Below are positions 1-64,000 of a stretch of 64,000 bases of DNA, one piece after another (positions within the stretch are counted from its first letter, which is position 1; every line of letters begins with the position of its first letter). The stretch spans positions 48,346-112,345 of the forward strand of contig JBOEHD010000063.1 of the NCBI GenBank assembly GCA_050633745.1. The letters run 5' to 3'. Position numbers and translations under genes: made by a program. Source of the stretch: Acidimicrobiales bacterium. Its GTDB lineage: Bacteria > Actinomycetota > Acidimicrobiia > Acidimicrobiales > SZUA-35. Under the pieces are notes generated by a model. It saw nothing but the letters and a program-made list of their open reading frames with translations, had not been told where the DNA came from and searched no databases.

Positions 1-374
1 CGGTCGCTCGCTCCATTCACCGCTACCGAGGCGATGCAAAATTCACCACCTGGCTCTACTCGGTGGCCCGCAACACCGCCATAACGGAGATTCGTCGTCA
101 ACAACCAACAGTAGTGATCGATGATCGGTACCTCGACCATATGGACCAGCGTCGGGTCAGCTCTCTCGTCGCCGAACGTGACCTATTGCGCGATGCGATT
201 TACTCCTTACCGCCCATTTTCCGGGAGACCGTTCTACTTAGGGACGTCGAACGACTGAGCTACAGCGAGATCGCTGAACGCCAGGGCCTGGCGATCAACA
301 CCGTTCGGTCTCGACTGTCTCGTGGGCGAGCTCTGCTGGCCGCGCTACTTCCAGATCAGCGATCGAACCGATGA
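1..374 (+). CDS. ECF-type RNA polymerase sigma factor, 5'-truncated by the window edge
   Basis: The reading frame is open from position 3 (VARSIHRYRGDAKFTTWLYSVARN...), a region-2-like segment matching the paralog at 9242-9934. Region 4 helix-turn-helix: SLPPIFRETVLLRDVERLSYSEIAERQGLAINTVRSRLSRGRALL. The stop overlaps the kinase start (ATGA at 371-374). Confidence 0.85.
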   Translation, partial: VARSIHRYRGDAKFTTWLYSVARNTAITEIRRQQPTVVIDDRYLDHMDQRRVSSLVAERDLLRDAIYSLPPIFRETVLLRDVERLSYSEIAERQGLAINTVRSRLSRGRALLAALLPDQRSNR

Positions 375-2062
375 CGCCCCTGCGCACCAAACGCTACATC
401 GGCGGCTACCGGGTCATCGCTCCGATCGGGGCTGGCGGATTTGCCACCGTGTACCGAGCGATCAACGAGGCGACCGGGCAAGAGGTTGCGATCAAAGTCC
501 TGGCCGAGAATCACAGCCTGGTCGCTGACACCAGACGTCGCTTTCTAGAAGAGATCGATCTGCTGAGAACGGTTGATAGCCAAGCCATCGCTCAGATATA
601 CGAGGTCGGTGAGACCGAGACCGACCAGCCATTCATGGTGTTGGAGCTGGCCGATCGAGGCGATCTCAGGCGGCGGCTTGAGGAGATAAGAAGTAGCCAC
701 CAGGTACTCAGCCGAGCCGAACTGGCGCTGCTGGCCCACCATCTCTACGACTCGTTGACCACGCTGCATCGGGCGGAGATCGTTCACCGCGACGTTTCGC
801 CCGGCAACATCTTGATCCGCAGCCACCAGAACACACCAAACACCAAGCAACCAAAGAGCGACGGTTCGGTGGCATTACTCGAACCAGGCGAGCGGTTACT
901 CCTAGCCGACTTGGGCCACGCCAAAGACATGATCCGAGCCTCCGGCTTTACCGCTGGCGGCGGGACACGGGGCTTCACCTCACCAGAACAGCGGGACGAC
1001 ATTACCGTCGTCGACCTGCGTGCCGACATCTTCAGCGCAACCGCGGTCATCGAATGGGCGGCTCACGACGGCGAATATGCCGAGATCCTCGAACCGTTCT
1101 TCGACGTAGGGCTGGCAGAAGACCCGGCAGACCGCTTCACCAGCATGACGGAGTGGCACGCGGCGTTCTCTGCGTCATTGAGCGCAGGCAGCGACGAAGA
1201 CACAGGCGGACCGTTGGCTCTCGGCTCGATGGTCGACTTCGCCAAGGGCCAAGCTCCGTCCGTCAATCGGCGAGCCATCAGCGTGGCGGTCGCCGCCCTA
1301 GCCCTCGGGGGCATGGCCGCCTTCGTGCTAACGCAGCTCAACACCCCGAACGAGATCGGCAATGGAACGACGGTGGCCGGAGTGAGGGCCGATGTAAATC
1401 CAGACATCGACGATGGAGCAGATGGTTCGCTCAACAGCGGCCCAACGCTCGTAGTTAAGGCAACCGATGAGGATCTTCTACCCGCCAGCCCAACGGCGCC
1501 ACTGATCCAGACCTCCGATGCTGACGGAACAGTCCCCGGGTCCCCTACGTCAAACCCCAGTAGCACCTCGCAAGGGCCGTCAACCACCGCTGAAAGTGCC
1601 AGCACCACGGTCAGCGTCACTACGACGAGTACGAGCACCAGCACAAGCACCACCGAGGCCAGCACGACAAGCACAGCACCTACCACCACCGAGCAGCCCG
1701 GCGGCGGCACCGATCCGTCAGCCGACATTCTTGAGCCGGCTGACGGCGGTCGGATCCGCAACGAGATGAGTATTGCAGGCGTCGCAGAGGGACTTGCCCC
1801 AGAAGGCCTGGTCCGTGTTGCGGTGGTTAACAGTTCGACAGACTTGTACTGGAACGCCGAGGAAGAACAGTTCCAGCCCGAGCCTGTGCGGTTCGATGTC
1901 AAGGTCGAGCAGGACGAAGATGACAGCCTCCCGGGAACCTGGGAATATACGATCCCGGCTGAACGACTTGAGTCGGGCCTGTATTACATCCGCGTGTGGG
2001 CCAGCGATGCCGATGACAACCTTCCGTTAGGCAGCGACACACATGCCGTGGAGGTTAGGTAG
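371..2062 (+). CDS. Membrane Ser/Thr protein kinase (Hanks-type) with an extracytoplasmic Ig-like C-terminal module
   Basis: Kinase motifs: GAGGFATVY, VAIKVL, HRDVSPGN, DLG, GTRGFTSPE. One TM segment (AISVAVAALALGGMAAFVL). A Ser/Thr/Pro-rich linker is followed by a C-terminal beta-type module (LYWNAEEEQF...WEYTIPAERLESGLYYIRVWASDADDN). Confidence 0.9.
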   Translation: MTPLRTKRYIGGYRVIAPIGAGGFATVYRAINEATGQEVAIKVLAENHSLVADTRRRFLEEIDLLRTVDSQAIAQIYEVGETETDQPFMVLELADRGDLRRRLEEIRSSHQVLSRAELALLAHHLYDSLTTLHRAEIVHRDVSPGNILIRSHQNTPNTKQPKSDGSVALLEPGERLLLADLGHAKDMIRASGFTAGGGTRGFTSPEQRDDITVVDLRADIFSATAVIEWAAHDGEYAEILEPFFDVGLAEDPADRFTSMTEWHAAFSASLSAGSDEDTGGPLALGSMVDFAKGQAPSVNRRAISVAVAALALGGMAAFVLTQLNTPNEIGNGTTVAGVRADVNPDIDDGADGSLNSGPTLVVKATDEDLLPASPTAPLIQTSDADGTVPGSPTSNPSSTSQGPSTTAESASTTVSVTTTSTSTSTSTTEASTTSTAPTTTEQPGGGTDPSADILEPADGGRIRNEMSIAGVAEGLAPEGLVRVAVVNSSTDLYWNAEEEQFQPEPVRFDVKVEQDEDDSLPGTWEYTIPAERLESGLYYIRVWASDADDNLPLGSDTHAVEVR

Positions 2063-2094
2063 TAGCTGCAGCCCCCCAACCGTCTGGGAACCAA

Positions 2095-3144
2095 GTGCCA
2101 CAAATCGAATCGGTCACCACCGAAGTCCTGGCGGGCAAGAATCTAATAAACGTCATCGTTCGAGTCCGCGACCGTGACGGCGCTGAGGGAACCGGCGAAG
2201 CCTGGTGGGGTATCCCCGACCGCACCGACCCTCCACGGGCGGCCACACCTATAACCGCGGTGATCGACGATCTGCTGGCACCAAGAGTTGTCGGCCGCGA
2301 CGCCGATCACATAGAGCGAATTTGGCACGAGCTATGGGACTGGGGCTACCGCTACGCCGACCAGGGCATCTTTCAGATGGGACTATCGGGACTCGACCTG
2401 GCCCTGTGGGATCTGAAAGGTAAACGCCTAGAACAGCCGGTGGCGTCGCTGCTCGGCGGGCCGGCGAGCGATGGCATCCGCGCCTACGCAAGCTTCCCGG
2501 CGCTGCGAACCCCAGAGCTTCTGGTCAGCGAGACCACCAGGGCGATCGAAGCGGGATTTGGGGCGATCAAGCTTCATGAGCTTGACCCTGAACTCACCGC
2601 GTTGCTGCGCAACGAGTTCGGCGACGAGGTGGAAATCATGGTCGATGTGAATGGCCACTTCGATCCGATCGAAGCCATCGAACACGGAAAACGGCTCAGC
2701 GAGCTCGGGGTGCTTTGGTTCGAGGAACCGGTGCGGCCTATGCGCGATCACCGAGCGCTGAAACGGGTGAACGACGCCATCGCCTGCGATCTTGCGGCGG
2801 GCGAAAACGAATACACCCTCGATGACTTTGATCGCCTACTCAAGACCGGGGCCATCGCCTACCTCCAACCGGAAATCACCAAGATCGGCGGCATGACGCC
2901 CGCCCGACGGGTCAGCGCCCTGGCCGAGCTCTACAACGTGGCACTCAGCCCTCACAACTTCCGTCTCGGGCCGTCGCTCTACGCGTCAATCCAATGGGCA
3001 TTCACCACCCCAGCTACAAGGTGGATGGAGATTCCATGGCTGCCACCGGGCTCGGAATTTTCGTTCCCAACCGTGCTGCCACCGATGAAAGACGGCATGG
3101 TTCTGCCGCTGACCGAACCCGGCCTCGGTGTTCTCGCAAGCTAA
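2095..3144 (+). CDS. Enolase-superfamily enzyme (mandelate racemase / muconate lactonizing enzyme family, probable acid-sugar dehydratase)
   Basis: Family signature segments: GEAWWG, KLHELD, MVDVNGHF, WFEEP, AAGENEY (the metal-ligand Asp/Glu/Glu pattern). GTG start. Confidence 0.85.
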   Translation: MPQIESVTTEVLAGKNLINVIVRVRDRDGAEGTGEAWWGIPDRTDPPRAATPITAVIDDLLAPRVVGRDADHIERIWHELWDWGYRYADQGIFQMGLSGLDLALWDLKGKRLEQPVASLLGGPASDGIRAYASFPALRTPELLVSETTRAIEAGFGAIKLHELDPELTALLRNEFGDEVEIMVDVNGHFDPIEAIEHGKRLSELGVLWFEEPVRPMRDHRALKRVNDAIACDLAAGENEYTLDDFDRLLKTGAIAYLQPEITKIGGMTPARRVSALAELYNVALSPHNFRLGPSLYASIQWAFTTPATRWMEIPWLPPGSEFSFPTVLPPMKDGMVLPLTEPGLGVLAS

Positions 3145-3197
3145 ACGTCACTCGGGTTTGATGGGCCTCCGGTTGCAGTCGGGCCTAGCCTGAATTC

Positions 3198-4076
3198 ATG
3201 GCAAGCGTCGAAGCAAACGGAATGACCATCGAGTACGACATCCGAGGCGATGGTGAACCGATGCTGCTCGTCATGGGTTTGGCAGGCCAGCTGGTCGACT
3301 GGCCAGACGACTTTGTCGACCTCTTCGTCGACCAGGGCTTCAAGGTCATTCGATTCGATAACCGAGATATCGGCTTGTCGACAAAAACCAACTGGACACC
3401 GCCGAGCGATGCCAAGACCCTGAGGTCAATGATCACTCGCCGCCCGCTACCCGGGGTCGGCTACACGATCAGCGACATGGCAGCCGATGCTGCAGGCTTG
3501 CTCGACGCACTGGGCATCGACGACGCCCACGTTGTCGGAATGTCGATGGGCGGCATGATCGCCCAGGAGCTGGCCATCAACCATCCGCAGAAGGTTCGTT
3601 CCCTCTGCTCGGTCATGTCCAACACCGGCGACCGCAAGAACGGCGGCATCGCCGCTTCTCTCCTAGCCAAGATGGCCCGTCGCAAACCACCGACAAAGGC
3701 CACTGCAGCCGACGCCTCGGTTGAGCTGTTCAGTCTGATTGCCGGACCGCACTATGACCCGATCGAGCATCGCAAGCTGGTGGCGTTGAACATCGAACGC
3801 AGTTTCGCCCCCGACGGTGTCGCCCGACAGACCGCAGCCATTGCCGGCAGTCGCAACCGCACGCCGTTCCTGGCGTTGGTGAAAGCGCCGACGCTGGTCA
3901 TCCACGGCCTGGTCGACCCGCTAGTGAAACCGAGCGGCGGTGTGGCCACCGCCAAAGCTATCCCCGGGGCCCGGCTGTTGGCCTTTCCCGACATGGGTCA
4001 TGACCTGCCGCGGCCCCGTTGGCCTGAGATGCGCGACGCCATCATCGAAAACTGCGGGCGGGCTGTAAGGGTCTAG
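3198..4076 (+). CDS. Alpha/beta-fold hydrolase
   Basis: Nucleophile elbow GMSMGG. N-terminal LLVMGLAG oxyanion region. C-terminal HGLVDP...GH typical of the fold. Confidence 0.85.
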   Translation: MASVEANGMTIEYDIRGDGEPMLLVMGLAGQLVDWPDDFVDLFVDQGFKVIRFDNRDIGLSTKTNWTPPSDAKTLRSMITRRPLPGVGYTISDMAADAAGLLDALGIDDAHVVGMSMGGMIAQELAINHPQKVRSLCSVMSNTGDRKNGGIAASLLAKMARRKPPTKATAADASVELFSLIAGPHYDPIEHRKLVALNIERSFAPDGVARQTAAIAGSRNRTPFLALVKAPTLVIHGLVDPLVKPSGGVATAKAIPGARLLAFPDMGHDLPRPRWPEMRDAIIENCGRAVRV

Positions 4077-4113
4077 TTCTGCCACCGGGTGCTGCGCGGG
4101 TTAGTTTTGCCCG

Positions 4114-4899
4114 ATGGATGTTCGTTTGGATGGTAGGAACGCTCTAATCACCGGTGGAAGTCTGGGCCTCGGCCTAGCTATGGCCACCGAATTCGCTCGA
4201 TCGGGGGCGACGGTGGCCATCGTTGGCCGCACCCAGGCAACCCTCGATGAGGCGGTGGCCAGCATCACCGCCGAGGCGCCAGAGGCCACGGTGCAGGCCT
4301 TTGCCTGCGACGTTCGAGACGCCGCTGCTCTGACCGCGACCCATGAGCAGGTCGTGGCGGCCATCGGCCCGATCGACATTCTGGTCAACAACGCAGGTAC
4401 GTCGGCGGCCATGCCGTTCCTGAAGTCAACCGACGAGGACTGGCAGAACGACCTCGACCTGAAGTTGTTGGCTGCGGTTCGCCTCTGTCGGCTTTGTATC
4501 CCGGCCATGGTTGAGGCCGGGCGGGGCCGAATCATCAACGTGCTAAACACCGCGGCCAAGGCGCCCGGTGCGAAGTCTGCCCCGACCTCGGTGAGCCGAG
4601 CGGCCGGCATGGCGCTGACCAAGGTGCTGGCCTCCGAGTTCGCATCATCAGGAATTCTGGTCAACGCATTGAACACCGGCGTTCTAAAAACCAGCCAGTG
4701 GCATCGCCTGCACACCGAACGTTCCCCGGAGCTGACGTTCGATGAGTTCATCGAGTCGGTCGGCAAGAACATCCCGGTTGGTCGTATGGGTGACGCGTCA
4801 GAGTTCGCCAACCTGGCCTGCTTCCTCGCCTCCGATCAGGCTTCATACATCACCGGAACCGCTATCAACGTCGACGGTGGCATGGCGCCGGTGGTTTGA
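4114..4899 (+). CDS. Short-chain dehydrogenase/reductase (SDR)
   Basis: Cofactor motif ITGGSLGLGLA and the NNAG motif. Length of about 260 aa is typical of a classical SDR. Confidence 0.9.
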   Translation: MDVRLDGRNALITGGSLGLGLAMATEFARSGATVAIVGRTQATLDEAVASITAEAPEATVQAFACDVRDAAALTATHEQVVAAIGPIDILVNNAGTSAAMPFLKSTDEDWQNDLDLKLLAAVRLCRLCIPAMVEAGRGRIINVLNTAAKAPGAKSAPTSVSRAAGMALTKVLASEFASSGILVNALNTGVLKTSQWHRLHTERSPELTFDEFIESVGKNIPVGRMGDASEFANLACFLASDQASYITGTAINVDGGMAPVV

Positions 4900-4927
4900 G
4901 CCAGCGGTTTGAGCCGCTCGCCAGCCA

Positions 4928-5332
4928 CTAGCCAGCAGCACCCGGGTGCAGCGGATCTTGACCCAGACGGTCGAGTCTCCGCAGCTGGGCCTTCACATAG
5001 TCTCGGGCGCGGCGTTGGCCGCCGCGCTCACCTATGGCCTCTTGGAGGCGTAGCAGCCCGGCCCGAACTACCTCCCGCCGCGGCTGCCAACCGCTGGCTT
5101 CACACTGCGCTAGCCACTGGCACGGTGTGCTGTGACCGCGACGGCTATTGCACCGCGAGCAGGCCGCCAACTCGTTCTCGATCCAGCTCGGACCACCTTT
5201 GAGCTTCGGGACAAGATGCTCAGTCGTCGCTCGGACCAGGGGTGTATCGATCTCGCGGTTGCACCAAACGCACCGCGCTCCGTCCCGTTCGAGGATCAGC
5301 AGCAGCCGGGCCGCTCGATCTACCTGAGCCAC
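4928..5332 (-). CDS. Stand-alone HNH endonuclease
   Basis: HNH/zinc-ribbon core CVWCNREID...TTEHLVPKLKGGPSWIENELAACSRCNSRRGH. The start is uncertain. The ORF is open to 5467 (TTG), but that would overlap the divergent gene at 5447. The GTG at 5332 gives the usual ~20 aa lead before the first Cys pair. Confidence 0.65.
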   Translation of the reverse strand: MAQVDRAARLLLILERDGARCVWCNREIDTPLVRATTEHLVPKLKGGPSWIENELAACSRCNSRRGHSTPCQWLAQCEASGWQPRREVVRAGLLRLQEAIGERGGQRRARDYVKAQLRRLDRLGQDPLHPGAAG

Positions 5333-5446
5333 AAATCCAATGGTAGGTCGACAAAAACCGATCTTGCGCGGAACTTTTGTTGACTTCGACGCGACGAACG
5401 TGCTTTCCCGGTCGGTTTGATCCGGCCACACGCCACTGGAGCACAA

Positions 5447-7513
5447 ATGCGTCTTCGTCCACCTCAAGCGTCTCGAGCCGGTTTAAGACAACTTGTTTTC
5501 CTACTGATCTTCGCCGCCTGTCTGATGGCTATGCCTGCGGCCGCCAATGCTCTGACCTCGCCACAAACCAAGGTCAAGTCCCCAGCCCAGGGCAGCATCG
5601 TCACCGCTGATGTGACGGTGAGAGGGTCGGCTAGCCATGGCCGTGGGGTCGCTGAGGTCAGGCTGGTGTTCAAGAACCTCGATGACCGTACCTACTGGAA
5701 CGGCCACGATTGGCAGGATGAGTTCGTGCGGTTCTCGGTACCGGTGGACCGCCCGGGGGCCAAACAAACCAGTTGGTCCTACGTCATGCCGTGGCAAGAA
5801 ATGACCGAAGGTAACTACCGGGCTCGGGCCTTTGCTCGCAGCGTCGATGGCAACGGTGATTCCAGTGGCGGCGACCGGAAAGAGTTCAGCTACCGCACGA
5901 ACCATGACCTATACGACACCGAGATAACCGGTCCGACGGGGGCGATCTCTGACGCCGAGCCGATCACCGTTGTGGGTCGAGGACGTTCGAGCGAAGGCGT
6001 GGCGCTGGTCAGGGTGGCGATCCACCATCGCGAATCCAAGCAGTACTGGAACGGCGAATCGCAGCAGTGGCAGAAACGTTATGTGAACAGTTTGGCTGAG
6101 CTCGATGAGCCAGGTGGGAACGACGTCAACTGGCAGGTGGTCATCCCGGCCGGCAGCAATCTTGTTGGGCACTACACCGCTCGGGCATGGGTTCGGACCT
6201 CGACCGACAAGGGGGACCCGTTCGGCCGTGGACGCACCAGCTTCGAAACTGTTGCAACACCGCCTCCGACTACAACAACGACGGTGCCTCCAACCACAAC
6301 ACCTCCAACCACAACACCACCAACCACCGCGCCACCAACCACTGCCCCACCGACGACTCGGCCGCCGACCACTACCCCACCGACCACAACCCCGCCGACC
6401 ACCGCGCCACCAACCACTACCCCACCGACCACGCAACCTCCAACCACCCAGCCGTCCACAACGGCGCCAACCACCGCCCCGCCGACTACCGCTCCTCCGA
6501 GCACACAGCCGCCGTGTGCCGGTGGGAACGCGGCGATTCTGGTGCCGTGCAGCGGTGTGCTGATCGGGGCCTCGGGAGACTTCAAGGCCGACGACGGGTC
6601 GTCACAATCTAAGCAGGATCACTTTGCCAGGATGGAGGAACGGCTCGATGCCGACTTCGACATCTTTCATGACTTCCTGCAGTGGCGAGACATGGTTAGC
6701 AAGACCTGGCCAAACGCCAAGACGCAGGCCCTAGCCGATGATGGCCACATCCTGCTGACCAACTGGAAGTCGCCGACGCAGAGCGTCACAGACTGGGCCA
6801 GAATCGCCGACGGCGTGTACGACGCCGACATTCGGACCGCCGCTGGTCAGGTCAAAGCCTTCGGTGAACCGACATTCATCACCTTCTTCCACGAACCGGA
6901 GGACAACATCCGCGACACCGCTGACGGCGACCAGGCCAAGGTTCAGCAGTACATCGATGACTACAGCGCGGCATTCCGCCACATCCACGATGTGTTCGAA
7001 TCGGCCGGTGCCGACAACGCCATCTGGGTGTGGGATATGCAGGGTTGGCTTGGCGGTTTCGAAAGCTACTACGAGAACGGCCTCTACCCCGGCGATGACA
7101 TCATCGACTGGGTCGGCTGGAACCCCTACAACTGGTACGGCTGCGAGAACCACAACAACCCACGGAAGTGGAAGACCTTCGATCAGGTGATCAGCCCGTT
7201 CTACAACTGGTTGGATGAGGGAGGGCCGAACCGGCCGTCGCTGGACAAGCCGATGATGCTCGGCGAATGGGGCAGCGAAGAAAACGATGGCGCCTCCAAT
7301 TCGAGCCAGACGAAGGCCGAGTGGCTCGACGATGCCCGTCGGATGCTTCCCACCCAATTCCCCCGCTTGCGGGCGGTGGTGTACTTCGACACCGAAGGGC
7401 GCAGGGCCGACAACACGGTGCAGTTCTGCGAGTGGGCCATCGACAGCAGCCCGAGTTCGATGGCTGCGATGACCTCGCTACTGACCGATCCGGTTCTAAC
7501 TGCTCGCTGGTAG
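5447..7513 (+). CDS. Secreted modular glycoside hydrolase: signal peptide, 2x Ig-like module, Pro/Thr linker, GH26-like catalytic domain
   Basis: Signal peptide MRLRPPQASRAGLRQLVFLLIFAACLMAMPAAANA. Two repeats of the module (TYWNGHDWQDEFVRFSVPV...SWSYVMP...GNYRARAFA and QYWNGESQQW...NWQVVIP...GHYTARAWV). About 85 aa of PPTTT repeats. The C-terminal domain has a GH26-style layout: IADGVYDADI...FITFFHEPEDN, IWVWD, YPGDDIIDWVGWNPYNW, KPMMLGEWG. Confidence 0.8.
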   Translation: MRLRPPQASRAGLRQLVFLLIFAACLMAMPAAANALTSPQTKVKSPAQGSIVTADVTVRGSASHGRGVAEVRLVFKNLDDRTYWNGHDWQDEFVRFSVPVDRPGAKQTSWSYVMPWQEMTEGNYRARAFARSVDGNGDSSGGDRKEFSYRTNHDLYDTEITGPTGAISDAEPITVVGRGRSSEGVALVRVAIHHRESKQYWNGESQQWQKRYVNSLAELDEPGGNDVNWQVVIPAGSNLVGHYTARAWVRTSTDKGDPFGRGRTSFETVATPPPTTTTTVPPTTTPPTTTPPTTAPPTTAPPTTRPPTTTPPTTTPPTTAPPTTTPPTTQPPTTQPSTTAPTTAPPTTAPPSTQPPCAGGNAAILVPCSGVLIGASGDFKADDGSSQSKQDHFARMEERLDADFDIFHDFLQWRDMVSKTWPNAKTQALADDGHILLTNWKSPTQSVTDWARIADGVYDADIRTAAGQVKAFGEPTFITFFHEPEDNIRDTADGDQAKVQQYIDDYSAAFRHIHDVFESAGADNAIWVWDMQGWLGGFESYYENGLYPGDDIIDWVGWNPYNWYGCENHNNPRKWKTFDQVISPFYNWLDEGGPNRPSLDKPMMLGEWGSEENDGASNSSQTKAEWLDDARRMLPTQFPRLRAVVYFDTEGRRADNTVQFCEWAIDSSPSSMAAMTSLLTDPVLTARW
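6258..6513 (+). repeat. Coding low-complexity tandem repeat (CCN-ACN units encoding the PPTT(T/A) linker)
   Basis: Visible DNA periodicity (ccaccaaccac / ccgccgaccac units). Translates as PPTTTPPTTTPPTTAPPTTAPPTTRPPTTTPPTT.... It also generates the spurious ORFs 5909-6436(-), 6105-6563(+), 6172-6585(-) and 6187-6612(+). Confidence 0.85.
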
Positions 7514-7550
7514 CCGCTCGAAGGCGACTCGACGCAGCTTCCGGCACGGC

Positions 7551-9245
7551 TCAGTCAGCGACGGCGACATACCGTTGATCGCTGACTGGGTCGTTGGCGT
7601 CGGAACCGATGGCCCAGACCCGAACGAAGTAGCGGCCGGGCGGCAATTCATCGGCGCCGACGGTATATGACCAGCTGACGTCGTTGGCCCCTGAAGGCGT
7701 TACCGGAACCAAAAACCTGATCCACTCCGACTCGAATGACCGAGTCGAGTCATGCCAATACTTCTTGTCTTGCTCCCGACGGATCACCAGGTTCACCCCG
7801 TCGATGCCGTCTCGGTAGCTGGCACTACCGAGAACTTCAAGGTCGGTGGCGATCAGCGATTCGTCGAGCGGGCTATCGATGAAGGCACGCGGTGAACCTA
7901 TAAACAGCGGATCGATCGTGGTTGTGGTCGTCTCTCGAACGCTGGTCTCTGGGATGCTGGTCGCCGCGGTTGTCGCTGGCGACGTTGTCGCTGGTGACGT
8001 TGTGTCTGATGTTGCTGGTGTTGTTGTCGCTGATGTTGTGGTCGCTGTGGTGGTTGTCTCTGTTGTCGTCGCTGTCGCTAATGTCGAGGTTGGCGAGCTA
8101 CTCTCGGGCGGCGGCGGGCTACTCTCGGTATCGGCGGAGGTAGCTGAGTCTGCAGTACTCGTTTCGGTCACAGGTGCAGGTGGTGCGGCCTGCGACGTTG
8201 AAAGGGCGGGCGTCGGCGACGCTACCGATTGTGAGCTGCCCGTCGCACTGGAGTCGGTAGTCGACGACCCGAAACGATCATTGGCAAACCAAACAGCGGC
8301 GACGATCGCTGACAGGGCCAGTAACGCCCCGGCGGTCAGATACTCTTTGCGGAAAGAACGACCGGCAGCTATCGGGTGGCTTTCGACGGGGCGGTTCCCG
8401 ACGGTGTGCGGCGGAGATCGGCGATCCAGAATGTGGGTTAGCTCGGCCGACCATTCGGCCATCGACGGGTGGCGATCCTGCGGATTGGCGGCCATGCCGG
8501 TAGCGATGAACTCGGCCAGCTGATCGTCTAGCTCACCACCTTCGACCATCCATCGGATCAGTGCGGTGGCGCCGTAGACATCAGCCCGATGATCGACAAC
8601 CGCGATTTCCTGCTGTTGTTCTGGAGCGGCAAAGCCGCGGGTGCCTCCACCCGCTGTCAGCCCGGAGGCGAAGTGCAGATCCTTAGCGAATCCTAGGTCG
8701 GCCATCAGGTAACGCTCGTCCGGTGCCAGCAGCAGCGAATCTCGGGCGACATGATCGCCAAGCGCTGTGGAGGTGGCGATCAAGACATTCCCCGGGGTGA
8801 CGTCTCGGTGCACGATCCCCGCTTCGTGCAGCACACCGAGAGCGACCCTCAGGTGCTCAGCCAAGGCCAGTGCATCGGCACGGTCCGGTGAGCGGCCGCC
8901 AGCTGTTCTGCCAAGTCGAAACTGTTCAACCCGTCGACCGAGGTCGCCCCGGTCGGCCAATTCGAGCACCATGTATGGTTGACCGGCATCGGTTTCGCCC
9001 TGGCCATAGACCGTGGCGACGGCCGGGCTTCGAATAGCCATCAGTAGCGCCGCTTCCTCGAGGAAACGCTGCCGTAGATCGGGGACCTTACTGTAGTTAT
9101 CTGCCAGCACCTTCACTGCAACTTCGGTGTCGGCATCCTCGTCGAAGGCCCGGTAAACCGAAGCCGAAGAGCCGACTCCAATCAGCTCAAGCAAGCGGTA
9201 GCGGCCGATGTAGCGGGGCTCGCTAGTGCGGGTGGTGCGGGTCAC
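7551..9245 (-). CDS. Membrane Ser/Thr protein kinase, paralog of 371-2062, with the same Ig-like ectodomain
   Basis: Motifs: GVGSSASVY, VAVKVL, HRDVTPGN, DLG, GTRGFAAPE. TM segment LTAGALLALSAIVAAVWF. Thr/Ser-rich linker. C-terminal module KYWHDSTRSFESEWIRFLVPV...SWSYTVGADELPPGRYFVRVWAIGSDAND. The GTG start overlaps the sigma stop (GTGA, 9242-9245). Confidence 0.9.
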   Translation of the reverse strand: MTRTTRTSEPRYIGRYRLLELIGVGSSASVYRAFDEDADTEVAVKVLADNYSKVPDLRQRFLEEAALLMAIRSPAVATVYGQGETDAGQPYMVLELADRGDLGRRVEQFRLGRTAGGRSPDRADALALAEHLRVALGVLHEAGIVHRDVTPGNVLIATSTALGDHVARDSLLLAPDERYLMADLGFAKDLHFASGLTAGGGTRGFAAPEQQQEIAVVDHRADVYGATALIRWMVEGGELDDQLAEFIATGMAANPQDRHPSMAEWSAELTHILDRRSPPHTVGNRPVESHPIAAGRSFRKEYLTAGALLALSAIVAAVWFANDRFGSSTTDSSATGSSQSVASPTPALSTSQAAPPAPVTETSTADSATSADTESSPPPPESSSPTSTLATATTTETTTTATTTSATTTPATSDTTSPATTSPATTAATSIPETSVRETTTTTIDPLFIGSPRAFIDSPLDESLIATDLEVLGSASYRDGIDGVNLVIRREQDKKYWHDSTRSFESEWIRFLVPVTPSGANDVSWSYTVGADELPPGRYFVRVWAIGSDANDPVSDQRYVAVAD

Positions 9246-9934
9246 GACAGTCGACCCGCAAGTAAGGCTCGACCTCGGGAAAGTCGCGACCGCACGGTGT
9301 TGATCTCAAGGCCCTGCCGTTTTGCGATCTCGGCATAGCTCAGGCCTTCGATATCTCGCAGCAGCACCGTCTCGCGAAAGATCGGGGGCAGCGAGTCAAT
9401 CGCCTCTCGCACCACCTCCCGCTGGGTCACAATTGAAGACATCCGCCGGAGGGTCTTGTTGGCCAGGAGGTCGCTCTCCGCTAGTTCGTCTTCCGGCCGA
9501 AGCCGACGGAGCTGACCGATGGCGACGTTGCGGGTCAGTGCATAGAGCCAGGTGGTGAACTTGGAATCGCCCCGGAATCGTTCGATCGAACCGCTGACCG
9601 CTACCAGCACCTCCTGCTCGATGTCCTCGATCAGTGCCCCATTGTTAGAGAGCCGAGCGATAGCCGGAGCGGCCAGGTCGAGTTGGTCAACAAGACGCAG
9701 CAGCAGCTCAAGGCCGCGCTCCGAACCGGTCGCTGCCGAAGCGGCCACGAGATCTACCACCGTGGAGTCGACGCCAGCAAGCGAGACCAAACGATCGCCT
9801 GCCGCGGCCGACCCTGCGGTGTACGCCACGAGCAACTCAGCAGCGGAGGAAAACGATTGCGGCGATGACTGCGGCGGCGCTGGCGGCGGCGCCGTTGCCG
9901 AACGACGACTCCCGCTACTCCGCCGCCTTATCAC
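9242..9934 (-). CDS. ECF-type sigma factor, paralog of 1-374, with a long Ser/Ala/Pro-rich N-terminal extension
   Basis: Region 2: EDIEQEVLVAVSGSIERFRGDSKFTTWLYALTRNVAIGQLRR. Region 4: SLPPIFRETVLLRDIEGLSYAEIAKRQGLEINTVRSRLSRGRALL. GTG start at 9934. Confidence 0.85.
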   Translation of the reverse strand: MIRRRSSGSRRSATAPPPAPPQSSPQSFSSAAELLVAYTAGSAAAGDRLVSLAGVDSTVVDLVAASAATGSERGLELLLRLVDQLDLAAPAIARLSNNGALIEDIEQEVLVAVSGSIERFRGDSKFTTWLYALTRNVAIGQLRRLRPEDELAESDLLANKTLRRMSSIVTQREVVREAIDSLPPIFRETVLLRDIEGLSYAEIAKRQGLEINTVRSRLSRGRALLAGRLS

Positions 9935-10015
9935 GGTCTCACTCTATTCGGTTGGACAAGTACCGTCTACAGCCAGCTCGGGCGGTGACAGCTCGGGCCA
10001 GGCTGCCGGCCCGCG

Positions 10016-11335
10016 CTACGAAGTGAGGGTAGCCGCCGTCGATTGGTTGAGCTGGTCGATGCCCTGGATGATCTCCAACATGGTGGCAGAAGCCGACTCG
10101 ACGTCGCTCCGAGCCCGGTCGGTGGTATCACGCTGCTCTCGTACCCCGGTCTCGACCTGCTGCTGACGACCGACGATCGAGTCGACAAGCTCGGCAACGC
10201 CCGATACCCGGGTAGCGGAACTGGTCACCCGGGAACGTAGATCGTCGGTGATCTCTCGGATCTGGTCGGTGGCCTGTGAAGTCTGCTTTGCCAGGTCCTT
10301 CACTTCGGTTGCGACCACGGTGAAGCCGCGTCCGGCGGTGCCAGCTCGCTCGGCTTCGATGGTGGCATTTAGAGCGAGGAGATTGGTCTTGTTGGCAATG
10401 TCGGAGATCAGGTCGACCATCTCGGTGATTCGACGACTCCGCTCATCGAGTTCTTCGACGACCTGCTGTGTGGTCGAGGCCTCGTCGTTGGCCCGCAGGG
10501 CCAACTCCAGAACCTGATGAACCTCGTCGGAGATTGCGCTCGAAGTCTCGGTCATCGTTGTCATCGTTGATGATGTCTCGCCGATCATTTCTCGCACACG
10601 GGCCGAAGACGAAGCCAAATCAGAGGAGCGTCGGGCGACATCTTCGGCCTGGGCCACCTGTTGTTCGAGGTTCTGCCGCTGGCTCTCGGCGAGAACGATA
10701 CTCTCGTCGCTGAGCAGCTTCTGTCGCTCCATCGTGGCGTCCTGTTGTGCCGATAACATCAGCCATCGGTCATGCTGCAGTTGCAGTGTGTACCAGTTGA
10801 TGGATAGCGCCCCGATCAGCATCAGGACGAAGAAGACGTGCACCGCAGTCCACAACAGCGGATTCTGTTGCCCACGCTCGTGCTCAAAAAGGATGGCCGG
10901 ATCATAGACACTCAACGTGGCGTGGTGGACTGCGGTGAAGCCCACCACCGCTACGAACGGCCGCAGGTCGACATACAGAGCGGTCAGTGTGAGCACAACA
11001 AACCAATGGAAGTGAGCCTCGATGATGCCGCCGCTGAAGTGAATTAGAGTTGCTGCTGCGTAGACGAGACCCACCGAAGTGGCGATGGAACGAATCAGGC
11101 GGTGCATCTCACTCAGGCCAAGGACGCCAAGTACAAACACCGGCAAGGTCTCAACAGAGGCATGCCACAGGGCATAGTCCTTGAGTAGTCCGATAGCTAA
11201 CAACACCGGGATGTGTAGCAAGAGAGTACGGGTGATTAGTCGATGACGGAACTCGAACTGTTCGTCATCGATGGCTCGTCCGTTTGGAATATGGTCCTTA
11301 AAGCCAGTCACCCTTAAGTTGTCGGACTCCGTCAT
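10016..11335 (-). CDS. Methyl-accepting chemotaxis protein (MCP) signalling-domain protein with an N-terminal polytopic membrane domain
   Basis: Highly conserved MCP hairpin tip: [36 protein letters not shown]. The N-terminal ~200 aa hold 5-6 hydrophobic helices rich in His ([23 protein letters not shown]). I prefer the ATG at 11335 (MTESDNL) over the track start at 11419, because 11419 would overlap the divergent gene at 11380. Confidence 0.8.
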
Positions 11336-11379
11336 CCAAAAACTAAGCAAAAAGTCAGGCTGACATATCGGCCGAATCG

Positions 11380-13437
11380 ATGAAAGGACTCTGGGTGTCA
11401 AGGACCTTGGGGGCGTCACGAATTATTCGAAGAGCGACAATAGTGGCTGTTGCAATTTGTATAACCTGGCTCGGGCTTCTGCCCGGCGATGCAGGCGCGA
11501 TCACTGACGATCCTGACGTCGACACCTTCGCCGCGTATGAGTATCGCATCGACCCCGACCGAGGTGTTGTCGATGTAACGATCAACATGGCGGTGACGGC
11601 AGACAAACCGAATCGCACATTGAGCAGCGGCGACTACTACGAGTACTACTTTCAGGGCTATTTCCTGGCTGTTCCAGAAGAGGCGATCGACCTCAGGGTG
11701 ACCGACGCAGCCGACCGGGCCCTGAACTTCGAGGTGAACACCGAGAACGAAGGTTTCTCGATCCTGGACATCGATTTCCGCCGCAATATCTTTTACCGGC
11801 AAACCGCTGACGTGGTGGTGACGTACAGCCTGCCAAAGGGAGAAGCGCGCAGCGATGCTCCAGCCAGGGTTAATGAGGCCTATGCCGGGTTTTCGATATG
11901 GCTGACGCCGCAACTCGAAGGTGCTTCGGTGACTGTTGTCAGCCCAAAAGGGTTCGATAATGAAAGTACCGGTTCCGAACCGTTCAAGATCGAATCAAAT
12001 GCCGATGAGACTCTGTTTATCGCCGAAGACGTAGACCCGGAGGACTACTGGGCACTGGTCTCGTTAGCCCGAGACCAGTCTCTGACTACTACCGAACTCT
12101 CCATCGCGGGCAACGCCATCGAGGTCAGCGCTTGGCCAGACGATGCGGCCTGGTCCGAACATGTGACCATCAACCTTGAACAGGGTCTTCCTCGACTCAT
12201 CGAAACCGTCGGCCAGCCATGGCCCATCGACGGCGAGTTGGCGATCATCGAGTCGTACTCGCCATACCTGCTCGGTTACGCAGGCTGGTATGACCCGACC
12301 ACAAACCAGATCGAAATCGGCGACGAACTCGACAGCCATCTCGTCTTCCATGAGCTATCGCACGTGTGGTTCAACGATGAGCTCTTCGGCAAGCGGTGGA
12401 TCACCGAGGGGCTATCCGACGTGTTCGGAGCGGCGGTGGTCGAATCGATGGATCAGGAGCGGCCGAGGCCGCCGTCGACCTCGCTGCTCGACCCTATCGC
12501 CGGGCCGCTCAACGAGTGGAGTCAATTCGACCGTGATCCCGAGGTCGAAAGCTGGTCATACGATGCCAGCTGGACGGTGACCGAGGCCATCGCTGAAGCG
12601 GTAGGGATCGAGGTGCTGTCCGATGTAGTGCAGGCCGCGGCGGAAGACGAGATCTCGTACCTGGGCGATGGGCCACCTGAATCAGACTCGAGGGACGACG
12701 GCTGGCGGCGATACCTCGATCTCATCGAGAACCGGGGAGCGGTAACCGACGACAGCATCACCGATCTGTTCAGTGAGTGGGTAGTACCCGACCCGCTGAA
12801 GCCCATGCTGGCTAAGCGCTCGGAACATCGCGGCCGCTATGGGGAGCTGGTTGAGAGGGGTGAGACCTGGGCTGCACCTCACGCCGTTCGAGTCGCCATG
12901 TCGGAGTGGGAGTTCGACGACGCCGATGATCTTATGGCCGCTTCGGAGGCGATCTTGGACCGTCGAGAGCTGGTTTATGGGGTTCTTGCCCCGCTCGAAG
13001 CTTCGCTGCCAGCGAAGCTAGAAGCGGACTACGAGCACGCCACCTCAGACTTGCGCCAAACCTCATCGCTGATGACCGAGGTTGAGGACAGCGCCGACCA
13101 ACTCCGGCGTTCCTATGAAGCGGTGGAGAGCGTTTCAGGTCCGCTGCAGTGGGTGGGAGCGCTTGGCACCGACTACCCGACGGACTTCGATGAGGCTGTA
13201 TCGGCCTTCGAACGCGGCAACCTCACCGCCGCGACGGCTCAGAGCCGTGCAGTCGATGAGGAAGTTGCCGATCTTAGGAACCGAGGACTGTTCCGAGTGA
13301 TCTCGGTAGCCGTCGGAGTATTGCTTTGTATTGGCTTGCTTGCGGTGATCCTCAGCCGGCGGCGATATCGCCGCCGGCTGAATGCATCAGTGCAAGTTAG
13401 CGCCGCTGCAACAGAAGCTGATAGCAGCGCTAGTTAG
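11380..13437 (+). CDS. Secreted, C-terminally membrane-anchored zinc metallopeptidase (gluzincin, M1-like / peptidase MA clan)
   Basis: Signal peptide. HELSHVWF (HExxH) followed by WITEGLS (the Glu third ligand). C-terminal TM plus basic tail: [27 protein letters not shown]. Confidence 0.8.
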
Positions 13438-13445
13438 TGCCGGTG

Positions 13446-15170
13446 CTACTCGCCGCCGGTGACGCTGATGCGATCCTGTGGCCCGGGAGCCACTGGTGAG
13501 TTCGCACCGAAGTAGGTGACCAGGGCGTCAAGGTCGACTTCGCCGCCGAGGCGGTCGGTGCCGTCACGGAGGATGGAGAAGTTGTCGCCACCGTCGGATA
13601 GGAAGCTGTTGACCGTGATGCGGTAGCCAGCTGCGGGGTCGAGCACGACGCCGTCGATCATGATGGTCGAAGGGTCGACCCTTTCACCGTCGGCTGCGGA
13701 GGAATCCCAGGTGTATGAGAAGCCTTCCGAGACCTGCAGGATGCGAGGGTTGGTCTGACCGAGCCACTGCTGCTCGAGCAAGGTGTCGATCTGCTCGCCG
13801 GTCAGGGTCATGGTGACCAGGCTGTTGCCGAATGGCTGTACGCCGAAGGCTTCACCGAAGGTGAACTCGCCTGGGCCCTCATCACCGGAGGCTTCGAACA
13901 GGATGTCTGCTCGGATGCCACCGGGGTTCATGAACGCTGCGACCGCTGAACCGGTGATGTCACTTTCGGTTGCTGCAAGCTGGGCATCAGCGATGACGTC
14001 ACCGAGAGCCGACTCGCCGGCTGGGGTGTTGTCTTCGGTGATGTCTGTGGTGGTGGTGCCGATGACCTGGTTGGCCAGAGGATCCGACAGAGCGGTGTAC
14101 TTGTCGATCAGCTGCGTGACCTTGCGGACAGGCTTGACGCCCTCCTGCAGGTTGGGCACGTTGTTGATCGAGACGATGCTCATGTCCTTGGTCAAACGAT
14201 CGAGGTGCACGTCGATATCGGTGAACAAGCGACCGCGGTTGTCGGCCATGGTGACCCATTTGCCGTCGATCTCACAGATGAATTCGTCGTTGGTGTGACC
14301 AGCGATGACCAGGTCGACCGCGTCGTCGAACTGGGGAACGATCTCGGCGATCGGCCCGGTAAGGCCGGAGCCGCAGTCGTTCTGACCACCGTCGGAGAAG
14401 CCACCCTCGTGAAGCAGGATCACGATCGACTCGATGCCGTCTGCTTGCAGCTCAGGCACGATGGCGTTCACGGTCTCGACTTCATCTTCGAAGGTGAGAC
14501 CGGCGACGCCGGCCGGGGTGACGATCGAAGGGGTGCCTTCGAGGGTCATGCCGATGAAGGCGACCTTGATGCCTTCGTAACGCTTGATGGCTACACCGGG
14601 GAAGATCGTCTCGCCGGTGTCTTCATACTTGACGTTGGCTGCCAGGAACTGGAAGTTGGCGCCACGGAAGGGAGTGCCGTCGAGGTTGCCGTCGACCGGG
14701 TGCGGGCCGCCGTTCTGGAGACGGAGCAGCTCGTCGACGCCTTCGTCGAACTCGTGGTTGCCGACGCCGTTGAGCTCGAGGCGCATGAGGTTCATGGCTT
14801 CGATGGTCGGCTCGTCATGGAACAGTGCCGAAACGAGCGGTGATGCACCGACGAGGTCGCCAGCCGAAACGAGGATGGAGTTGCGGTTGTGGTACTCGCG
14901 GGCCCGCAGGTTGGCCGCCAGGTAGTCGGCCCGACCGACGCCGCCGAACGAGCCGGAGCTAGTGGCGATGTTGCCGTGGAAGTCGTTGATGGCCAGGATC
15001 TGGAGACGAACCGGGGCGAAGGTGCGACGTCGTGCTGTCTCAACATCTTCACTTGCCGAATCGGAGCCGGCATCTACTGTTGCCGCTGCTGGGGCTACCA
15101 GCGCTGAAGCACCCAGCATGAGGGCCACCAGGGCCAAGAGCGCTGCTCGCACTCGTCGATTACTTAACAT
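13446..15170 (-). CDS. Secreted bifunctional metallophosphatase / 5'-nucleotidase (UshA-like)
   Basis: Signal peptide MLSNRRVRAALLALVALMLGASALVAPAAA. Calcineurin-like phosphoesterase motifs NDFHGN, GDLVGASP, GNHEFD, and a C-terminal 5'-nucleotidase domain. Confidence 0.9.
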   Translation of the reverse strand: MLSNRRVRAALLALVALMLGASALVAPAAATVDAGSDSASEDVETARRRTFAPVRLQILAINDFHGNIATSSGSFGGVGRADYLAANLRAREYHNRNSILVSAGDLVGASPLVSALFHDEPTIEAMNLMRLELNGVGNHEFDEGVDELLRLQNGGPHPVDGNLDGTPFRGANFQFLAANVKYEDTGETIFPGVAIKRYEGIKVAFIGMTLEGTPSIVTPAGVAGLTFEDEVETVNAIVPELQADGIESIVILLHEGGFSDGGQNDCGSGLTGPIAEIVPQFDDAVDLVIAGHTNDEFICEIDGKWVTMADNRGRLFTDIDVHLDRLTKDMSIVSINNVPNLQEGVKPVRKVTQLIDKYTALSDPLANQVIGTTTTDITEDNTPAGESALGDVIADAQLAATESDITGSAVAAFMNPGGIRADILFEASGDEGPGEFTFGEAFGVQPFGNSLVTMTLTGEQIDTLLEQQWLGQTNPRILQVSEGFSYTWDSSAADGERVDPSTIMIDGVVLDPAAGYRITVNSFLSDGGDNFSILRDGTDRLGGEVDLDALVTYFGANSPVAPGPQDRISVTGGE

Positions 15171-15589
15171 TCAATGCCATCCTTATATACCCGGGGACGG
15201 AGACGTCCCACCATGTGCACGCAGCATGCTAGGTCAGGGCCCGGTGAGAATCCAGGGTCAGCTGGCAAGCTAGGACGATGACCCAAGCTGACATCTGGCG
15301 GTGGAGGCCAACTAGCTGTGGAAATCGGATCTAGAGATCGACCTCGGCCGGATCTGTGGATGACCGGCCGTCTGGCTGGCCCGGCCGTGTCACGCCGCCG
15401 ATGGCAACTTACTAGTTCTGTTACTTTCGATCGTCGTTTCGACGGGCGGCGCCAGCGACCGTAATCTAACCGTGGTATGCGGTGAGCGCCGTCGTCTCGT
15501 TCTGGACGTCTCAGGCTGACGAGTAACCTGCCCACCAAAACGTTGTTAGCAAACCATCTACTCAAGCTATGCAGTGACAGGAGCCCGAA

Positions 15590-16639
15590 ATGAAGATCTC
15601 TATGGCCTTGGGGGCCGGCGCAAGCCTCAATCCGAAAAGCCTGGCCACCCGGGCGAAGGATCTGGAAAGTGCTGGCGTCGACCTGTTCTGGGGCGGCGAA
15701 ATCTACGGCTTCGACCTCGTTTCGACCTTGGCGTTCGTTGCGGCCCACACTACGAAGGCTGAGCTGATGACCGGCATTCTGCCGATCTACAGTCGCTCCC
15801 CGGCCCTGATCGCCCAGACCGCCATGACAATCGACACGCTGTCGGAGGGCCGGTTCATTCTGGGACTTGGTTCGTCTGGCCCGCAGGTCATTGAAGGCTG
15901 GCACGGTGTTCCGTTCAAGAAGCCTCTGGGTCTGACTCGCGACATCATCGAGATCAGCCGCAAAGTGTGGTCTGGCGACAAAGTCGAGCACGAGGGGCGG
16001 GCCTTTAGCTTGCCGTTGCCGGAGGGCGAGGGCACGGGCCTTGGCAAGCCGCTGCGCCTGATGTGCAAGCCGTTCCGACAGGACATTCCGGTGGCGGTGG
16101 CCTCGATCGGACCGAAGAATGTTGAGATGACGGCCGAGTTGGCCAATCTGTGGCAGCCGATCCACTTCCTGCCGGAGATGTTCAACGAGGTATGGGGCGA
16201 CTCGCTGGCCGCTGGTAAGGCCAAGCGCGATCCGGAGCTCGGCGAGCTGAAGATCATCGCTGGCGGAACCGTGGCACTCGGTTCTGGGCCTGCGGTTGAC
16301 GAGGCTCGCAAAGCGGTGCGAGACAACGTCGGGTTTTACGTCGGCGGCATGGGCGCTCGCGACAAGAACTTCTACAACGACCTGTTCAAGCGTTATGGCT
16401 ATGAGGAAGAGGCCGTTGCCATTCAGGACCTGTTCCTTAGCGGCAAGCGCGAAGAGGCCTTCGCTGCGGTGCCAGACGATTACGTCGACCGGGCCAGCCT
16501 CACCGGCGACGAGGGTCATGTGCGGGAACGCATCGAGGTCTACAAAGAGGTCGGCATCACCTACCTGAACATCGACATCCCCGCTGGCACCGAGAACCCT
16601 CTCGAGGTCATCGAGAAGGTCAAGGCGTGGGCGGAGTAG
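15590..16639 (+). CDS. Luciferase-like monooxygenase (LLM) class, probable F420-dependent oxidoreductase
   Basis: LGLGSSGPQVIEGWHGVPF and overall LLM architecture. AGGAG ribosome-binding site 7 nt upstream of the ATG. Confidence 0.9.
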   Translation: MKISMALGAGASLNPKSLATRAKDLESAGVDLFWGGEIYGFDLVSTLAFVAAHTTKAELMTGILPIYSRSPALIAQTAMTIDTLSEGRFILGLGSSGPQVIEGWHGVPFKKPLGLTRDIIEISRKVWSGDKVEHEGRAFSLPLPEGEGTGLGKPLRLMCKPFRQDIPVAVASIGPKNVEMTAELANLWQPIHFLPEMFNEVWGDSLAAGKAKRDPELGELKIIAGGTVALGSGPAVDEARKAVRDNVGFYVGGMGARDKNFYNDLFKRYGYEEEAVAIQDLFLSGKREEAFAAVPDDYVDRASLTGDEGHVRERIEVYKEVGITYLNIDIPAGTENPLEVIEKVKAWAE

Positions 16640-16672
16640 TACCCGACCGCAAAGCAAACCAGAGGCTCGACC

Positions 16673-17587
16673 GTGACTGAAGTGCACACCTCGTCCACCG
16701 GCATCGACTTTGTTCGGACCGCCGATGAACGTTTCGCTGGCCTGGCCGACTACCCATACAAACCGATCTACGTCGAGGTTGACGGTCTTCGTATGGGTTA
16801 TGTCGATGTCGGGCCGGCCGATGGGCCGGTGATGCTGCTGCTTCACGGCGAGCCGACCTGGGGCTATCTCTATCGGCGGATGATTCCACCTCTGGTTGAA
16901 GCTGGGTTCCGCTGTGTGGTGCCCGACCTGATCGGTTTCGGACGTTCCGACAAACCGACCGACAGGTCGGTGTATACCTACAACGGGCATGTGGCCTGGA
17001 TGGCGGCGTTTCTCGACGCCATCGATCTTGGTGTGGCCACCCTGTTCGCTCAAGACTGGGGTGGCCTCATCGGTCTGCGTATTGCCGCGGAGCATCCGAG
17101 GCGTTTCGACCGAGTGGCCATCGGGAACACCGGTCTTCCGGTTGGACAATCGCTTGGGCCGGGCTTCGACGGGTGGCTGCAAGCATCGCAGACCATGGAG
17201 TTCATGGACGCTGGTGCGATGTTGCAGCGGGCTACTCAGGCCAGGGAGTTGACCGACGCCGAGATGGACGCCTACCGAGCACCGTTCCCCGACGAGACTC
17301 ATATGGCGGGCGCTCGGGAGTTCCCTACGCTGGTATCGATCACTCCAGAACATGGAGCGGTTGCCGAGAACCTTGCGGCGTGGACCGAGTTGGAGCGCTG
17401 GGAAAAGCCGTTCCTCACACTGTGGTGCCCAGGCGATCCAGTATTGGGCCACCTCAATCGTGAATTCATCGAGCGGGTACCCGGGGCTGCTGGCCAACCT
17501 CATCAAGAGCTCACCCCCGGAGGCCACTTCATCCAGGACGACCGGGGCGAAGACGTGGCCGCTGCCCTCATCGACTGGATGAGCTGA
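16673..17587 (+). CDS. Haloalkane dehalogenase-type alpha/beta hydrolase
   Basis: LLLHGEPTWGYLYRRMIP and the nucleophile motif AQDWGG are the diagnostic HLD-I (DhlA/DhmA-like) segments. C-terminal GGHFIQDD. Confidence 0.85.
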   Translation: MTEVHTSSTGIDFVRTADERFAGLADYPYKPIYVEVDGLRMGYVDVGPADGPVMLLLHGEPTWGYLYRRMIPPLVEAGFRCVVPDLIGFGRSDKPTDRSVYTYNGHVAWMAAFLDAIDLGVATLFAQDWGGLIGLRIAAEHPRRFDRVAIGNTGLPVGQSLGPGFDGWLQASQTMEFMDAGAMLQRATQARELTDAEMDAYRAPFPDETHMAGAREFPTLVSITPEHGAVAENLAAWTELERWEKPFLTLWCPGDPVLGHLNREFIERVPGAAGQPHQELTPGGHFIQDDRGEDVAAALIDWMS

Positions 17588-17661
17588 AACCACAGCTGGG
17601 TTACATGCGCTCGAAACCCCGCCGAAACCGGCCGGAAATCGAAGCGCCATAGCTTGAGTGC

Positions 17662-18732
17662 GTGGCTCCTTCAACTGGTGTGTCTGCTGTCGATCATCGA
17701 ATCTCTGCTTCACCGGAGACCTGCTTCTGGGGTTACTTTGACGCTGGAACGGCTCCGGTGCTCTCGGTCGAACCTGGCGAAGTGGTCGAGATCGAGGCGG
17801 TTACCCACCATGCCGGTGATGCTCCGGACCTGCTGATGGATGATGGCATCAAGGCCATCTGGGACGGCATCGCTCCTGAGACCCGGACCCCCGGGGTGCA
17901 TATCATGACCGGCCCAATCGAGGTGGCAGGCGCCCAACCTGGCGATGCACTGGTGGTGGAAATCCTGGCGATGTGGCCGCGCTTGGCTTATGGCTCCAAT
18001 TGCGCCGCTCATTGGGGGCGTCTGTATGAGGACATGGGCAAGGAGCGCATCACTATCTATGGACTCGACACCCCGGACGGTCATGAGGGTCGGCTGGACT
18101 TTCCCCCTATCGCTCGCCCCCTGTTCGGTTTCGACTTCACCGAGCGCGCGCTCTACGACATGCCCGGCGTGATCTCGCCTGCGGGCTCGACTGAACGAGA
18201 AAGGTTCGGCGTCGACGTGGCGGTCCCGGTTCGCCCGCACCTTGGGGTGATGGGGGTCGCTCCCCCGAGCACCGAGCGGCTCGACAGCGTGCCTCCCGGC
18301 ATCTTCGGTGGCAACGTTGACAACTGGCGGTTCGGACCTGGCGCAACGATTCGGTATCCGGTGTTTCATCCTGGCGCTGGCTTCTACGTCGGCGACCCGC
18401 ATTTCGCTCAGGGCGATGGCGAACTGTGCGGCACCGCAATCGAGGCATCGCTGGATGTGCAGCTTCGACTTTCGATCGAACCGGGAGCGGCACCCGAGGC
18501 TCCCCTGCTCGACTACGGCGACAAGATCTACACCCACGGCTTCGGAGCCAATCTCGATGAGGCGATGCTCAACACCGCCCGCCAAATGATTCGGCTCATG
18601 GTCAAACGTTTCGGCCTGACAACCGACGAAGCGTATTCGCTCGCTTCGGTCGCGGTAGACATCGGAGTGACCCAGGTGGTCGACGGCACCGTAGGATGCC
18701 ATGCCTCCATCGACCCTTCGATGTTCGTCTGA
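17662..18732 (+). CDS. Acetamidase/formamidase family amidohydrolase
   Basis: FGGNVDNW, GDPHFAQGDGELCGTAIE and an N-terminal PVLSVEPGEVVEIE, all typical of the FmdA/AmdA family. Confidence 0.85.
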   Translation: MAPSTGVSAVDHRISASPETCFWGYFDAGTAPVLSVEPGEVVEIEAVTHHAGDAPDLLMDDGIKAIWDGIAPETRTPGVHIMTGPIEVAGAQPGDALVVEILAMWPRLAYGSNCAAHWGRLYEDMGKERITIYGLDTPDGHEGRLDFPPIARPLFGFDFTERALYDMPGVISPAGSTERERFGVDVAVPVRPHLGVMGVAPPSTERLDSVPPGIFGGNVDNWRFGPGATIRYPVFHPGAGFYVGDPHFAQGDGELCGTAIEASLDVQLRLSIEPGAAPEAPLLDYGDKIYTHGFGANLDEAMLNTARQMIRLMVKRFGLTTDEAYSLASVAVDIGVTQVVDGTVGCHASIDPSMFV

Positions 18733-18758
18733 GTCATCCAGCCACCCAACCGCCCCGC

Positions 18759-20102
18759 CTAGCATCGTTGCGGTGTCGGCACGGTGGCATGATGTGTGCC
18801 GTTCGGTTTGTAGATCTTCAGACTGCGATCCGGTAGTAGTTTGATCGACCATTGCCCCTCATGAACTCGGTGATGGTGCTTCGAACACAGCGGAATCAGA
18901 TTGTCGAAATCGGTTGCACCACCGTTTTCCCATTCCCGGATGTGGTGGGCCTGACACCACCCGATTGGCGCAGCACACCCTTCCCAACCGCACCGTGCGT
19001 GGATGGTCTTTACGGCTGCCCACTGGGCATCGGTAGCGGTGCGGTACTTGCGCCCGACGTTGATCGGCACCCCGGACTGGTCGAGCGAGACTGGCCGGAC
19101 AACCGCATCGCAGCACAGCCGAGCTATCGACTCCGGCGCCACATCGTGTCCGCTCTCGGTCTGCCGAACCGAGCGCTCATGAGCCCCGTTGACCATCGTG
19201 TCGTGGTCGACAACCACCAGCACCGACGCCATCCGTCTGCCTCGGTCAGCGCCCCCGATATCACCACGCTCACTTCCAGGTTCGGTGACCAGCTCGACCA
19301 GCGCCTGCGCGGCCAAGTTGCTGTCCTTGGTCACCGCTTCATCGCATGCCGCTGCGATTGAGGACACTCGCCGATCGATTGCGCTGACCAACATCTCATA
19401 GCGCTCAGGATCCAACAGTCCCGAGAACCGACCCATACCCGTCGCATGATCGAACCAGTACCGGAACTCAGACGCCGCCTGTTTAGCCTTCGTATCACGA
19501 AGACCGTGATCGGTCGTCGCCGCATCAACACAACGTTTCACGTATCGATCGAACGACTCGGGCAACATACGCTGCGCCCGCTCAACCAGATCGGCAAAAT
19601 TGAAGAACTCTCGCTGCTCGTCGGACAGCTTGGCGGTATGCCGAGCAACCGAATCAACGTGGGAGCCCGTGGTCGCACCAACCGATGCCGCATTACTCAG
19701 GCCCTCAACCTGCTCAACTGTTCTAGCTCGCGCCGACTCGCGGCGAGCCTGCCGAGAGCCAACCTCACCCTCACCCCGCAACGTCTCCTCAGCTGGAGCA
19801 GCAACACCCTCACCAGCGAGCCGATTCGATCGCACACCGATACGAATCACCAAACCATCAAGGCATCGCTGCACCGCTCGCACGTCGCCGAGCAAAGACT
19901 TCAACTCCGGTTCGTCGAAACCAGACACATCAAACTTGGCTAACCCCGCAGGTAGCCCTCGAAGCACCGACCGGATCCCAGCGTCACCGCCAACATCAAC
20001 ATCAACACCCACATCAACACCGCCGTCGACAACATCACGGCGATCGCCATCCAACCCCAACACAGCCAAACCCCACAGCGGCCCACATACGGAGCCAACC
20101 AA
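18759..20102 (-). CDS. DUF222 / HNH endonuclease-domain protein (actinobacterial 13E12-repeat-type)
   Basis: C-terminal HNH: CGWEGCAAPIGWCQAHHIREWENGGATDFDNLIPLCSKHHHRVHEGQW. The long helical N-terminal region is typical of DUF222. Confidence 0.85.
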   Translation of the reverse strand: MVGSVCGPLWGLAVLGLDGDRRDVVDGGVDVGVDVDVGGDAGIRSVLRGLPAGLAKFDVSGFDEPELKSLLGDVRAVQRCLDGLVIRIGVRSNRLAGEGVAAPAEETLRGEGEVGSRQARRESARARTVEQVEGLSNAASVGATTGSHVDSVARHTAKLSDEQREFFNFADLVERAQRMLPESFDRYVKRCVDAATTDHGLRDTKAKQAASEFRYWFDHATGMGRFSGLLDPERYEMLVSAIDRRVSSIAAACDEAVTKDSNLAAQALVELVTEPGSERGDIGGADRGRRMASVLVVVDHDTMVNGAHERSVRQTESGHDVAPESIARLCCDAVVRPVSLDQSGVPINVGRKYRTATDAQWAAVKTIHARCGWEGCAAPIGWCQAHHIREWENGGATDFDNLIPLCSKHHHRVHEGQWSIKLLPDRSLKIYKPNGTHHATVPTPQRC

Positions 20103-20270
20103 TCCAGTAACGGATTCCAGTTTCAGGGGAGGCCGAAAGCCTCAAAGGGCCGCAGCGACCGAAGAATTTCAGGCCACTTGCAGGTACTCAAACTTTAGCG
20201 TACAATTGTTCGACCCGCAACGGCAACCGGCGTCTTTCGTACCAAATATTTGGCACCAGAAACGCAGCAC

Positions 20271-20756
20271 TCAGAAGGCCATATACATCACGTGCATTCC
20301 AACCAAGCCGTGCCGTTTGTGGTCAAAGGCTTTAGGAACCGTTCCGACAATCTCGAAGCCGAGCGACTGCCAGAGACCAACCGCAGCACCGTTCGTCTCG
20401 ACTACCGCATTGAATTGCATGCCGTGATAACCGGCGGCTCGAGCCCAGTCGAGCGCGTGGAGAGCAAGCCCTCGCCCCACGCCGCGATTGCGATATGCCG
20501 GGGCGACCATAAACGACGCCGTGGCGATGTGGGAGCCCCGGGCCGGCCGGTTCGGCCCCATCTTGGCTGAGCCAGCGATCTGGCCGTCGATCTTTGCAAC
20601 TACCGTGCGACCTGGCGGCGACTCCATCCAGAGCGATCGGTCGGCCTCCATATCAGGAGGTTCTGGAAAGGCGATAGTCTCGCCAGCGGTAACGATCTCG
20701 GCGTAGAACGGCCAAATCTCCGACCAGTCTCCCGGCGCGGCTTCTCGGATCTCCAT
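20271..20756 (-). CDS. GNAT family N-acetyltransferase
   Basis: Acetyl-CoA binding motif VAPAYRNRGVGRGL. 161 aa. Confidence 0.85.
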   Translation of the reverse strand: MEIREAAPGDWSEIWPFYAEIVTAGETIAFPEPPDMEADRSLWMESPPGRTVVAKIDGQIAGSAKMGPNRPARGSHIATASFMVAPAYRNRGVGRGLALHALDWARAAGYHGMQFNAVVETNGAAVGLWQSLGFEIVGTVPKAFDHKRHGLVGMHVMYMAF

Positions 20757-20919
20757 AGGGCGACTCTACGTTGCGTCGCTCACGCCGGATCGTCATTTTC
20801 TAGCAGCTGTTATTGGTATCGCTAGCGATCTCAGCCGTTGCGCCCCGTAGAAACAGATAGCCAACCATGCCATATGGCCAGGTCCGCTGAAACTGCCTCC
20901 GAGGTGCCACACTGAAACG

Positions 20920-22278
20920 GTGATGATCATTCGCGGCTCGATAGTGACCATGAACCCCGACCGCGAAATCATCCGTGACGGCGCGGTGCTGATCGACGGA
21001 TCGACGATCGCTGCGGTCGGTCGGTTCGATGAGATCGTTGCCGCCAACCCCGATACCGCTGTCAACGGCTCGGCCTCTGACCTCGTCCTGCCGGGCTACG
21101 TCAACGGCCACCAGCATCTGACCGGTGACCGGCTGATCCAATCGTCGATCCCCGACAATCTGGCTCCCGGCGAGGCGATCTTTACCTGGGTCGTGCCGGT
21201 CCACGGGGCACACACCGGCGATGACGACGAACTCTCTGCCACGTTGACTCTGGCCGAGTCACTGCGCAACGGCATCACCAGCACCTTCGAGGCGGGCACC
21301 GTGGCCCACCCCGACCGGGTGGCAGCAGCCGCAACCAAGGCCGGCGCTCGACTCACCGTCGGCACCTGGGGTTGGGACATCGAGCACGGCCCGTTCACCG
21401 GAACCGTCGACGAGGTCCTCGATCGCCAGCGTGCCGCGCTCGACCTGGTCACCGGCCCCAGGGTGTCGAGCTGGGTCAGCCTCGTCGGCCACGATCTGAT
21501 GTCGGATGAACTAGTGGTCGCGGCCACCGAACTGGCCCGAGATCGCAACGTCGGTATGACCTTCCACCTGTCGCCAAGCACCAGCGATCAGGAGAGCTAC
21601 CTGGAACGAACTGGCAAGCGTCCCATCGTGCATCTTGGATCACTCGGCGTGCTTGGCCAACATCTGGCGATCGCCCACGCGGTCCACATCGACGAGGCCG
21701 AGATCGAGCTTTTGGTCGACACCGGCACCGCCGTGGTGTCATGCCCCTGGGCCTACCTGAGACTCGGTCAGGGGCTAACCCGATCGTTCCGCCATCTCGA
21801 TCTGTGGAAGCAGAACGCCAGGCTGGCGTTGGGTTGCGATGCGGAAAACGCCGGCGACATGGTCGACGGCATTCGTACCGCGGCGCTGTTTGCCGGCGTG
21901 GCAAAGGATCGTGGTCTCGACCCGACGGTGTTCGGCGCCCACGATGCGCTCGAGCTACTGACCATCCGTGGAGCCGAGGCCATGGGGGTCGGTGATTCGG
22001 TTGGCTCGATCGAGGTCGGTAAGCAGGCCGACCTCGTGGTCCACGACCGCACACGCATCGAATGGATACCTCAGAGCCCCGACCCGGTGCTGCAACTAAT
22101 CTGGGGCAGCGACGGCCGTTCGGTTCGAGACGTCTACGTCGGTGGCGATCAGGTAGTGCACGACTATGAGCTAACCACCGTCGACACAGCCGCCCTGATT
22201 GATGAGGCGGTGGCGGCCGGGAAAGCGTTGCGAAATCGAAGCGGTGTGGCTGAAACGTCGCGCTGGCCAGTGACCTAG
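20920..22278 (+). CDS. Amidohydrolase-superfamily deaminase/chlorohydrolase-like enzyme
   Basis: Metal-binding LPGYVNGHQHL, a downstream HLS and AHAVH His, and a C-terminal GSIEVGKQADLVV. Paralog of 23869-25257. Confidence 0.85.
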   Translation: MMIIRGSIVTMNPDREIIRDGAVLIDGSTIAAVGRFDEIVAANPDTAVNGSASDLVLPGYVNGHQHLTGDRLIQSSIPDNLAPGEAIFTWVVPVHGAHTGDDDELSATLTLAESLRNGITSTFEAGTVAHPDRVAAAATKAGARLTVGTWGWDIEHGPFTGTVDEVLDRQRAALDLVTGPRVSSWVSLVGHDLMSDELVVAATELARDRNVGMTFHLSPSTSDQESYLERTGKRPIVHLGSLGVLGQHLAIAHAVHIDEAEIELLVDTGTAVVSCPWAYLRLGQGLTRSFRHLDLWKQNARLALGCDAENAGDMVDGIRTAALFAGVAKDRGLDPTVFGAHDALELLTIRGAEAMGVGDSVGSIEVGKQADLVVHDRTRIEWIPQSPDPVLQLIWGSDGRSVRDVYVGGDQVVHDYELTTVDTAALIDEAVAAGKALRNRSGVAETSRWPVT

Positions 22279-22288
22279 GATTAGGGCC

Positions 22289-22816
22289 ATGACTTACCCT
22301 AACGCTCTAGTGTTCATCGACTTTCCGGTGACCGATGTCGACGCGGCAAACACCTTCTATACAAACGTCTTCAACTGGGAAGTCGAGGAACGTATCCCCG
22401 GCATCTTCCATCGGATCATCCCCGGCTCGAACTTCAAGCTCGAAGATGGCACCGAGAGCCCGGTCGGCAACCTCCACATGGGAATCTCCTACTGCGGAGA
22501 CGTCCGACCCCACCCCGATCCTGCCCCCCAGGAGCCGCTAAACATGAACCCCGGTGGACGGGCCACTCGGGCATGGATCCTGGTCAGCGAAGACGATTCG
22601 TTCGATCGCATCATGGAAGCCGCTCTGGCAAACGGCGGCACCGAGCTGTGGCGTAACCACTTCTGGACCGAGTTCGGAGGCGCCAACGCCTCGTTCCTCG
22701 ATCCCTGGGGTAACCAGCTGATGTTGTGGCAGCACCTTCCCGACGCCGAGCAGGACGAAGAGACCCACCAGGTAGTCGGCGACTTCACCGTGCCCGACGG
22801 TTGGACCGTCGAATAG
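22289..22816 (+). CDS. VOC (glyoxalase/bleomycin-resistance/dioxygenase) family protein
   Basis: N-terminal FIDFPVTDVDAANTFYTNVFNWE and C-terminal DPWGNQLMLWQ, typical of the beta-alpha-beta-beta-beta modules. Confidence 0.75.
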   Translation: MTYPNALVFIDFPVTDVDAANTFYTNVFNWEVEERIPGIFHRIIPGSNFKLEDGTESPVGNLHMGISYCGDVRPHPDPAPQEPLNMNPGGRATRAWILVSEDDSFDRIMEAALANGGTELWRNHFWTEFGGANASFLDPWGNQLMLWQHLPDAEQDEETHQVVGDFTVPDGWTVE

Positions 22817-22835
22817 CGGTAATAGCCTCGCAGTC

Positions 22836-23864
22836 TTAGCTGTTTAGCAGGGCCAGCATCCGGGCTGAGCCCTCGATCGTCTCTCGCAAACCCTGGTACA
22901 TGTCGTCGCGCTGCACGGCCGCCAGGTTACAGCTGACACCACTAAAGCCGAGGTTGAGCAGGTCCTGAACCTGAGCCGCACATTGCTCCGGGGTGCCGAC
23001 GATGGCGAACTTACGGGCCAGGTCAGCGTCGATGAGTCGCAGCATCTCCGGCGGGTCGAATCGATCGAGGTCGAAGTACCAGCCGGTGGCCTCATCGAGC
23101 GTTGCCACGATGGCCGCACGCCGCTCCGGATCGACCGGAGGGCCGTACTCGCCAAGGATGTCGAGATAGTGGGCGGCGAACCGCTTTACCGACTCGACGG
23201 CCAACGACTCGTCGTCGGAGATACACAGCGTGACCCGAGGCAGCACCTCGACTTCGGACACGTCACGACCGACCCGGGCCGCGCCCTCGGCCAACCAACC
23301 CCGGTAGCGGGCCACGATCTCCGAGGTCAGATGGCGAGCACCGACGAGGGCGATGTCGGCCACCTCACCAGCCAACCTCATCACCCCGGGGCTGCGAGTC
23401 CCAATGGCGATCGGTACCGGCTGGGTTGGAGGGCGGATCAGCTTGGCGCCATCGGTCGAAACCGTCTCACCATCGAGGTTGACGGTCTCGCCTGCTAGCA
23501 GGCCTCGCATGGCGGCGATCGTCTCCCGCAGCGTGTGAACCGGCCTCGGGTAATCGATGCCGAGCTCTTCAAGCCCAGCCCCAACACCGATGCCGCAGAA
23601 CGCCCGGCCGCCCGACAGCTCCTGCAACGTAGCCAGCGCCGAAGCGTGCACCGCGGCGTGCCGGGTGTAGGGGTTGGTGACCATCGAACCGATCTGGATG
23701 CGCTCGGTTCTGGCGGCGATCAACGCCTGCAGCTGATAGGTGTCGGGCCATAGAGCCACGCACGAGATGCCCAGCCGATCGAACCCTGCGTCCTCGACCA
23801 GGCATCCGAGTTCGACCGCTTCGGCCGGCGCCATGCCGGGCGTGATTTCTGCTTCAAAGGTCAT
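22836..23864 (-). CDS. LLM-class (F420/flavin-dependent) oxidoreductase, last gene of the long minus-strand operon
   Basis: LLM architecture (IQIGSMVTNPYTRH, GIGVGAG). The track ORF starts at 23927. I prefer the ATG at 23864 (MTFEAEI), which lies 4 nt after the upstream gene's stop (23869). Confidence 0.85.
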   Translation of the reverse strand: MTFEAEITPGMAPAEAVELGCLVEDAGFDRLGISCVALWPDTYQLQALIAARTERIQIGSMVTNPYTRHAAVHASALATLQELSGGRAFCGIGVGAGLEELGIDYPRPVHTLRETIAAMRGLLAGETVNLDGETVSTDGAKLIRPPTQPVPIAIGTRSPGVMRLAGEVADIALVGARHLTSEIVARYRGWLAEGAARVGRDVSEVEVLPRVTLCISDDESLAVESVKRFAAHYLDILGEYGPPVDPERRAAIVATLDEATGWYFDLDRFDPPEMLRLIDADLARKFAIVGTPEQCAAQVQDLLNLGFSGVSCNLAAVQRDDMYQGLRETIEGSARMLALLNS

Positions 23865-23868
23865 AGAT

Positions 23869-25257
23869 CTACAGCACCGGCCACTTGGACTTGTCCGGCA
23901 GACCCGACCTGGCGGTGATGGCCTCACCCGCCACTTGGCAACGGGAGTAGAAGGTGCCCTCGTCGATGGTGGTCATCTGACCGTTCTCCACGACCTTGTG
24001 GCCGTCGACGAATACGGTGTGTACCCCACGCCCATCGGCCGACCACACCAGCTGATTCATCACGTTCAGCAGCGGGCTCCACTCGGGGCGGTCGGTGTCG
24101 TGCAGCACCACGTCGGCCTTCTTACCGACCTCAAGCGAACCGATCGAGTCCTGCATCTGCATCGTCTTTGCCCCACCGATGGTTGCCATCTCGTAGGCCA
24201 TTTCGGCCGGGAACATCTGCGGATCCTGACGGGCATCTTTGAACAGCCCGGCGACAAGGTAGGTAGCCCGCATCAGGTCGGAGTAGTTCGAGGCGTTGTT
24301 GCCATCGGTGCCGATGCTGACGTTCATCCCCATCTGCATCATCTCCGGCATCTTGCCAACCTGGGTGACCCCGTAACTGACCTTGAGCGCGGTGGTCGGG
24401 CAGTGGGCCACCGACACGCCGGTCTCGGCCATGACCTGCAACTCGGAGTCGTCGACTTGCACACAGTGGGTGATGGCAACGTCGTCACGCAGCACTCCGA
24501 GCTCGGCCAGGTGGATCATCGGCCGCTGACCGAATTCAGCGACGAAACCCTCGGGGTCGAGCTTGGCTGGCGACATGTGAAAGCTCATGCCGACGCTGTG
24601 CTCATCGGCCAGCTCGCGGGCCGCCTTCCATAGCGGGTCGGAGCAGGTGGTGTGGCCGACCAGTATCGACCAGGCCCCAAGGCGCCCGTCGGCCACCGAG
24701 GCAAATTCCGTGAGCTGGCGCTGCAGGAAAGCGATCGACTGATCGGTGTCCTGCTTGTACACGTCGGGCTCGGGTGGCAGGTCCCACACCCACTTGCCGA
24801 CCCGGCCCCGGATGCCGACCTCGACCAAACCGTCGATTACCTCGTCGAGGAACCGGATGGTGCCAGCCTCAAGGAACGTGGTGGTGCCGGACTTCAACAT
24901 CTCGACCGCGGCCAGCTGGGCCGAGAGTCGCTCTTCGGCTGCGGTGTACACCGCATACAGCGGGCACAGCCACATGAAGACGTTCTCTTCGAACGGCGTG
25001 TCGTCTGGAACGTAGCCCCGGGTCAGCGGTTCACCGGTGATGTGAATGTGGGTGTTTACCAGCCCGGGGGTGACAACAAAACGGTCACCACCAACCACCT
25101 GTTTCGGCTTATACAGCTCTTCCAGCACCGAACGTTTGCCGACGCCGACGATTTCGCTGCCCCGAATGGCCACTGCGCCGTCGCGGATGATGTCGCGGGT
25201 GGCGTTGACGGTTACCACGTGGCTTCCGACTATGAGGGTGTCGATCGGTTCGGGCAT
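23869..25257 (-). CDS. Amidohydrolase-superfamily deaminase/chlorohydrolase-like enzyme
   Basis: PGLVNTHIHITGEP (the HxH metal site), FHMSP, THCVQVD and GSLEVGKKADVVLHD. Confidence 0.9.
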   Translation of the reverse strand: MPEPIDTLIVGSHVVTVNATRDIIRDGAVAIRGSEIVGVGKRSVLEELYKPKQVVGGDRFVVTPGLVNTHIHITGEPLTRGYVPDDTPFEENVFMWLCPLYAVYTAAEERLSAQLAAVEMLKSGTTTFLEAGTIRFLDEVIDGLVEVGIRGRVGKWVWDLPPEPDVYKQDTDQSIAFLQRQLTEFASVADGRLGAWSILVGHTTCSDPLWKAARELADEHSVGMSFHMSPAKLDPEGFVAEFGQRPMIHLAELGVLRDDVAITHCVQVDDSELQVMAETGVSVAHCPTTALKVSYGVTQVGKMPEMMQMGMNVSIGTDGNNASNYSDLMRATYLVAGLFKDARQDPQMFPAEMAYEMATIGGAKTMQMQDSIGSLEVGKKADVVLHDTDRPEWSPLLNVMNQLVWSADGRGVHTVFVDGHKVVENGQMTTIDEGTFYSRCQVAGEAITARSGLPDKSKWPVL

Positions 25258-25260
25258 GGG

Positions 25261-26343
25261 TTACCTCCGAGGTTTGGTGGCGACGAAACTCTGCTGAAAT
25301 CCGATCGGTTCGATCAGCCGTAGCTTCTCAAAACCGGCCTCCACCAGCCACTCGGAGAACTGCTGATGCGTGAAACAAAAGCCCTTCTCGGTGCTGGCCA
25401 TCATGGTCGTACCCATGATCACTGCGTGCGGGTTGAACTTCCGCTCGATGTCGGTGAAGTAGTCGGCCAAAACCAACCGGCCCTCCGGCTTAAGGGCGTC
25501 GAAGGCCCGCTCGATCAGCCGCTTGGCCCCGTCGGCTCCTTCGGTTCGACAGATGTGGCCCAGCACCACGATGTCGTAGTGATCGGGTTCGATGTCGATG
25601 GTGTGGAAGTCCCCGGGCCGGAACTCACAGCGGTCGGCAACCCCGTGCTCCTCGGTCATCTTCTCGGCGACGGCGATCACCCCGTCGAGGTCGTTGATCA
25701 CCGCGGTTCCGTCGGGGCAACCGTTCAGCATGGCGATGGCCCACGGCGCACCGCCGGCGCCGAGGTCGAGCACCCGCGGAGCCCGCAGCGCCGAGTACCG
25801 CATCTTCAGATCGGCTCGGGTGGCGCAGCGGAACATGGTGGTGAAGGTGCCTTCAACCAGCGGCACGTAGAACGCAACCGGGTCGTCTTCAATCGGGGTG
25901 GCGGGGCGACCGTTGCGCACCGTGTCGGCCAGGCGGGTCCAGTTCTCATGAGGCCCGGGGGCGACCGGGATAAGGGCTGACATCGAAGCCGGGCCGTCGG
26001 ATACCAGGTACCGTTTCGCCGCGTCGTTTAGCTCGTAGACATCGGTGAACTGATCGAGCAGTTCCAGCGCTACCACCGCGTCGAGCAACGAACGCACATG
26101 ATCGACCGGGGCGTCGATTTCGGCCGCGATTACTTCGACGGTTGTCGGGCCAAGCCGTTGCATGGTGTCGAACACGTCGAGCTCGAGCGCGGCCAGCAAG
26201 ATGTAGTACCGGCCGAGCCCTTCGATGGCGGCCCACACCGGAGCGGCGGCTGGAGGTTTGTAGTCGGTCCACGGTCGGCCCTTGTGGGCCATCGTGTGAG
26301 ACTTCTTCAACTCCGGATAGGGAGCATCGCGGGGCTCGAACAT
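25261..26343 (-). CDS. Class I SAM-dependent O-methyltransferase (family-2 type with an N-terminal dimerisation/winged-helix part)
   Basis: SAM motif VLDLGAGGAPWAIAML, plus GDFH and a downstream LKPEGRLVLADYF. Confidence 0.85.
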   Translation of the reverse strand: MFEPRDAPYPELKKSHTMAHKGRPWTDYKPPAAAPVWAAIEGLGRYYILLAALELDVFDTMQRLGPTTVEVIAAEIDAPVDHVRSLLDAVVALELLDQFTDVYELNDAAKRYLVSDGPASMSALIPVAPGPHENWTRLADTVRNGRPATPIEDDPVAFYVPLVEGTFTTMFRCATRADLKMRYSALRAPRVLDLGAGGAPWAIAMLNGCPDGTAVINDLDGVIAVAEKMTEEHGVADRCEFRPGDFHTIDIEPDHYDIVVLGHICRTEGADGAKRLIERAFDALKPEGRLVLADYFTDIERKFNPHAVIMGTTMMASTEKGFCFTHQQFSEWLVEAGFEKLRLIEPIGFQQSFVATKPRR

Positions 26344-26346
26344 CGG

Positions 26347-27381
26347 CTACGGGCGCAGCACGATCTTGCCGAAGAAGTCGCTGTTCATCATCTTGCCCTG
26401 GGCTTCGGCGGCATCGGCCAGAGCGTATTCGGAGTCGATGACAACCTCGAAGTCGCCGCCGCAGAACTTGTCCCACACCGGGCCGAACTCTTCTGGCCGG
26501 TAGGGGTCGGAGCCCATGATCTTGATGCCGGAGTGGAATAGGTAGCCAAGCGACGGGATCGTAGCTTCGTCGCCGGACGAGTTGCCGCAGTTGACCAGGC
26601 GTCCACGTATACCAAGACCGAACAGCGACGGGCCGAACAGCGCGGTGCCGACATGGTCAAACACCATGTTGACCCCTGCCCCCTGAGTGACCTCTCGGGC
26701 GAAGCCGGCAACATCGCCCGTGCGGTTGTTGAGCACATGGTCGGCGCCCAGAGCCAGCGCACGCTCGCACTTCTCGTCGGTGCCCGCGGTGGCCAGCACC
26801 GTTGCGCCTGCGTTCTTTGCCAGCTGGATGCCCGCGGTCGACACGCCGGAACCGGCGGCATGAATCATGACCGTCTCCCCCGGCTGCAGGCCACCGACGT
26901 CGAACAGGGCATGGTCGGCGGTGAGATAGCAGGTTGGGAAGGTGGCGGCGTGTTCGAATGGCATGTCATCGGGCACCCGATACACGTGGCTAGCCGGTGC
27001 TAGACATTTCTCGGCGTACCCGCCGTCGACGGTTCCGCCGATGATGCCCAGCTCACCGTATAGATCGCCCATGCCTGCGAGCTTTGAGTCTTCGGCAACG
27101 CCAGCCAGCGATGGATCGACGACGACTCGGTCGCCGACGGCCACCCCGGTAACCGAGGACCCAACCGCCGAAACGGTGCCCGCCACATCCATGCCTGCGA
27201 TGTGGGGATACTGGAACCCGGGCATCTGGAACCAGCCGTTGCGTTGCACCACGTCGAGCCGGTTGAGCGATGTGGCGGCGACATCGATCACTACATCGCC
27301 GGGACCGGGTTCGGGGTCTGCCACATCGGCATACCTGAAAACCTCGGGTCCACCTGCTTGTTCGTAGAACATTGCTTTCAC
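26347..27381 (-). CDS. Medium-chain dehydrogenase/reductase (zinc-type ADH / quinone oxidoreductase family)
   Basis: GAGSGVSTAGIQLAK Rossmann motif, a GroES-like N-terminal part (GDRVVVDP) and a C-terminal GKIVLRP. Confidence 0.9.
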   Translation of the reverse strand: MKAMFYEQAGGPEVFRYADVADPEPGPGDVVIDVAATSLNRLDVVQRNGWFQMPGFQYPHIAGMDVAGTVSAVGSSVTGVAVGDRVVVDPSLAGVAEDSKLAGMGDLYGELGIIGGTVDGGYAEKCLAPASHVYRVPDDMPFEHAATFPTCYLTADHALFDVGGLQPGETVMIHAAGSGVSTAGIQLAKNAGATVLATAGTDEKCERALALGADHVLNNRTGDVAGFAREVTQGAGVNMVFDHVGTALFGPSLFGLGIRGRLVNCGNSSGDEATIPSLGYLFHSGIKIMGSDPYRPEEFGPVWDKFCGGDFEVVIDSEYALADAAEAQGKMMNSDFFGKIVLRP

Positions 27382-27451
27382 TGGAGTAACCCCATTCGAT
27401 TTCGATGGCCGGTGTTGATGGTGATGGTTGTACTGATGATGGTTGTGTTGA

Positions 27452-28384
27452 TCATTTCAGTCCCCTGATGAACGGCCGGGCCAGTGCAGCGGGCGGCCGG
27501 ACACGGTGAGCGTAGACCGCCATGGCCAACAGGGTGACGACGAACGGCAACGACTGCAGCAGTTCACTATTCAACTGATAACCCAGACCCTGAATTGAAA
27601 GTCGGAACGACAGAGCGGCGGCGAACAGCACACACCCGGCGATCGTTCCCTTGAGGGCCCAACCGCCAAAGATCACTGCGGCGATAGCGATAAAGCCCCG
27701 GCCGCCGACGATCGAATCCTCAAACCGGCCGATCTGGACAAAGATCAGAAACGCCCCGCCGAGTCCCGAGGTCAAACCGGCGTAGTAGATGGTCTGACGA
27801 CGGCGCCGGTTGACATGGATGCCTGAAACATCGGCCGATTGTGGGTTCTCGCCGGAGGCTCGAACTTCCAAACCCCAGCGGGTGCGGTACATCAGCCACC
27901 ATGATGCTGGCACCACCAGATACAGCAAATAGAACGGCCATGGTTGGCCGAACAGCGCCTGGCCGATCAGTGGAATATCGCTCAGCAGCGGGATGTCCCA
28001 GGTGGTTGCCACTTTGGTCGACGGGGCGATCTCACGATCGAGGAACCCGGTGAGCCCGAAGACCAGGATGTTCAGGGTCAGCCCAACCACAAACTGGTCG
28101 GCCGCTAACCGGTGGCTCATCTCCGCCTGCACCGAAGCCACGATCATGCCTCCGAGAGCGCCACAGATCAGCCCAACGATCACCGAGTCGGTGATGTGGT
28201 AGCCGACCGCCGAGGCGAACGCCCCAGAAAGCAGCATGCCTTCGACGGAAATGTTGAGCGTGCCCGACCGTTCGGCAACCCACTCACCGGTGGCGGCGAA
28301 GGCCAGCAGGCCGGCGAAGAGCGCGGCGTTGATGTAGGTCGAGTCCGAGGTCAGAATGTCGCCAACCGCTCGTAGAAAGTCCAT
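27452..28384 (-). CDS. ABC transporter permease (BMP/simple-sugar type, second permease)
   Basis: Polytopic membrane protein of about 310 aa, adjacent to a second permease, a double-NBD ATPase and a BMP-type binding protein. Confidence 0.9.
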   Translation of the reverse strand: MDFLRAVGDILTSDSTYINAALFAGLLAFAATGEWVAERSGTLNISVEGMLLSGAFASAVGYHITDSVIVGLICGALGGMIVASVQAEMSHRLAADQFVVGLTLNILVFGLTGFLDREIAPSTKVATTWDIPLLSDIPLIGQALFGQPWPFYLLYLVVPASWWLMYRTRWGLEVRASGENPQSADVSGIHVNRRRRQTIYYAGLTSGLGGAFLIFVQIGRFEDSIVGGRGFIAIAAVIFGGWALKGTIAGCVLFAAALSFRLSIQGLGYQLNSELLQSLPFVVTLLAMAVYAHRVRPPAALARPFIRGLK

Positions 28385-28406
28385 GATTTATTCGCCTCCT
28401 CCCCCG

Positions 28407-29504
28407 CTAGGTCCTGGCCGTCGCCGCGGCACGGGCCCGACGGCGATCTCGAATGAACATGACCGCTGGCGGCAACAGCAGCGCCAAAACCAACAGCCCC
28501 TGAATGACATCGGTTATGCGGCCCTCGACACCGGTGCTGCCGACAAAGCTTGAGCCGGTGCGCAGCCCGGCGAACACGAATGCCACAGGGATGGCCACTG
28601 CGGCCTTTTCCCTGGCCACCAAGGCAACCAGCAGACCGGTCCAACCGATGTTGTTGCTGAACCCGGGGACCAGTTGGTAGTTGCCGAAGGCGAACCCGCC
28701 ACCAGCCAGCATCGCCGCTCCGGCAAAGCCAGCGAAGGCCCCGCCGAGCAGGAGCGCCCCTGCTCCGTATCGGTTGACGTCGACCCCTGCTCGCTGGGCG
28801 GTGCGCTGGTTTCGTCCCAGCATGCGCAGCCGGAAGCCACACACCGTTCTGGCCAAGGCGAAGGCCACCACGCCAGCCAGCAAGATGGCAATGAAGACCG
28901 TGATGGGAAACTCATTGCCCATGATCTCCGGGCGGGGCAGTCGATTGTCCTCAGCCAGCTGCTCACTGACCTGGTTGCGATTGCCACGGTCGGCTGCGGG
29001 GGCCAGCAGCAGCCAATCCCAGCGCAAGCCGTAGGCAACCGCCTGGCCTGCGACGGTCACCAGCAGCAGGGTCGAAAGTACTTCTGGCACGCCTCGCCAG
29101 AATCGGAGCAGCGCCGCCACCCCGGCCCACAGCGCGCCGCCAAGGGCACCGAAGAACAGCAGGAGCACCACGTTCAGTGGCCCCGGTCCGCCGATCAGGA
29201 AAGAAAAGTAGGTTGCCATGGCCGCTCCGATGAGCAGCTGACCTTCTTGACCGATGTTGACCAGGCCCGCCTTGGCCGAGATGATCGTGCCAAGCGCAAC
29301 CAACAGCAGTGGAGCGGCGGCGCCAAGGGTCTCGCCCCAGCGGCCGGGGCGGCGCAGGCTGCCGTCGAGCAACGCGCTGAGAACTGGGCGCCAGCTGCCG
29401 CCGGTCGCTTCGACCAGGAGCATCGACAGCGTGAGCGCCACGGTGACGCTGAGGACGTAGAGCATGATCCACTCGCCGACTCGTACCTGACGTCCAGCGG
29501 TCAC
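28407..29504 (-). CDS. ABC transporter permease (first permease)
   Basis: Hydrophobic from MLYVLSVTVALTLSMLL onward. The first ~100 aa of the track ORF (to 29813) are Arg-rich and overlap the ATPase gene, so I reject them. Likely start is the GTG at 29504 (a GTGA overlap with the ATPase stop) or the ATG at 29465. Confidence 0.85.
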   Translation of the reverse strand: MTAGRQVRVGEWIMLYVLSVTVALTLSMLLVEATGGSWRPVLSALLDGSLRRPGRWGETLGAAAPLLLVALGTIISAKAGLVNIGQEGQLLIGAAMATYFSFLIGGPGPLNVVLLLFFGALGGALWAGVAALLRFWRGVPEVLSTLLLVTVAGQAVAYGLRWDWLLLAPAADRGNRNQVSEQLAEDNRLPRPEIMGNEFPITVFIAILLAGVVAFALARTVCGFRLRMLGRNQRTAQRAGVDVNRYGAGALLLGGAFAGFAGAAMLAGGGFAFGNYQLVPGFSNNIGWTGLLVALVAREKAAVAIPVAFVFAGLRTGSSFVGSTGVEGRITDVIQGLLVLALLLPPAVMFIRDRRRARAAATART

Positions 29505-31177
29505 GATGTCGCCCCGCCCATCAGCATGCCGATTCTGTCGAGATCGGCTTCGGCCCGGCTCATTTCGCCGACGCTGCGCCCGGCGTGCATAACCACAATG
29601 CGGTGCGCCAAGTCCATCACTTCTTCGAGCTCGCTTGAGATCAACAGCACCGCCACGCCATCGGCGGCGGCTCGGCGAAGCTGGTCTGTCATGTATTCGA
29701 TCGCGCCAACGTCGAGGCCTCGAGTCGGTTGAGCAGCCACCAGCACCGCCGGGGAATGCGACAGCTCCCGAGCCAAAACGACTCGCTGCTGATTGCCGCC
29801 CGAGAGCGACCACAGCGGAGCGTCGGGGCCAGCGCAGGCTATGTCGAACTTCTCGATCATTTCCTCGGCGAAGGCCTGCAGACGTTTGCTGTCGAGCACG
29901 CCGTTCTTGGCGAAACGTTCGGGGTTTACCAGCACAAGGTTCTCGGCGACGGTCATGTCGAGCACAACGCCAGAATCGTGGCGGTCTTCGGGAATCACCG
30001 ATATGCCGGCTGCAGCCATCGCCCCGGAGCGACCGGTCTTTACAACCGTGTCGTTTACCTGCACCGAACCGGATTCAAGACCGACCAGGCTGGAGAGCAG
30101 ATCGCCCAGGGTGCGCTGACCGTTGCCCTCGACCCCGGCGATACCGACGATTTCACCGGCCCCGACCTGGAGCGATAGCCCATCGAGCAGCGTGACACCA
30201 CCGGGACCACGGGCTGTCACATCGTCAATACGTAGTACCGGTTCGCTACGCAGCACCGGCGCAGTGCTAACTCCGGCTTCTGTTCCCGCCTCCGTTTCCG
30301 ACTCGGACTCAAGCTCCGAAGCGGATTCGGTTTCGGCAACCGGCTCGGCTTCGGAGCCTCCGTTTGTGGCAACGTCGCTCAGCAGACCGAAGGCGGCCCG
30401 TTCGGAGCGCAACGAGACGTCGCGCCCGACCATGCCCCGGGCCAGGGTGCGGGCGTCGGTCTCGTTGGTGTCCATGCGATCGACGACGGCGCCACGGCGC
30501 ATGATCGTGACCTCATCGGTTGAAGCAAGGATCTCGTCGAGCTTGTGGCTTACCAGCACGACGGCCCGCCCCTCGGCGGCCACCACGTGACGCAGCGAGA
30601 TGAACAACTGCTCGGACTCGTCGGGGGTGAGCACCGAGGTCGGCTCATCGAACACCACGATGTTTGGGTTGCGACGCAGGCACTTGATAATCTCGACCCG
30701 CTGCCGCAGCCCGGCGGTCAGGTCTCCAACCCTGGCATCGGGTTCGATGGCCAGGCCGTACTCGTCGGAAATGTCGCCGATGCGGTTACGGACCGCCGCC
30801 GGATCGAGGCGACCCGCTTCGCCCAGCGCCACGTTTTCCCACACCGTCAGCGCTTCGACCAGGCTGAAGTGCTGGTGGACCATGGCGATGCCGAGCGATG
30901 AGGCGTCGAGCGGATCCTGGATCACGCTCTCCTTGCCGTCGACCCTGATCTGTCCGCTGTCCGGCAGGACCAGGCCGATGAGAATCTTCATCAACGTGGA
31001 CTTGCCAGCACCGTTCTCACCCAGGATGCCGTGGATACGGCTCCGCTTAAGCGCGAGGTCGACGTCATCGCAGGCGACGACCGCTCCAAAACGTTTTGTG
31101 ATCCCGAGCAGCTCAACCGCGGGGACCGAAGCTTCTGTAGCTTCGGTCCCCGTGGTGCTGGAGCTATTACCTGTCAC
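29501..31177 (-). CDS. ABC transporter ATP-binding protein with duplicated NBDs and an acidic inter-domain insert
   Basis: Walker A GENGAGKST, signature LSGGNQQRV / AGLRQRVEI, and Walker B VVFDEPT and LLDEP-type motifs, each present twice. The linker contains SEAEPVAETESASELESESETEAGTEAG. Confidence 0.95.
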   Translation of the reverse strand: MTGNSSSTTGTEATEASVPAVELLGITKRFGAVVACDDVDLALKRSRIHGILGENGAGKSTLMKILIGLVLPDSGQIRVDGKESVIQDPLDASSLGIAMVHQHFSLVEALTVWENVALGEAGRLDPAAVRNRIGDISDEYGLAIEPDARVGDLTAGLRQRVEIIKCLRRNPNIVVFDEPTSVLTPDESEQLFISLRHVVAAEGRAVVLVSHKLDEILASTDEVTIMRRGAVVDRMDTNETDARTLARGMVGRDVSLRSERAAFGLLSDVATNGGSEAEPVAETESASELESESETEAGTEAGVSTAPVLRSEPVLRIDDVTARGPGGVTLLDGLSLQVGAGEIVGIAGVEGNGQRTLGDLLSSLVGLESGSVQVNDTVVKTGRSGAMAAAGISVIPEDRHDSGVVLDMTVAENLVLVNPERFAKNGVLDSKRLQAFAEEMIEKFDIACAGPDAPLWSLSGGNQQRVVLARELSHSPAVLVAAQPTRGLDVGAIEYMTDQLRRAAADGVAVLLISSELEEVMDLAHRIVVMHAGRSVGEMSRAEADLDRIGMLMGGATS

Positions 31178-32367
31178 CCGCCGCTGTACGCCGCACCGGA
31201 GATGCCACCAAGCACGCCGAGTAGCTCACCATCGGTAGTCACCGCGGTGAAGGCGTCGCTTACCAACGCGTTAGAGTCGCCGGCTGCCGAGCAGAGCACG
31301 GCGCCGTTGAGTCCGGCCTCGGTTGGGAACTGGTAGGTCGAACCTTCGGCCAGGTCACCGGCGACGATCAGGCGCAAGGCCTGCGATGCGTAGATGCCAC
31401 CGTCGAACACGATGGTGCCGGTCCAGTTGATGCCATCATCCCGCTCGCAGATGTCGGCCGGCCCTGCGGCGAATACCGCCATACCCTCATCGGTTGCCAA
31501 CTGGCCAACGGGCTCGAGGGCCCCGCCGAGGTAGGCGTAGGCCAGCGTCGAGCCGTTGGCCTTTGCGTTGGTCAGCGCCGCGGTGGCGTTGCCGGAGTTG
31601 TCGAAGTCGAACTGGAAGTCGCCGGTACCGACGTACTCCATCACGAACGACGGGTCGACCGACTGCATACCGGCCACGGTGGCATCGTAAGCCTCGACCT
31701 CAAACGGGAGGTCGCAGCAGCCGAGCCATACGGCCTGGGTGCTTCCCTGTTCCTGCAGCACCGCGCCCATGGCTACACCAGCGGTGTAGTGGATGGCTGC
31801 GCCCCAGTCGGTGGCCTGAGCCAAACCGGGCAGCTCGGTGAAACCGGCTCCGCAGTTGCAGTACCAGAAGATGTCTGGGAACTGCTCGGTGAGGTCGGCT
31901 AGCGGCTCGGCGATTTCGCTGGCACCGACCATCATGATGTCGACACCCTGCTGGGCGAGGTCGGCCATGGCCTGCGCCGCTTCGGCGCTGCCGATGTTGT
32001 CGCTCACGATCGGCGGCGCGAAGCCGTTCTCAACCGAGAATGTTTCGGCGAAGTCGACCAGTGACTGGTAGTAGCCGTTGTCATCACGGGGCCCGGCGGC
32101 AGCGACGCCGATGGTGACCGTTCCATCGCCGTTTGCGTCAAACGCGGTGACCAGTTCGTCGGTCTCCGGCTCTTCTTCGGGAACCTCGGCCTGTTCTTCC
32201 TCGGTGTCCGGCTCATCGACCGTTTCGGTCGACTCCTCGGTTCCGGTGTCCGCTTCGTCGTTAGACGCTTCGGGCTCATCGCTACCGCAGGCGGCGACGA
32301 ACATTGCCAATACCGCGAGCAGTGCGACTAAACGCACCCCTCTGGCCTTAGGGAACTGTGACGACAT
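31174..32367 (-). CDS. BMP-family (Med/PnrA-like) ABC substrate-binding lipoprotein
   Basis: Lipobox LAMFVAACGS, a ~50 aa acidic linker, then BMP-type segments (TIGVAAAGPRDDNGYYQSLVDFAE). Confidence 0.85.
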   Translation of the reverse strand: MSSQFPKARGVRLVALLAVLAMFVAACGSDEPEASNDEADTGTEESTETVDEPDTEEEQAEVPEEEPETDELVTAFDANGDGTVTIGVAAAGPRDDNGYYQSLVDFAETFSVENGFAPPIVSDNIGSAEAAQAMADLAQQGVDIMMVGASEIAEPLADLTEQFPDIFWYCNCGAGFTELPGLAQATDWGAAIHYTAGVAMGAVLQEQGSTQAVWLGCCDLPFEVEAYDATVAGMQSVDPSFVMEYVGTGDFQFDFDNSGNATAALTNAKANGSTLAYAYLGGALEPVGQLATDEGMAVFAAGPADICERDDGINWTGTIVFDGGIYASQALRLIVAGDLAEGSTYQFPTEAGLNGAVLCSAAGDSNALVSDAFTAVTTDGELLGVLGGISGAAYSGG

Positions 32368-32403
32368 TTTCTCTCCTCTTCCTAACCTCTTTGTGAGGAC
32401 TGC

Positions 32404-33588
32404 TTATCGTTTAGCTGTGTCGGCTGTGGCCCACGCAGCTTGGTAGCGCGAAACGAGCCACCGATTGAACTGAATATGGCTTTCTTCCTGCCACGAGTAC
32501 CGCCCTCGTGGGGCGAAGCGGGACCGCAAACCACGCTGCACCTTGGTTGTGGCGTCCTGGTCCTGTTCGACGAAGACCTGCACGCCGGCATCCGATAGTG
32601 CCATCTTCTGTTCGAACAGCGGGTCTTCTAGTGCCGACGGGTGAAAAATGTAGCCGATCTCAACGTCGATCGTTTCGGGGCCGGTCGGACGTACCAGGAA
32701 GAAAAAGCACTGATCGGGGGCGGTGCCGAAGCACAGCGTCGGCGGGACGAGGGCGAAGGTCGAGCGGGTCCGCTCTTCTTCGGTGAGATCGGGAAAGACG
32801 TCCATGATGACCCGGTGGGTGGCATTAAAGCCACCGTCGATGTGGGTGTAGCCAGCAGTGCGAAAGATCACATTCGAATCGTCGGACCACGGCACCGGGA
32901 ACGCCGACATGCTCGACGGGCAGAAATCCTGCACGAACTGATGCAACCGGTTGGCGTGATAGCCGTCGTTGAAATTTTCGAACATCACCTTCCAGTTCCA
33001 CTCCATACCTTCGAGCGTGAATGTGCCAGGACAAACAGCGTTTTCGAGGTCGTAGTTGTTAAGGAACGATGAATAGCGATCCAGGGTCGGGGCCAGCGGG
33101 GCGGCGTCAGGATCGAAGTTCACAAAGATGAAGCCCAGCCACTCCTCGACCTTCAGTTGCGGCAGAGCAAAGGCACCCTTGTCGAAATCGATGGTCTTCT
33201 CCATGGCCGGCGCGCCGAGCAGGCGACCGTCGAGGCCATAGTTCCAGTGGTGATAGGGGCACTTGAAGGTGCTGCTGTTGCCTTCGCCCTCGCAGACCTG
33301 CATCGCCCGATGCTGGCAGACCGACGACATGGCCCGGACCTCGCCCGCCTTATCGCGAGCCACCACGATGGGTTCATCGACCAGGGTGACGGTGAACCAG
33401 TCCCCGACCTCGGGGATACGTTCGGCCCGGCCGACACAGAGCCATTCCTTCATGAACAGTGCTTCCGCCTCGAAGGCCAGCACCTCGGGCGAGGTGTAGA
33501 GCTCGCTCGGCAAGGTTACAGCGGTGCCAACATCGGTGATTGATGCGTCGAGGCCCGCCATCAGTTCGTCGGTCAGGATGTGGTTCAT
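32404..33588 (-). CDS. Rieske [2Fe-2S] non-heme-iron oxygenase, alpha-subunit type
   Basis: Rieske CQHRAMQV...CPYHHWNY. Mononuclear iron motif ENFNDGYHANRLH. Confidence 0.9.
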   Translation of the reverse strand: MNHILTDELMAGLDASITDVGTAVTLPSELYTSPEVLAFEAEALFMKEWLCVGRAERIPEVGDWFTVTLVDEPIVVARDKAGEVRAMSSVCQHRAMQVCEGEGNSSTFKCPYHHWNYGLDGRLLGAPAMEKTIDFDKGAFALPQLKVEEWLGFIFVNFDPDAAPLAPTLDRYSSFLNNYDLENAVCPGTFTLEGMEWNWKVMFENFNDGYHANRLHQFVQDFCPSSMSAFPVPWSDDSNVIFRTAGYTHIDGGFNATHRVIMDVFPDLTEEERTRSTFALVPPTLCFGTAPDQCFFFLVRPTGPETIDVEIGYIFHPSALEDPLFEQKMALSDAGVQVFVEQDQDATTKVQRGLRSRFAPRGRYSWQEESHIQFNRWLVSRYQAAWATADTAKR

Positions 33589-35159
33589 GGTTGATCGCTC
33601 GCTTGTTGCAGAAGGAATTTGCGGATCTTGCCCACGCTGGTCCGGGGCAGCTCTTCCAGGAAGGTGATGTCGCGGGGTTGTTTTGCTTTGGCTAGTCGCT
33701 CGTCACACCAGGCCATCAGGTCCTCGACCGTGGGCGGCGACTCTGGGTCAAGCGCTACGACAAACGCCACGGGGACTTCATCGCGTATCGGGTCGGGGGC
33801 GCCGACGACCGAAGCTTCGAGCACCGCGGGATGTTCGGTCAGCACCGATTCGACCTCGACGATAGAGACGTTCTCACCGGAGACCTTCAGCACGTCGGAG
33901 CGACGCCCATCGAAGAAGAATCGGCCGTCGGCGTCGACGATGGCACGGTCACCGGTGCGGAACCATGGGCCTCGAAAGCTCGCCGCGGTGGTCTCCGGGT
34001 CGGACAGGTACTCCTGGAAGAGGCTGATCCCCCGCTCCCCCCGAACCACCACTTCGCCGACCTGACCAACAGCGACCGGATGTCCGTCGGCGTCGTGAAG
34101 CTCGACCTCGCAGCCCTTGGTGACGAAACCCATCGAGTCCGGGCGAGGCTCGGTGGCGTCGTTGGTTAGGACCGCGGGGATCGTCTCGGTCATGCCGTAG
34201 AGCTGACGGGGACGGCAGCCAAACCACTCAGACAGGGTCTCGTACTGATCGTCGGCCAGGTTCTGGGCGAACCAGCAGTGACGCAGCGCGGCGCCCGGAA
34301 CCGGTCCACCGCGAGCCAGGATCATGCGCATCGGTGCGGCGAAGAGGCTGGCGCAGGTGGCCTCGTGGCGGGCCACCTGTTCAAGAAACCCGCTGGCGGA
34401 GAAGGTGTGGATCAGAGCGACCGAAGCCCCGACCGAGATGGCGGATGCGAACGAGTAGTACTGGGCGTTGGCGTGGAACAGCGGCAGCACCACCAGCTGG
34501 CGGTCCTGCGCTGTGAGCTGCGCCGCCTCGGCCATGGTCTTGCCGACAAAGGCGTAGTTGGCCTGGGTGATCACCACGCCCTTCGGCCGACCGGTGGTAC
34601 CGCTGGTGAACATCACCGCCGCGGTGTCGGTCGGCGCCGGTTCGGGCCAATTGGTGAACCCCGTATCGAAGCTGGAATCCGAGCCCGAGTCCGAATTGGA
34701 GTTGGAGTCGGAGTCGGAGTTAGAGAACGGGGCAAAGCTGGCGTCTGCCTCGTCGATCTCGATAACCACAAGGTCGGCGGGGGCTGCGGCCCGGTAGGTC
34801 TCGCGGCGGGTGGCGGCGCAGAAGCCGACAACCGGTGCGGTGCGCTCTAGATGATCGACCAGTTCAGCGGTTCGAGCCATCGGATCGCTCGGCACGATCC
34901 AAGCACCGAGTCGCGCCGCGGCGATCCACACCGCGATGAAGGTCGGGCAGTTGGTTAACGCCAGATGCACGGCGTTGCCGGGCTTGACCGAGTTGGCCGT
35001 CAGCAGCGCGGCCACCGCCGCTACTCGATGGTCGAACTCGCTATAGGTCCACTGCGTGACGCTGCCGTCGGGGCCCTCGAACCGAAGAAACACCGCGTCA
35101 GAGTGAGCGTCGACGCTGTCAGCCCATAGCTGGGCAAAGGTTGTGACCTCGTCGTTCAT
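33585..35159 (-). CDS. AMP-dependent synthetase/ligase (acyl/aryl-CoA ligase, ANL superfamily)
   Basis: MFTSGTTGRPKGV, YGMTE, FRTGDRA..DADG and PRTSVGKIRK. An unusual SNSDSDSNSNSDSGSDSS insert precedes the P-loop. Confidence 0.9.
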   Translation of the reverse strand: MNDEVTTFAQLWADSVDAHSDAVFLRFEGPDGSVTQWTYSEFDHRVAAVAALLTANSVKPGNAVHLALTNCPTFIAVWIAAARLGAWIVPSDPMARTAELVDHLERTAPVVGFCAATRRETYRAAAPADLVVIEIDEADASFAPFSNSDSDSNSNSDSGSDSSFDTGFTNWPEPAPTDTAAVMFTSGTTGRPKGVVITQANYAFVGKTMAEAAQLTAQDRQLVVLPLFHANAQYYSFASAISVGASVALIHTFSASGFLEQVARHEATCASLFAAPMRMILARGGPVPGAALRHCWFAQNLADDQYETLSEWFGCRPRQLYGMTETIPAVLTNDATEPRPDSMGFVTKGCEVELHDADGHPVAVGQVGEVVVRGERGISLFQEYLSDPETTAASFRGPWFRTGDRAIVDADGRFFFDGRRSDVLKVSGENVSIVEVESVLTEHPAVLEASVVGAPDPIRDEVPVAFVVALDPESPPTVEDLMAWCDERLAKAKQPRDITFLEELPRTSVGKIRKFLLQQASDQP

Positions 35160-35165
35160 CGTCGT

Positions 35166-36752
35166 TTACTCGGGTGTGCCGTAGCCGCCGCCGCCGGGCA
35201 GCTCCAGCCGAACAACATCTTCGCCGGCAAGGCTAATCCTGGCCTGTGTCTCGACCGACTCGCCGTTGACTTTGAATGAGCCGGCTGCTCCGGCTTCGCC
35301 GCCAAACAGGCCCAGGGGCGGGGCCGAAAGGCGGCTGGTCACCGCGTTGAGCTGCCATGCTTTGTCGGTTGCCACGCTGAACTCGATGGTTTGCCCTAGG
35401 CCGCCCGGCTGGGCACCGGAGCCGCCCGAACCGGGCCGCAGCGACTTCTCACGGAACCGGATGGGGGCCGACGCCTCGACCACCTCGATCGGCACCGCCG
35501 ACACCCCGGTGGGGTAGGAGCAGGCGTTGAGCCCGGGCTTTGAGGAACGGGCGCCAACCCCACCGGCGTAGGTGAACATGGCGGTGATGAACGGGCTGCC
35601 ATCAGGATGGTTGCCATTAACCTGCATCGTCCACACCGCACCGGCGCCTTCGGCCATCGCCGCCTCCGGTCGAACCTGAGCCAGTGCCTTGAGCAGCGCG
35701 TTTGGCAGGAACATGCCGACGACGTGGCGGGCGGTTCCCGGCTGAGGGCTGACCGCATTCACAATCGAACCCTCGGGGGCCTTCACCAGGATCGGAGCCA
35801 GGCTGCCGTGGTTGTTTGGAATGTCGGGGTTCAGTACCGAACGCACGGTGAAGGTGGTGTAGGCGTGGGTGTAGTTCATCACCACGTTGATGCCCCACGG
35901 CGAGGCCTCGGAGGTGCCTTCGTAGTCGACGGTTATCTCGCCTGCGTCTGCATCGACCTGCAGTGAGCAGACGATGTCGATGGTGCTGCCGTCGGCCAGG
36001 TCGAGCACTGCGCTGGCGTCGTATGTGCCGCTCGGCAGTTCCCGAATGCTCTCACGAGTGGCCGCTTCGGAGCGGGTGATGATCTCGTCGGCCAGGCTCT
36101 CGATGTCTTGCAGATCGTGGGCGTCGCACAGGGTCGACAGTCGCTGGGCGCCGACCTCTCCCGATGCCATCTGGGCGTGGAGGTCACCGGCCATGTGATC
36201 GGGCTGACGCACGTTCGACATGATGAACTTCCACACGTCGTCGTTTCGTTCGCCGCGCTTCATCAGCTTGCAGATCGGGATCCACAGGCCTTCCTCGAAT
36301 ACGTCGCGCCCGCCAGCGCCGATGCCGTAGCCGCCGACGTCGGTGTGGTGAATGGTCGAGCCGAACAGGGCGATGACCTTGCCGTTGCGCCACGCCGGAA
36401 CCAGCACGGTCACGTCGAGCAACTGACCGGCGGTCTTGTACGGATCGTTGGTGATCAGAATGTCGCCCGGCTCGAGCGTGTCGACCGGATACTCATCGAG
36501 CATCTTCGATGCCCCGATGGCCAGGCTGTTGATGTGCCCGGGGGTTCCGGTTACCGCCTGAGCCACCATGCGGCCACGGCGATCGAATACCGCGTTTGCC
36601 AGGTCGCCGGCTTCTCGCACGATCGGTGAGAACGCCGAACGCTGTAGCGCCCTGGCCTGCTCATTGACCGTTGAGATCAGCGACTGCCAGAGAATCTCCA
36701 GCTCGATCGGATCGAACGGGGACGACGCGGGGCGGTCTTCGATGATGGTCAT
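35166..36752 (-). CDS. hyuB: Hydantoinase B / oxoprolinase family protein
   Basis: N-terminal DPIELEILWQSLISTVNEQARALQRSAFSPIVREAGDLANAVFD, typical of Hydantoinase_B. The ATG at 36752 overlaps the hyuA stop (ATGA). I reject the track start at 36809. Confidence 0.9.
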   Translation of the reverse strand: MTIIEDRPASSPFDPIELEILWQSLISTVNEQARALQRSAFSPIVREAGDLANAVFDRRGRMVAQAVTGTPGHINSLAIGASKMLDEYPVDTLEPGDILITNDPYKTAGQLLDVTVLVPAWRNGKVIALFGSTIHHTDVGGYGIGAGGRDVFEEGLWIPICKLMKRGERNDDVWKFIMSNVRQPDHMAGDLHAQMASGEVGAQRLSTLCDAHDLQDIESLADEIITRSEAATRESIRELPSGTYDASAVLDLADGSTIDIVCSLQVDADAGEITVDYEGTSEASPWGINVVMNYTHAYTTFTVRSVLNPDIPNNHGSLAPILVKAPEGSIVNAVSPQPGTARHVVGMFLPNALLKALAQVRPEAAMAEGAGAVWTMQVNGNHPDGSPFITAMFTYAGGVGARSSKPGLNACSYPTGVSAVPIEVVEASAPIRFREKSLRPGSGGSGAQPGGLGQTIEFSVATDKAWQLNAVTSRLSAPPLGLFGGEAGAAGSFKVNGESVETQARISLAGEDVVRLELPGGGGYGTPE

Positions 36753-38836
36753 GACTGGGACTCCCGGGTTGCGATCAGGCTGCCGTCTGCGGCCACTTCC
36801 ACACTCCAACCCGGTCGGATGACCGAGGTGGTTTCTCGTTCTTCGACCACAGCAGGGCCGGAAAAGGTTGCTCCGGCGCCAAGGCTTGAGCGGTCGTAGA
36901 CCGGCGCCTCAATGGCTGCAGATCCCCGGCCAAAAACCATGGGCCGAGTGCGATTAGGGGTTGGGTCGCCGGTGGCAGGGGCGAGGTTGTCGTCTGGCTC
37001 GACCACGGTTGTGGTGGCCGATGCCGATAGCCGCCAGGTGACCGCTTCTACCGGCACATCGGGAATCGCCATGCCGTAGATCCGGCGATACTCCTCTTCG
37101 AATGCGGTGGTCAGCTGCTCGGCGGTGGCGGGCCAGGCGTTGCCTTCACCGACCCAGATGGTGATCTCGTTTCCCTGACCGGCGTAGCGGGCGTCGACGC
37201 CGTAGCGGAACACCACCGCGTCTGCGGGAACGCCTGCGGCCAGCAGCACCCGCCGCCCCTCGTCTCGGAGTTCGTCGAGCAGCGCATCGCGCTCGGCGGG
37301 CTCGATCGAGTCGACCAGGCGAGGCAACGAACGGGCAAGATCGATTCGTACCGGTGAGACCAGGGTGCCGAACGCGGAGAGCACGCTGGCGTTGACCGGG
37401 AAGATCACCGTTTCCGCTTCGAGCAGCTCGGCAACACCGCAGGCGTGAACCGGGCCGGCGCCGCCGAAAGCGATCAGCGGAATGCCTCGCAGATCGATGC
37501 CCATCTCCACACCGTGCATGCTGGCTGCGGCGGCCATATTCTGATTGACCACTTCATGGATACCGGCCGCAGTATCGATCATGGCCAGGCCGAGCCCGCC
37601 GGCGACCGTGTTAGTTGCGCCTTCGGCGGCCGGCACGTCGAGCGGCATGTCGCCACCGAGGAACGCCGCCGGATCGAGCAGACCGAGCAACATGTCGGCG
37701 TCGGTCACCGCGGGGACGGTGCCGCCGCGGCCGTAGCTGGCAGGACCGGGATCGGCGCCTGCCGACTCGGGGCCAACCTTGAGCAATCCGAACTGATCGA
37801 CCCTGGCCAAACTGCCACCGCCGGCGCCTATCTCGACCAGATCGACCGATGGCACCGATACGGGGAAGCCCGAGCCCTTCTTGAAGCGGTAGGCCCGAGC
37901 GACCTCGAAGGTGTTTGTCAGTTCGGGTTCGCTGTCGACGATCAGGCAGGCCTTGGCCGTGGTGCCGCCCATATCGAAACACAGCAGCTGCTCAACACCG
38001 AGGCGCTTGGCGAACCAGCTGCCAGCCAGGGCCCCAGCGGCGGGCCCGGATTCGACGAGGCGGATAGGGCCTCGGGCCGCGTCCTCGGCCGATACCACGC
38101 CGCCATTAGACAGCATCATCAGTACCGAGCCGCCGAAGCCTTCGGCCGACAACCACTTCTGTAGCTCGTCGAGGTACGGGCCGATGACCGGCATCGTCGA
38201 GGCGTTACATGCCGTTGTGACCATGCGGGGGTACTCGCGGATCTGGGGCGAAATTTCGGCCGAGATGCAGACCGGAACGCCAAGCTCGGCCCGCAGGTAG
38301 TCGGCTACTTTGACCTCGTTAGCCCGGTTGACGTAGGAGTTCAGCAGGCAGATGGCCACCGATTCCACGTCGGCGGCCCGCAGCTGGGTGGCCAGTGCAG
38401 CCAGCGCGGCATCGCTCGGGTCGGTGAGGATCGAACCGTCGGCCGCGGTGCGCTCGTCGAGTTCGAAGGTGAGATCCCGGGGAATCGGAGGAGCGGGGAA
38501 CTCGATCTGCAGGTCGTACATGTCGTAGCGATGCTCGTCGCGGATCAGCAGCGTGTCGCCGAAGCCCTGGGTAGTGACCAGGCCTGCTCGGCCGGTTTTG
38601 CCCTCGATCAGCGCGTTGGTGATGAGGGTGGTGGCGTGGACGATCGGCGCGGTGATGTCGCTCGGGGCTACCCCGGCCTTGGCCAGCAGTTGGGTCACGC
38701 CGGCGCGCACCCCGTCGAGTGGGGCGGCGGGGGTGGTCAACGTTTTGTCGACCACTACTCGACCGGTCTCGCCGTCGAGCAAAACCACATCGGTAAACGT
38801 TCCACCGATATCGACCGCAAGGCGCCAGTCGGCCAT
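36749..38836 (-). CDS. hyuA: Hydantoinase A / oxoprolinase family protein (ATP-hydrolysing subunit)
   Basis: WRLAVDIGGTFTDVVLLD at the N-terminus, an internal FDMGGTTAK, and a length of 695 aa. Confidence 0.9.
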   Translation of the reverse strand: MADWRLAVDIGGTFTDVVLLDGETGRVVVDKTLTTPAAPLDGVRAGVTQLLAKAGVAPSDITAPIVHATTLITNALIEGKTGRAGLVTTQGFGDTLLIRDEHRYDMYDLQIEFPAPPIPRDLTFELDERTAADGSILTDPSDAALAALATQLRAADVESVAICLLNSYVNRANEVKVADYLRAELGVPVCISAEISPQIREYPRMVTTACNASTMPVIGPYLDELQKWLSAEGFGGSVLMMLSNGGVVSAEDAARGPIRLVESGPAAGALAGSWFAKRLGVEQLLCFDMGGTTAKACLIVDSEPELTNTFEVARAYRFKKGSGFPVSVPSVDLVEIGAGGGSLARVDQFGLLKVGPESAGADPGPASYGRGGTVPAVTDADMLLGLLDPAAFLGGDMPLDVPAAEGATNTVAGGLGLAMIDTAAGIHEVVNQNMAAAASMHGVEMGIDLRGIPLIAFGGAGPVHACGVAELLEAETVIFPVNASVLSAFGTLVSPVRIDLARSLPRLVDSIEPAERDALLDELRDEGRRVLLAAGVPADAVVFRYGVDARYAGQGNEITIWVGEGNAWPATAEQLTTAFEEEYRRIYGMAIPDVPVEAVTWRLSASATTTVVEPDDNLAPATGDPTPNRTRPMVFGRGSAAIEAPVYDRSSLGAGATFSGPAVVEERETTSVIRPGWSVEVAADGSLIATRESQS

Positions 38837-39219
38837 CAGCCTTCCCTCAGATCGTCACGGGGCGGGGCGAACACATCGAGAATCCAGCATTCGTCGTACT
38901 CGTCGTCACCGACGAAGATGCTGTCGCCGTGCCAAACGCTCGGCGGCGCAAGGTAAGCCTGATGTTCGTCAAGCACCGTTCTCTCGGCGTCATCGTCATC
39001 GCTCACGATGCGGAAGTCGAGGGCGCCGCGCACGATAACCCCGAGCTGCTCATGATCGTCGTGCTTGTGCAGGAACGAGCCGGTGGCACCGCCCTTGATC
39101 CGCCAGAAACAGAGCTGCAGATTTTCGCCGGTGATAACCCGGCGGCGGAAGCCTTCCCGGTCGGTCTCGACAAACTCGTCGTCTTCAAAGAAGTGGCAGT
39201 ACTGGTTTGCAAGGTTCAT
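38836..39219 (-). CDS. Cupin-domain protein
   Basis: About 127 aa with a cupin-like GSFLHKHDDHEQLGVIVRG...PPSVWHG pattern. Coupled on both sides (TGATG at 38836, a 4-nt overlap at 39216-39219). Confidence 0.7.
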   Translation of the reverse strand: MNLANQYCHFFEDDEFVETDREGFRRRVITGENLQLCFWRIKGGATGSFLHKHDDHEQLGVIVRGALDFRIVSDDDDAERTVLDEHQAYLAPPSVWHGDSIFVGDDEYDECWILDVFAPPRDDLREG

Positions 39220-39704
39220 TCGTTCGTCTCCAATAGGGCGCCGTATTTGCCCACGTCGGCCGCCAAGTCGAGAGGCCGGATGATCGCTTGATGCTCATCA
39301 TCGCCCCATAGATGCGGAGGCACCAGCCACATGACCTCAAATTCCAGGCCATCAGGATCTTTGCAGTACAGGCTCTTGTTCACGCCATGGTCCGAAGCCC
39401 CAGCCAGCGAGCCAGCAGCCCGGAGGCGTTCTTCCATTTCCACCAGTTGGCTCAGCGTGCTGACTTCCCAGGCAACGTGATACATGCCGACGGTTTCCTT
39501 GCCCGCGGCCGAGGGTCCTGCGCCGTCGCCGATGGTAAAGAAGGCGATGTCGTGGTGGTTGTCCGAGCTTGGTGCCCGCATGAAGGCGTACTTGCCTTCC
39601 TCACTCATGATGGTTTTGAAGTCGAGAACGTCTTCGTAAAACTCACGATGGCGGTCTGAGCTCCGCACGTACAACACGGCGTGATTCATGCCCTTTATGC
39701 TCAT
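39216..39704 (-). CDS. VOC-family protein resembling one-domain extradiol dioxygenases
   Basis: MNHAVLYVRSSDRHREFYEDVLDF, HHDIAFF, YHVAWEV and YCKDPDGLEFEVMW (His/His/Glu-type metal pattern). Confidence 0.8.
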   Translation of the reverse strand: MSIKGMNHAVLYVRSSDRHREFYEDVLDFKTIMSEEGKYAFMRAPSSDNHHDIAFFTIGDGAGPSAAGKETVGMYHVAWEVSTLSQLVEMEERLRAAGSLAGASDHGVNKSLYCKDPDGLEFEVMWLVPPHLWGDDEHQAIIRPLDLAADVGKYGALLETNE

Positions 39705-39717
39705 TTGGTTACGCTCA

Positions 39718-40710
39718 TTATTCGGCTCCTATCATCTCGGCGAAGCGGCGGCGCCACTCGACCGAAGGTCTATCCGACTGCACATTGACCAGCCCGGTCC
39801 GACCGAGCGGCAGGGTGCCGGAGACCTGTTCCAACATCTTCTTGTCTTCGGCACCGATGGCTCGGTCGAAGGCGATGATCTCTTCCGGGTCGGTGTTGTG
39901 ATCGTCGTTCCGCCACACCACAAAGGTAAACAGCGAATGCAGATCGTCGACCGGGGTGCTGCACAGCAACAGTATGTGCTCTAGCCCGTCGTCGTAAGCG
40001 ATGGTGCTTCGCACCGTAAACGGCAGGGCAAAGCCGGTGGTCATAACCCGGTGCACCGTTTCTTCCTCGCTACCGCTGACCGCAACCGCTTCGTCGGGGT
40101 TGGCGGCGTCGACCTCGTATCGGTAGCCGAAAAAGCCGTCGGCGAGTTCTTGCAGGCTCAGCTTCGGGACCATGGGGTCTTGGCCTGCGCCGAACGTGCC
40201 GGTGTGAACCCAGGGGAAGTGACTGAAGTCCATGAAGTTGTCGACCATACGGGGGGCCGAAGCCGCCCACGGTTCAACGCCGGTGTTTAGCCGTCTAAAC
40301 GCCGGGTCGTCGTCCTGGGCGATGGTTGGAATCTCGGTGGTCGGTTCGCCAGGGCAAACCCAGATCAGGCCGTACTTGTCGGCCACCTGTTTGGTCTCGA
40401 GATGGGCTGTCGGGGGAATCGCTGCGTCAGGGCCAGACGATGGCACGAGCGTGCATCGGCCCTCTGATCCGAACTCCCAGCCGTGGTAGGCGCACGAAAG
40501 CGTGCCGGCGTTGCTGGTGCCGATCGACAGTGGTGCTTCGCGGTGGGGGCAGCGGTCAGCCGCGGCGATCGGCTCACCATCGGGGCCTCGCCACAGCACT
40601 AGATCCTCGCCAAGTAGCCGAATCGGGCGGGGTGAGACATTGAGGTCGGACGAATCAACGACCGGATACCAGGCCCCTCGCAATGACTCACTTTGTACGA
40701 ATGACGTCAT
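39718..40710 (-). CDS. Rieske [2Fe-2S] oxygenase, phthalate-family / PaO-KshA-VanA-like; first gene of the long operon
   Basis: CPHREAPLS...CAYHGWEF and the iron motif NFMDFSHFPWVH. I prefer the ATG at 40710 (MTSFVQSE), preceded by GGGAG. The track start at 40797 would bury the operator-like palindrome in coding sequence. Confidence 0.85.
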   Translation of the reverse strand: MTSFVQSESLRGAWYPVVDSSDLNVSPRPIRLLGEDLVLWRGPDGEPIAAADRCPHREAPLSIGTSNAGTLSCAYHGWEFGSEGRCTLVPSSGPDAAIPPTAHLETKQVADKYGLIWVCPGEPTTEIPTIAQDDDPAFRRLNTGVEPWAASAPRMVDNFMDFSHFPWVHTGTFGAGQDPMVPKLSLQELADGFFGYRYEVDAANPDEAVAVSGSEEETVHRVMTTGFALPFTVRSTIAYDDGLEHILLLCSTPVDDLHSLFTFVVWRNDDHNTDPEEIIAFDRAIGAEDKKMLEQVSGTLPLGRTGLVNVQSDRPSVEWRRRFAEMIGAE

Positions 40711-40776
40711 GGAGCTCCCGAATCCAACTGCTACCTGACCTACTACCTGACCTGGCGGCCTGACCGTGTGGCTCTC

Positions 40777-40797
40777 TTGGTCTGACCAACTGACCAA
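40777..40797. promoter_or_regulatory. Putative GntR-family operator upstream of the 15-gene operon
   Basis: TTGGTCTGACCAACTGACCAA. It has a TTGGT-N3-ACCAA inverted repeat plus a tandem second CTGACCAA. The 17-mer GGTCTGACCAACTGACC recurs at 42157-42173 beside the GntR gene. The site lies in the 110-bp divergent gap between 40710 and 40821. Confidence 0.5.
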
Positions 40798-40820
40798 GAG
40801 AATATCCTACAATAACAGAT

Positions 40821-41276
40821 GTGCCCGCAACCTCTGAATCGTTAAATCCCGGATCCGCTGCCGCGGTGGCCCGTTCCTACCTGAACGCCTTCACCGACCG
40901 GGATCCTGCGGCCATCGCGGCCCACGTCGCCGATGGCTTCATAAACGAACACACTTCGGCACTGGGCGCTGGTTGCATCGGGCGCGCTGCCTACCTCGAA
41001 CGCTTGCCGGGCTTCTTAGCCGACATGGTCGACCTCGACTACCAAATCGAAGAGCTCGTGGTCGACGGCGACCGAGTGGCGGCGTTCTACACGATGACCG
41101 CTCGCTGGCAGGGCCAAGCGCCCATCTCGGTGCGAGGTGTGCAGCGGTTAGTGATCGCCGAAGGACTGATCGTTCACCGCACCGATTACTGGGACAGCGC
41201 AGTGTTTCTGACCCAGGCCAGCGAAGAGGCCAGATCGGCGCTGGCCTCGTTCGGCGTCAACAGCCCGAGCGATTAG
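40821..41276 (+). CDS. SnoaL/NTF2-like (ester-cyclase-like) protein
   Basis: ARSYLNAFTDRDPAAIAAHVADGFINEH and later IVHRTDYWD, typical of the SnoaL-like fold. GTG start. Confidence 0.7.
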   Translation: MPATSESLNPGSAAAVARSYLNAFTDRDPAAIAAHVADGFINEHTSALGAGCIGRAAYLERLPGFLADMVDLDYQIEELVVDGDRVAAFYTMTARWQGQAPISVRGVQRLVIAEGLIVHRTDYWDSAVFLTQASEEARSALASFGVNSPSD

Positions 41277-41303
41277 CTGAGACTGTCAGCCAACCGAGGG
41301 CCG

Positions 41304-42041
41304 TTAATCCAGATCGTCGACCATCGACTGTTCAACCGAGTTCAGGTGCTCTTCGGCCGCGGCTCGCACGCCGTCGACATCGCCGGCGACAAAGGCGCTG
41401 GCGATCAGGCGATGGGCTTCGCTGGAGTCGGCGATGATGCGACTCACTTCGGGCTGGTTGCTCTCAGCGCTTAGAAGGGCGTCGAACTCGTGCGACCGGA
41501 ACAGCCGATCCAACACCTTGCCGTAAAGCTCGATCAGCAACGGGTTGCCGCAGTTAGATGCAATGGTGGTGTGGAACTGACGATCGAGTCGACGGAACCC
41601 AACGATGTCGAGATCCTCGTCGAACTGCTTCACCAGCGCCTCGACCTCTGCCCTCGCTTTGCCATCAGCTCGACCGGCGGCCAACACGAAGATCGGCACT
41701 TCAAGCACTCGTCTGGTCTCGAACAATTCGGCCACGAACGACTTGCGGTCGCCGCCATCATCGACAACCACATCGGGAAGGTGCTCGGCGACGTACGAGC
41801 GGTTGCCTTTTCGTTCGACGACGCCGAGCGAGAGTAAACCCTGCATGGCCTCTCGGACCGAGGTCCGGGCCACTTGAAAGCGGTCGCTGAGTTCGCGCTC
41901 GGATGGCATGGCCGCGCCCGGCGCGAGTTCGCCCATCGTTATGCGAGCCAACAGCTGGGCTCGCACCTGAGCACTTACCGTTTCCCGCTCGATCGGAGCG
42001 AAGGGGTGGGGTTCAGCCGAGCGAGATTCAGACATCGTCAC
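41304..42041 (-). CDS. GntR-family transcriptional regulator (FadR/FCD subfamily)
   Basis: N-terminal winged HTH: LPSERELSDRFQVARTSVREAMQGLLSLGVVE. The C-terminal helical FCD-type domain has His residues. Confidence 0.9.
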   Translation of the reverse strand: MTMSESRSAEPHPFAPIERETVSAQVRAQLLARITMGELAPGAAMPSERELSDRFQVARTSVREAMQGLLSLGVVERKGNRSYVAEHLPDVVVDDGGDRKSFVAELFETRRVLEVPIFVLAAGRADGKARAEVEALVKQFDEDLDIVGFRRLDRQFHTTIASNCGNPLLIELYGKVLDRLFRSHEFDALLSAESNQPEVSRIIADSSEAHRLIASAFVAGDVDGVRAAAEEHLNSVEQSMVDDLD

Positions 42042-42112
42042 TAGTCACCGTCATTAGTTGCCCTTGCAGGTCATAAGCGCCTTTTGTAGCCCGGATGGTG
42101 GTCCTGGGCCAA

Positions 42113-42132
42113 TTGTCTGACCAACGGGCCAA
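42113..42132. promoter_or_regulatory. Putative GntR operator (degenerate copy)
   Basis: TTGTCTGACCAACGGGCCAA, the same layout as 40777-40797. It lies in the GntR/VOC divergent intergenic region. Confidence 0.35.
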
Positions 42133-42154
42133 ACCATAGCTCCTGATGAAACTG

Positions 42155-42175
42155 GTGGTCTGACCAACTGACCGA
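42155..42175. promoter_or_regulatory. Putative GntR operator (autoregulatory copy)
   Basis: GTGGTCTGACCAACTGACCGA. It shares an exact 17-mer with the 40777-40797 site and sits 16 nt upstream of the GTG at 42191. Confidence 0.5.
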
Positions 42176-42190
42176 TGATAGGTTCGAACT

Positions 42191-42673
42191 GTGAGCGATT
42201 CCATCTACGAACTTCATCCGACAGAACCACGGTGGACCCACATTGCGCTGCGGGTCAAAGACATCGACGCAACCATCGCCTGGTTCGAGGAGTTCACCCC
42301 GATACGTCTCATCGATCGCCGCGAAGACGACATGGGCTACGGCGCATGGCTCGGCATGAAGGGCGAGACCAACAATCCGTTCGTTCTGGTGCTGGCCCAG
42401 TTCTTCGACGGCAAAGACCCGTTCGCCGACGCTCCAATCGCCACGCTCGCTCCATTCGCCCACTTCGGTATGGAATTGCCGAAGCGAGAAGATGTCGATG
42501 CCATCGCCGAAAAGGCCGCCGCGGCCGGTTGCCTTGGCATGCCGCCGACGATGATGCCAGCCCCTATCGGCTACATCACCATGCTGCGCGACCCCGACGG
42601 GAACATGGTCGAGTTCTCATGGGACCAGGGCGTCTACGCCACTCTGCAAGAGCAGTGGGACGCAGAAAAGTAA
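42191..42673 (+). CDS. VOC (glyoxalase-fold) family protein
   Basis: WTHIALRVKDIDATIAWFEEFT, HFGMELP and MLRDPDGNMVEFSW. Confidence 0.75.
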   Translation: MSDSIYELHPTEPRWTHIALRVKDIDATIAWFEEFTPIRLIDRREDDMGYGAWLGMKGETNNPFVLVLAQFFDGKDPFADAPIATLAPFAHFGMELPKREDVDAIAEKAAAAGCLGMPPTMMPAPIGYITMLRDPDGNMVEFSWDQGVYATLQEQWDAEK

Positions 42674-42700
42674 CCAGCTAGCCGCAACTAGCAGCCGCAG

Positions 42701-43354
42701 CTAGTGCTGGCCGAAGGTGTCCCAGTGGGTCAGCTCGGTGGCCGGTAGACGCTTGGCTAGTTTGAAATCGGTTCCCTTGGTGTAGGCCACAGGAAAGAGG
42801 CCGGCCTGGGTGTAGCGGTCGAACGGGATGCCGAGCAGTTCGGCAACAGGTTTTTCGTCTGGCAGGTGGAGCGTGGTCCACGCCGAACCGAGGCCGCGTT
42901 CGCGCAACGCCAGCATGAAGCTCCACACCGCGGGCAGAATCGATCCCCACTGGCTGGCCTGGCCAAAGGTGGGCAGCCCCTCGTCGAGCCGTCCTTCGAT
43001 CAGGGGGATCACCAGGTACGGAGCGCGATGGAAGTTCTCCGACAGGTACATGGCCGAGGAACGCACCAGTTCCTGACGGTCGGCTCTAGTGTCGCCCTCT
43101 GCGTACTCCCGACCCGGTTGGGCGGCGTAGGCGTTGAAGTTTTTGGCGTAGGCCTCGGCCACCGCCTTCTTCTTGGCTGGGTCCTCGATCACCATCCACT
43201 GCCAACCCTGGGTGTTCGATCCGGTCGGCGCCTGTAGAGCAATCTCGATGCACTCCAAGACCAGCGACCGCTCGACCGGACGATCGAAGTCGAGCCGTTT
43301 GCGTACAGACCGAGTGGTGGTCAGGACCTCATCAGCGGACAAACCAAGCATCAT
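42701..43354 (-). CDS. Nitroreductase-family flavoprotein
   Basis: MMLGLSADEVLTTTRSVRKRLDFDRPVERS...ALQAPTGSNTQGWQW. The first 118 codons of the track ORF (to 43708) are Arg/Gly/Pro-rich and overlap tesB on the opposite strand, so I reject them. Confidence 0.8.
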   Translation of the reverse strand: MMLGLSADEVLTTTRSVRKRLDFDRPVERSLVLECIEIALQAPTGSNTQGWQWMVIEDPAKKKAVAEAYAKNFNAYAAQPGREYAEGDTRADRQELVRSSAMYLSENFHRAPYLVIPLIEGRLDEGLPTFGQASQWGSILPAVWSFMLALRERGLGSAWTTLHLPDEKPVAELLGIPFDRYTQAGLFPVAYTKGTDFKLAKRLPATELTHWDTFGQH

Positions 43355-43440
43355 TTTGGGCTCCAAGTACAGATCGGATGGTTCACAGAACAGCGAGTAT
43401 CCTCCACCTGCATGCCTGATGTCGAGGAGAGGGAACGCCA

Positions 43441-44325
43441 ATGATCGATGAAGAGCCGGTGCGGGCGCTACTGGATCAGCTCGACCTCGAAGAGTTGGAC
43501 GTGAACCTGTACCGAGGCCACAACCCCAGCGAGCGTCACAACCAACGGGTCTTCGGCGGTTTGGTCGCGGCGCAGGCGTTGCGGGCTGCAACGCTGACGG
43601 TCGACTCGGACCACCACCCCCACTCCCTGCACGGTTACTTCCTACGCGGTGGCAAACCGGGTCGCCCCATCGTGTTCCACGTCGACCGGATCCGCGACGG
43701 CCGCTCATTCACCACCCGCCGGGTAGTTGCGGTGCAGTTCGGTGAAGCGATCTTCAACATGACCGCCAGCTTCCAGACCCACGAAGACGACCCAACCGAC
43801 TACCAGACCAGCCTTTCGCCGGACATCCCGGGGCCCGACGAGGTCCCCGATCGCACACCAAGGGATGAGCAGCACGCCGAGTGGATGAAGCGCTCCCCGT
43901 TCCAAACCAAGGAACTGGGTCCAGGAAAAGTCGATGAGCATGGTGTCTATTCATCGACCCGACGAGTGTGGTTCCGGGCCAAATCAGCGCTGCCCGATGA
44001 CCCCCTACTACATGCCTGTGCGTTGGCCTATGCAACCGATATGGGAGCGGTGACCGCTGCCGTTGTTCCGGTGTTGGGCGACGAGTGGGTTGAGGCGTTC
44101 GCCAAGATGATGTCGGCCAGCCTCGACCATGCGGTGTGGTTCCACCGACCGATTCAGATCGACCAGTGGCACTACTACGACCTCAACGCCGTCAGCAATC
44201 AAAACTCTCGTGGTTTGATCCGAGGAACCATTCACCACAACGACGGAACCCTGGTGGCCTCGATGACCCAGGAAGCGCTCATGCGTAAACTACGACCGGT
44301 AGCCACCGAAGCCGAACTGGGCTAG
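43441..44325 (+). CDS. tesB: Acyl-CoA thioesterase II
   Basis: LYRGHNPSERHNQRVFGGLVAAQAL, DRIRDGRSFTTRRV and the double hot-dog layout. GAGGAGAGGGAA ribosome-binding site upstream. Confidence 0.9.
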   Translation: MIDEEPVRALLDQLDLEELDVNLYRGHNPSERHNQRVFGGLVAAQALRAATLTVDSDHHPHSLHGYFLRGGKPGRPIVFHVDRIRDGRSFTTRRVVAVQFGEAIFNMTASFQTHEDDPTDYQTSLSPDIPGPDEVPDRTPRDEQHAEWMKRSPFQTKELGPGKVDEHGVYSSTRRVWFRAKSALPDDPLLHACALAYATDMGAVTAAVVPVLGDEWVEAFAKMMSASLDHAVWFHRPIQIDQWHYYDLNAVSNQNSRGLIRGTIHHNDGTLVASMTQEALMRKLRPVATEAELG

Positions 44326-44375
44326 CGGCTCGACCTCTTCAAGCGAGATCACAGACCGCGACCTAGTATCGAGGC

Positions 44376-45479
44376 ATGTGGCGGAAGCGGGGAATTCGGA
44401 GCGGTGCTATTTGGGTATTGCTGTTCGCAGCGATATCTCTTTTTGGGTGCGCAAGTGGGAAGGACGAGGGAACAGCGATCAGCGGCGAAACCGCGGTCGC
44501 TTCGCCGACAATAGCGTCCGAAGCGGCGACCACTTCGTCCGAGCCGGAAACCACGACGACCACCGAGCCACCACCCCCGGACTACGCCGCTATATACCTA
44601 CAGCTACACGACGAGGCGGTGGCATTCATCATGAACCCGCTCGAACAACCGAGCGATGCGATCAACTGTGTGCAGAACGTCGACTGCATTGTGGTTAAGA
44701 ACCAAGCGATCGACGGCCAGTTCTGGAGGGGCATGGGCTCGGACAATCTGACCGTCAGCTCCGTTGAGGTACTAGACGAAATCAGCTCCGACCTGGTCCA
44801 TCTCAAGGTGACCGTCAACGCCGAAGAACTAATCGAGTTAGTCGACTCCAACGGCGAGGTTATCGAGTCGGTCGGAGTCCCAACCGACGCCGCCGAGCGG
44901 GTTGCACTTATCAAACAGGGTGAGGGTTGGATCTTCTCCGGACCCTCGGATGGGCGGCGTTGGGAGCGCTCAAGGTACGAAGCACCGCCGGAGCCGTTCA
45001 GCCTCGACGATCCGCTCGATGAGCCGATGACTCCGACCGGCGAAGAGGGCGTGACCGACGATGGGGTGGCCTGGCGAACCCTGACCACCGAGGACCGTTT
45101 TTGTCTTGAAGCCTCGACACCATCGATCGGCAAGATGACTAGATGCCTGTCTGCGCCACCCTGGGACGTTGGCGCCCTGCGCTACTCAATGAACTTTTCG
45201 GGGGACTCGGCGACTGGCCAGGAATACATCGTCATGTGGTTCGGGCTGAAGGTCGACGAGGCCGCAATATTCTTCGAGGACGACACGGAGCAACGCACAC
45301 GATTCTTCCCGGTCGACTCCTCGGCTGCATTCAGAGACGATGTCGAACTGTCGATCGCCATATCAAAGATCGACCAACGTCCATTGGCGGTCTCGGCCTA
45401 TGGGCCGGAAACCGAGTCCCACAAAACTACGTTCGATTGGCCGGTCCCGAAGGACAACCCCAACGACACCGACGGCTAG
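44376..45479 (+). CDS. Hypothetical lipoprotein
   Basis: Signal peptide with lipobox (LLFAAISLFGCASG) and a Thr/Pro linker (TTSSEPETTTTTEPPPP). I recognise no domain. Confidence 0.7.
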   Translation: MWRKRGIRSGAIWVLLFAAISLFGCASGKDEGTAISGETAVASPTIASEAATTSSEPETTTTTEPPPPDYAAIYLQLHDEAVAFIMNPLEQPSDAINCVQNVDCIVVKNQAIDGQFWRGMGSDNLTVSSVEVLDEISSDLVHLKVTVNAEELIELVDSNGEVIESVGVPTDAAERVALIKQGEGWIFSGPSDGRRWERSRYEAPPEPFSLDDPLDEPMTPTGEEGVTDDGVAWRTLTTEDRFCLEASTPSIGKMTRCLSAPPWDVGALRYSMNFSGDSATGQEYIVMWFGLKVDEAAIFFEDDTEQRTRFFPVDSSAAFRDDVELSIAISKIDQRPLAVSAYGPETESHKTTFDWPVPKDNPNDTDG

Positions 45480-45504
45480 CTCACCGCAGCGAATGGCGGC
45501 CGCG

Positions 45505-46290
45505 CTATGCGATGGGTAAACCTTGGACCTGAACCCGGTGGATGGTTCGGGGATCGTCGCCGTGATCGTGGACCGCGTAGTGCAGCACCGAGCGGTTGTC
45601 CCACATGACGAGATCTCCCGCCTGCCAGCGGTGACGGGCCTGAAAATCCGGTCGGGCCGAATGTTCATAAAGGAATTCGAGCAGACCCCGACTCTCGTTG
45701 CGGCGCCAACCTTCGAACCGCTGGGTGAAAGCCCGGCACACATAGAGCGCCTCATCGTTGCGCTCTTCGTGGCGACGAACCACCGGGTGGACCGCCCGAG
45801 GGGCCTCGCTCGGATCCTGCCGATATAACTTGGCTAGCCCCTCGGCACTGTGAACGGCCTGCATATCTCGCAGCTGACCCTGGAGCGTTTCCGACAGCTC
45901 GGAGAAGGCGAGGTGCTGGTTGGCAAATGCCGTCTCACCGCCGAGCTCGGGCGCTTCCAGCGCATGGAGCATCGTCAACTTCGGCGGCACCGCTTCGTAG
46001 CTCATGTCGCTATGCCAGTGTTCGTTGGGGTCTTTCGCCTTGCCCCGATTCTCCAACCGCATAACTTCCGGATGCTCCGCCGTCCCGTTGTACGGGTGCT
46101 GCTGCAGCGGACCCCAACGAGCGGCGAACCGCTTCTGTTCAACAGCGCTGAGCTGCTGGTCGGGGAAGGCCAAAACGTGATGTTCGGCGAAGGCGGTTTG
46201 GATCTTGGCGAAGGTCTCGTCGTCGACATGACGTACGTCGACACCGGTAACCACAGCCCCAAGTGGCGCAGCAAAACGATCGATTTCCAC
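45505..46290 (-). CDS. TauD/TfdA-family Fe(II)/2-oxoglutarate-dependent dioxygenase
   Basis: WHSDMSYEAVPPKLTMLHALEAPELGGETAFAN (HxD facial triad) and DNRSVLHYA. Confidence 0.9.
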   Translation of the reverse strand: MEIDRFAAPLGAVVTGVDVRHVDDETFAKIQTAFAEHHVLAFPDQQLSAVEQKRFAARWGPLQQHPYNGTAEHPEVMRLENRGKAKDPNEHWHSDMSYEAVPPKLTMLHALEAPELGGETAFANQHLAFSELSETLQGQLRDMQAVHSAEGLAKLYRQDPSEAPRAVHPVVRRHEERNDEALYVCRAFTQRFEGWRRNESRGLLEFLYEHSARPDFQARHRWQAGDLVMWDNRSVLHYAVHDHGDDPRTIHRVQVQGLPIA

Positions 46291-46332
46291 TCCGTCAGTC
46301 TCTCACGAGTACCAACCGGGCGACAGCCCGAG

Positions 46333-47820
46333 CTACTCGAGCGTGCGGAATGTGATGTAACTCTCGCTGCCCGGGCGTGCGAAGTGCGGCGGGTCTCCGT
46401 GCCCGGTTACCACAAAACGCTCTCTGGCAATCCCGAAATCGACCAGCGCGTCGACCACCGCATCACCCTGGGTGTGGCTTAGATCATGATTCCGCTCACT
46501 CGTTGCTTCGGTGTAAGTATGAGCGGCGATTTCGACAGCAATGGTCGGGTCGATTTTCAGCGCTGTTGCGACGTCGGCCAACAATGCAAAGCTCGTTTCG
46601 GTGAGCTCGCCGGTACCGGGCTCGAAGTCGATGGCGTCGGTGTCGATCTGAGAAACAGCAACCGAAATGGCCGCGGGTAGACCGACTGCAATCTCGACCC
46701 TGGTTTCCAAGCCGGTGTCGATTGAGGTCTGCCCCATGCCGACTTCTGACAATCGCTCAGCGTCGGCTCCGGCTGCGGTCATGTAGGCGACGGCCTCATC
46801 CAAAATCTCGTGAGAAAGGTCATGGCTGCGGGCACGAGAGTCGGTGTAGGCATAGGCCAGCAACGACAGCGACGACGTGTTGCGCTCTGCCATCGCCTCG
46901 ATCGCCAGGTCGAGGTTTGCCGAAACCTCAGCGGTGAGTGCGCCGTCGGCACCAATCGCCGCGACGTTGGTATCCATGCCGGCCAACGCCGCGGCCAAGT
47001 CGGGATCGTCGGCTTCGAACAGCAGCAGGGTCTGCCCGTCCCGAGGACGGGCGACCGCGCTACCGAGACCGGTGGATGTCAATCGACCGGGATCGACGTC
47101 GGCGGCGATGAGGGCCTCGATGATCGACCGGGCCTGAAGCGTGCTCAAACCGTGGTTGTGACCTGGTGTTGACTGGGTGAAGGTTGCGACCTTCACCTCG
47201 GTGGGGATCAAGGGGTGCGCCTCGAGGATCGATGCGACTTCGTCAAGCACACCCTGACCGGCCTCGGTCAGCCGATCGGTGCCGGGGGAAAACTGAATAC
47301 CAGACAGGTCTATCGTCGCCAGCTGTGACTCCAGCGCCTCAAGCGATGATGACGAATCGAGCGAGGTCGTCGAGCCGCCAGCCTCGGTGGGCTGGGTGGT
47401 AGCGGGCTGGGTCGAGCTGGGTTGCTGGGTGGTAGAGACCTGCACCTCCGCGCTGCTCGACGGCGCAATCGCGCTCGCCGTCGCCGGATCATCGGCTGCA
47501 GGCTCGGCTGCCTCGTTTGATCGCTGGGTGCCAAGCCAATAGCCCCCGACGGCAGCGACAGCGATGCATGCCGCGACGAGCACCATAGGCACCACGCCGA
47601 CTCGCCGAGCCGAGTTGGCTGGAGCCGCGGCGGTATCGACGCCCCTTTGACCGGCTCCAGCGGCGGTAACTGGATCGGGGATACTCGACACCTCGATGCC
47701 GTGCCAGCCGCCTTCTTCGGGGAGGTCCTGACCCGAGAGTTCCTGGTCACCATCGGCCGGCAATACCTCACGAAGCAACCTGCCTAGATCATTTGTCTGA
47801 TCTTCTTCGGTCTGCCGCAT
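46333..47820 (-). CDS. Single-pass membrane protein with three tandem OmpA/MotB-like C-terminal domains
   Basis: TM segment VVPMVLVAACIAVAAVGGYWL and a Ser/Thr/Ala/Pro linker. Three repeats of the OmpA_C-type pattern follow (IQFSPGTDRLTEAGQGVLDEVASIL..., ...SHDLSHEILDEAVAYMTAAGADAERL..., IDFEPGTGELTETSFALLADVATAL...NHDLSHTQGDAVVDALVDFGIARERF). Confidence 0.8.
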   Translation of the reverse strand: MRQTEEDQTNDLGRLLREVLPADGDQELSGQDLPEEGGWHGIEVSSIPDPVTAAGAGQRGVDTAAAPANSARRVGVVPMVLVAACIAVAAVGGYWLGTQRSNEAAEPAADDPATASAIAPSSSAEVQVSTTQQPSSTQPATTQPTEAGGSTTSLDSSSSLEALESQLATIDLSGIQFSPGTDRLTEAGQGVLDEVASILEAHPLIPTEVKVATFTQSTPGHNHGLSTLQARSIIEALIAADVDPGRLTSTGLGSAVARPRDGQTLLLFEADDPDLAAALAGMDTNVAAIGADGALTAEVSANLDLAIEAMAERNTSSLSLLAYAYTDSRARSHDLSHEILDEAVAYMTAAGADAERLSEVGMGQTSIDTGLETRVEIAVGLPAAISVAVSQIDTDAIDFEPGTGELTETSFALLADVATALKIDPTIAVEIAAHTYTEATSERNHDLSHTQGDAVVDALVDFGIARERFVVTGHGDPPHFARPGSESYITFRTLE

Positions 47821-47985
47821 TTCAAGCCCCCGTCACAATGCTTGAGCATGTTTCAAATTAGAACACCCAGCGCGATCGATTATAACATTCTTTAGAAAGT
47901 TGAGAGCCATCGGATTGCCGAGGCTTAAGGTTAATTTGGGGTTCGTCTACCGTGCGGCCCTGTCGGCCGCTGTCAAGGTTGGACT

Positions 47986-49287
47986 ATGAAACCAGCCCGC
48001 CGACCAAGGTGGCTCTTTGCCAGCCCCTTTGTGTTCTTCACGATCGCCGGGCTGGTTGGGATGCTGGCCATCGGTGGCGGCGGTCTCGTGGCATCGCAGC
48101 GGGCCGGTCGGGCCGAGGCGATGGCCGATGTCCGGGCGCTGACCCAGGTCGTGGCCAAGACCGTCGTCGAGCCGAATCTCACCGCCGAGCTGATCGCCGG
48201 AGACGAGGGAAATATCGCCGTGCTCGATGCGATCGTGACCGAGCGAGTCATCGATGACACCACGGTGCGGGTCAAGCTCTGGGACGCCAGCGGCAAGATC
48301 GTGTACTCCGATGAACCGCTGTTGATCGGCGAGGTCTACGAGCTTGAGGCCGACAAACATCGTTCGCTCTGGTCTGGCGAGACCGTTTCCGAGATCAGCG
48401 ACCTTCAAGGCCCGGAGAACCGTTTCGAGGCCCAGATGTCTAGCGAAATGATGGAGGTCTACCTCCCGATCGAAGGGCCGGATGGCGGTCCACTGCTCTA
48501 CGAGTCGTACTTTGCGATGTCGTCGGTTTCAGACTCGGCCAGCAGAATCCGAAGCGAGTTTTTGCCGATTATTGTCGTGCCGGTAGTCCTCATGGGGGGC
48601 CTACATTTTGCGCTGGTGTGGGGTCTGCGCCAACGGGTCCGCCGGGCGCAGGCCGAACGAGAGCGCCTGCTTCGCCGAGCGGTCGAGTCCTCAGATCTCG
48701 AGCGCCGCCGGATCGCCGCCGATCTGCACGACGGTGTTGTGCAGGATCTGGTCGGCACGTCGTTTGCCGTTTCCGCTGCCGCCGAGTCTGCCGCGGTTCA
48801 CGCCCCGGAACTGTCGAGCGACCTCCGCTCAGCCGCAGTCGGCACCAGGCGCAGTCTTCAATCGCTTCGCTCTCTACTGGTAGACATCTATCCTCCGAAC
48901 CTCCATGAACAGGGGCTCGAAGCGGCTCTTGTCGATCTCCTGGCACCGGCCAGAGACCTGGGTATCGAAACAGAACTGACGATCGATGGGGAACTCGAAG
49001 CGGCGCCGGAGAAGACCGCCCTGCTGTATCGGGTGATCCAAGAGTCGGTACGCAACGTGTTTAGGCACGCCAACGCCGATCATCTCAACGTTCATCTGGC
49101 GACAAACCCCGACGGCACGACGGTGGAGATCATGGACGACGGAGCGGGCTTTGTCTCGCCTCATCGCGAGAACGGCCATCTTGGACTACGCCTTTTGGCC
49201 GACCTCACCGCCGACGCTGGAGCTGGCTTCACCGTCGAGTCCGAACCGGGCGTCGGGACCACCATTCGTTTGGAGCTCACGTCATGA
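47986..49287 (+). CDS. Sensor histidine kinase, NarL-partner type (HisKA_3)
   Basis: Two TM segments flank a ~150 aa extracytoplasmic region. H-box RRRIAADLHDGVVQDL. HATPase N and G boxes (VRNVFRHANA, DDGAGF, GLRLLAD). Confidence 0.9.
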   Translation: MKPARRPRWLFASPFVFFTIAGLVGMLAIGGGGLVASQRAGRAEAMADVRALTQVVAKTVVEPNLTAELIAGDEGNIAVLDAIVTERVIDDTTVRVKLWDASGKIVYSDEPLLIGEVYELEADKHRSLWSGETVSEISDLQGPENRFEAQMSSEMMEVYLPIEGPDGGPLLYESYFAMSSVSDSASRIRSEFLPIIVVPVVLMGGLHFALVWGLRQRVRRAQAERERLLRRAVESSDLERRRIAADLHDGVVQDLVGTSFAVSAAAESAAVHAPELSSDLRSAAVGTRRSLQSLRSLLVDIYPPNLHEQGLEAALVDLLAPARDLGIETELTIDGELEAAPEKTALLYRVIQESVRNVFRHANADHLNVHLATNPDGTTVEIMDDGAGFVSPHRENGHLGLRLLADLTADAGAGFTVESEPGVGTTIRLELTS

Positions 49288-49916
49288 TCAGGGTTCTGGT
49301 GGTCGACGATCACACGATCGTCAGAGTCGGGTTGCAGAGGCTGCTCGAGCAGTCTTCCGATATCGAGATCGTCGGTGTCGCCGACCGCGGAGAACAGGCG
49401 GTGACCCTCGACGCCGAACTGGAGCCAGACGTCGTACTCATGGACCTCTCGATGCCAGGGCAGTCTGGCATCGAGTCGACCAGGAAGATCTGCGCCTCCC
49501 GCCAAGGCGCATCGGTGGTGATCCTCACCGCATCGACCGACCCAAACCAGATCGTCGACGCCTTCGATGCCGGCGCGGTTGGATACCTGGTCAAAGATTC
49601 CGACCCTCAGGTACTCGTCGAGGGCGTTCGGTCGGCAGCCAACGGTGACAGTCCACTCGATGCCCGAGCGGCGCGGTATCTGCTTCGAGGACGCCACACC
49701 AACCATCATTCAGCCAGCCAGCAACTGACCAAACGCGAGCGCGACGTCCTAGAACTGGTAAGCCGAGGGCTGGCAAACAAGGCGATCGCCCGCAGCCTCG
49801 GCATCAGCGAGAAGACGGTGAAGGCTCACTTGACCAGGGTTTTTGCGGCCATCGGTGTTAGCGACCGAACCCAAGCTGCGCTGTGGGCCAAGGAGCACCT
49901 CAGCCTCTCACCATGA
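49284..49916 (+). CDS. NarL/LuxR-family response regulator
   Basis: Receiver IRVLVVDDHTIVR...DVVLMDLSMPG. C-terminal HTH LTKRERDVLELVSRGLANKAIARSLGISEKTVKAHL. ATGA overlap with the kinase gene. Confidence 0.95.
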   Translation: MIRVLVVDDHTIVRVGLQRLLEQSSDIEIVGVADRGEQAVTLDAELEPDVVLMDLSMPGQSGIESTRKICASRQGASVVILTASTDPNQIVDAFDAGAVGYLVKDSDPQVLVEGVRSAANGDSPLDARAARYLLRGRHTNHHSASQQLTKRERDVLELVSRGLANKAIARSLGISEKTVKAHLTRVFAAIGVSDRTQAALWAKEHLSLSP

Positions 49917-50033
49917 CTCTCGCGCTGAATCTCGGTCCGAATCTCTCCGGGACCCCCATCTTGTACTCCCATGGTCCTAGGACCAATGTCCACTACCCCC
50001 ACCGTCGACGGCACGGTCAAGCTAAAAGGTGTA

Positions 50034-50341
50034 TGAACAAGACACCTTCGGTTCGCCGCCGGTCGCTTCGCTCAACCTCAGAGGCCTCCCTAATCGAGGG
50101 CTCAGTTTCATCGCGTTCGAGCGAACCGGATCTATCGGTGGAGATCTCGGGCGGCCCTGCCCGAGCGACCGTGCATGTGCGGGTAGCGGGGAGGCGCCCG
50201 CACCCCCTGGCCCTCGATGGATCCGGCTGTGGTCGCCTCCGGCTCCATCCTGAGGCCGGGGGTGCACCGGTCACCATCTTGTTCGATGACCTGGTGATCC
50301 TCCAGGGAACCACCCCACCGCCTAGCGGGACGGTCGGATGA
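50034..50341 (+). CDS. Possible small leader protein (about 102 aa) preceding the glycan operon
   Basis: ATG-initiated part of track ORF 49883-50341. It ends 13 nt before the GT start codon and has moderate GC3 bias. I recognise no domain, so the call is weak. Confidence 0.3.
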
Positions 50342-50354
50342 TGGGAGGTTGCAG

Positions 50355-51566
50355 GTGACACGCGTACTTATATACAGCCACGACACCTACGGCCTGGGGC
50401 ACTTCCGACGAAGCTCGCTGCTGGCATCTGGGGTTGTCGCAACCCACGCCGAGGCCGAAGTATTGATCGTCACCGGGTCGCCGAGAACCCAGTCGTTCCG
50501 CCTCCCCGATCGGGTAGACACCGTGAAGCTCCCGACTGCGACCAAAGACGGTAGCGGTCGCTATCGGGCTCGCAAGCTCAACATGGACCTGCAGTCGCTG
50601 GTGCGATTTCGTAGTGATCTAATCAGCACCACGATCAACAACTACCGGCCAGACGTCATCCTGGTAGACCACGCACCCCTCGGTATGAGCCGGGAGTTGG
50701 TACCGGCACTTGAACAAATCGGGCTTCGGCACAAGCGGCCCCGATTGGTTCTCGGTCTCCGCGACATTATCGATGAGGTCGGCCGGGTCGACGCCGCTTG
50801 GCACCGAGACGGCACCTGGGGCTGGATCGATGCCTACGACGAAGTCCTGGTCTATGGCGACCAGCGGCTGCAAACCACAGCGAGCGAGCTCGGACTGGCC
50901 CATCGCTCGACTACTCCGGTGCACCACACCGGCTATGTCGCGCCGGCCATGCCGGGGCCGACAACCGGCCAGCCGTTCCTGCTCGTCACCGCCGGTGGAG
51001 GCGGCGATGGACAAGCCATGCTTCGGGCCTACCTTGATGCCGTAGAGCACGGGGCGACCGAAGGCCTGAAGTCGGTCGTGGTCACCGGTCCCCTTCTGTC
51101 TCCGGGCAGGCGGGCGGAGTTGATGACTCGGGCGTCGCTGCTCCCCACGGTCGAAATCGTGGAGTTCACCGATCAACTTCGTCCACTCATCAGCTCGGCG
51201 GTCGGGGTGATCTCGATGGCCGGTTACAACACCGTTGTCGAGCTACTCGCTGCGAATACACCGGCACTGCTCGTGCCCCGCTGCGCGCCGCGATTGGAGC
51301 AGCATCTTCGGTCGGCCCGACTCGCCGCTGTCGTGCCACAGCTGCAGCACTGCCCGATCGAGATGCTCGACCGTGACCGGATCCGAGACTTCGTCACGAG
51401 CCGCTCAGCCAGCGCCGTCGAACCGCCGACGGTCAATCTCGCAGGTGTGGAGCGATCCGTGGAGCTGTTGTTGGGCGGCCTGTGTGCCGAACCCTCGAAG
51501 CTCGAACGCTCACCAGCGACAGAGACAAAGAGATCGGCCCTGATGGAAGGAGCCAACCATGGCTGA
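50355..51566 (+). CDS. GT-B glycosyltransferase (MurG/GT28-C-terminal-like)
   Basis: N-terminal VLIYSHDTYGLGHFRRS, a family signature I recall from uncharacterised MurG-like transferases. C-terminal MAGYNTVVELL. GTG at 50355 is preceded by GGGAGG. The track lists a TTG at 50349. Confidence 0.8.
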   Translation: MTRVLIYSHDTYGLGHFRRSSLLASGVVATHAEAEVLIVTGSPRTQSFRLPDRVDTVKLPTATKDGSGRYRARKLNMDLQSLVRFRSDLISTTINNYRPDVILVDHAPLGMSRELVPALEQIGLRHKRPRLVLGLRDIIDEVGRVDAAWHRDGTWGWIDAYDEVLVYGDQRLQTTASELGLAHRSTTPVHHTGYVAPAMPGPTTGQPFLLVTAGGGGDGQAMLRAYLDAVEHGATEGLKSVVVTGPLLSPGRRAELMTRASLLPTVEIVEFTDQLRPLISSAVGVISMAGYNTVVELLAANTPALLVPRCAPRLEQHLRSARLAAVVPQLQHCPIEMLDRDRIRDFVTSRSASAVEPPTVNLAGVERSVELLLGGLCAEPSKLERSPATETKRSALMEGANHG

Positions 51567-52788
51567 AGGTATGCACGTCGGCTACATCCTGAAGCAGTAT
51601 CCGCGGCTGTCGGAAACCTTTGTTCTGAACGAGATCCTGGGGTTGGAAGAGCAGGGTATAAAGACCTCAATCCACTCGTTGCGTCACGCTACGGAAGGAC
51701 GTTTCCACCCTGCAATTGGCAGGGTCAGGGGCCAGGTTCGCTATGTGTCCGATGTGAACAAGGCCAGTTTCCTCGATGCCATTCGTGCCCTGCCGAGGCT
51801 CCAGCAGCATCGACTGCCCGAGATCCTGGAGTTCCTCGATCATCTCCCTGAGGAACGTCGGGCCCGGCTTCTGCTGAACGCGATTGACGTCGCCGAGTCC
51901 GCACTCGACGCCGGGGTCAACCATCTGCACGCCCATTTCCTCACCGTCGCAGCACAGACCGCGTACCTCGTATCGCTGTTGACCGGGCTGCCGTATTCGA
52001 TCACCGCCCATGCCAAGGACATCTATCGCACATCGGTCGACTGGGAGTTGGCGGGACGCCTGGCCGGAGCGGCCTCAACTGTTGTCACCGTTTGTGATGC
52101 CAACCTGCGATTCCTGGCCCATCGTCTCGATGGCGCAAATGCACGATTGGTCCGTATCTACAACGGGCTTGGATCACAGCGGTCGAGCGAGCTGCAGCCG
52201 CCGGCCGAGTCCGCGGTTCGGCAATCCGACCTGGTGCTGGGGGTTGGGCGAATGGTTGAGAAGAAGGGCTTCGACCTACTCATCGAATCGATCGCTCTGC
52301 TGTCGGAGCACCAGGACGTGCGCTGCGTTCTTGTGGGTGATGGCGAGCGGCGGGCCGCCCTGGAAGCCCAGGCCACCATGCTCGGTATCGCCGACCGCGT
52401 CACCTTTGCCGGTGCCCTGGGACAGGACGAGGTCGCCCGCTGGCTCGATCGGGCTAGCCTGCTCGCCGCCCCGTGCCGGGTCGGGGGCGATGGAAATCAG
52501 GATGCTCTACCGACGGTGCTGCTTGAGGCCCTCCAGGCCGGAGTTCCCGCCATCTCGACACCGGTCGGCGGTATCGAGGAGATCGTCACCCACGGTCAAG
52601 AAGGACTGATCGTTCCGACCGAGGATCCGCAGGCACTGGCCGATGCGATCGGTTCGCTCCTGGCCAACCCACAGCAGCGGGTGCGCTTCGGGATCGCCGG
52701 GCAGGCGAAGGTGGCCAAAACGTTCGACCAACGGGTCACGATCGAAGAGCTGATAGATGTCTTCTATCAGCGCGAGCCGGTGCGATGA
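51559..52788 (+). CDS. Glycosyltransferase, GT4 / Glycos_transf_1 family
   Basis: GRMVEKKGFDLLIE, GDGERRAALE and EALPTVLLEALQAGVPAISTPVGGIEEIV (the EX7E region). Confidence 0.9.
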   Translation: MAEGMHVGYILKQYPRLSETFVLNEILGLEEQGIKTSIHSLRHATEGRFHPAIGRVRGQVRYVSDVNKASFLDAIRALPRLQQHRLPEILEFLDHLPEERRARLLLNAIDVAESALDAGVNHLHAHFLTVAAQTAYLVSLLTGLPYSITAHAKDIYRTSVDWELAGRLAGAASTVVTVCDANLRFLAHRLDGANARLVRIYNGLGSQRSSELQPPAESAVRQSDLVLGVGRMVEKKGFDLLIESIALLSEHQDVRCVLVGDGERRAALEAQATMLGIADRVTFAGALGQDEVARWLDRASLLAAPCRVGGDGNQDALPTVLLEALQAGVPAISTPVGGIEEIVTHGQEGLIVPTEDPQALADAIGSLLANPQQRVRFGIAGQAKVAKTFDQRVTIEELIDVFYQREPVR

Positions 52789-53888
52789 TCGGGCTCGACA
52801 TCGTTCAGGTCAACGCCGATCGGGGCATTGCTCCCGGGGCCACGAAGGGAGCGGCACTGCACCTTCGAGGTGTCGCCGCCGGCCTCGCAGCCTGTGGCCA
52901 CTCATTGCAGACCTATTCAGCTCGGTTGGCGGAGGGACCGTTCCCTGTTCCCGTGAAACCGTTGCACGAACTTGAAACCGTGACCGAGGCGGCGGTCGTC
53001 TATGAACGGTATTCACTAGGTCATCTCGGCGGCTTGGAGCTTGCTCGATCGCTCGATGTGCCGTTCGTCCTGGAGGTAAACGCACCGCTGGTCGATGAAG
53101 CGATCGCCCATCGGCCGGGCACGCTGCCACCGAACGCCGCTGACGTAGAAGAGAAGTTGCTCGCCGAGGCCGACCTGGTGATCACCGTTTCCACCGCTCT
53201 GTCGGAATGGGTGAGCACCAAACGGGACGGGCTGATCGAAACCATTGCGAACGGCTTCGAACCGAGCTGGTTTCCACCACCCAATCGAGCGGCGGCCGAG
53301 GCCGGTGGGGCCGATCAGCACATCGTGTTCCTGGGGCACCCAAAACCGTGGCACGGCGCTGAGCTCTTGGTCGACCTGCTGATCGATATGGCAGAGCTCG
53401 GCTACCGGCCACAACTGCTGGTGGTCGGTGGCGGTCCGGGAGCCGACACCCTCGTGGCTCGCGCTACCGAGCTCGGAGTCGGACAGCAGATCGTGGTCAC
53501 CGGGCCCACCGAACCGCATCGGGTGGCCGTTCATCTGGCAACCGCCGCAATTGGGCTGGCGCCCTACCCACGGCAAGACCCGTTCTACTTCTGCCCGCTC
53601 AAGATCGTCGACTATCTGGCTGCGGGGCTGCCGATAGTGGCCACCCGGCAAGGAGACATCGCCGAACTGGTGCAGGATGCTGGCCTGCTGGTTGAGCCCG
53701 ACGATCGAGCGGCGCTGGCAACCGCGGTGGCCGAATTGTTGGGCGACCGGCAACGGGCACGCACGATGGGCATCTCGGGACGGCGGCGGGCACTCACGGA
53801 GATGACGTGGCGACGTGTTGCCGAGATGACCGAGCAGGCGATCCTTCAGCTTCGCCACGAGTCGCTGCAGGCGGCATCCGGGCGGTGA
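52785..53888 (+). CDS. Glycosyltransferase, GT4 / Glycos_transf_1 family
   Basis: FLGHPKPWHGAELL, VGGGPG and FYFCPLKIVDYLAAGLPIVATRQGDIAELV. ATGA overlap with the upstream gene. Confidence 0.85.
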   Translation: MIGLDIVQVNADRGIAPGATKGAALHLRGVAAGLAACGHSLQTYSARLAEGPFPVPVKPLHELETVTEAAVVYERYSLGHLGGLELARSLDVPFVLEVNAPLVDEAIAHRPGTLPPNAADVEEKLLAEADLVITVSTALSEWVSTKRDGLIETIANGFEPSWFPPPNRAAAEAGGADQHIVFLGHPKPWHGAELLVDLLIDMAELGYRPQLLVVGGGPGADTLVARATELGVGQQIVVTGPTEPHRVAVHLATAAIGLAPYPRQDPFYFCPLKIVDYLAAGLPIVATRQGDIAELVQDAGLLVEPDDRAALATAVAELLGDRQRARTMGISGRRRALTEMTWRRVAEMTEQAILQLRHESLQAASGR

Positions 53889-55612
53889 GGTTACGCAGGC
53901 GGTCTCCCATCGACCTGGATCAATCCGAGCTGCGCCACGCGTTTACCGTGTTCCGACCGGCGCTGCGCGGGCAGTCACATCGTATGGCCGCCGCCCTCGG
54001 GTTGGCCCTCGGTGTGACCACGCTCGAGTTGCTGAAACCCTGGCCGATCACCCTGGCGCTCGACCACCTGATCGGCCAGGACGGAGCCTCCGTAGCCTTC
54101 ACCCCCATTGTGCTGTTCGCCGCGGCGGCGTTTGCCATCCCTGGATTTCTCGGGCTGCTAGGCGAACGGCTCCAGATCGTCATCGCTCAGATCAGCCGCA
54201 AGGCAACCGTGCGGATCAGGGCTGACGTCTTCGATCACATCCAGCGACTGGAGTTGGCAGAGCATCAAAAGCACTATTCCGGTGACCTCCTCATCCGCCT
54301 CATGGGTGACGTCAACATGATCCGAGATCTGCTGTTCCCCAGCTGGGTCACCCTACTGTCGAGAGGTTCGGTACTGATCGGTGGGGCGGTGGTGTTTGCC
54401 GTCGTCGAGTGGCGGCTGTTCGTCGTGGCGCTGGTTCCGCTGCCGCTGCTCTGGGTAAGCGTCGATCGCGGCTCGGCGGCGGTCAAGGCCGCGGCGGGCA
54501 AGCAACGTCGCAAGGAGGGGGCAATCGCCGCCCAGGCCGCTGAGACTCTGACAAGAGTCAGTCTTATCAAGGCCTTCAACGCTGAGGATCGGATCTCGCA
54601 CCGATTCCGCAGCCAGGCTCGCAGCGCCGAACGGGCCTCGATGGCCTCAACCAGGAAGTCGGCCCGTATGGCTAGCTTGAGCGAGCTCCTCACCGGAGCC
54701 GGTGTTGCCCTCGTGCTGCTCTTGGGCGCCCGCCGGGTCCAGGCTGGGCTGCTAACCCCGGGGCAGCTGATATTGGCCGTTTCGTACACCAGAATGATCT
54801 ACAAGCCCATTCGCAAGTTGACCGGCGAAGGCGCTCGACTAGCCAAGGCCACCGCCTGTGCGCTGCGGGTCATCGAGCTACTCGAGCGACCGGTCGAGGC
54901 TGGCGATCGAGGCAAACCGACATCGTCACTTGGCGGTGATATCGAATTCGTTGGCGTATCCCACCGCTACCCCGACGGCCGCCAGTCGCTCGACAAGCTC
55001 GACGCGGTCATCCCGGCTGATTCAATGACCGCAGTCGTCGGGCGAAACGGGAGCGGCAAGTCAACGATGATCGGACTACTGCTGCGGCTCCTCCGCCCCT
55101 CGGGTGGCAACGTCCATATCGGTGGTGTCGATGTCAGTACCTACCGACTCGACCAGTACCGCCAGCAGCTGGCCTACGTGCCTCAAGAGCTGACCCTGTT
55201 CGGCGGGACCATCCGGGAGAACATTGCGTTCGGCAAACCCGACGCCACTGACGCCGAGCTAACGATCGCAGCCGAGCTAGCGATGCTCGGCCCGGTGCTT
55301 GAGCGGTTGCCCAACGGCTTAGACACCGAGCTCGACGAGGGTGGCACCTCGCTCTCCGGTGGCGAGGCACGTCGGGTCATGCTGGCCAGGGCGGCGGTCC
55401 GCGATTCGTCGGTCATGCTGCTCGACGAGCCGCTGGTCGGCCTCGATCCGGCCGCTCGAACCACGGTGGCTCGGGCGATCAGCAGGGTGGCGCATGGCCG
55501 AACAACCGTAGTCATACACCATGGAGACCTCACCGACTTGGCCCCCGACTCCATCATCGAGTTGGACCCCGAAGACGCTGGTGGCCCTGAACTGAAGGTG
55601 GTTGCGACATGA
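53885..55612 (+). CDS. ABC exporter, fused TMD-NBD (MsbA/type-I exporter-like)
   Basis: Six-helix TMD, then Walker A GRNGSGKST, signature LSGGEARRV and Walker B MLLDEP. The in-frame GTG at 53885 overlaps the upstream stop (GTGA). I reject the track start at 53807. Confidence 0.9.
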   Translation: MRLRRRSPIDLDQSELRHAFTVFRPALRGQSHRMAAALGLALGVTTLELLKPWPITLALDHLIGQDGASVAFTPIVLFAAAAFAIPGFLGLLGERLQIVIAQISRKATVRIRADVFDHIQRLELAEHQKHYSGDLLIRLMGDVNMIRDLLFPSWVTLLSRGSVLIGGAVVFAVVEWRLFVVALVPLPLLWVSVDRGSAAVKAAAGKQRRKEGAIAAQAAETLTRVSLIKAFNAEDRISHRFRSQARSAERASMASTRKSARMASLSELLTGAGVALVLLLGARRVQAGLLTPGQLILAVSYTRMIYKPIRKLTGEGARLAKATACALRVIELLERPVEAGDRGKPTSSLGGDIEFVGVSHRYPDGRQSLDKLDAVIPADSMTAVVGRNGSGKSTMIGLLLRLLRPSGGNVHIGGVDVSTYRLDQYRQQLAYVPQELTLFGGTIRENIAFGKPDATDAELTIAAELAMLGPVLERLPNGLDTELDEGGTSLSGGEARRVMLARAAVRDSSVMLLDEPLVGLDPAARTTVARAISRVAHGRTTVVIHHGDLTDLAPDSIIELDPEDAGGPELKVVAT

Positions 55613-56892
55613 TTCATGATGCGCTTCGATCGCTGCTCGACGAGCAGCAGGCCACGCAGCAGCTGACCGATGCGGGCCTAGACCTCGCCATCGCAACGCC
55701 CGACTACGTTCGGTACAAGCCTAAACAGCCAACGATGATCGGCTATCGGTTCCTCAGCAGAGACGGTAGCGAAACAAGAGGCTACGCCGTGTGGTGCCCC
55801 GACCCGCCACGAGCCTCAGCCATCTACGACAAGGCGCTGTCGCTGCGGCCCCGCCGATCAGTCTTTGGGCCCGGCGTCATACGGCTAAACGACAACGCCG
55901 TGGTCTACGGTTTTCCAAACGATGCTCGCCTGCGCCGCCTTCGGTGGTACTCCCAGCCGCGAAAGATAAAGCGTTCGCTACACGGACTGCCGGGTCTGCT
56001 CGACGACATCTCATCGCACAGAACCAACGTCGAAGTTCTGAGGTACAAACCCGAGCGGCGAGTGGTTGTGCGCATCGACCTCGTTTCCCGGACTAGGCTC
56101 AAGATCCCGGTGGTCCTGCGATACACCACCGGACGGGATGCACCCTTGCTGGCGAAGACCGCCGAAGCGTTACGCCGTAACGGGGTGGCTACCCCTGCTC
56201 CGCTCGCGCAGATTGAGAACGGTCGGGTCGGGATCGACGAGTTTGCCGCAGGGGAGCAGTTGCGGTCAATCATCGATCGAGGTTTGGCCTCGCCTGCAGC
56301 AACAGCCGATGCGATCCAACACTTCCACCGCACCACCCCTCCATCAGGGACCGCCAAGCGCCTCATCGACGATGATCTGTTCCAGGCCCGGAAGGCTCTC
56401 TCCGGTCTCGCAGAGTTACATCCGTCGCTCGCCGGTCCGCTGGCGGCGCTGGCTCAGCGCCTCTCAAGAACCGCTCCCCACAACCCCGGCCCGTTGCGGC
56501 TCATCCATGGCGATCTTCATCCGAAGAACATCCTGGGAGATCCAACCGGGCACGACGACACCATCACATTCGTCGACCTTGAACGGGCTGCGGTGGGGCA
56601 GCCGGCAAGCGACCTTGGACGCTTACTAGGACACGCCAAGGCGCTTGAGATCCGGGACCCCGGCTCGTATGCGACGGCCACGGAGTTCGCCCAAACCGTG
56701 ATCGATCGCTATCGGGTCGGGGTTCCGATTCCCGACGCCGAACTCAGTTGGTACACCGCCATCGCGCTCATCGACCAAGCCACCCTCGTGGCCCGCCACC
56801 TCGAAGGCGACTGGCGCTGGTCGAGCGCATACCTGGCCGCAGCAGCATTTCGAGAACTGGCCACGACCTCCACTCGAAAGGAACTGGTGTGA
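55609..56892 (+). CDS. Protein-kinase-like (APH/ChoK family) phosphotransferase
   Basis: Catalytic loop LIHGDLHPKNIL followed by TFVDLER. N-terminal lobe LRYKPERRVVVR. ATGA overlap upstream. Confidence 0.75.
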   Translation: MIHDALRSLLDEQQATQQLTDAGLDLAIATPDYVRYKPKQPTMIGYRFLSRDGSETRGYAVWCPDPPRASAIYDKALSLRPRRSVFGPGVIRLNDNAVVYGFPNDARLRRLRWYSQPRKIKRSLHGLPGLLDDISSHRTNVEVLRYKPERRVVVRIDLVSRTRLKIPVVLRYTTGRDAPLLAKTAEALRRNGVATPAPLAQIENGRVGIDEFAAGEQLRSIIDRGLASPAATADAIQHFHRTTPPSGTAKRLIDDDLFQARKALSGLAELHPSLAGPLAALAQRLSRTAPHNPGPLRLIHGDLHPKNILGDPTGHDDTITFVDLERAAVGQPASDLGRLLGHAKALEIRDPGSYATATEFAQTVIDRYRVGVPIPDAELSWYTAIALIDQATLVARHLEGDWRWSSAYLAAAAFRELATTSTRKELV

Positions 56893-58187
56893 GCCGAAAC
56901 GCAGGGAGGCCTGCGATAGCGGTAGTCGGCGTGGGATACGTCGGGCTGACTTCGGCGGCATGTCTCGCCCACCTTGGCCTTGACGTGACCGCAATCGACA
57001 TCGACGAGAACAAAATTCGCCAGCTCAACGGCGGCTCTTCGCCGATCATGGAACTCGGCCTCAACCAACTTCTGGTCGCAGGACTTGCGTCGGGTCGATT
57101 ACGTTTCACCAGCGACTACGCGGCCACCGCCAACACCGACATCGTGCTGCTCTGCCTGCCAACACCGCACAGTGAACGCGAGAACGGGCCCGACCTTTCG
57201 GCGGTACGGGCGGCGGTGATGCGGCTACGGGAGCAACTCCCACTCGACGCCATCATCGTCACAAAGTCGACCGTGCCGGTAGGCACTCAGCGAGCGCTGC
57301 AGGAGCTCATAGAACGGCCCGATATTTCCGTGGCCTCGAATCCGGAATTCCTCCGGGAAGGCACCGCGGTCTCTGACTTTCTGGAACCGGATCGCATCGT
57401 GATTGGCGCCGATCACCAACCGGTCGCCGACCGGGTGGCCGGTATCTACCGCGGGATTACCGCGCCGATTACCTTCTGCGACCCGCTGTCGGCGGAGCTG
57501 ATCAAGTATTCGGCCAACAGCTTCCTGGCCACCAAGCTCTCGTACATCAACGAGCTAACCCGCCTCTGTGACCGCATCGGTGCCGACATCGAATCGGTGG
57601 CCGAGGGCATTGGTTCCGACCCTCGGATCGGGACGTCGTTCCTCGCCCCCGGGCCGGGATGGGGTGGCTCCTGTTTCCCAAAGGACACCCGGGCGCTCAT
57701 GCACCTGGCCAGACGAACCGGGCAGTACCTGCCGGTTATCGAGTCGGCATACCAGAGCAACCTCGACCAGCTGGATCACATCGCCGACCGGATCCAGCAA
57801 CTGTGCCCGACGCGACTCGATCGGGCCCGTATCGCAGTGTGGGGTGCCACGTTCAAGGCCGGCACCGACGACACTAGGCAATCTCCGGCGCTGCAGGTCA
57901 TCGACCGCCTAATCGATCGTGATGCCACAGTCGTGGTCTACGATCCGGCGGCCAAAACCGATGACCTCCCAGTCGTTGCGGCCCCAGACATCTATGCCGC
58001 CTGTGACGAGGCCGACCTGCTCGTAGTGCTGACCGAGTGGCCGGAGTTCGCCGACGCCGACCTAACCACGGTCGCTCAACGGCTCGCAGGCAAGACGATC
58101 TACGACACGCGGCAAATCGTCGACCCGGTGAAGGCCGCCGACGCCGGGTTGTATCTCGTGCAGCTCGGACGTCTTCCGGCGGCCTGA
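56889..58187 (+). CDS. ugd: UDP-glucose 6-dehydrogenase
   Basis: IAVVGVGYVGLTSAACLA Rossmann motif, NPEFLREGTAV and the catalytic GGSCFPKD. The in-frame GTG at 56889 overlaps the upstream stop. I reject the track start at 56748. Confidence 0.9.
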   Translation: MSRNAGRPAIAVVGVGYVGLTSAACLAHLGLDVTAIDIDENKIRQLNGGSSPIMELGLNQLLVAGLASGRLRFTSDYAATANTDIVLLCLPTPHSERENGPDLSAVRAAVMRLREQLPLDAIIVTKSTVPVGTQRALQELIERPDISVASNPEFLREGTAVSDFLEPDRIVIGADHQPVADRVAGIYRGITAPITFCDPLSAELIKYSANSFLATKLSYINELTRLCDRIGADIESVAEGIGSDPRIGTSFLAPGPGWGGSCFPKDTRALMHLARRTGQYLPVIESAYQSNLDQLDHIADRIQQLCPTRLDRARIAVWGATFKAGTDDTRQSPALQVIDRLIDRDATVVVYDPAAKTDDLPVVAAPDIYAACDEADLLVVLTEWPEFADADLTTVAQRLAGKTIYDTRQIVDPVKAADAGLYLVQLGRLPAA

Positions 58188-59224
58188 TGACCACTCTGTC
58201 GGGACCGGATGGAACGCAATCATCTGTGGGGTCGGGCCCTGCGTGGCTGGCGGCCTGGCCGATCGCTTACCCACACGTGCATCGGTCGTGGACCGTTCGC
58301 TCCCCCAACGGGGCGGCATGGGCGACGCTGACCCCCGAGACGGGCGAGGTCGAACCGGTAGAACCAGCTGGCGATCGGCGGTTGCCCGGCCTTGCGGTGG
58401 CCTTGAGATCCGGCCGCCTTGTGGCATACCGGGCGGGGCGACGAGCCGTCGTCAGATCCCAGCCCAGCCAGACGAAACCGGGCAGCTTTATCAAGGTGGT
58501 GCGACCCTCCCGGGTCGATGGCGTGGTCCGAACTCACCAACGACTTTTTGCCGCCAACCTGCCGGCCATGATCCCACGAGTCCTGCAGTTCGACGACGAC
58601 GGCCGGATCGGGTTGGAGGCACTGCCAGGGCCGTCGGTCCACGATCTGTTCCGATCGACGAGCCACCGGGAACCGTCGATTCCAGTCGAACAGATCGCCG
58701 AAGCCCTGTCGTGCGTTCACCGGATCGAGCCCGAGGGCAACCCGCGACCCGATGACCCACCGGAGAAGTGGGTCGCCATGGTCGGCCGAGCCGAACCGAA
58801 CATGATCGAGCCGCTACAGGAGGTGGCATCACAGCTGCCATCGCTCCCGGCAGCGGAGCCAGCGGTGATCCACGGTGATCTACACGACAAGAACATCCTG
58901 CTGGGCGAGCGATCGATCGCCCTGATCGACCTGGACGGCGTGAAGACCGGCGCCGCCGAAGATGAGCTGGCCAATCTTGGCGTGCACCTTCAGCTGCGCT
59001 GCCTACAATCCGGACGCCCGATTGCCTACGGGCAGTCGTTGGCGGCTCGCCTCTATCGGCGCTACGGCGAGATTCGAACGGTTTCACCTTCCAGGATCGA
59101 TGCCGCGGAACGTCACGTTTGGTTCCGCTTGGCTTGCCTTTATCGATTTCGGGTGAGCAGCAGACCGTTGGTGCCAGACCTTCTTCACCTGGCAGCAGGC
59201 GGCAGCCAGGCCAGCAGTCGCTAG
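58187..59224 (+). CDS. Protein-kinase-like (APH family) phosphotransferase, paralog of 55609-56892
   Basis: VIHGDLHDKNILL...ALIDLDG and an N-lobe LVAYRAGRRAVVR. The ATG at 58187 overlaps the ugd stop (TGATG). I reject the track start at 58037. Confidence 0.7.
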   Translation: MTTLSGPDGTQSSVGSGPAWLAAWPIAYPHVHRSWTVRSPNGAAWATLTPETGEVEPVEPAGDRRLPGLAVALRSGRLVAYRAGRRAVVRSQPSQTKPGSFIKVVRPSRVDGVVRTHQRLFAANLPAMIPRVLQFDDDGRIGLEALPGPSVHDLFRSTSHREPSIPVEQIAEALSCVHRIEPEGNPRPDDPPEKWVAMVGRAEPNMIEPLQEVASQLPSLPAAEPAVIHGDLHDKNILLGERSIALIDLDGVKTGAAEDELANLGVHLQLRCLQSGRPIAYGQSLAARLYRRYGEIRTVSPSRIDAAERHVWFRLACLYRFRVSSRPLVPDLLHLAAGGSQASSR

Positions 59225-60561
59225 CCGGAGCCGTTACCGGCTGTGCTGCCGGAGCCGTTACCGGCTGTGCTGCCGAAGTCATAGCCGGCTGTACCGTCGG
59301 CCAGCGGGAGTACGAGGGTGACTAGCGAGCCGCCAAGCTCGCCACTCCCGATCTCCAACTCGCCGCCCACGGCCTCAACGGTGCGCTTAGCGATCGACAA
59401 TCCCAGGCCGGTCGAGCCGCCGGTCGACGAACCGGTCGCCAGTTCCTCCGCTCGGATTCCGGTGCCACCATCCTCCACCCAGATCCGAGCCTGATCGCCC
59501 CAGCGGCCGAACCCGATGGCCAGCGGAATGCCTTCTTCGGTGTGGGCAAAGACGTTTTCCAGCAGCGTGTCGACCGCAGCCGCCAACTCCTGTTCAAGCA
59601 CCGCGACCGGCAGGTGGCCAACACTCTGCACGAATCGCCACGGCCGAGCTTGATCTTCGGCTAGTACCCGCCAGAACTCCGCTCTGTTAATGGTGACCGC
59701 GGCGGCGTCACAAACCGATTTGCCGCCGAGCGCTCCCCTGGCCTCGGCGATCAGCTCGTTGACCACAAGGGTCACATCGTCGAGATCGGCGGCTAACTCC
59801 TGAGCCAGCGCTGGATCGTCGACGTGCTCTATACGCATACGAAGCTTGGTCAAAGGAGTCCGCAGCCGGTGAGAGAGCTCGGCCACCAACTCACGTTCGC
59901 GGTTCAACATCTGGGTGATACGAGAGCCGAGGTCGTTGAACGACCCGCCGAGCTCAAGGAGTTCCGGCGGCCCATCGGGCACAACGGTGACGTCGAGGTG
60001 TCCGTCGCCGAGCCGGCGGGCGGCGGCAGCCAATTCTTCGGCGGGCCGCACGATGGTTCGAGCCAGGCGGTCGGCGACGATGACCGAGATGCCGACCAGC
60101 ACCGCACCGACCGCCGCCAGTGTCAACCAGGCCCGCCATTGCCCCCGCCAGAGAGCGTCGTTGTCGACGAACACCCGGATTGCCGAAATGGTCTCCGGCC
60201 CGGTAGCGACCGCCACCACCACCTCCGCTCCACCCGGCACCGGCCCGATCGCCGAGACCCCTTCCATCCGGGCTCGCTCAAGCCGAGCCGAGTCGCTGTC
60301 GGATCCGATGGACCACCCCTGCGAAGTCTCTATCGACATCCGGGCTTCACGCCCGGCGTTTGTGGTATTCATGGCCGACTCGATCTGGGCCCTGGTCCCG
60401 TCGGCAACCAGCGCAGGCACAACTGCTGAAGCGTCGGCGGTTGCGGCATCGATTGCCCGATCTTCGGCGGTCCGTCTGACCAAGAACCCCAGTGGCACGA
60501 CGAAGGCCACAACAATCAGCATTGATATTGCCACGAATACCGCAATCAGCTGACGCCTCAT
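59221..60561 (-). CDS. Sensor histidine kinase (HAMP + HisKA + HATPase), OmpR-partner type
   Basis: Two TM segments. H-box ELSHRLRTPLTKL. N/G boxes (LENVFAHT, EDGGTGI, GSTGLGLSI). The C-terminal tail is STAGNGSGSTAGNGSG. Confidence 0.9.
   Translation of the reverse strand: MRRQLIAVFVAISMLIVVAFVVPLGFLVRRTAEDRAIDAATADASAVVPALVADGTRAQIESAMNTTNAGREARMSIETSQGWSIGSDSDSARLERARMEGVSAIGPVPGGAEVVVAVATGPETISAIRVFVDNDALWRGQWRAWLTLAAVGAVLVGISVIVADRLARTIVRPAEELAAAARRLGDGHLDVTVVPDGPPELLELGGSFNDLGSRITQMLNRERELVAELSHRLRTPLTKLRMRIEHVDDPALAQELAADLDDVTLVVNELIAEARGALGGKSVCDAAAVTINRAEFWRVLAEDQARPWRFVQSVGHLPVAVLEQELAAAVDTLLENVFAHTEEGIPLAIGFGRWGDQARIWVEDGGTGIRAEELATGSSTGGSTGLGLSIAKRTVEAVGGELEIGSGELGGSLVTLVLPLADGTAGYDFGSTAGNGSGSTAGNGSG
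59224..59271. repeat. Perfect 24-bp tandem duplication at the 3' end of the kinase gene
   Basis: gccggagccgttaccggctgtgct occurs twice back to back (59224-59247 and 59248-59271). It encodes the duplicated STAGNGSG tail. Confidence 0.9.
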
Positions 60562-61238
60562 GTCGGATCGACCAGCTTGATGCCAACTCCTCGCACGGTG
60601 TGCAGATAGCGCGGCTCAGCTGCGGTCTCGCCCAGCTTGCGTCGCAACCAAGAAAGGTGGACATCGATCGTCTTGTCGGCCCCACCGTATGGCTCCCGCC
60701 AGACTTCGGCGTACAGCTCTTCTCGGGCTACGACCCGGCCGGCGTTGGCCACCAGATAGGCGAGAAGATCGAACTCCTTTCGATTGCACACCACATCGGC
60801 CCCATCGACTGTCAGGGTGCGAGATCGGGTGTCGACCGTCAGGCCACCGACCGTCAATACCCGGGCCCCTCCGCTGGCGGCGATTCGCCGCAGGATGGCC
60901 CGAAGGCGGGCTTCGAGTTCCGCTCCGGAGAACGGCTTGACCACATAGTCGTCGGCCCCTGCATCGAGCAGGCGGACGATCTCCGCATCATCATCCCTCG
61001 CGGTGGCGATGATGACCGGCACATCCGAAACGGCCCGAATCATGCGAAGAACATCTGACCCGTCGACATCGGGCAAACCCAGATCGAGAACAACAACATC
61101 GGGGCTCACATCGATGACCGACTGCAGCCCGGCCATGCCCGTCGATTCGGCACGAACGGCGTGCCCGGCGCCAGCCATAGCGCGGATCGCCAGCTCACGA
61201 ATTGTCAGATCATCTTCGATCACGAGCACCGATGCCAT
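60558..61238 (-). CDS. OmpR/PhoB-family response regulator
   Basis: Receiver VLVIEDDLTIRE...DVVVLDLGLPDVDG. Winged-helix output domain LTVDGADVVCNRKEFDLLAYL...IDVHLSWLRRKL. Confidence 0.95.
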   Translation of the reverse strand: MASVLVIEDDLTIRELAIRAMAGAGHAVRAESTGMAGLQSVIDVSPDVVVLDLGLPDVDGSDVLRMIRAVSDVPVIIATARDDDAEIVRLLDAGADDYVVKPFSGAELEARLRAILRRIAASGGARVLTVGGLTVDTRSRTLTVDGADVVCNRKEFDLLAYLVANAGRVVAREELYAEVWREPYGGADKTIDVHLSWLRRKLGETAAEPRYLHTVRGVGIKLVDPT

Positions 61239-61340
61239 TGCTCACGACACTACGGCTTGGACGACAATCTCACAGCGGTTTAGGAGTAATTTAGGGGTTG
61301 CTTCAGCCTGGTCTGCTTCCTCTTCCAGCACACTGAAAGC

Positions 61341-62075
61341 ATGTTGAAGGTCGCTGGGTATGTGCTGCTCTGGCTGATAGGGAGCACCGCCGCGGTTGCC
61401 GTGGCATGGACCGGCGTTGCAGTGGTCGATGATGACATTATCCCCGCTTCTGCCCTTCCAGAGGTAGTAACCGATGGCCCGCAGTTGGCAAGCGCGGCGC
61501 AGCAGACCGATCAGTCAGGCGTCACGGCAGTCCAGGCCTCCGTCTCCTCTGTTTCACCGACAGCCAGCTCATCGGCGGCCAGCGCGTCCAGTCCGTCATC
61601 GGCTACAGCTCGGACTCCAGCCACAACATCTTCAGCAGCTGCGACATCTTCAGTATCTGCAGCGTCTGCAGCATCTGCGGGCTCATCGACCGAGGCACCG
61701 ACGACCGCGGCCACCACCAGCGCTTCGACAACATCGACAAGCGAGTCGACCTCGACGACGAGAGTGACTACAACACCGACGACGAGCGCGACCACCAGCA
61801 CCACGGCGCCAACCACCTCGACGACTACCGCGACGTCAGCGCCGACCAGCGCTCCCAGCCAGACGAAGACCTTCAACCTCATTGGAGGGTCGACGTCAAT
61901 ATCGTTCGCTCCGGGAGCGGTGAAGATTCTGTGGGCGTCACCGAAACCGGGGTTTGAGGTCAAGGTCGGATCGAGCGGCCCCGGCGTGAGCGTGGAGTTC
62001 GAAAGCGACGAGCAAGAATCAGAGATCAGAGCGTGGTGGGACAACGGTCCTGCAACCGATATCCGCGAGCGTTAG
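61341..62075 (+). CDS. Hypothetical membrane-anchored protein with a long Ser/Thr/Ala linker and a small C-terminal domain
   Basis: N-terminal TM (VAGYVLLWLIGSTAAVAVAW), about 130 aa of S/T/A low complexity, and a C-terminal ~70 aa beta-like segment. Divergent from the two-component system. Confidence 0.6.
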   Translation: MLKVAGYVLLWLIGSTAAVAVAWTGVAVVDDDIIPASALPEVVTDGPQLASAAQQTDQSGVTAVQASVSSVSPTASSSAASASSPSSATARTPATTSSAAATSSVSAASAASAGSSTEAPTTAATTSASTTSTSESTSTTRVTTTPTTSATTSTTAPTTSTTTATSAPTSAPSQTKTFNLIGGSTSISFAPGAVKILWASPKPGFEVKVGSSGPGVSVEFESDEQESEIRAWWDNGPATDIRER

Positions 62076-62083
62076 CGAGGCGG

Positions 62084-62572
62084 CTACGACGCCTCGGCCG
62101 CTGGCTCGCCGAGTAACTGCTTCGCTGCGTTCCCGGCTCGGTTGTTCAGGTTGGCCTGCCCGGCAACCAGGATCAACTCAGATAGCTGTTCCTCGGTGAA
62201 GTGACTTCGCAACTCGGCCACAAGTTCGGGGTCGAGTTCGTGACTCTCACCGCACATGGCGTCTGCGAGGTGCAGCACCGCCCGGGATCGATCGTCGAAG
62301 ACGTCGTCCCAGGTTGCTGGCGCCTCGAGCGCGTTGATCTCGTCTTCGGTAACCCCTCGTCGTCTCGCCGAGACAACATGACCGGTGATTCAAGTGGGGC
62401 ATTGGTTGACGATCGAGCTGCGCAGGAACACCAGTTCCTTCAGCTGGGCCGGAGCCGCTCCCCCGTCTGCCCACAGGGTTTTTCCAAAGGCGTTGTACGG
62501 ATCGGTGGTTCCATCCACCTTGGCCAATACATAGGCCAACGGTGCACCGGATAGCTTCGGTCGACTCTTCAC
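62084..62572 (-). CDS. AhpD / carboxymuconolactone-decarboxylase (CMD) family protein with one in-frame TGA (62390-62392): candidate selenoprotein, alternatively a pseudogene
   Basis: Track ORFs 62390-62572 and 62084-62278 share one frame. They are separated only by the TGA and 37 stop-free codons. The joined translation reads LKELVFLRSSIVNQCPT[TGA]ITGHVVSARRRGVTEDEINAL...LHLADAMCGE..., the CMD core, with the TGA where the second Cys of CxxCxxxH belongs. Confidence 0.6.
62359..62377 (-). promoter_or_regulatory. Hairpin downstream of the in-frame TGA (candidate bacterial SECIS element)
   Basis: mRNA GUUGUCUC-GGC-GAGACGAC forms 8 bp including one G-U pair. It starts 13 nt after the UGA, which puts the G-containing apical loop about 20 nt from the UGA. 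Confidence 0.35.
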
Positions 62573-62743
62573 GAGACCCAGTATGTCTTACGCAGCTAGA
62601 AGTGCGCTCAAAACCCCTGAGACCGGAACCGACGGGAACCCACAGCCTGTGAATAACACTGTTGAAATTACAGCGTTGGCACTAATCCAGGGCCCTGGGA
62701 GCCTGTGGTTTACCTGGCGAAATCCACAGTGTGTTTCTCAGCC

Positions 62744-63499
62744 TCAGTCGATTTTGGCTGCACCGCCGAGGAAGAGGTGTCCGATCTGGGGATGATCGAG
62801 CACTTCTTGGGCGGTGCCCGCCAAGGCGACCCGACCCTGTTGCATAACGATGCAGTTGTCGCTGATCTCCAGCGCTTTCTTGGCGTTCTGCTCGATCATC
62901 AACACGCTCACCCCATCGTCGGTCAACGAGCGAAGCAAGCCGAAGACTTGCTCGACCAAGATCGGGGAAAGGCCGATCGATGGCTCATCGATGAGCAGCA
63001 GCTTCGGTTCAAGCAACATGGCCCGGCCAACTTCCAGCATCTTCTGTTCGCCGCCGCTGAGCGTGCCTGCCTGATCGTTGGCCTTCTGCCTAAGAATCGG
63101 AAACTGGGTGAAGGCGATCGACTCGATCCGCTCCCGACACAGTGACAGGTTGCCGAGGCTTACCCCGCCAAGCTCGAGATTGCTGCGGACCGTCATGCTG
63201 GGAAAGATGTTTCGACCCTGAGGCACAAAGGCGATTCCGCGGGCGAGCAGTTGGGGCTGGCTGAGCCCAACAACATCGTCGGCACCAAAAAGAATGCGCC
63301 CGGAACGAACCTTGACCAATCCGAAGACGGCCTTGAGCGCCGTCGACTTTCCGGCGCCGTTGGGGCCGATGATCGTCGTGAGCTTGCCCTGTTCCACATC
63401 GAAGGTGGTCTCGTGGAGGATCGTGGTCGAGCCGTAGCCACCGACCACATCGATGAGTTGGAGCGTCGGGTCAGCTGCCACCAAGATATGCCTCCACAA
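62744..63499 (-). CDS. livF: Branched-chain amino acid ABC transporter ATP-binding protein (LivF type)
   Basis: Walker A GPNGAGKST, signature LSGGEQKMLEVGRAM, Walker B LLLIDEPSIGLSP, and the C-terminal AYLGG-like FLGG. The start may be a few codons downstream of 63499. Confidence 0.9.
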   Translation of the reverse strand: MWRHILVAADPTLQLIDVVGGYGSTTILHETTFDVEQGKLTTIIGPNGAGKSTALKAVFGLVKVRSGRILFGADDVVGLSQPQLLARGIAFVPQGRNIFPSMTVRSNLELGGVSLGNLSLCRERIESIAFTQFPILRQKANDQAGTLSGGEQKMLEVGRAMLLEPKLLLIDEPSIGLSPILVEQVFGLLRSLTDDGVSVLMIEQNAKKALEISDNCIVMQQGRVALAGTAQEVLDHPQIGHLFLGGAAKID

Positions 63500-64000
63500 C
63501 TCTTGAGTCGTTCCGGACCTCGTCCGGGGTGCCTTCCATGAGCACCGCGCCCTCGGCCATCACGATGATGCGATGAGCGAGGTTGAAGATGAATTCCATG
63601 TTGTGCTCAACGATTACCATCGTCGCCCCGTCGGTCTCGTTCATGTCGCGTATCTGTCGCTCGACATCGGCCAGCATCGTGAGGTTGACGCCTCCGGCCG
63701 GTTCGTCGAGAAATGCCACCGCAGGATTCGAGACCAATGCCATGGCGGTATCCAACAGTTTCTGTTGGCCGTAGCTCAGGTTCCCAGCCAGCTCGTCGGC
63801 CAGGTGGGCGAGCCGGAATCGCTCGATGAGCCGGTCGACATCGGCATCCAAGCCCATCCCCGGGCTTCGGAACAGTCGACTAGCTACCGAGCCGATGTGC
63901 TCCTGGGCCGCAGCCTTTAGGTTGTCGCGAACCGACATCGATTCGAAGACCTGAAGCAGTTGAAAGGTGCGAGCTAAGCCATGCTTGGCTCGCCGCGGTG
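63471..64000 (-). CDS. livG: Branched-chain amino acid ABC transporter ATP-binding protein (LivG type), 5'-truncated by the window edge
   Basis: The frame stays open upstream of the track ATG to the window end (..GLARTFQLLQVFESMSVRDNL). Signature LSYGQQKLLDTAMAL, Walker B AFLDEPAGG, IVEHNMEF, and C-terminal AYLGGS. Confidence 0.9.
   Translation of the reverse strand, partial: PRRAKHGLARTFQLLQVFESMSVRDNLKAAAQEHIGSVASRLFRSPGMGLDADVDRLIERFRLAHLADELAGNLSYGQQKLLDTAMALVSNPAVAFLDEPAGGVNLTMLADVERQIRDMNETDGATMVIVEHNMEFIFNLAHRIIVMAEGAVLMEGTPDEVRNDSRVVEAYLGGS

What the first reader, a model, noticed from the sequence alone, without database searches (positions are those of the whole stretch)
1..9934. 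Two paralogous, translationally coupled ECF-sigma/Ser-Thr-kinase modules in inverted orientation, with no anti-sigma factor
Pair 1 (sigma 1-374, kinase 371-2062, plus strand) and pair 2 (sigma 9242-9934, kinase 7551-9245, minus strand) share the same architecture.
- In each pair the sigma gene's stop overlaps the kinase start (ATGA and GTGA).
- Sigma region 4 is nearly identical at protein level (SLPPIFRETVLLRD[VI]E.LSY.EIA.RQGL.INTVRSRLSRGRALL).
- The DNA has diverged at synonymous sites, so the duplication is old and has been maintained.
- No ZAS or other anti-sigma gene is adjacent to either pair.

Some ECF groups are known to be genomically linked to Ser/Thr kinases instead of anti-sigma factors, and at least one ECF sigma is known to be activated by threonine phosphorylation. 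These pairs are candidates for that mode of control.

Sigma 2 also has a ~100 aa Ser/Ala/Pro-rich N-terminal region (MIRRRSSGSRRSATAPPPAPPQSS...) that could carry phospho-acceptor sites. An MCP-domain gene sits 81 nt upstream of it on the same strand.
Basis: partly seen in the sequence, partly recalled or inferred. Interest (0 to 1): 0.65.

Follow-up and report, generated by a model that had tools for sequence, protein, structure and literature searches.

The report
Paired sigma-factor/kinase switches flanking a glycanase
Two old duplicate operons in an uncultured Acidimicrobiales bacterium each pair an alternative sigma factor with a membrane Ser/Thr kinase instead of an anti-sigma factor, and they flank a secreted glycanase gene that carries the sigma-type promoter and the same outer domain as the kinases; this is a new, testable variant of a known but little-studied way of controlling transcription.

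Summary
Sigma1 (cut by the window edge, 1-374 +) with kin1 (371-2062 +), and sigma2 (9242-9934 -) with kin2 (7551-9245 -), are paralogous ECF-sigma/Hanks-kinase operons with 4-nt stop/start overlaps. Synonymous sites are saturated and no anti-sigma gene is adjacent.

In 19 of 19 related Acidimicrobiia loci a kinase directly follows the sigma. In 69 loci with more distant sigmas it never does.

This is not the characterised ECF43 mechanism. The acidic sigma2.2 residues are kept (xxE[ED]), with no Ser/Thr there. Family-specific invariant serines lie elsewhere, notably RRxSS at the linker/sigma4 junction. Only about 55 residues of the "~100 aa N-terminal tail" are extra, and half of those form a conserved, confidently folded two-helix add-on. 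The kinases lack the catalytic-loop lysine (HRDV[S/T]PGN).

New findings:
- An ECF-type promoter motif, GGAACTTTT-N12-GCGAC, is found only next to these modules (7 distinct sites; none expected).
- In the window it sits at 5370-5396, in front of ORF 5417-7513. That ORF is a secreted GH26-like glycanase with two copies of the kinases' Ig-like extracytoplasmic domain.
- The sigma operon itself has a housekeeping-type -10 and a leaderless GTG start.

Phosphorylation itself is untested. Verdict: a new variant of a known kind.

The parts
1..374 (+). Sigma1, the 3' part of an ECF sigma gene (frame from base 3). The full protein is P0051 (227 aa). RRVSS is encoded at 150-164.
371..2062 (+). kin1, a single-pass membrane Hanks-type kinase (563 aa). 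Kinase domain 407-1225, HRDVSPGN 785-808, transmembrane helix 1277-1339, Ser/Thr/Pro-rich linker, Ig-like domain 1733-2059.
9242..9934 (-). Sigma2, an ECF sigma (230 aa) with a GTG start. Disordered residues 1-30, conserved two-helix add-on 31-56, sigma2.2 'LIED' at 9623-9634, RRMSS at 9434-9448.
7551..9245 (-). kin2, a single-pass membrane Hanks-type kinase (564 aa). Kinase domain 8406-9200, HRDVTPGN 8787-8810, transmembrane helix 8283-8342, Ig-like domain 7554-7895.
9941..9946 (-). TAGAGT, a housekeeping-type -10-like hexamer 6 nt before the sigma2 GTG. TAGRGT-N6-8-GTG is conserved upstream of every family sigma, implying a leaderless transcript.
5370..5396 (+). ECF-type promoter-like motif GGAACTTTTGTTGACTTCGACGCGACG (-35 GGAACTTTT, -10 GCGAC). 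It lies in the gap between the HNH gene and ORF 5417.
5417..7513 (+). Secreted protein and likely target gene. It has a signal peptide, two Ig-like repeats (5552-5854 and 5939-6235) homologous to the kinases' C-terminal domain, a Pro/Thr linker, and a GH26-like catalytic domain (about 6620-7474). It converges on kin2, with 37 nt between the stop codons.
10016..11419 (-). MCPsignal-domain membrane protein, 81 nt upstream of sigma2 on the same strand. It is a conserved neighbour (76% identical in L082). The true start is probably near 11311.

Best explanation
**What it is.** Each pair is a two-gene signalling operon. An ECF-type sigma factor is co-translated with a single-pass membrane Hanks-type Ser/Thr kinase. 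The kinase takes the genomic place, and has the membrane topology, of an anti-sigma factor.

**Expression.** The operon appears to be made constitutively. It has a conserved housekeeping-type -10 (TAGRGT) and a leaderless GTG start. Control would therefore be post-translational.

**Proposed mechanism.**
1. The kinase reads an extracytoplasmic cue through its C-terminal Ig-like domain.
2. It phosphorylates its cognate sigma.
3. This changes the sigma's ability to work with RNA polymerase.

The sigma keeps the acidic E-[E/D] of region 2.2, so the ECF43 trick does not apply. The likeliest acceptor is the invariant RRxSS at the end of the disordered sigma2-sigma4 linker, by analogy with linker phosphosites in EcfK and SigH. 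Other family-specific invariant serines (the two 'GS' motifs, S116) are alternatives.

**Output.** The active holoenzyme would use promoters of the form GGAACTTTT-N12-GCGAC. In this window the only such site drives a secreted GH26-like glycanase. That enzyme carries two copies of the same Ig-like domain as the kinases, so sensor and output enzyme probably recognise the same ligand, most likely a polysaccharide.

**Shown:** gene anatomy, strict synteny, residue conservation, motif enrichment and its placement.

**Inferred:** phosphotransfer to sigma, its site and its sign (activating or inhibiting), the ligand, and which of the two sigmas uses the promoter.
For: **Linkage**
- A kinase follows the sigma at -4 to +25 nt in 19 of 19 related loci.
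- No kinase lies within 10 kb in 69 loci with more distant sigmas.
- No conserved anti-sigma gene is present. Upstream neighbours vary: a divergent methyltransferase, a CDP-alcohol transferase, or a lipoprotein.

**Sigma**
- The sigmas pass the ECF superfamily model (73-76 bits against a cut-off of 42.9) and have the ECF fold.
- S166/S167 of RRxSS are invariant in 118 sequences and sit at the edge of the low-confidence linker.
- Linker phosphosites activate EcfK (PMC13147305).

**Kinase**
- The kinases keep the Gly-loop, VAIK Lys, HRD Asp, Asn, DxG Asp and the GT..PE segment.

**Promoter motif**
- GGAACTTTT occurs 9 times in 336 kb of family loci, against 0.5 expected.
- The full motif occurs 8 times, against 0 in 200 simulations.
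- Every site lies within 600 bp of a module.
- The motif was defined on the window, L008, L082 and L083. It was then found as predicted in the newly fetched L084/85, L086/87 and L090.
- In four genomes it sits just upstream of the ORF 5417 homologue.

**Shared domain and target enzyme**
- The Ig-like domain is shared by both kinases and ORF 5417. The model has pLDDT 88.7 and an Ig-like fold.
- The GH26-like domain matches CtLic26A at E 6e-25, with both aligned catalytic-position Glu residues kept.

**Operon promoter**
- TAGRGT-N6-8-GTG is conserved upstream of all sigma genes in the family.
Against: - There is no experimental or structural evidence of a sigma-kinase contact or of phosphotransfer.
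- The catalytic-loop Lys of HRDxKxxN is replaced by Ser, Thr or Ala in all but one module. This could mean weak or no protein kinase activity.
- The sigma keeps an acidic sigma2.2 motif, so it may bind core RNA polymerase without modification. It would then need an inhibitor rather than an activator.
- The promoter motif was not found near sigma1-type modules.
- In two genomes the motif points antisense into the kinase gene rather than at a glycanase.
- The Ig-like fold is generic (TM 0.55-0.63 to unrelated E-set domains), so carbohydrate binding is a guess.
- A different sigma elsewhere in the genome could use the motif.
Confidence: 0.5

Rival explanations
1. The kinase acts mainly as the anti-sigma factor. 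Its cytoplasmic kinase-like domain holds the sigma at the membrane, or inhibits it by phosphorylation. The extracytoplasmic signal then releases the sigma. Catalysis may be weak, or may be ATPase-like.
For: - The kinase has the same position (+1, coupled) and the same topology (cytoplasmic N-domain, one transmembrane helix, outer sensor) as classical anti-sigma factors.
- The catalytic-loop Lys is lost in 20 of 21 modules checked.
- The sigma keeps the acidic sigma2.2 residues and seems constitutively expressed from a housekeeping-type promoter. A negative regulator is therefore needed, and none other is encoded nearby.
Against: - All other catalytic residues are strictly conserved across sequences that have otherwise diverged to 40-50% identity. 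Pure scaffolds usually lose them.
- No anti-sigma domain is detectable.
- No precedent is known to me for a Hanks kinase domain sequestering an ECF sigma.
Confidence: 0.25
2. Sigma activity is governed chiefly by its own N-terminal add-on, through autoinhibition or processing, as proposed for SigC/ECF36 or pro-BldN. The kinase would modulate this only indirectly.
For: - A conserved N-terminal extension repeats the first helix motif: LVxQLExGSxxAExRL against LDxLAxSAAxGSPYxLELLL.
- The extension is predicted as two confident helices packed with sigma2.
- It is absent from the most distant module, L009, whose kinase is canonical.
- N-terminal extensions are a recognised ECF regulatory device (PMC7826278).
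Against: - The extension is short and is predicted as an integral part of the sigma2 domain, not a separate lid.
- This idea does not explain the strict kinase linkage.
- No protease or partner gene is conserved nearby.
Confidence: 0.1
3. The sigma and the kinase are merely co-expressed. The kinase phosphorylates other substrates, and the sigma is controlled only by abundance.
For: - Bacterial Hanks kinases usually have several substrates (general knowledge).
- No phosphosite evidence exists here.
Against: - Linkage is invariant, with 4-nt overlaps or gaps of 25 nt or less across 19 loci. The sigma and the kinase diverge together, faster than their neighbours.
- Family-specific invariant serines occur in the sigma.
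- ECF43 pairs provide a precedent for a direct link.
Confidence: 0.1

Closest known systems
ECF43 sigma/kinase pairs (EcfP-PknT of Vibrio parahaemolyticus; EcfK-PknS of Xanthomonas citri)
   Same: An ECF sigma is encoded next to a transmembrane Hanks-type kinase, with no anti-sigma factor. The kinase has a variable extracytoplasmic sensor domain. EcfK also has functional phosphosites in the sigma2-sigma4 linker (PMC8999054; PMC13147305).
   Different: - ECF43 lacks the DAED motif (STTA in EcfP) and is switched on by a phospho-Thr there. This family keeps E-[E/D] and has no Ser/Thr in the motif.
- This family has an N-terminal helical add-on.
- Its kinases lack the catalytic-loop Lys.
- It belongs to a different phylum (Acidimicrobiia).
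Other kinase-linked ECF groups (ECF59-62, ECF217, ECF267, and ECF283 of Actinobacteria)
   Same: Kinase-linked, usually without an anti-sigma factor, and reported to keep DAED-like acidic residues, with the mechanism unknown (PMC7826278; PMC8999054). ECF283 is actinobacterial (Nocardioides).
   Different: None of these groups has been characterised experimentally. Membership could not be tested because no group HMMs or member sequences were available. Among the loci fetched, the only sigma relative from the Nocardioides order (Granulicoccus, L062, 34% identity) has no kinase within 10 kb.
SigI/RsgI polysaccharide-sensing pairs of Clostridium thermocellum
   Same: Several paralogous sigma/sensor pairs exist per genome. 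The membrane sensor carries an extracellular module of the kind found on the secreted glycoside hydrolases it controls. The output is glycanase genes (PMC4711584, PMC6852018).
   Different: - There the sensor is a true anti-sigma factor, released by proteolysis. Here it is a Ser/Thr kinase.
- The sigmas belong to a different family.
- Carbohydrate binding by the Ig-like domain here is unproven.
Mycobacterium tuberculosis SigH and PknB
   Same: An actinobacterial ECF sigma is phosphorylated by a Hanks kinase on linker threonines (PMC13147305).
   Different: SigH has a dedicated anti-sigma factor (RshA). PknB is not encoded with it. The effect of SigH phosphorylation is unknown.

Membership tests
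ECF (group 4) sigma-70 factors | Only the sigma2 and sigma4 domains are present, and the protein matches ECF models | tested here: met
   Pfam Sigma70_r2 and Sigma70_r4_2. TIGR02937 scores 73-76 bits against a cut-off of 42.9. The AF2 model best matches sigmaE, SigH, AlgU and SigW.
ECF43 | Ser/Thr kinase gene in the neighbourhood and no anti-sigma factor | tested here: met
ECF43 | The DAED motif of sigma2.2 is replaced by uncharged residues that include the phospho-acceptor Thr/Ser | tested here: not met
   The family columns read [VLI][AVI]E[ED]. The Ser/Thr fraction is 0-0.04 over 118 sequences. Sigma2 has LIED and sigma1 has VAEE.
ECF283 or any other named kinase-linked ECF group | Assignment by the ECF classification HMMs | not testable with these tools
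   No group HMMs or member sequences were available. The papers give only group names and one accession.
Hanks-type Ser/Thr protein kinases | Gly-rich loop, beta3 Lys (VAIK), HRD Asp, catalytic Asn, DFG Asp, and the P+1/APE segment | tested here: met
   GAGGFATV / VAIK / HRD / N / DLG / GTRGF(T/A)(S/A)PEQ are present in both kinases and in the relatives. Pkinase matches at E 9e-30 and 2e-22.
Hanks-type Ser/Thr protein kinases | Catalytic-loop lysine of HRDxKxxN | tested here: not met
   HRDVSPGN in kin1 and HRDVTPGN in kin2, aligned to HRDIKPSN and HRDLKPQN of solved kinases. Only the distant L009 keeps the Lys.
Class I (ASD/ZAS) anti-sigma factors | Anti-sigma domain or HxxxCxxC motif in an adjacent gene | tested here: not met
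   No such Pfam hit in any flanking ORF of the window or of the relatives. The gene upstream of sigma1-type modules is a predicted lipoprotein with no cytoplasmic domain.
Glycoside hydrolase family 26 (ORF 5417-7513, C-terminal domain) | Sequence similarity to GH26 enzymes, with both catalytic Glu positions kept | tested here: met
   CtLic26A (2vi0) at E 6e-25 over 283 residues. 'HE' and 'GEW' align to 'HE' and 'AEF'. Which residues are catalytic is taken from memory. No Pfam or NCBIfam model passed.

The most novel reading that the evidence does not exclude
This would be an Acidimicrobiia-specific sigma/kinase circuit that senses an extracellular glycan, or its own secreted enzyme, through an Ig-like module shared between the sensor kinase and the regulated GH26 glycanase. 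It would be a kinase-based counterpart of the clostridial SigI/RsgI biomass sensors. The sigma would be switched by phosphorylation of the invariant RRxSS at the sigma4 N-cap, not by the ECF43 sigma2.2 mechanism. The kinases doing this would have a catalytic loop in which the canonical lysine has been replaced by Ser or Thr.
Probability: 0.3. Interest if true: 0.7.

Novelty: new variant of a known kind. Interest (0 to 1): 0.5.

Why it matters
Direct control of sigma factors by Ser/Thr kinases has been shown for only one ECF group (ECF43). For the other kinase-linked groups, which keep the acidic sigma2.2 motif, the mechanism is an open question.

This family offers a compact and specific test case:
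- defined candidate phosphosites;
- a predicted target promoter;
- a predicted target gene;
- a sensor domain shared with that target;
- two diverged paralogues side by side, which allows cross-talk tests.

It would also link Ser/Thr kinase signalling to polysaccharide degradation in Acidimicrobiia, an abundant but little-cultured lineage.

Tried and rejected
- **Exact-sequence look-ups.** Look-ups of kin1, P0051 and P0001 found no contig. The window's own upstream flank could therefore not be read. The closest relative (L089) was used instead.
- **Profile search with the four Ig-like domain copies.** It returned a single hit, so the wider distribution of the domain stays unknown.
- **Fold search of the Ig-like domain.** It gave only generic Ig-like/E-set matches. 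No ligand can be inferred.
- **Built-in sigma-70 promoter scan.** It found nothing in 7400-10200. It requires an E. coli-like -35 and -10. The TAGRGT element was found by comparing loci instead.
- **ECF group assignment.** It was not possible. Supplementary files of the classification paper are not held, and Iyer et al. 2020 and Huang et al. 2015 are not in the library.
- **Search for the promoter motif, or a variant, near sigma1-type modules.** Only scattered intragenic GGAAC-N-CGAC matches turned up, and I regard these as chance.
- **A TGAACTTTT-N-GCGAC match at window 45190-45214.** It lies inside an ORF and was set aside.
- **Pfam scan of ten other large ORFs in the window.** No PP2C phosphatase, FHA domain or further sigma or anti-sigma genes were found among them.
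- **ECF43 membership.** Considered and rejected.
Full report
**1. The observation**

- Sigma1 is cut by the window edge. It runs in frame from base 3 to the TGA at 372-374. The kin1 ATG is at 371-373, giving the ATGA overlap.
- Sigma2 runs on the minus strand from GTG 9934 to TGA 9244-9242. The kin2 GTG is at 9245-9243, giving the GTGA overlap.
- Pfam finds Sigma70_r2 and Sigma70_r4_2 in both sigmas, and Pkinase in both kinases.
- The sigmas are 63% identical over 115 residues, and 85% over region 4. The kinases are 43% identical.
- At four-fold degenerate sites within identical residues, 67-77% of bases differ. That is saturation, so the duplication is old.
- The MCPsignal gene ends 81 nt before sigma2. 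No anti-sigma domain is adjacent to either pair.

The full-length sigma1 was recovered as P0051 (227 aa; its last 123 residues are identical to the window fragment). Sigma2 appears as P0001 (99% identical). Both are recorded on a 115-kb contig of an Acidimicrobiales metagenome-assembled genome.

**2. The linkage is conserved and specific**

A scan of one genome per species with P0051 returned 80 loci.
- In the 11 Acidimicrobiia loci whose sigma is 42-73% identical, a kinase of the same family follows on the same strand. The spacing runs from a 4-nt overlap to a 25-nt gap.
- None of the other 69 loci (sigmas 41% identical or less; Paenibacillus, Verrucomicrobiota, Nitrospirota and others) has such a kinase within 10 kb.
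- Eight further loci, fetched through individual sigma homologues, show the same arrangement.
- In total, 19 of 19 non-redundant relatives have a kinase directly after the sigma.

Two lineages exist.
- The sigma1/kin1 type is well conserved (sigma C-terminal part 74-81% identical to sigma1, kinase domain 69-77%).
- The sigma2/kin2 type is more divergent.

The contig behind L082 and L089, from a related genome, carries both modules in the same inverted layout. The same enolase-family, hydrolase, SDR and GH26 genes lie between them, plus a three-gene insert.

**3. No anti-sigma factor**

Genes upstream of sigma1-type modules vary. They include a divergent methyltransferase, a CDP-alcohol phosphatidyltransferase, and in four loci a 281-321-aa protein.
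- In L089, the closest relative, that protein has a lipoprotein-type signal peptide and no cytoplasmic domain. It is therefore not a conventional anti-sigma factor.
- A separate, canonical ECF sigma with a long downstream gene lies nearby on the other strand in some loci. It is a distinct pair.

**4. Anatomy of the sigmas**

I aligned 118 family members with E. coli RpoE, whose sequence I supplied from memory.
- *N-terminus.* Residues 57-100 of sigma2 are the ordinary N-terminal part of an ECF sigma. The real extension is about 55 residues.
  - AlphaFold2 (53-sequence alignment, mean pLDDT 88) predicts residues 1-30 as disordered. Residues 16-29 are an insertion unique to sigma2.
  - Residues 31-56 form two helices with pLDDT above 95, continuous with the sigma2 domain.
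  - This add-on repeats the sequence pattern of the first canonical helix: LVxQLExGSxxAExRL against LDxLAxSAAxGSPYxLELLL.
- *Sigma2.2.* The motif that reads DAED in typical ECFs reads [VLI][AVI]E[ED] here (LIED in sigma2, VAEE in sigma1). It contains essentially no Ser/Thr.
  - The defining feature of ECF43 is loss of the acidic motif and its replacement by a phosphorylatable Thr (PMC8999054). That feature is therefore not met.
- *Conserved serines.* Family-specific invariant serines are S42 and S71 (the two GS motifs; the second aligns with Asp of the RpoE 'GD'), S116, and S166-S167.
  - S166-S167 are 100% conserved within RRxSS. The motif lies at the end of the low-confidence linker (pLDDT below 50 for residues 157-165) and at the start of the first sigma4 helix.
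  - Linker phosphosites are functional in EcfK and are present in M. tuberculosis SigH (PMC13147305).

**5. Anatomy of the kinases**

Both kinases have the same layout: kinase domain, one transmembrane helix, a Ser/Thr/Pro-rich linker, and a C-terminal domain of about 110 residues.
- All catalytic landmarks are conserved except one. The lysine of HRDxKxxN is Ser in kin1 and in ten relatives, Thr in kin2, and Ala in L010. It is Lys only in the most distant module, L009.
- Alignment to solved kinases confirms the position.
- The L009 sigma also lacks the N-terminal add-on and keeps 'GDP' and 'DADD'. The unusual features of sigma and kinase therefore seem to have arisen together.
- From memory, RIO and Bud32 atypical kinases carry Ser or Thr at this position. 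I treat this as a lead, not a test.

**6. The extracytoplasmic domain is shared with a neighbouring enzyme**

The C-terminal domain of both kinases is homologous to two tandem repeats at the N-terminus of ORF 5417-7513, which lies between the two modules.
- The domain is predicted confidently (pLDDT 88.7) as an Ig-like beta sandwich. Matches to solved structures are generic only. They include the sulfite oxidase dimerisation domain, a porphyran-binding module, and accessory domains of glycoside hydrolases.
- ORF 5417 also has a signal peptide and a Pro/Thr linker.
- Its C-terminal domain is similar to the GH26 enzyme CtLic26A (E 6e-25). Both Glu residues at the aligned catalytic positions are kept.
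- Kinases in other genomic contexts carry the same domain. It is therefore a family trait, not a local recombination product.

**7. A module-associated promoter motif**

Comparing the region upstream of ORF 5417 with its L082 counterpart exposed a conserved block.
- The block is GGAACTTTTGTYGACWTCGACGCGACG, at window 5370-5396. This is the form of an ECF promoter: -35 GGAAC, 17 nt, CGAC.
- It lies in the gap between the HNH gene and ORF 5417. Comparison with L082 puts the true HNH start near 5332.
- In 336 kb of family loci, GGAACTTTT occurs 9 times, against 0.5 expected. GGAACTTTT-N12-GCGAC occurs 8 times, against none in 200 simulations.
- Removing overlaps leaves seven full sites and one partial site. 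All lie within 600 bp of a sigma-kinase module.
- The motif was derived from the window, L008, L082 and L083. It was then found as predicted in the later-fetched L084/85, L086/87 and L090.

Placement of the sites:
- In four genomes the motif precedes the ORF 5417 homologue. In one of these the homologue also carries a GH16 domain.
- In L008 it lies upstream of the sigma, on the same strand.
- In L009 a partial copy is divergent from the sigma.
- In L083 and L086/87 it sits right after the kinase stop codon and points back into the kinase gene. A strong hairpin follows.
- No copy was found near sigma1-type modules, although region 4.2 is almost identical in the two types.

**8. Expression of the operon**

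Upstream of every sigma gene in the family, the only conserved element is (C)AATAGRGT, 6-8 nt before the GTG start. In the window this is TAGAGT at 9941-9946.
- It fits the actinobacterial housekeeping -10 (TAnnnT, or TAGRRT; from memory) with a leaderless transcript.
- It supports GTG 9934 as the true start, as does the conserved N-terminus M-[IV]-[RW]-R.
- It suggests constitutive expression, which is consistent with post-translational control.

**9. Interpretation**

The best-supported reading is a sigma/kinase signalling module of the known kinase-linked ECF kind. Its output includes the GH26-like glycanase, and its sensor shares a domain with that enzyme. In logic it resembles the clostridial SigI/RsgI polysaccharide sensors (PMC4711584, PMC6852018), with a kinase in place of the anti-sigma factor.

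The mechanism of sigma control is not the ECF43 one. Phosphorylation of RRxSS is my preferred guess. The main rival is that the kinase, which lacks its catalytic-loop lysine, acts as the negative regulator by binding or by inhibitory phosphorylation. This is plausible because the sigma looks intrinsically competent and constitutively made.

None of this has been tested biochemically.

**10. Novelty**

Kinase-linked ECF groups are known: ECF43, ECF59-62, ECF217, ECF267 and ECF283 (PMC7826278). Only ECF43 has been characterised. I could not test whether this family belongs to ECF283, the actinobacterial group.

The combination found here makes it a new variant of a known kind:
- the acidic sigma2.2 motif is retained;
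- the sigma has a helical N-terminal add-on;
- RRxSS is invariant;
- the kinase loop lacks its lysine;
- the Ig-like sensor domain is shared with the target enzyme;
- the promoter is defined.

Interest is moderate.

Noticed in passing
window 9941-9946 (-), and upstream of the sigma genes in L001-L007, L011, L081-L088: A conserved (C)AATAGRGT lies 6-8 nt before the GTG start of every sigma in the family. It looks like a housekeeping-type -10 with a leaderless mRNA. It argues against the shorter start used in the public annotation of P0001.
   Followed up: partly
L083 2740-2765 (-); L086 10556-10589 (-) (same as L087 5686-5719): The sigma-type promoter motif sits directly after the kinase stop codon, pointing antisense into the kinase gene. 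A strong hairpin follows 130-190 nt later. This could be a sigma-dependent antisense or small RNA, or a relic of a lost convergent glycanase gene.
   Followed up: partly
window 7513-7551: The motif-driven GH26 gene and kin2 converge, with only 37 nt between their stop codons. No terminator-like site was found there, so read-through would be antisense to the sigma2-kin2 operon.
   Followed up: no
window 7551-9934 compared with L082 7704-10081: Sigma2 and kin2 are only 55% and about 45-62% identical to their L082 counterparts. The flanking genes are far closer (MCP 76%, HNH 84%, GH26 domain 85%). The module is either evolving much faster or has been replaced by a paralogue.
   Followed up: partly
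L089 8581-9432; L090 859-1710; L001 504-1349; L003 8789-9754: A protein of about 283 aa, a predicted lipoprotein of unknown function with no Pfam hit, lies directly upstream of sigma1-type modules on the same strand. The L089 and L001 copies are 55% identical. It is probably also present just before window position 1.
   Followed up: partly
L009 338-2225: This is the most distant module. Its sigma lacks the N-terminal add-on and keeps canonical 'GDP' and 'DADD'. Its kinase keeps the catalytic-loop Lys (HRDLKPSN). The unusual sigma and kinase features therefore co-vary.
   Followed up: partly
window 4928-5467 (-): An HNH-domain gene, with its true start probably near 5332, is 84% identical to a gene that in L082 lies immediately upstream of the sigma instead. 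It has changed position relative to the module between related genomes.
   Followed up: partly
window 10016-11419 (-): This MCPsignal protein has a multi-helix membrane N-terminal part and no recognised ligand-binding domain. It is a conserved neighbour of the sigma2-type module in L082. Its start is probably near 11311.
   Followed up: partly
window 11380-13437 (+): A 685-aa ORF contains an HExxH motif (FHELSHVW) and a C-terminal hydrophobic segment, but has no Pfam match. It may be an unclassified metallopeptidase.
   Followed up: no
L002 5110-5658 (-), L004 8198-8758 (-), L005 8204-8764 (-), L088 6380-6934 (-): A separate, canonical ECF sigma gene is followed by a 605-639-aa ORF, possibly its anti-sigma factor. 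This pair lies 1-3 kb upstream of sigma1-type modules, on the opposite strand.
   Followed up: no
window 45190-45214 (+): A near-match to the promoter motif (TGAACTTTT-N11-GCGAC) lies inside a lipoprotein-like ORF (44376-45479). It is probably chance.
   Followed up: partly

What the first reader, a model, noticed from the sequence alone, without database searches (positions are those of the whole stretch)
1725..7900. One Ig-like module is shared by both kinase ectodomains and, in duplicate, by the secreted GH26-like hydrolase encoded between them
Four copies of a ~105 aa module align by eye. All share the pattern I/V-x-P-x(3-6)-[IV]...V-x-G-x-A...V-x-[VL]-x(6-9)-YW[NH]-x(5-9)-[WF]-x(3)-[VF]-x-[FV]...W-x-[YV]-x(8-12)-G-x-Y-x-[AV]-R-[AV]-[WF]-A.
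- Kinase 1 C-terminus: ...LYWNAEEEQFQPEPVRFDVKV...TWEYTIPAERLESGLYYIRVWASDADDN.
- Kinase 2 C-terminus: ...KYWHDSTRSFESEWIRFLVPV...SWSYTVGADELPPGRYFVRVWAIGSDAND.
- Hydrolase repeat 1: ...TYWNGHDWQDEFVRFSVPV...SWSYVMPWQEMTEGNYRARAFARSVDGN.
- Hydrolase repeat 2: ...QYWNGESQQWQKRYVNSLAEL...NWQVVIPAGSNLVGHYTARAWVRTSTDKG.

In the hydrolase the module occupies the position usually taken by carbohydrate-binding or Ig-like spacer domains. In the kinases it is the only extracytoplasmic folded part and sits at the end of a long S/T/P stalk. One hypothesis is that the kinases sense the same glycan, or a product of it, that the hydrolase binds, and so couple polysaccharide detection to an ECF sigma response.
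Basis: partly seen in the sequence, partly recalled or inferred. Interest (0 to 1): 0.6.

Follow-up and report, generated by a model that had tools for sequence, protein, structure and literature searches.

The report
Sigma–kinase–glucanase cassette sharing an Ig module
Two membrane kinases and a secreted beta-glucan-cutting enzyme in an uncultured Acidimicrobiales bacterium carry related copies of one bacterial Ig-like domain, and they form a gene cassette that recurs in relatives and probably switches the enzyme on in response to an outside signal.

Summary
All four ~110-aa modules are true homologues. A profile built without the window's sequences scores them at E 1e-31 to 2e-15 against a 1.84-billion-protein scale. 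AlphaFold2 models (pLDDT 96.5 and 94.3) show an Ig-like beta-sandwich.

The module is not a recognised carbohydrate-binding family. It is a divergent member of the widespread Big_7/Gmad2-type bacterial Ig superfamily. That superfamily has 1,318 cluster representatives, arrays of up to 15 copies, and many different enzyme partners.

The hydrolase is a real GH26. It is closest to the C. thermocellum lichenase CtLic26A, and both catalytic Glu residues are conserved.

The new result is context:
- In 8 of about 10 related sigma–kinase loci, a module-bearing GH26 or GH16 glucanase lies next to the pair.
- Every glucanase gene whose 5' end is visible is preceded by a conserved ECF-type promoter, GGAAC-N17-CGAC (window 5369-5395).
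- Kinase, hydrolase-repeat-1 and hydrolase-repeat-2 modules form separate old clades.

The sigma/kinase-to-glucanase circuit is therefore well supported. Binding of one shared glycan by the modules remains untested and is only moderately likely.

Verdict: a new variant of known kinds (kinase-paired ECF sigma factors; polysaccharide biosensors of the RsgI type).

The parts
3..374 (+). ECF sigma factor 1. The N-terminus is cut off by the window start. The stop codon overlaps the K1 start by 4 nt.
   Evidence: Frame 3 is open from base 3. Sigma70_r4_2 E 2.4e-14. 61% identical to sigma 2 over the visible part.
371..2062 (+). Kinase 1 (K1), a single-pass Hanks-type Ser/Thr kinase of 563 aa. Layout: kinase domain, TM helix at aa 301-324, S/T/P stalk at aa 330-452, Ig module.
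   Evidence: Pkinase 104 bits against a cut-off of 31.7. TM helix and stalk composition. NCBI name 'serine/threonine-protein kinase', MGH1489536.1.
1727..2059 (+). Ig-like module of K1 (aa 453-563).
   Evidence: Independent HMM E 1.7e-15. Falls in the kinase-type clade.
5369..5395 (+). ECF-type promoter motif CGGAACTTTTG-N11-GCGAC (-35 GGAAC, 17-nt spacer, -10 CGAC). It ends 52 nt upstream of the hydrolase ATG.
   Evidence: The same motif precedes the module-hydrolase genes in L005, L088, L090, L091, L095 and L096, and in weaker form in L001. In a PWM scan it is the only site above 14 bits in the 64-kb window.
5447..7513 (+). Secreted hydrolase of 688 aa counted from the ATG (an alternative TTG lies at 5417). 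Layout: signal peptide, 2 x Ig module, Pro/Thr linker, GH26 catalytic domain.
   Evidence: ORF. GGAG lies 8 nt before the ATG, and the signal peptide ends ...AANA|LT. The exact 688-aa product is in NCBI, and its cluster is named 'glycoside hydrolase family 26 protein'.
5573..5899 (+). Hydrolase Ig module, repeat 1 (aa 53-161 in 698-aa numbering).
   Evidence: AF2 pLDDT 96.5. Independent HMM E 1.2e-31. Big_7 22.1 bits against a cut-off of 24.1.
5921..6253 (+). Hydrolase Ig module, repeat 2 (aa 169-279).
   Evidence: Independent HMM E 5.4e-21. Forms a separate 'r2' clade.
6254..6514 (+). Pro/Thr-rich linker (PPTTT repeats).
   Evidence: 76% S/T/P. The spurious Extensin_1 hit reflects composition.
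6515..7510 (+). GH26 catalytic domain. Acid/base Glu493 is at nt 6893-6895 and nucleophile Glu617 at nt 7265-7267.
   Evidence: phmmer against PDB: CtLic26A (2bv9, 2vi0) E 6e-25 over 283 aa. The query Glu residues align to E109 and E222.
7551..9245 (-). Kinase 2 (K2), a single-pass Hanks-type Ser/Thr kinase of 564 aa, convergent with the hydrolase. TM helix at aa 301-323, S/T/P stalk at aa 327-454.
   Evidence: Pkinase 80 bits. TM helix and stalk. MGH1489542.1.
7554..7883 (-). Ig-like module of K2 (aa 455-564).
   Evidence: AF2 pLDDT 94.3. Independent HMM E 1e-27.
9242..9934 (-). ECF sigma factor 2 (230 aa, with an N-terminal extension of ~90 aa). Its stop codon overlaps the K2 start by 4 nt.
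   Evidence: Sigma70_r2 and r4_2. TIGR02937 73 bits against a cut-off of 42.9. Orthologues sit directly upstream of every related kinase.

Best explanation
The four modules are old paralogues of one bacterial Ig-like domain of the Big_7/Gmad2 type (E-set beta-sandwich). They belong to a conserved three-part cassette of uncultured Acidimicrobiales/Actinomycetota:
1. An ECF sigma factor.
2. A translationally coupled single-pass Ser/Thr kinase. Its only ectodomain is one module on a long Ser/Thr/Pro stalk.
3. An adjacent secreted beta-glucanase that carries one or two paralogous modules at its N-terminus. The catalytic domain is GH26 of the CtLic26A type here and GH16 in some relatives.

Proposed mechanism: an extracellular cue acts on the kinase module. 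The kinase activates its sigma factor, presumably by phosphorylation, as shown for other kinase-paired ECF sigmas. The sigma factor then transcribes the glucanase from the conserved GGAAC-N17-CGAC promoter. The most likely cue is the beta-glucan, or a glucan-bearing surface, to which the enzyme's own modules tether it.

Shown here: module homology and fold, GH26 identity with its catalytic residues, conserved synteny, and a conserved promoter.

Inferred, with my probability for each step:
- This sigma factor reads this promoter: ~0.6.
- The kinase controls the sigma factor: ~0.7.
- The modules share a ligand: ~0.3.
For: - Homology and fold.
- GH26 with both catalytic Glu residues.
- Sigma and kinase genes overlap by 4 nt in both window pairs. 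A sigma gene sits directly upstream of the kinase in every relative.
- A module-bearing glucanase lies next to the sigma-kinase pair in the window (K2), L001, L088, L089, L090, L092, L095 and L096.
- The promoter motif precedes 8 hydrolase genes. It also occurs at two sigma-kinase loci that lack the hydrolase: L006/L007, and L093, where it faces two other genes. The PWM finds no other site above 14 bits in the window or in 11 loci.
- Kinase, r1 and r2 modules form separate clades, so the arrangement is old and maintained.
- The N-terminal modules are retained while the catalytic domain changes between GH26 and GH16. L090 carries GH16 plus a remnant of GH26.
- The module is also fused to other membrane signalling proteins: HTH-TM-2 x module proteins and a second kinase family.
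- Literature: kinase-paired ECF groups ECF43, 59-62, 217, 267 and 283 (PMC7826278; PMC8999054).
Against: - No carbohydrate-binding family is matched. The best fold matches are the sulfite oxidase dimerisation domain, CopC and FN3. A porphyran-binding CBM appears only at rank 10 for K2, with E 4e-4 and TM 0.54.
- The family is very broad and is attached to unrelated enzymes and adhesin-like arrays.
- The conserved aromatic residues are family-wide, so they are probably structural.
- The sigma factors keep acidic residues in region 2.2, so the one proven phospho-activation mechanism (ECF43) need not apply.
- No copy of the motif lies upstream of the sigma genes, so there is no autoregulation to tie the sigma factor to the motif.
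- Some hydrolases have only one module, r1-type in L096 and r2-type in L095.
- Two sigma-kinase loci have other neighbours.
Confidence: 0.45

Rival explanations
1. The regulatory cassette is real, but the module is a generic structural Ig spacer. It projects the kinase tip and the enzyme through or beyond the cell envelope and has no shared ligand. The kinase senses something else, for example envelope state through its long disordered S/T/P stalk, in the way the disordered region of B. subtilis RsgI probes peptidoglycan.
For: - The family is broad and promiscuous, with tandem arrays of up to 15 copies and many unrelated catalytic partners.
- Sequence and fold relatives are adhesin BIg repeats, FN3-like X modules and the sulfite oxidase dimerisation domain, not CBMs.
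- The signature residues are family-wide.
- The stalks are 123-128 aa and 49-64% S/T/P.
- Brunet et al. 2022 (PMC9732909) report that an extracytoplasmic disordered region on anti-sigma RsgI is required for signalling.
Against: - The kinase-type module is a distinct, well-conserved clade in all 13 kinases examined.
- It is the only folded ectodomain.
- The module has been fused independently to other membrane signalling proteins.
- The N-terminal modules stay with the cassette when the catalytic domain is exchanged.
Confidence: 0.33
2. The modules mediate direct protein-protein contact. The secreted glucanase docks through its N-terminal module onto the kinase module (Ig-Ig pairing) and acts as a co-sensor or a feedback element. 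Substrate either pulls the enzyme off the kinase or bridges the two.
For: - The kinase-type clade is sister to the hydrolase r1 clade. K2 is more similar to H1 (38% identity, E 8e-20) than to K1 (30%).
- The modules are kept while the catalytic domain is swapped.
- The best structural match for both models is a dimerisation Ig domain, that of sulfite oxidase.
- The r1 clade has a strikingly conserved C-terminal half, GNYRARAFARSVEGNGD..GGD..EF.
Against: - No interaction was or could be modelled here.
- L095 has only an r2-type module, and L006 and L093 have no hydrolase at all.
- L005 and L091 hydrolases have no kinase on their contigs, although those contigs are short.
Confidence: 0.1
3. The cassette is an envelope-homeostasis circuit. 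The glucanase trims the cell's own glucan-type exopolymer or wall glycan, and the modules anchor both proteins to that self polymer.
For: - ECF sigma factors typically handle envelope functions (established knowledge; PMC8103513 listed).
- At L093 the same promoter type drives a secreted RTX-like protein and an 88-aa protein rather than a glycanase.
- Gmad2-type Ig domains occur in S-layer and germination proteins.
Against: - GH16 laminarinase-like and GH26 lichenase-like enzymes are typical of foraging on external beta-glucans.
- No polysaccharide-synthesis genes flank the cassette in the window.
Confidence: 0.1
4. The similarity among the four segments is due to chance or to composition.
For: None. 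All three proteins contain low-complexity S/T/P regions, but these lie outside the modules.
Against: - Independent-HMM E-values of 1e-31 to 2e-15 at a scale of 1.84e9 proteins, with shuffles reaching at most 12.8 bits.
- Two confident models with the same fold.
Confidence: 0.01

Closest known systems
Pfam Big_7 (PF17957) / Gmad2 (PF10648) bacterial Ig-like domains (E-set)
   Same: - All-beta Ig-like sandwich.
- The N-terminal 'I.sP..g..v.g.v.i.G.A.D..gv..V' half aligns to Big_7.
- Found in secreted glycanases and fibrillar adhesins, often in tandem.
- 47 of 63 family instances hit Big_7 at E <= 0.01. The close homologue P0020 scores 38.7 bits.
   Different: - The window's copies are all below Pfam's cut-off. 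The best is H1, at 22.1 bits against 24.1.
- The module is ~105-110 aa, against a 70-position Big_7 profile.
- It has an extra YW(N/H)-x5-7-(W/F) hairpin and a G.Y..R.WA..D..GN.DP C-terminal half.
Clostridium thermocellum sigmaI/RsgI polysaccharide biosensors
   Same: - A membrane sensor has an ectodomain made of the same kind of module that the regulated glycoside hydrolases carry.
- The sensor controls an alternative sigma factor, which turns on those hydrolases (PMC4711584, PMC6852018, PMC10328401).
   Different: - There the sensor is an anti-sigma factor released by proteolysis, and the sensing modules are proven CBM3, PA14 or GH-like domains.
- Here the sensor is a Hanks kinase, the sigma factor is an ECF, and the module is an Ig-like domain with no shown glycan binding.
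ECF sigma factors paired with Ser/Thr kinases (ECF43 EcfP/PknT, EcfK/PknS; predicted groups ECF59-62, 217, 267, 283)
   Same: - The ECF sigma gene is next to a transmembrane Hanks kinase.
- No anti-sigma gene is present.
- Regulation by phosphorylation is shown for ECF43 (PMC8999054, PMC7826278, PMC13147305).
   Different: - The sigma factors here keep acidic residues ([ED]D) where ECF43 has S/T in place of DAED.
- They have an N-terminal extension of ~90 aa.
- The ECF group could not be assigned with the tools available.
- No kinase-paired ECF system found in the papers read here has a defined ectodomain shared with its target enzyme.
CtLic26A, the GH26 domain of C. thermocellum CelH (PDB 2bv9, 2vi0)
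   Same: - The catalytic domain aligns over 283 residues at E 6e-25.
- Acid/base E109 and nucleophile E222 are both conserved.
   Different: - The Pfam GH26 model does not reach E <= 1.
- The accessory modules differ: Ig-like modules here, against CBM11, GH5 and dockerin in CelH (own knowledge).
- Substrate is untested.

Membership tests
Ig-like beta-sandwich (E-set) fold | Seven-to-nine-stranded two-sheet beta-sandwich, with structural similarity to known Ig-like domains | tested here: met
   AF2 models have pLDDT 96.5 (H1) and 94.3 (K2) and are all-beta. Foldseek against PDB: sulfite oxidase C-terminal Ig domain E 2e-5, TM 0.64; also CopC, FN3 and S-layer Ig domains.
Pfam Big_7 (PF17957) | Score at or above the gathering cut-off of 24.1 bits | tested here: inconclusive
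   Window copies: H1 22.1 bits, K2 14.2 bits, K1 and H2 no hit. Close homologues pass (P0020 38.7 bits, P0019 27.5 bits), and 47 of 63 family instances match at E <= 0.01. The module is therefore a divergent relative, not a formal hit.
Carbohydrate-binding module (any CBM family) | Sequence membership of a CAZy/Pfam CBM family | tested here: not met
   No CBM model appears among Pfam hits at E <= 10 for the four modules or at E <= 0.01 for 63 family members. A profile search of PDB finds only Ig, FN3 and cadherin-type domains. The CAZy/dbCAN library was not available.
Carbohydrate-binding module (any CBM family) | Demonstrated binding to a carbohydrate | not testable with these tools
   Only a fold-level lead: the porphyran-binding CBM 8wae at rank 10 for the K2 model (E 4e-4, TM 0.54/0.63).
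Glycoside hydrolase family 26 | Significant sequence similarity to characterised GH26 catalytic domains | tested here: met
   CtLic26A E 6e-25 over residues 37-319 of the domain. The NCBI name for this protein's cluster is 'glycoside hydrolase family 26 protein'. The Pfam GH26 model gave no hit at E <= 1.
Glycoside hydrolase family 26 | Retaining-mechanism catalytic pair: acid/base Glu on strand 4 and nucleophile Glu on strand 7 | tested here: met
   FFHE493PED aligns to CtLic26A H108-E109. MMLGE617WG aligns to IIIAE222F.
Hanks-type Ser/Thr protein kinase | Pkinase domain above the cut-off, with Lys (VAxK), HRD, D(L/F)G and APE motifs | tested here: met
   Pkinase 104 and 80 bits against a cut-off of 31.7. 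VAIK/VAVK, HRDV, ADLG and (S/A)PEQ are visible in both sequences and invariant across 12 family members.
ECF (group 4) sigma factor | Only sigma2 and sigma4 domains, and a match to an ECF model above its cut-off | tested here: met
   Sigma70_r2 and Sigma70_r4_2. TIGR02937 sigma70-ECF 73.2 bits against 42.9.
Kinase-regulated ECF sigma (ECF43 type) | The acidic DAED motif in region 2.2 is replaced by S/T residues that are phosphorylated | tested here: not met
   The aligned position reads IEDIEQE, TDDVVQE, CDDIEQD and similar in 7 family members, so the acidic residues are retained. Criterion taken from PMC8999054.
Kinase-regulated ECF sigma (any group) | Conserved microsynteny with a Ser/Thr kinase, and no co-encoded anti-sigma factor | tested here: met
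   A sigma gene sits immediately upstream of the kinase in the window (twice, each with a 4-nt overlap) and in all 10 related loci. No anti-sigma domain is seen among the neighbours.
SigmaI/RsgI polysaccharide biosensor | RsgI-type anti-sigma factor with a sigmaI partner | tested here: not met
   No anti-sigma factor is present, and the sensor is a kinase. The resemblance is functional only.

The most novel reading that the evidence does not exclude
The shared Ig module is a recognition handle between enzyme and sensor. The secreted glucanase docks onto the kinase ectodomain through paralogous Ig-Ig pairing. The enzyme itself then reports substrate availability to a kinase-to-ECF-sigma pathway that controls its own promoter. 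This would be a self-contained 'enzyme as co-receptor' circuit, and two kinases with divergent modules (K1, K2) may converge on one promoter type.
Probability: 0.1. Interest if true: 0.75.

Novelty: new variant of a known kind. Interest (0 to 1): 0.5.

Why it matters
For almost all ECF sigma factors paired with Ser/Thr kinases, the input signal and the regulon are unknown. This cassette offers all the parts in one small, recurrent unit:
- a single-domain sensor;
- a probable target promoter with a clear consensus;
- a target enzyme with a predictable substrate class, beta-1,3 or beta-1,3-1,4 glucans such as laminarin or lichenan.

The question of what such a kinase senses therefore becomes directly testable with four small recombinant domains and one reporter fusion. 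It would also show how uncultured marine or sediment Acidimicrobiales regulate glycan foraging. Finally, it would test whether an Ig-like 'spacer' family can serve as a sensory module.

Tried and rejected
- The word-indexed homologue search with the four-module alignment found nothing. The exhaustive HMM search was needed instead.
- The metagenome scan with the kinase alignment returned 80 more distant kinases matched only in the catalytic domain. None had the module anywhere in its locus, so that scan said nothing about linkage.
- Looking up the K1 contig, to see what lies upstream of sigma 1 beyond the window, failed. K1's own neighbour therefore remains unknown.
- My first promoter pattern had the wrong spacing and found nothing. 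The corrected pattern found the site.
- I looked for the same promoter upstream of the sigma genes, as a sign of autoregulation. No site scored above 14 bits.
- I considered the DMFA2_C and EEP-family neighbours in L006 as hidden module carriers. No module was found even at E <= 1.
- I rejected the 'mannanase' reading. Only the lichenase CtLic26A matches strongly, and another GH26 matches at just E 0.004.
- I rejected chance similarity.

Full report
**Layout of the region**

ORF listing and Pfam/NCBIfam scans give the following gene order.

| Feature | Coordinates | Strand |
|---|---|---|
| ECF sigma 1, cut by the window start (frame 3 open from base 3) | 3-374 | + |
| Kinase K1 | 371-2062 | + |
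| Enolase-superfamily sugar-acid dehydratase homologue | 2095-3144 | + |
| Alpha/beta hydrolase | 3198-4076 | + |
| SDR | 4114-4899 | + |
| Small HNH protein | 4928-5467 | - |
| Hydrolase (likely ATG at 5447) | 5417/5447-7513 | + |
| Kinase K2 | 7551-9245 | - |
| ECF sigma 2 | 9242-9934 | - |

Both sigma genes overlap their kinase gene by 4 nt. An exact-sequence look-up shows that the window comes from a 115-kb contig of an Acidimicrobiales MAG. NCBI names the proteins 'serine/threonine-protein kinase' and 'glycoside hydrolase family 26 protein'.

**Checking the observation**

| Copy | Residues | Nucleotides |
|---|---|---|
| K1 | aa 453-563 | 1727-2059 |
| Hydrolase r1 | aa 53-161 | 5573-5899 |
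| Hydrolase r2 | aa 169-279 | 5921-6253 |
| K2 | aa 455-564 | 7883-7554 |

- Pairwise BLASTP gives 25-38% identity and E 5e-11 to 8e-20.
- A profile built only from non-window relatives scores the copies at 73-125 bits. That corresponds to E 2e-15 to 1e-31 at the scale of a 1.84-billion-protein library. The best of 1,000 shuffled copies reaches 12.8 bits.
- A six-frame scan finds no fifth copy in the 64 kb.
- AlphaFold2 models of r1 (pLDDT 96.5) and of the K2 ectodomain (pLDDT 94.3) are all-beta sandwiches with the same strand order.
- Each kinase has one transmembrane helix (aa ~301-324). A stalk of 123-128 aa follows, 49-64% Ser/Thr/Pro, and then the module. The module is therefore the only folded ectodomain.

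**What the module is**

- Pfam gives only sub-threshold matches to Big_7 (r1 22.1 bits against a cut-off of 24.1) and to Gmad2.
- The exhaustive HMM search finds 1,318 cluster representatives at E <= 1e-3. Many have 5-15 tandem copies in proteins of 1,000-3,400 aa.
- Of 63 diverse family instances, 47 hit Big_7 at E <= 0.01. Close homologues pass the cut-off, for example P0020 at 38.7 bits.
- In 68 full-length members the partner domains are Pkinase (11), GH16 (5), GDSL lipase, sulfatase, SASA esterase, DMFA2_C, beta-propellers and others.
- A profile search of PDB sequences finds SiiE adhesin BIg repeats, a 'bacterial immunoglobulin domain B1', the sulfite oxidase C-terminal domain and CbhA FN3-like modules.
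- Foldseek places both models nearest the sulfite oxidase dimerisation domain (E ~2e-5, TM 0.55-0.64), followed by CopC, FN3 and S-layer Ig domains. A porphyran-binding CBM appears only at rank 10 for K2.

The module is therefore a divergent member of a large and promiscuous bacterial Ig-like family. It is not a recognised CBM.

**The hydrolase**

- The C-terminal 330 aa align to CtLic26A, the GH26 lichenase domain of C. thermocellum CelH, at E 6e-25 over 283 residues.
- Glu493 aligns to the acid/base E109 and Glu617 to the nucleophile E222.
- The only other GH26 structure matched scores E 0.004.
- The protein has a Sec-type signal peptide and a Pro/Thr linker that is 76% S/T/P.

**Context in relatives: the main new result**

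Close relatives of the kinases all have the same architecture. In every locus retrieved, an ECF sigma gene lies directly upstream of the kinase.

A secreted glucanase with the module lies next to the pair in eight loci:

| Locus | Glucanase and arrangement |
|---|---|
| Window (K2) | 2 x module + GH26, convergent |
| L001 | 2 x module + GH26, convergent |
| L088 | 2 x module + GH26, convergent |
| L089 | GH16 at the contig end, convergent |
| L090 | 2 x module + GH16 + linker + a GH26 remnant, convergent |
| L092 | GH26 C-terminus upstream, co-directional |
| L095 | One r2-type module + GH26, convergent |
| L096 | One r1-type module + GH26 upstream, co-directional |

Exceptions and unknowns:
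- L006/L007 have a DMFA2_C protein as neighbour.
- L093/L094 have an 88-aa protein and an RTX-like protein as neighbours.
- One contig could not be read.
- The surroundings of K1 upstream of sigma 1 lie outside the window.

A neighbour-joining tree of modules separates kinase-type, r1-type and r2-type clades. The kinase type is sister to r1. The three positions are therefore old and maintained, and do not result from recent shuffling within this genome. The N-terminal modules are orthologous whether the catalytic domain is GH26 or GH16.

**A conserved promoter**

- Upstream of the hydrolase genes, otherwise unalignable sequences share (G/C)GGAACTTTTG-N11-GCGAC, that is GGAAC-N17-CGAC. This has the form typical of ECF promoters: an 'AAC' -35 element and a 'CG'-containing -10 element (own knowledge).
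- The motif is present in the window (5369-5395, ending 52 nt before the ATG) and in L005, L088, L090, L091, L095 and L096 (one extra spacer base). A weaker form occurs in L001.
- A PWM built from these sites finds no other site above 14 bits in the 64-kb window or in 11 loci, with two informative exceptions.
- The first exception is a perfect copy in L006/L007, in the short gap just downstream of the kinase. That is where the promoter would remain if the convergent hydrolase had been lost.
- The second exception is two back-to-back copies in L093, facing the 88-aa gene and the RTX-like gene.
- The motif therefore travels with the sigma-kinase pair whatever the neighbouring gene is. This is the best available evidence that the adjacent sigma factor reads it.
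- No copy precedes the sigma genes themselves.

**The sigma factors**

- The sigma factors are a coherent family, 43-61% identical, with an N-terminal extension of ~90 aa.
- They retain acidic residues where ECF43 sigma factors carry the phosphorylated S/T that replaces DAED (PMC8999054). The proven ECF43 mechanism therefore need not apply.
- Other kinase-linked ECF groups, including the actinobacterial ECF283, also keep acidic residues and are uncharacterised (PMC7826278, PMC8999054).

**Mechanism**

The best reading is a circuit running from the kinase ectodomain to the kinase, to the sigma factor, to the GGAAC-N17-CGAC promoter, and finally to the secreted beta-glucanase.

What the kinase module perceives is open. 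I rank the possibilities as follows:
1. The same beta-glucan or surface that the enzyme's modules hold on to.
2. No shared ligand. The module is a structural cap on a disordered stalk that itself senses envelope state, as in B. subtilis RsgI (PMC9732909).
3. Direct Ig-Ig contact with the enzyme.
4. A self-polymer homeostasis loop.

Independent fusion of the module to other membrane signalling proteins favours a sensory role. Examples are the HTH-TM-2 x module proteins P0019, P0020 and P0036, and a second kinase type, P0108. The breadth of the family argues against any fixed ligand.

**Comparison with known systems**

- In function, the nearest analogue is the C. thermocellum sigmaI/RsgI biosensor set. 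There the sensor ectodomains are the same kinds of modules as in the regulated enzymes. That sensor is an anti-sigma factor, and its modules are proven binders.
- In wiring, the nearest analogue is the kinase-paired ECF sigma factor (EcfP/PknT, EcfK/PknS).
- None of the papers found and read here describes a kinase-paired ECF system with a defined ectodomain shared with its target enzyme. This was not an exhaustive search.

I rate the finding a new variant of known kinds. It is of moderate interest because it makes the input of such a kinase testable.

Noticed in passing
L006 9692-9923 (also L007 5514-5745): At a sigma-kinase locus with no hydrolase, a perfect copy of the promoter motif (GGGAACTTTTCC-N-GCGAC) lies in the 230-bp gap after the kinase stop and points back at the kinase. 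About 100 nt further on there is a perfect GC-rich hairpin (GCTCGAACCGGGT...ACCCGGTTCGAGC). It is either a relic of a deleted hydrolase gene or a small sigma-dependent antisense RNA.
   Followed up: partly
L093 12024-12171: Two back-to-back motif-like promoters (GGAACTTTT-N12-GGGAC) face an 88-aa ORF and a secreted RTX-type (HemolysinCabind) protein next to a sigma-kinase pair that has no glucanase. The regulon of this sigma family is therefore not restricted to glycanases.
   Followed up: partly
L090 10001-12572: The hydrolase here reads 2 x module, GH16, Pro/Thr linker, then a GH26 domain with its central ~230 aa deleted. There is also a frameshift within the GH16 part. It looks like a snapshot of catalytic-domain replacement behind constant N-terminal modules, but it could be an assembly error.
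   Followed up: partly
window 5396-5420; L005, L090 equivalent positions: A second conserved box, G(G/T)GCTTTCC, lies 6-8 nt after the -10 element in the window, L005 and L090. A weaker copy occurs in the L006 relic. It may be the transcription start region or a 5'-UTR element.
   Followed up: no
window 9242-9934 (-) and sigma orthologues (alignment A5): All sigma factors of this family carry an N-terminal extension of ~90 aa and a conserved RRxSS motif in the sigma2-sigma4 linker. The motif is a candidate phosphorylation site, given that region 2.2 keeps its acidic residues.
   Followed up: partly
P0019, P0020, P0036 (not in the window): These membrane proteins have an N-terminal HTH-like region, one TM helix and two copies of the module outside the cell. 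P0108 is a different Ser/Thr kinase with two modules. They show independent recruitment of the module into signalling proteins.
   Followed up: partly
window 4928-5467 (-): A 179-aa HNH protein lies between the SDR and the hydrolase. Its only family matches are far-sub-threshold hits to the HNH regions of Cas9d (E 7e-12) and IscB. The annotated ORF overlaps the hydrolase promoter and start, so its true start is probably further in. L096 also has a small HNH gene two genes after its kinase.
   Followed up: no
window 10016-11419 (-) and 11380-13437 (+): Directly upstream of sigma 2 lies a 467-aa protein with a methyl-accepting-chemotaxis signalling domain and a multi-helix hydrophobic N-terminus, which is unusual for Acidimicrobiales. 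Next to it is a 685-aa protein containing an HExxH motif and a C-terminal TM helix, with no NCBIfam hit.
   Followed up: no
window 2095-4899 (+): Three co-directional genes follow K1: an enolase-superfamily sugar-acid dehydratase homologue, an alpha/beta hydrolase and an SDR resembling gluconate or glucose dehydrogenases. Together they could form a sugar-acid pathway. The group is not conserved next to related kinases.
   Followed up: no
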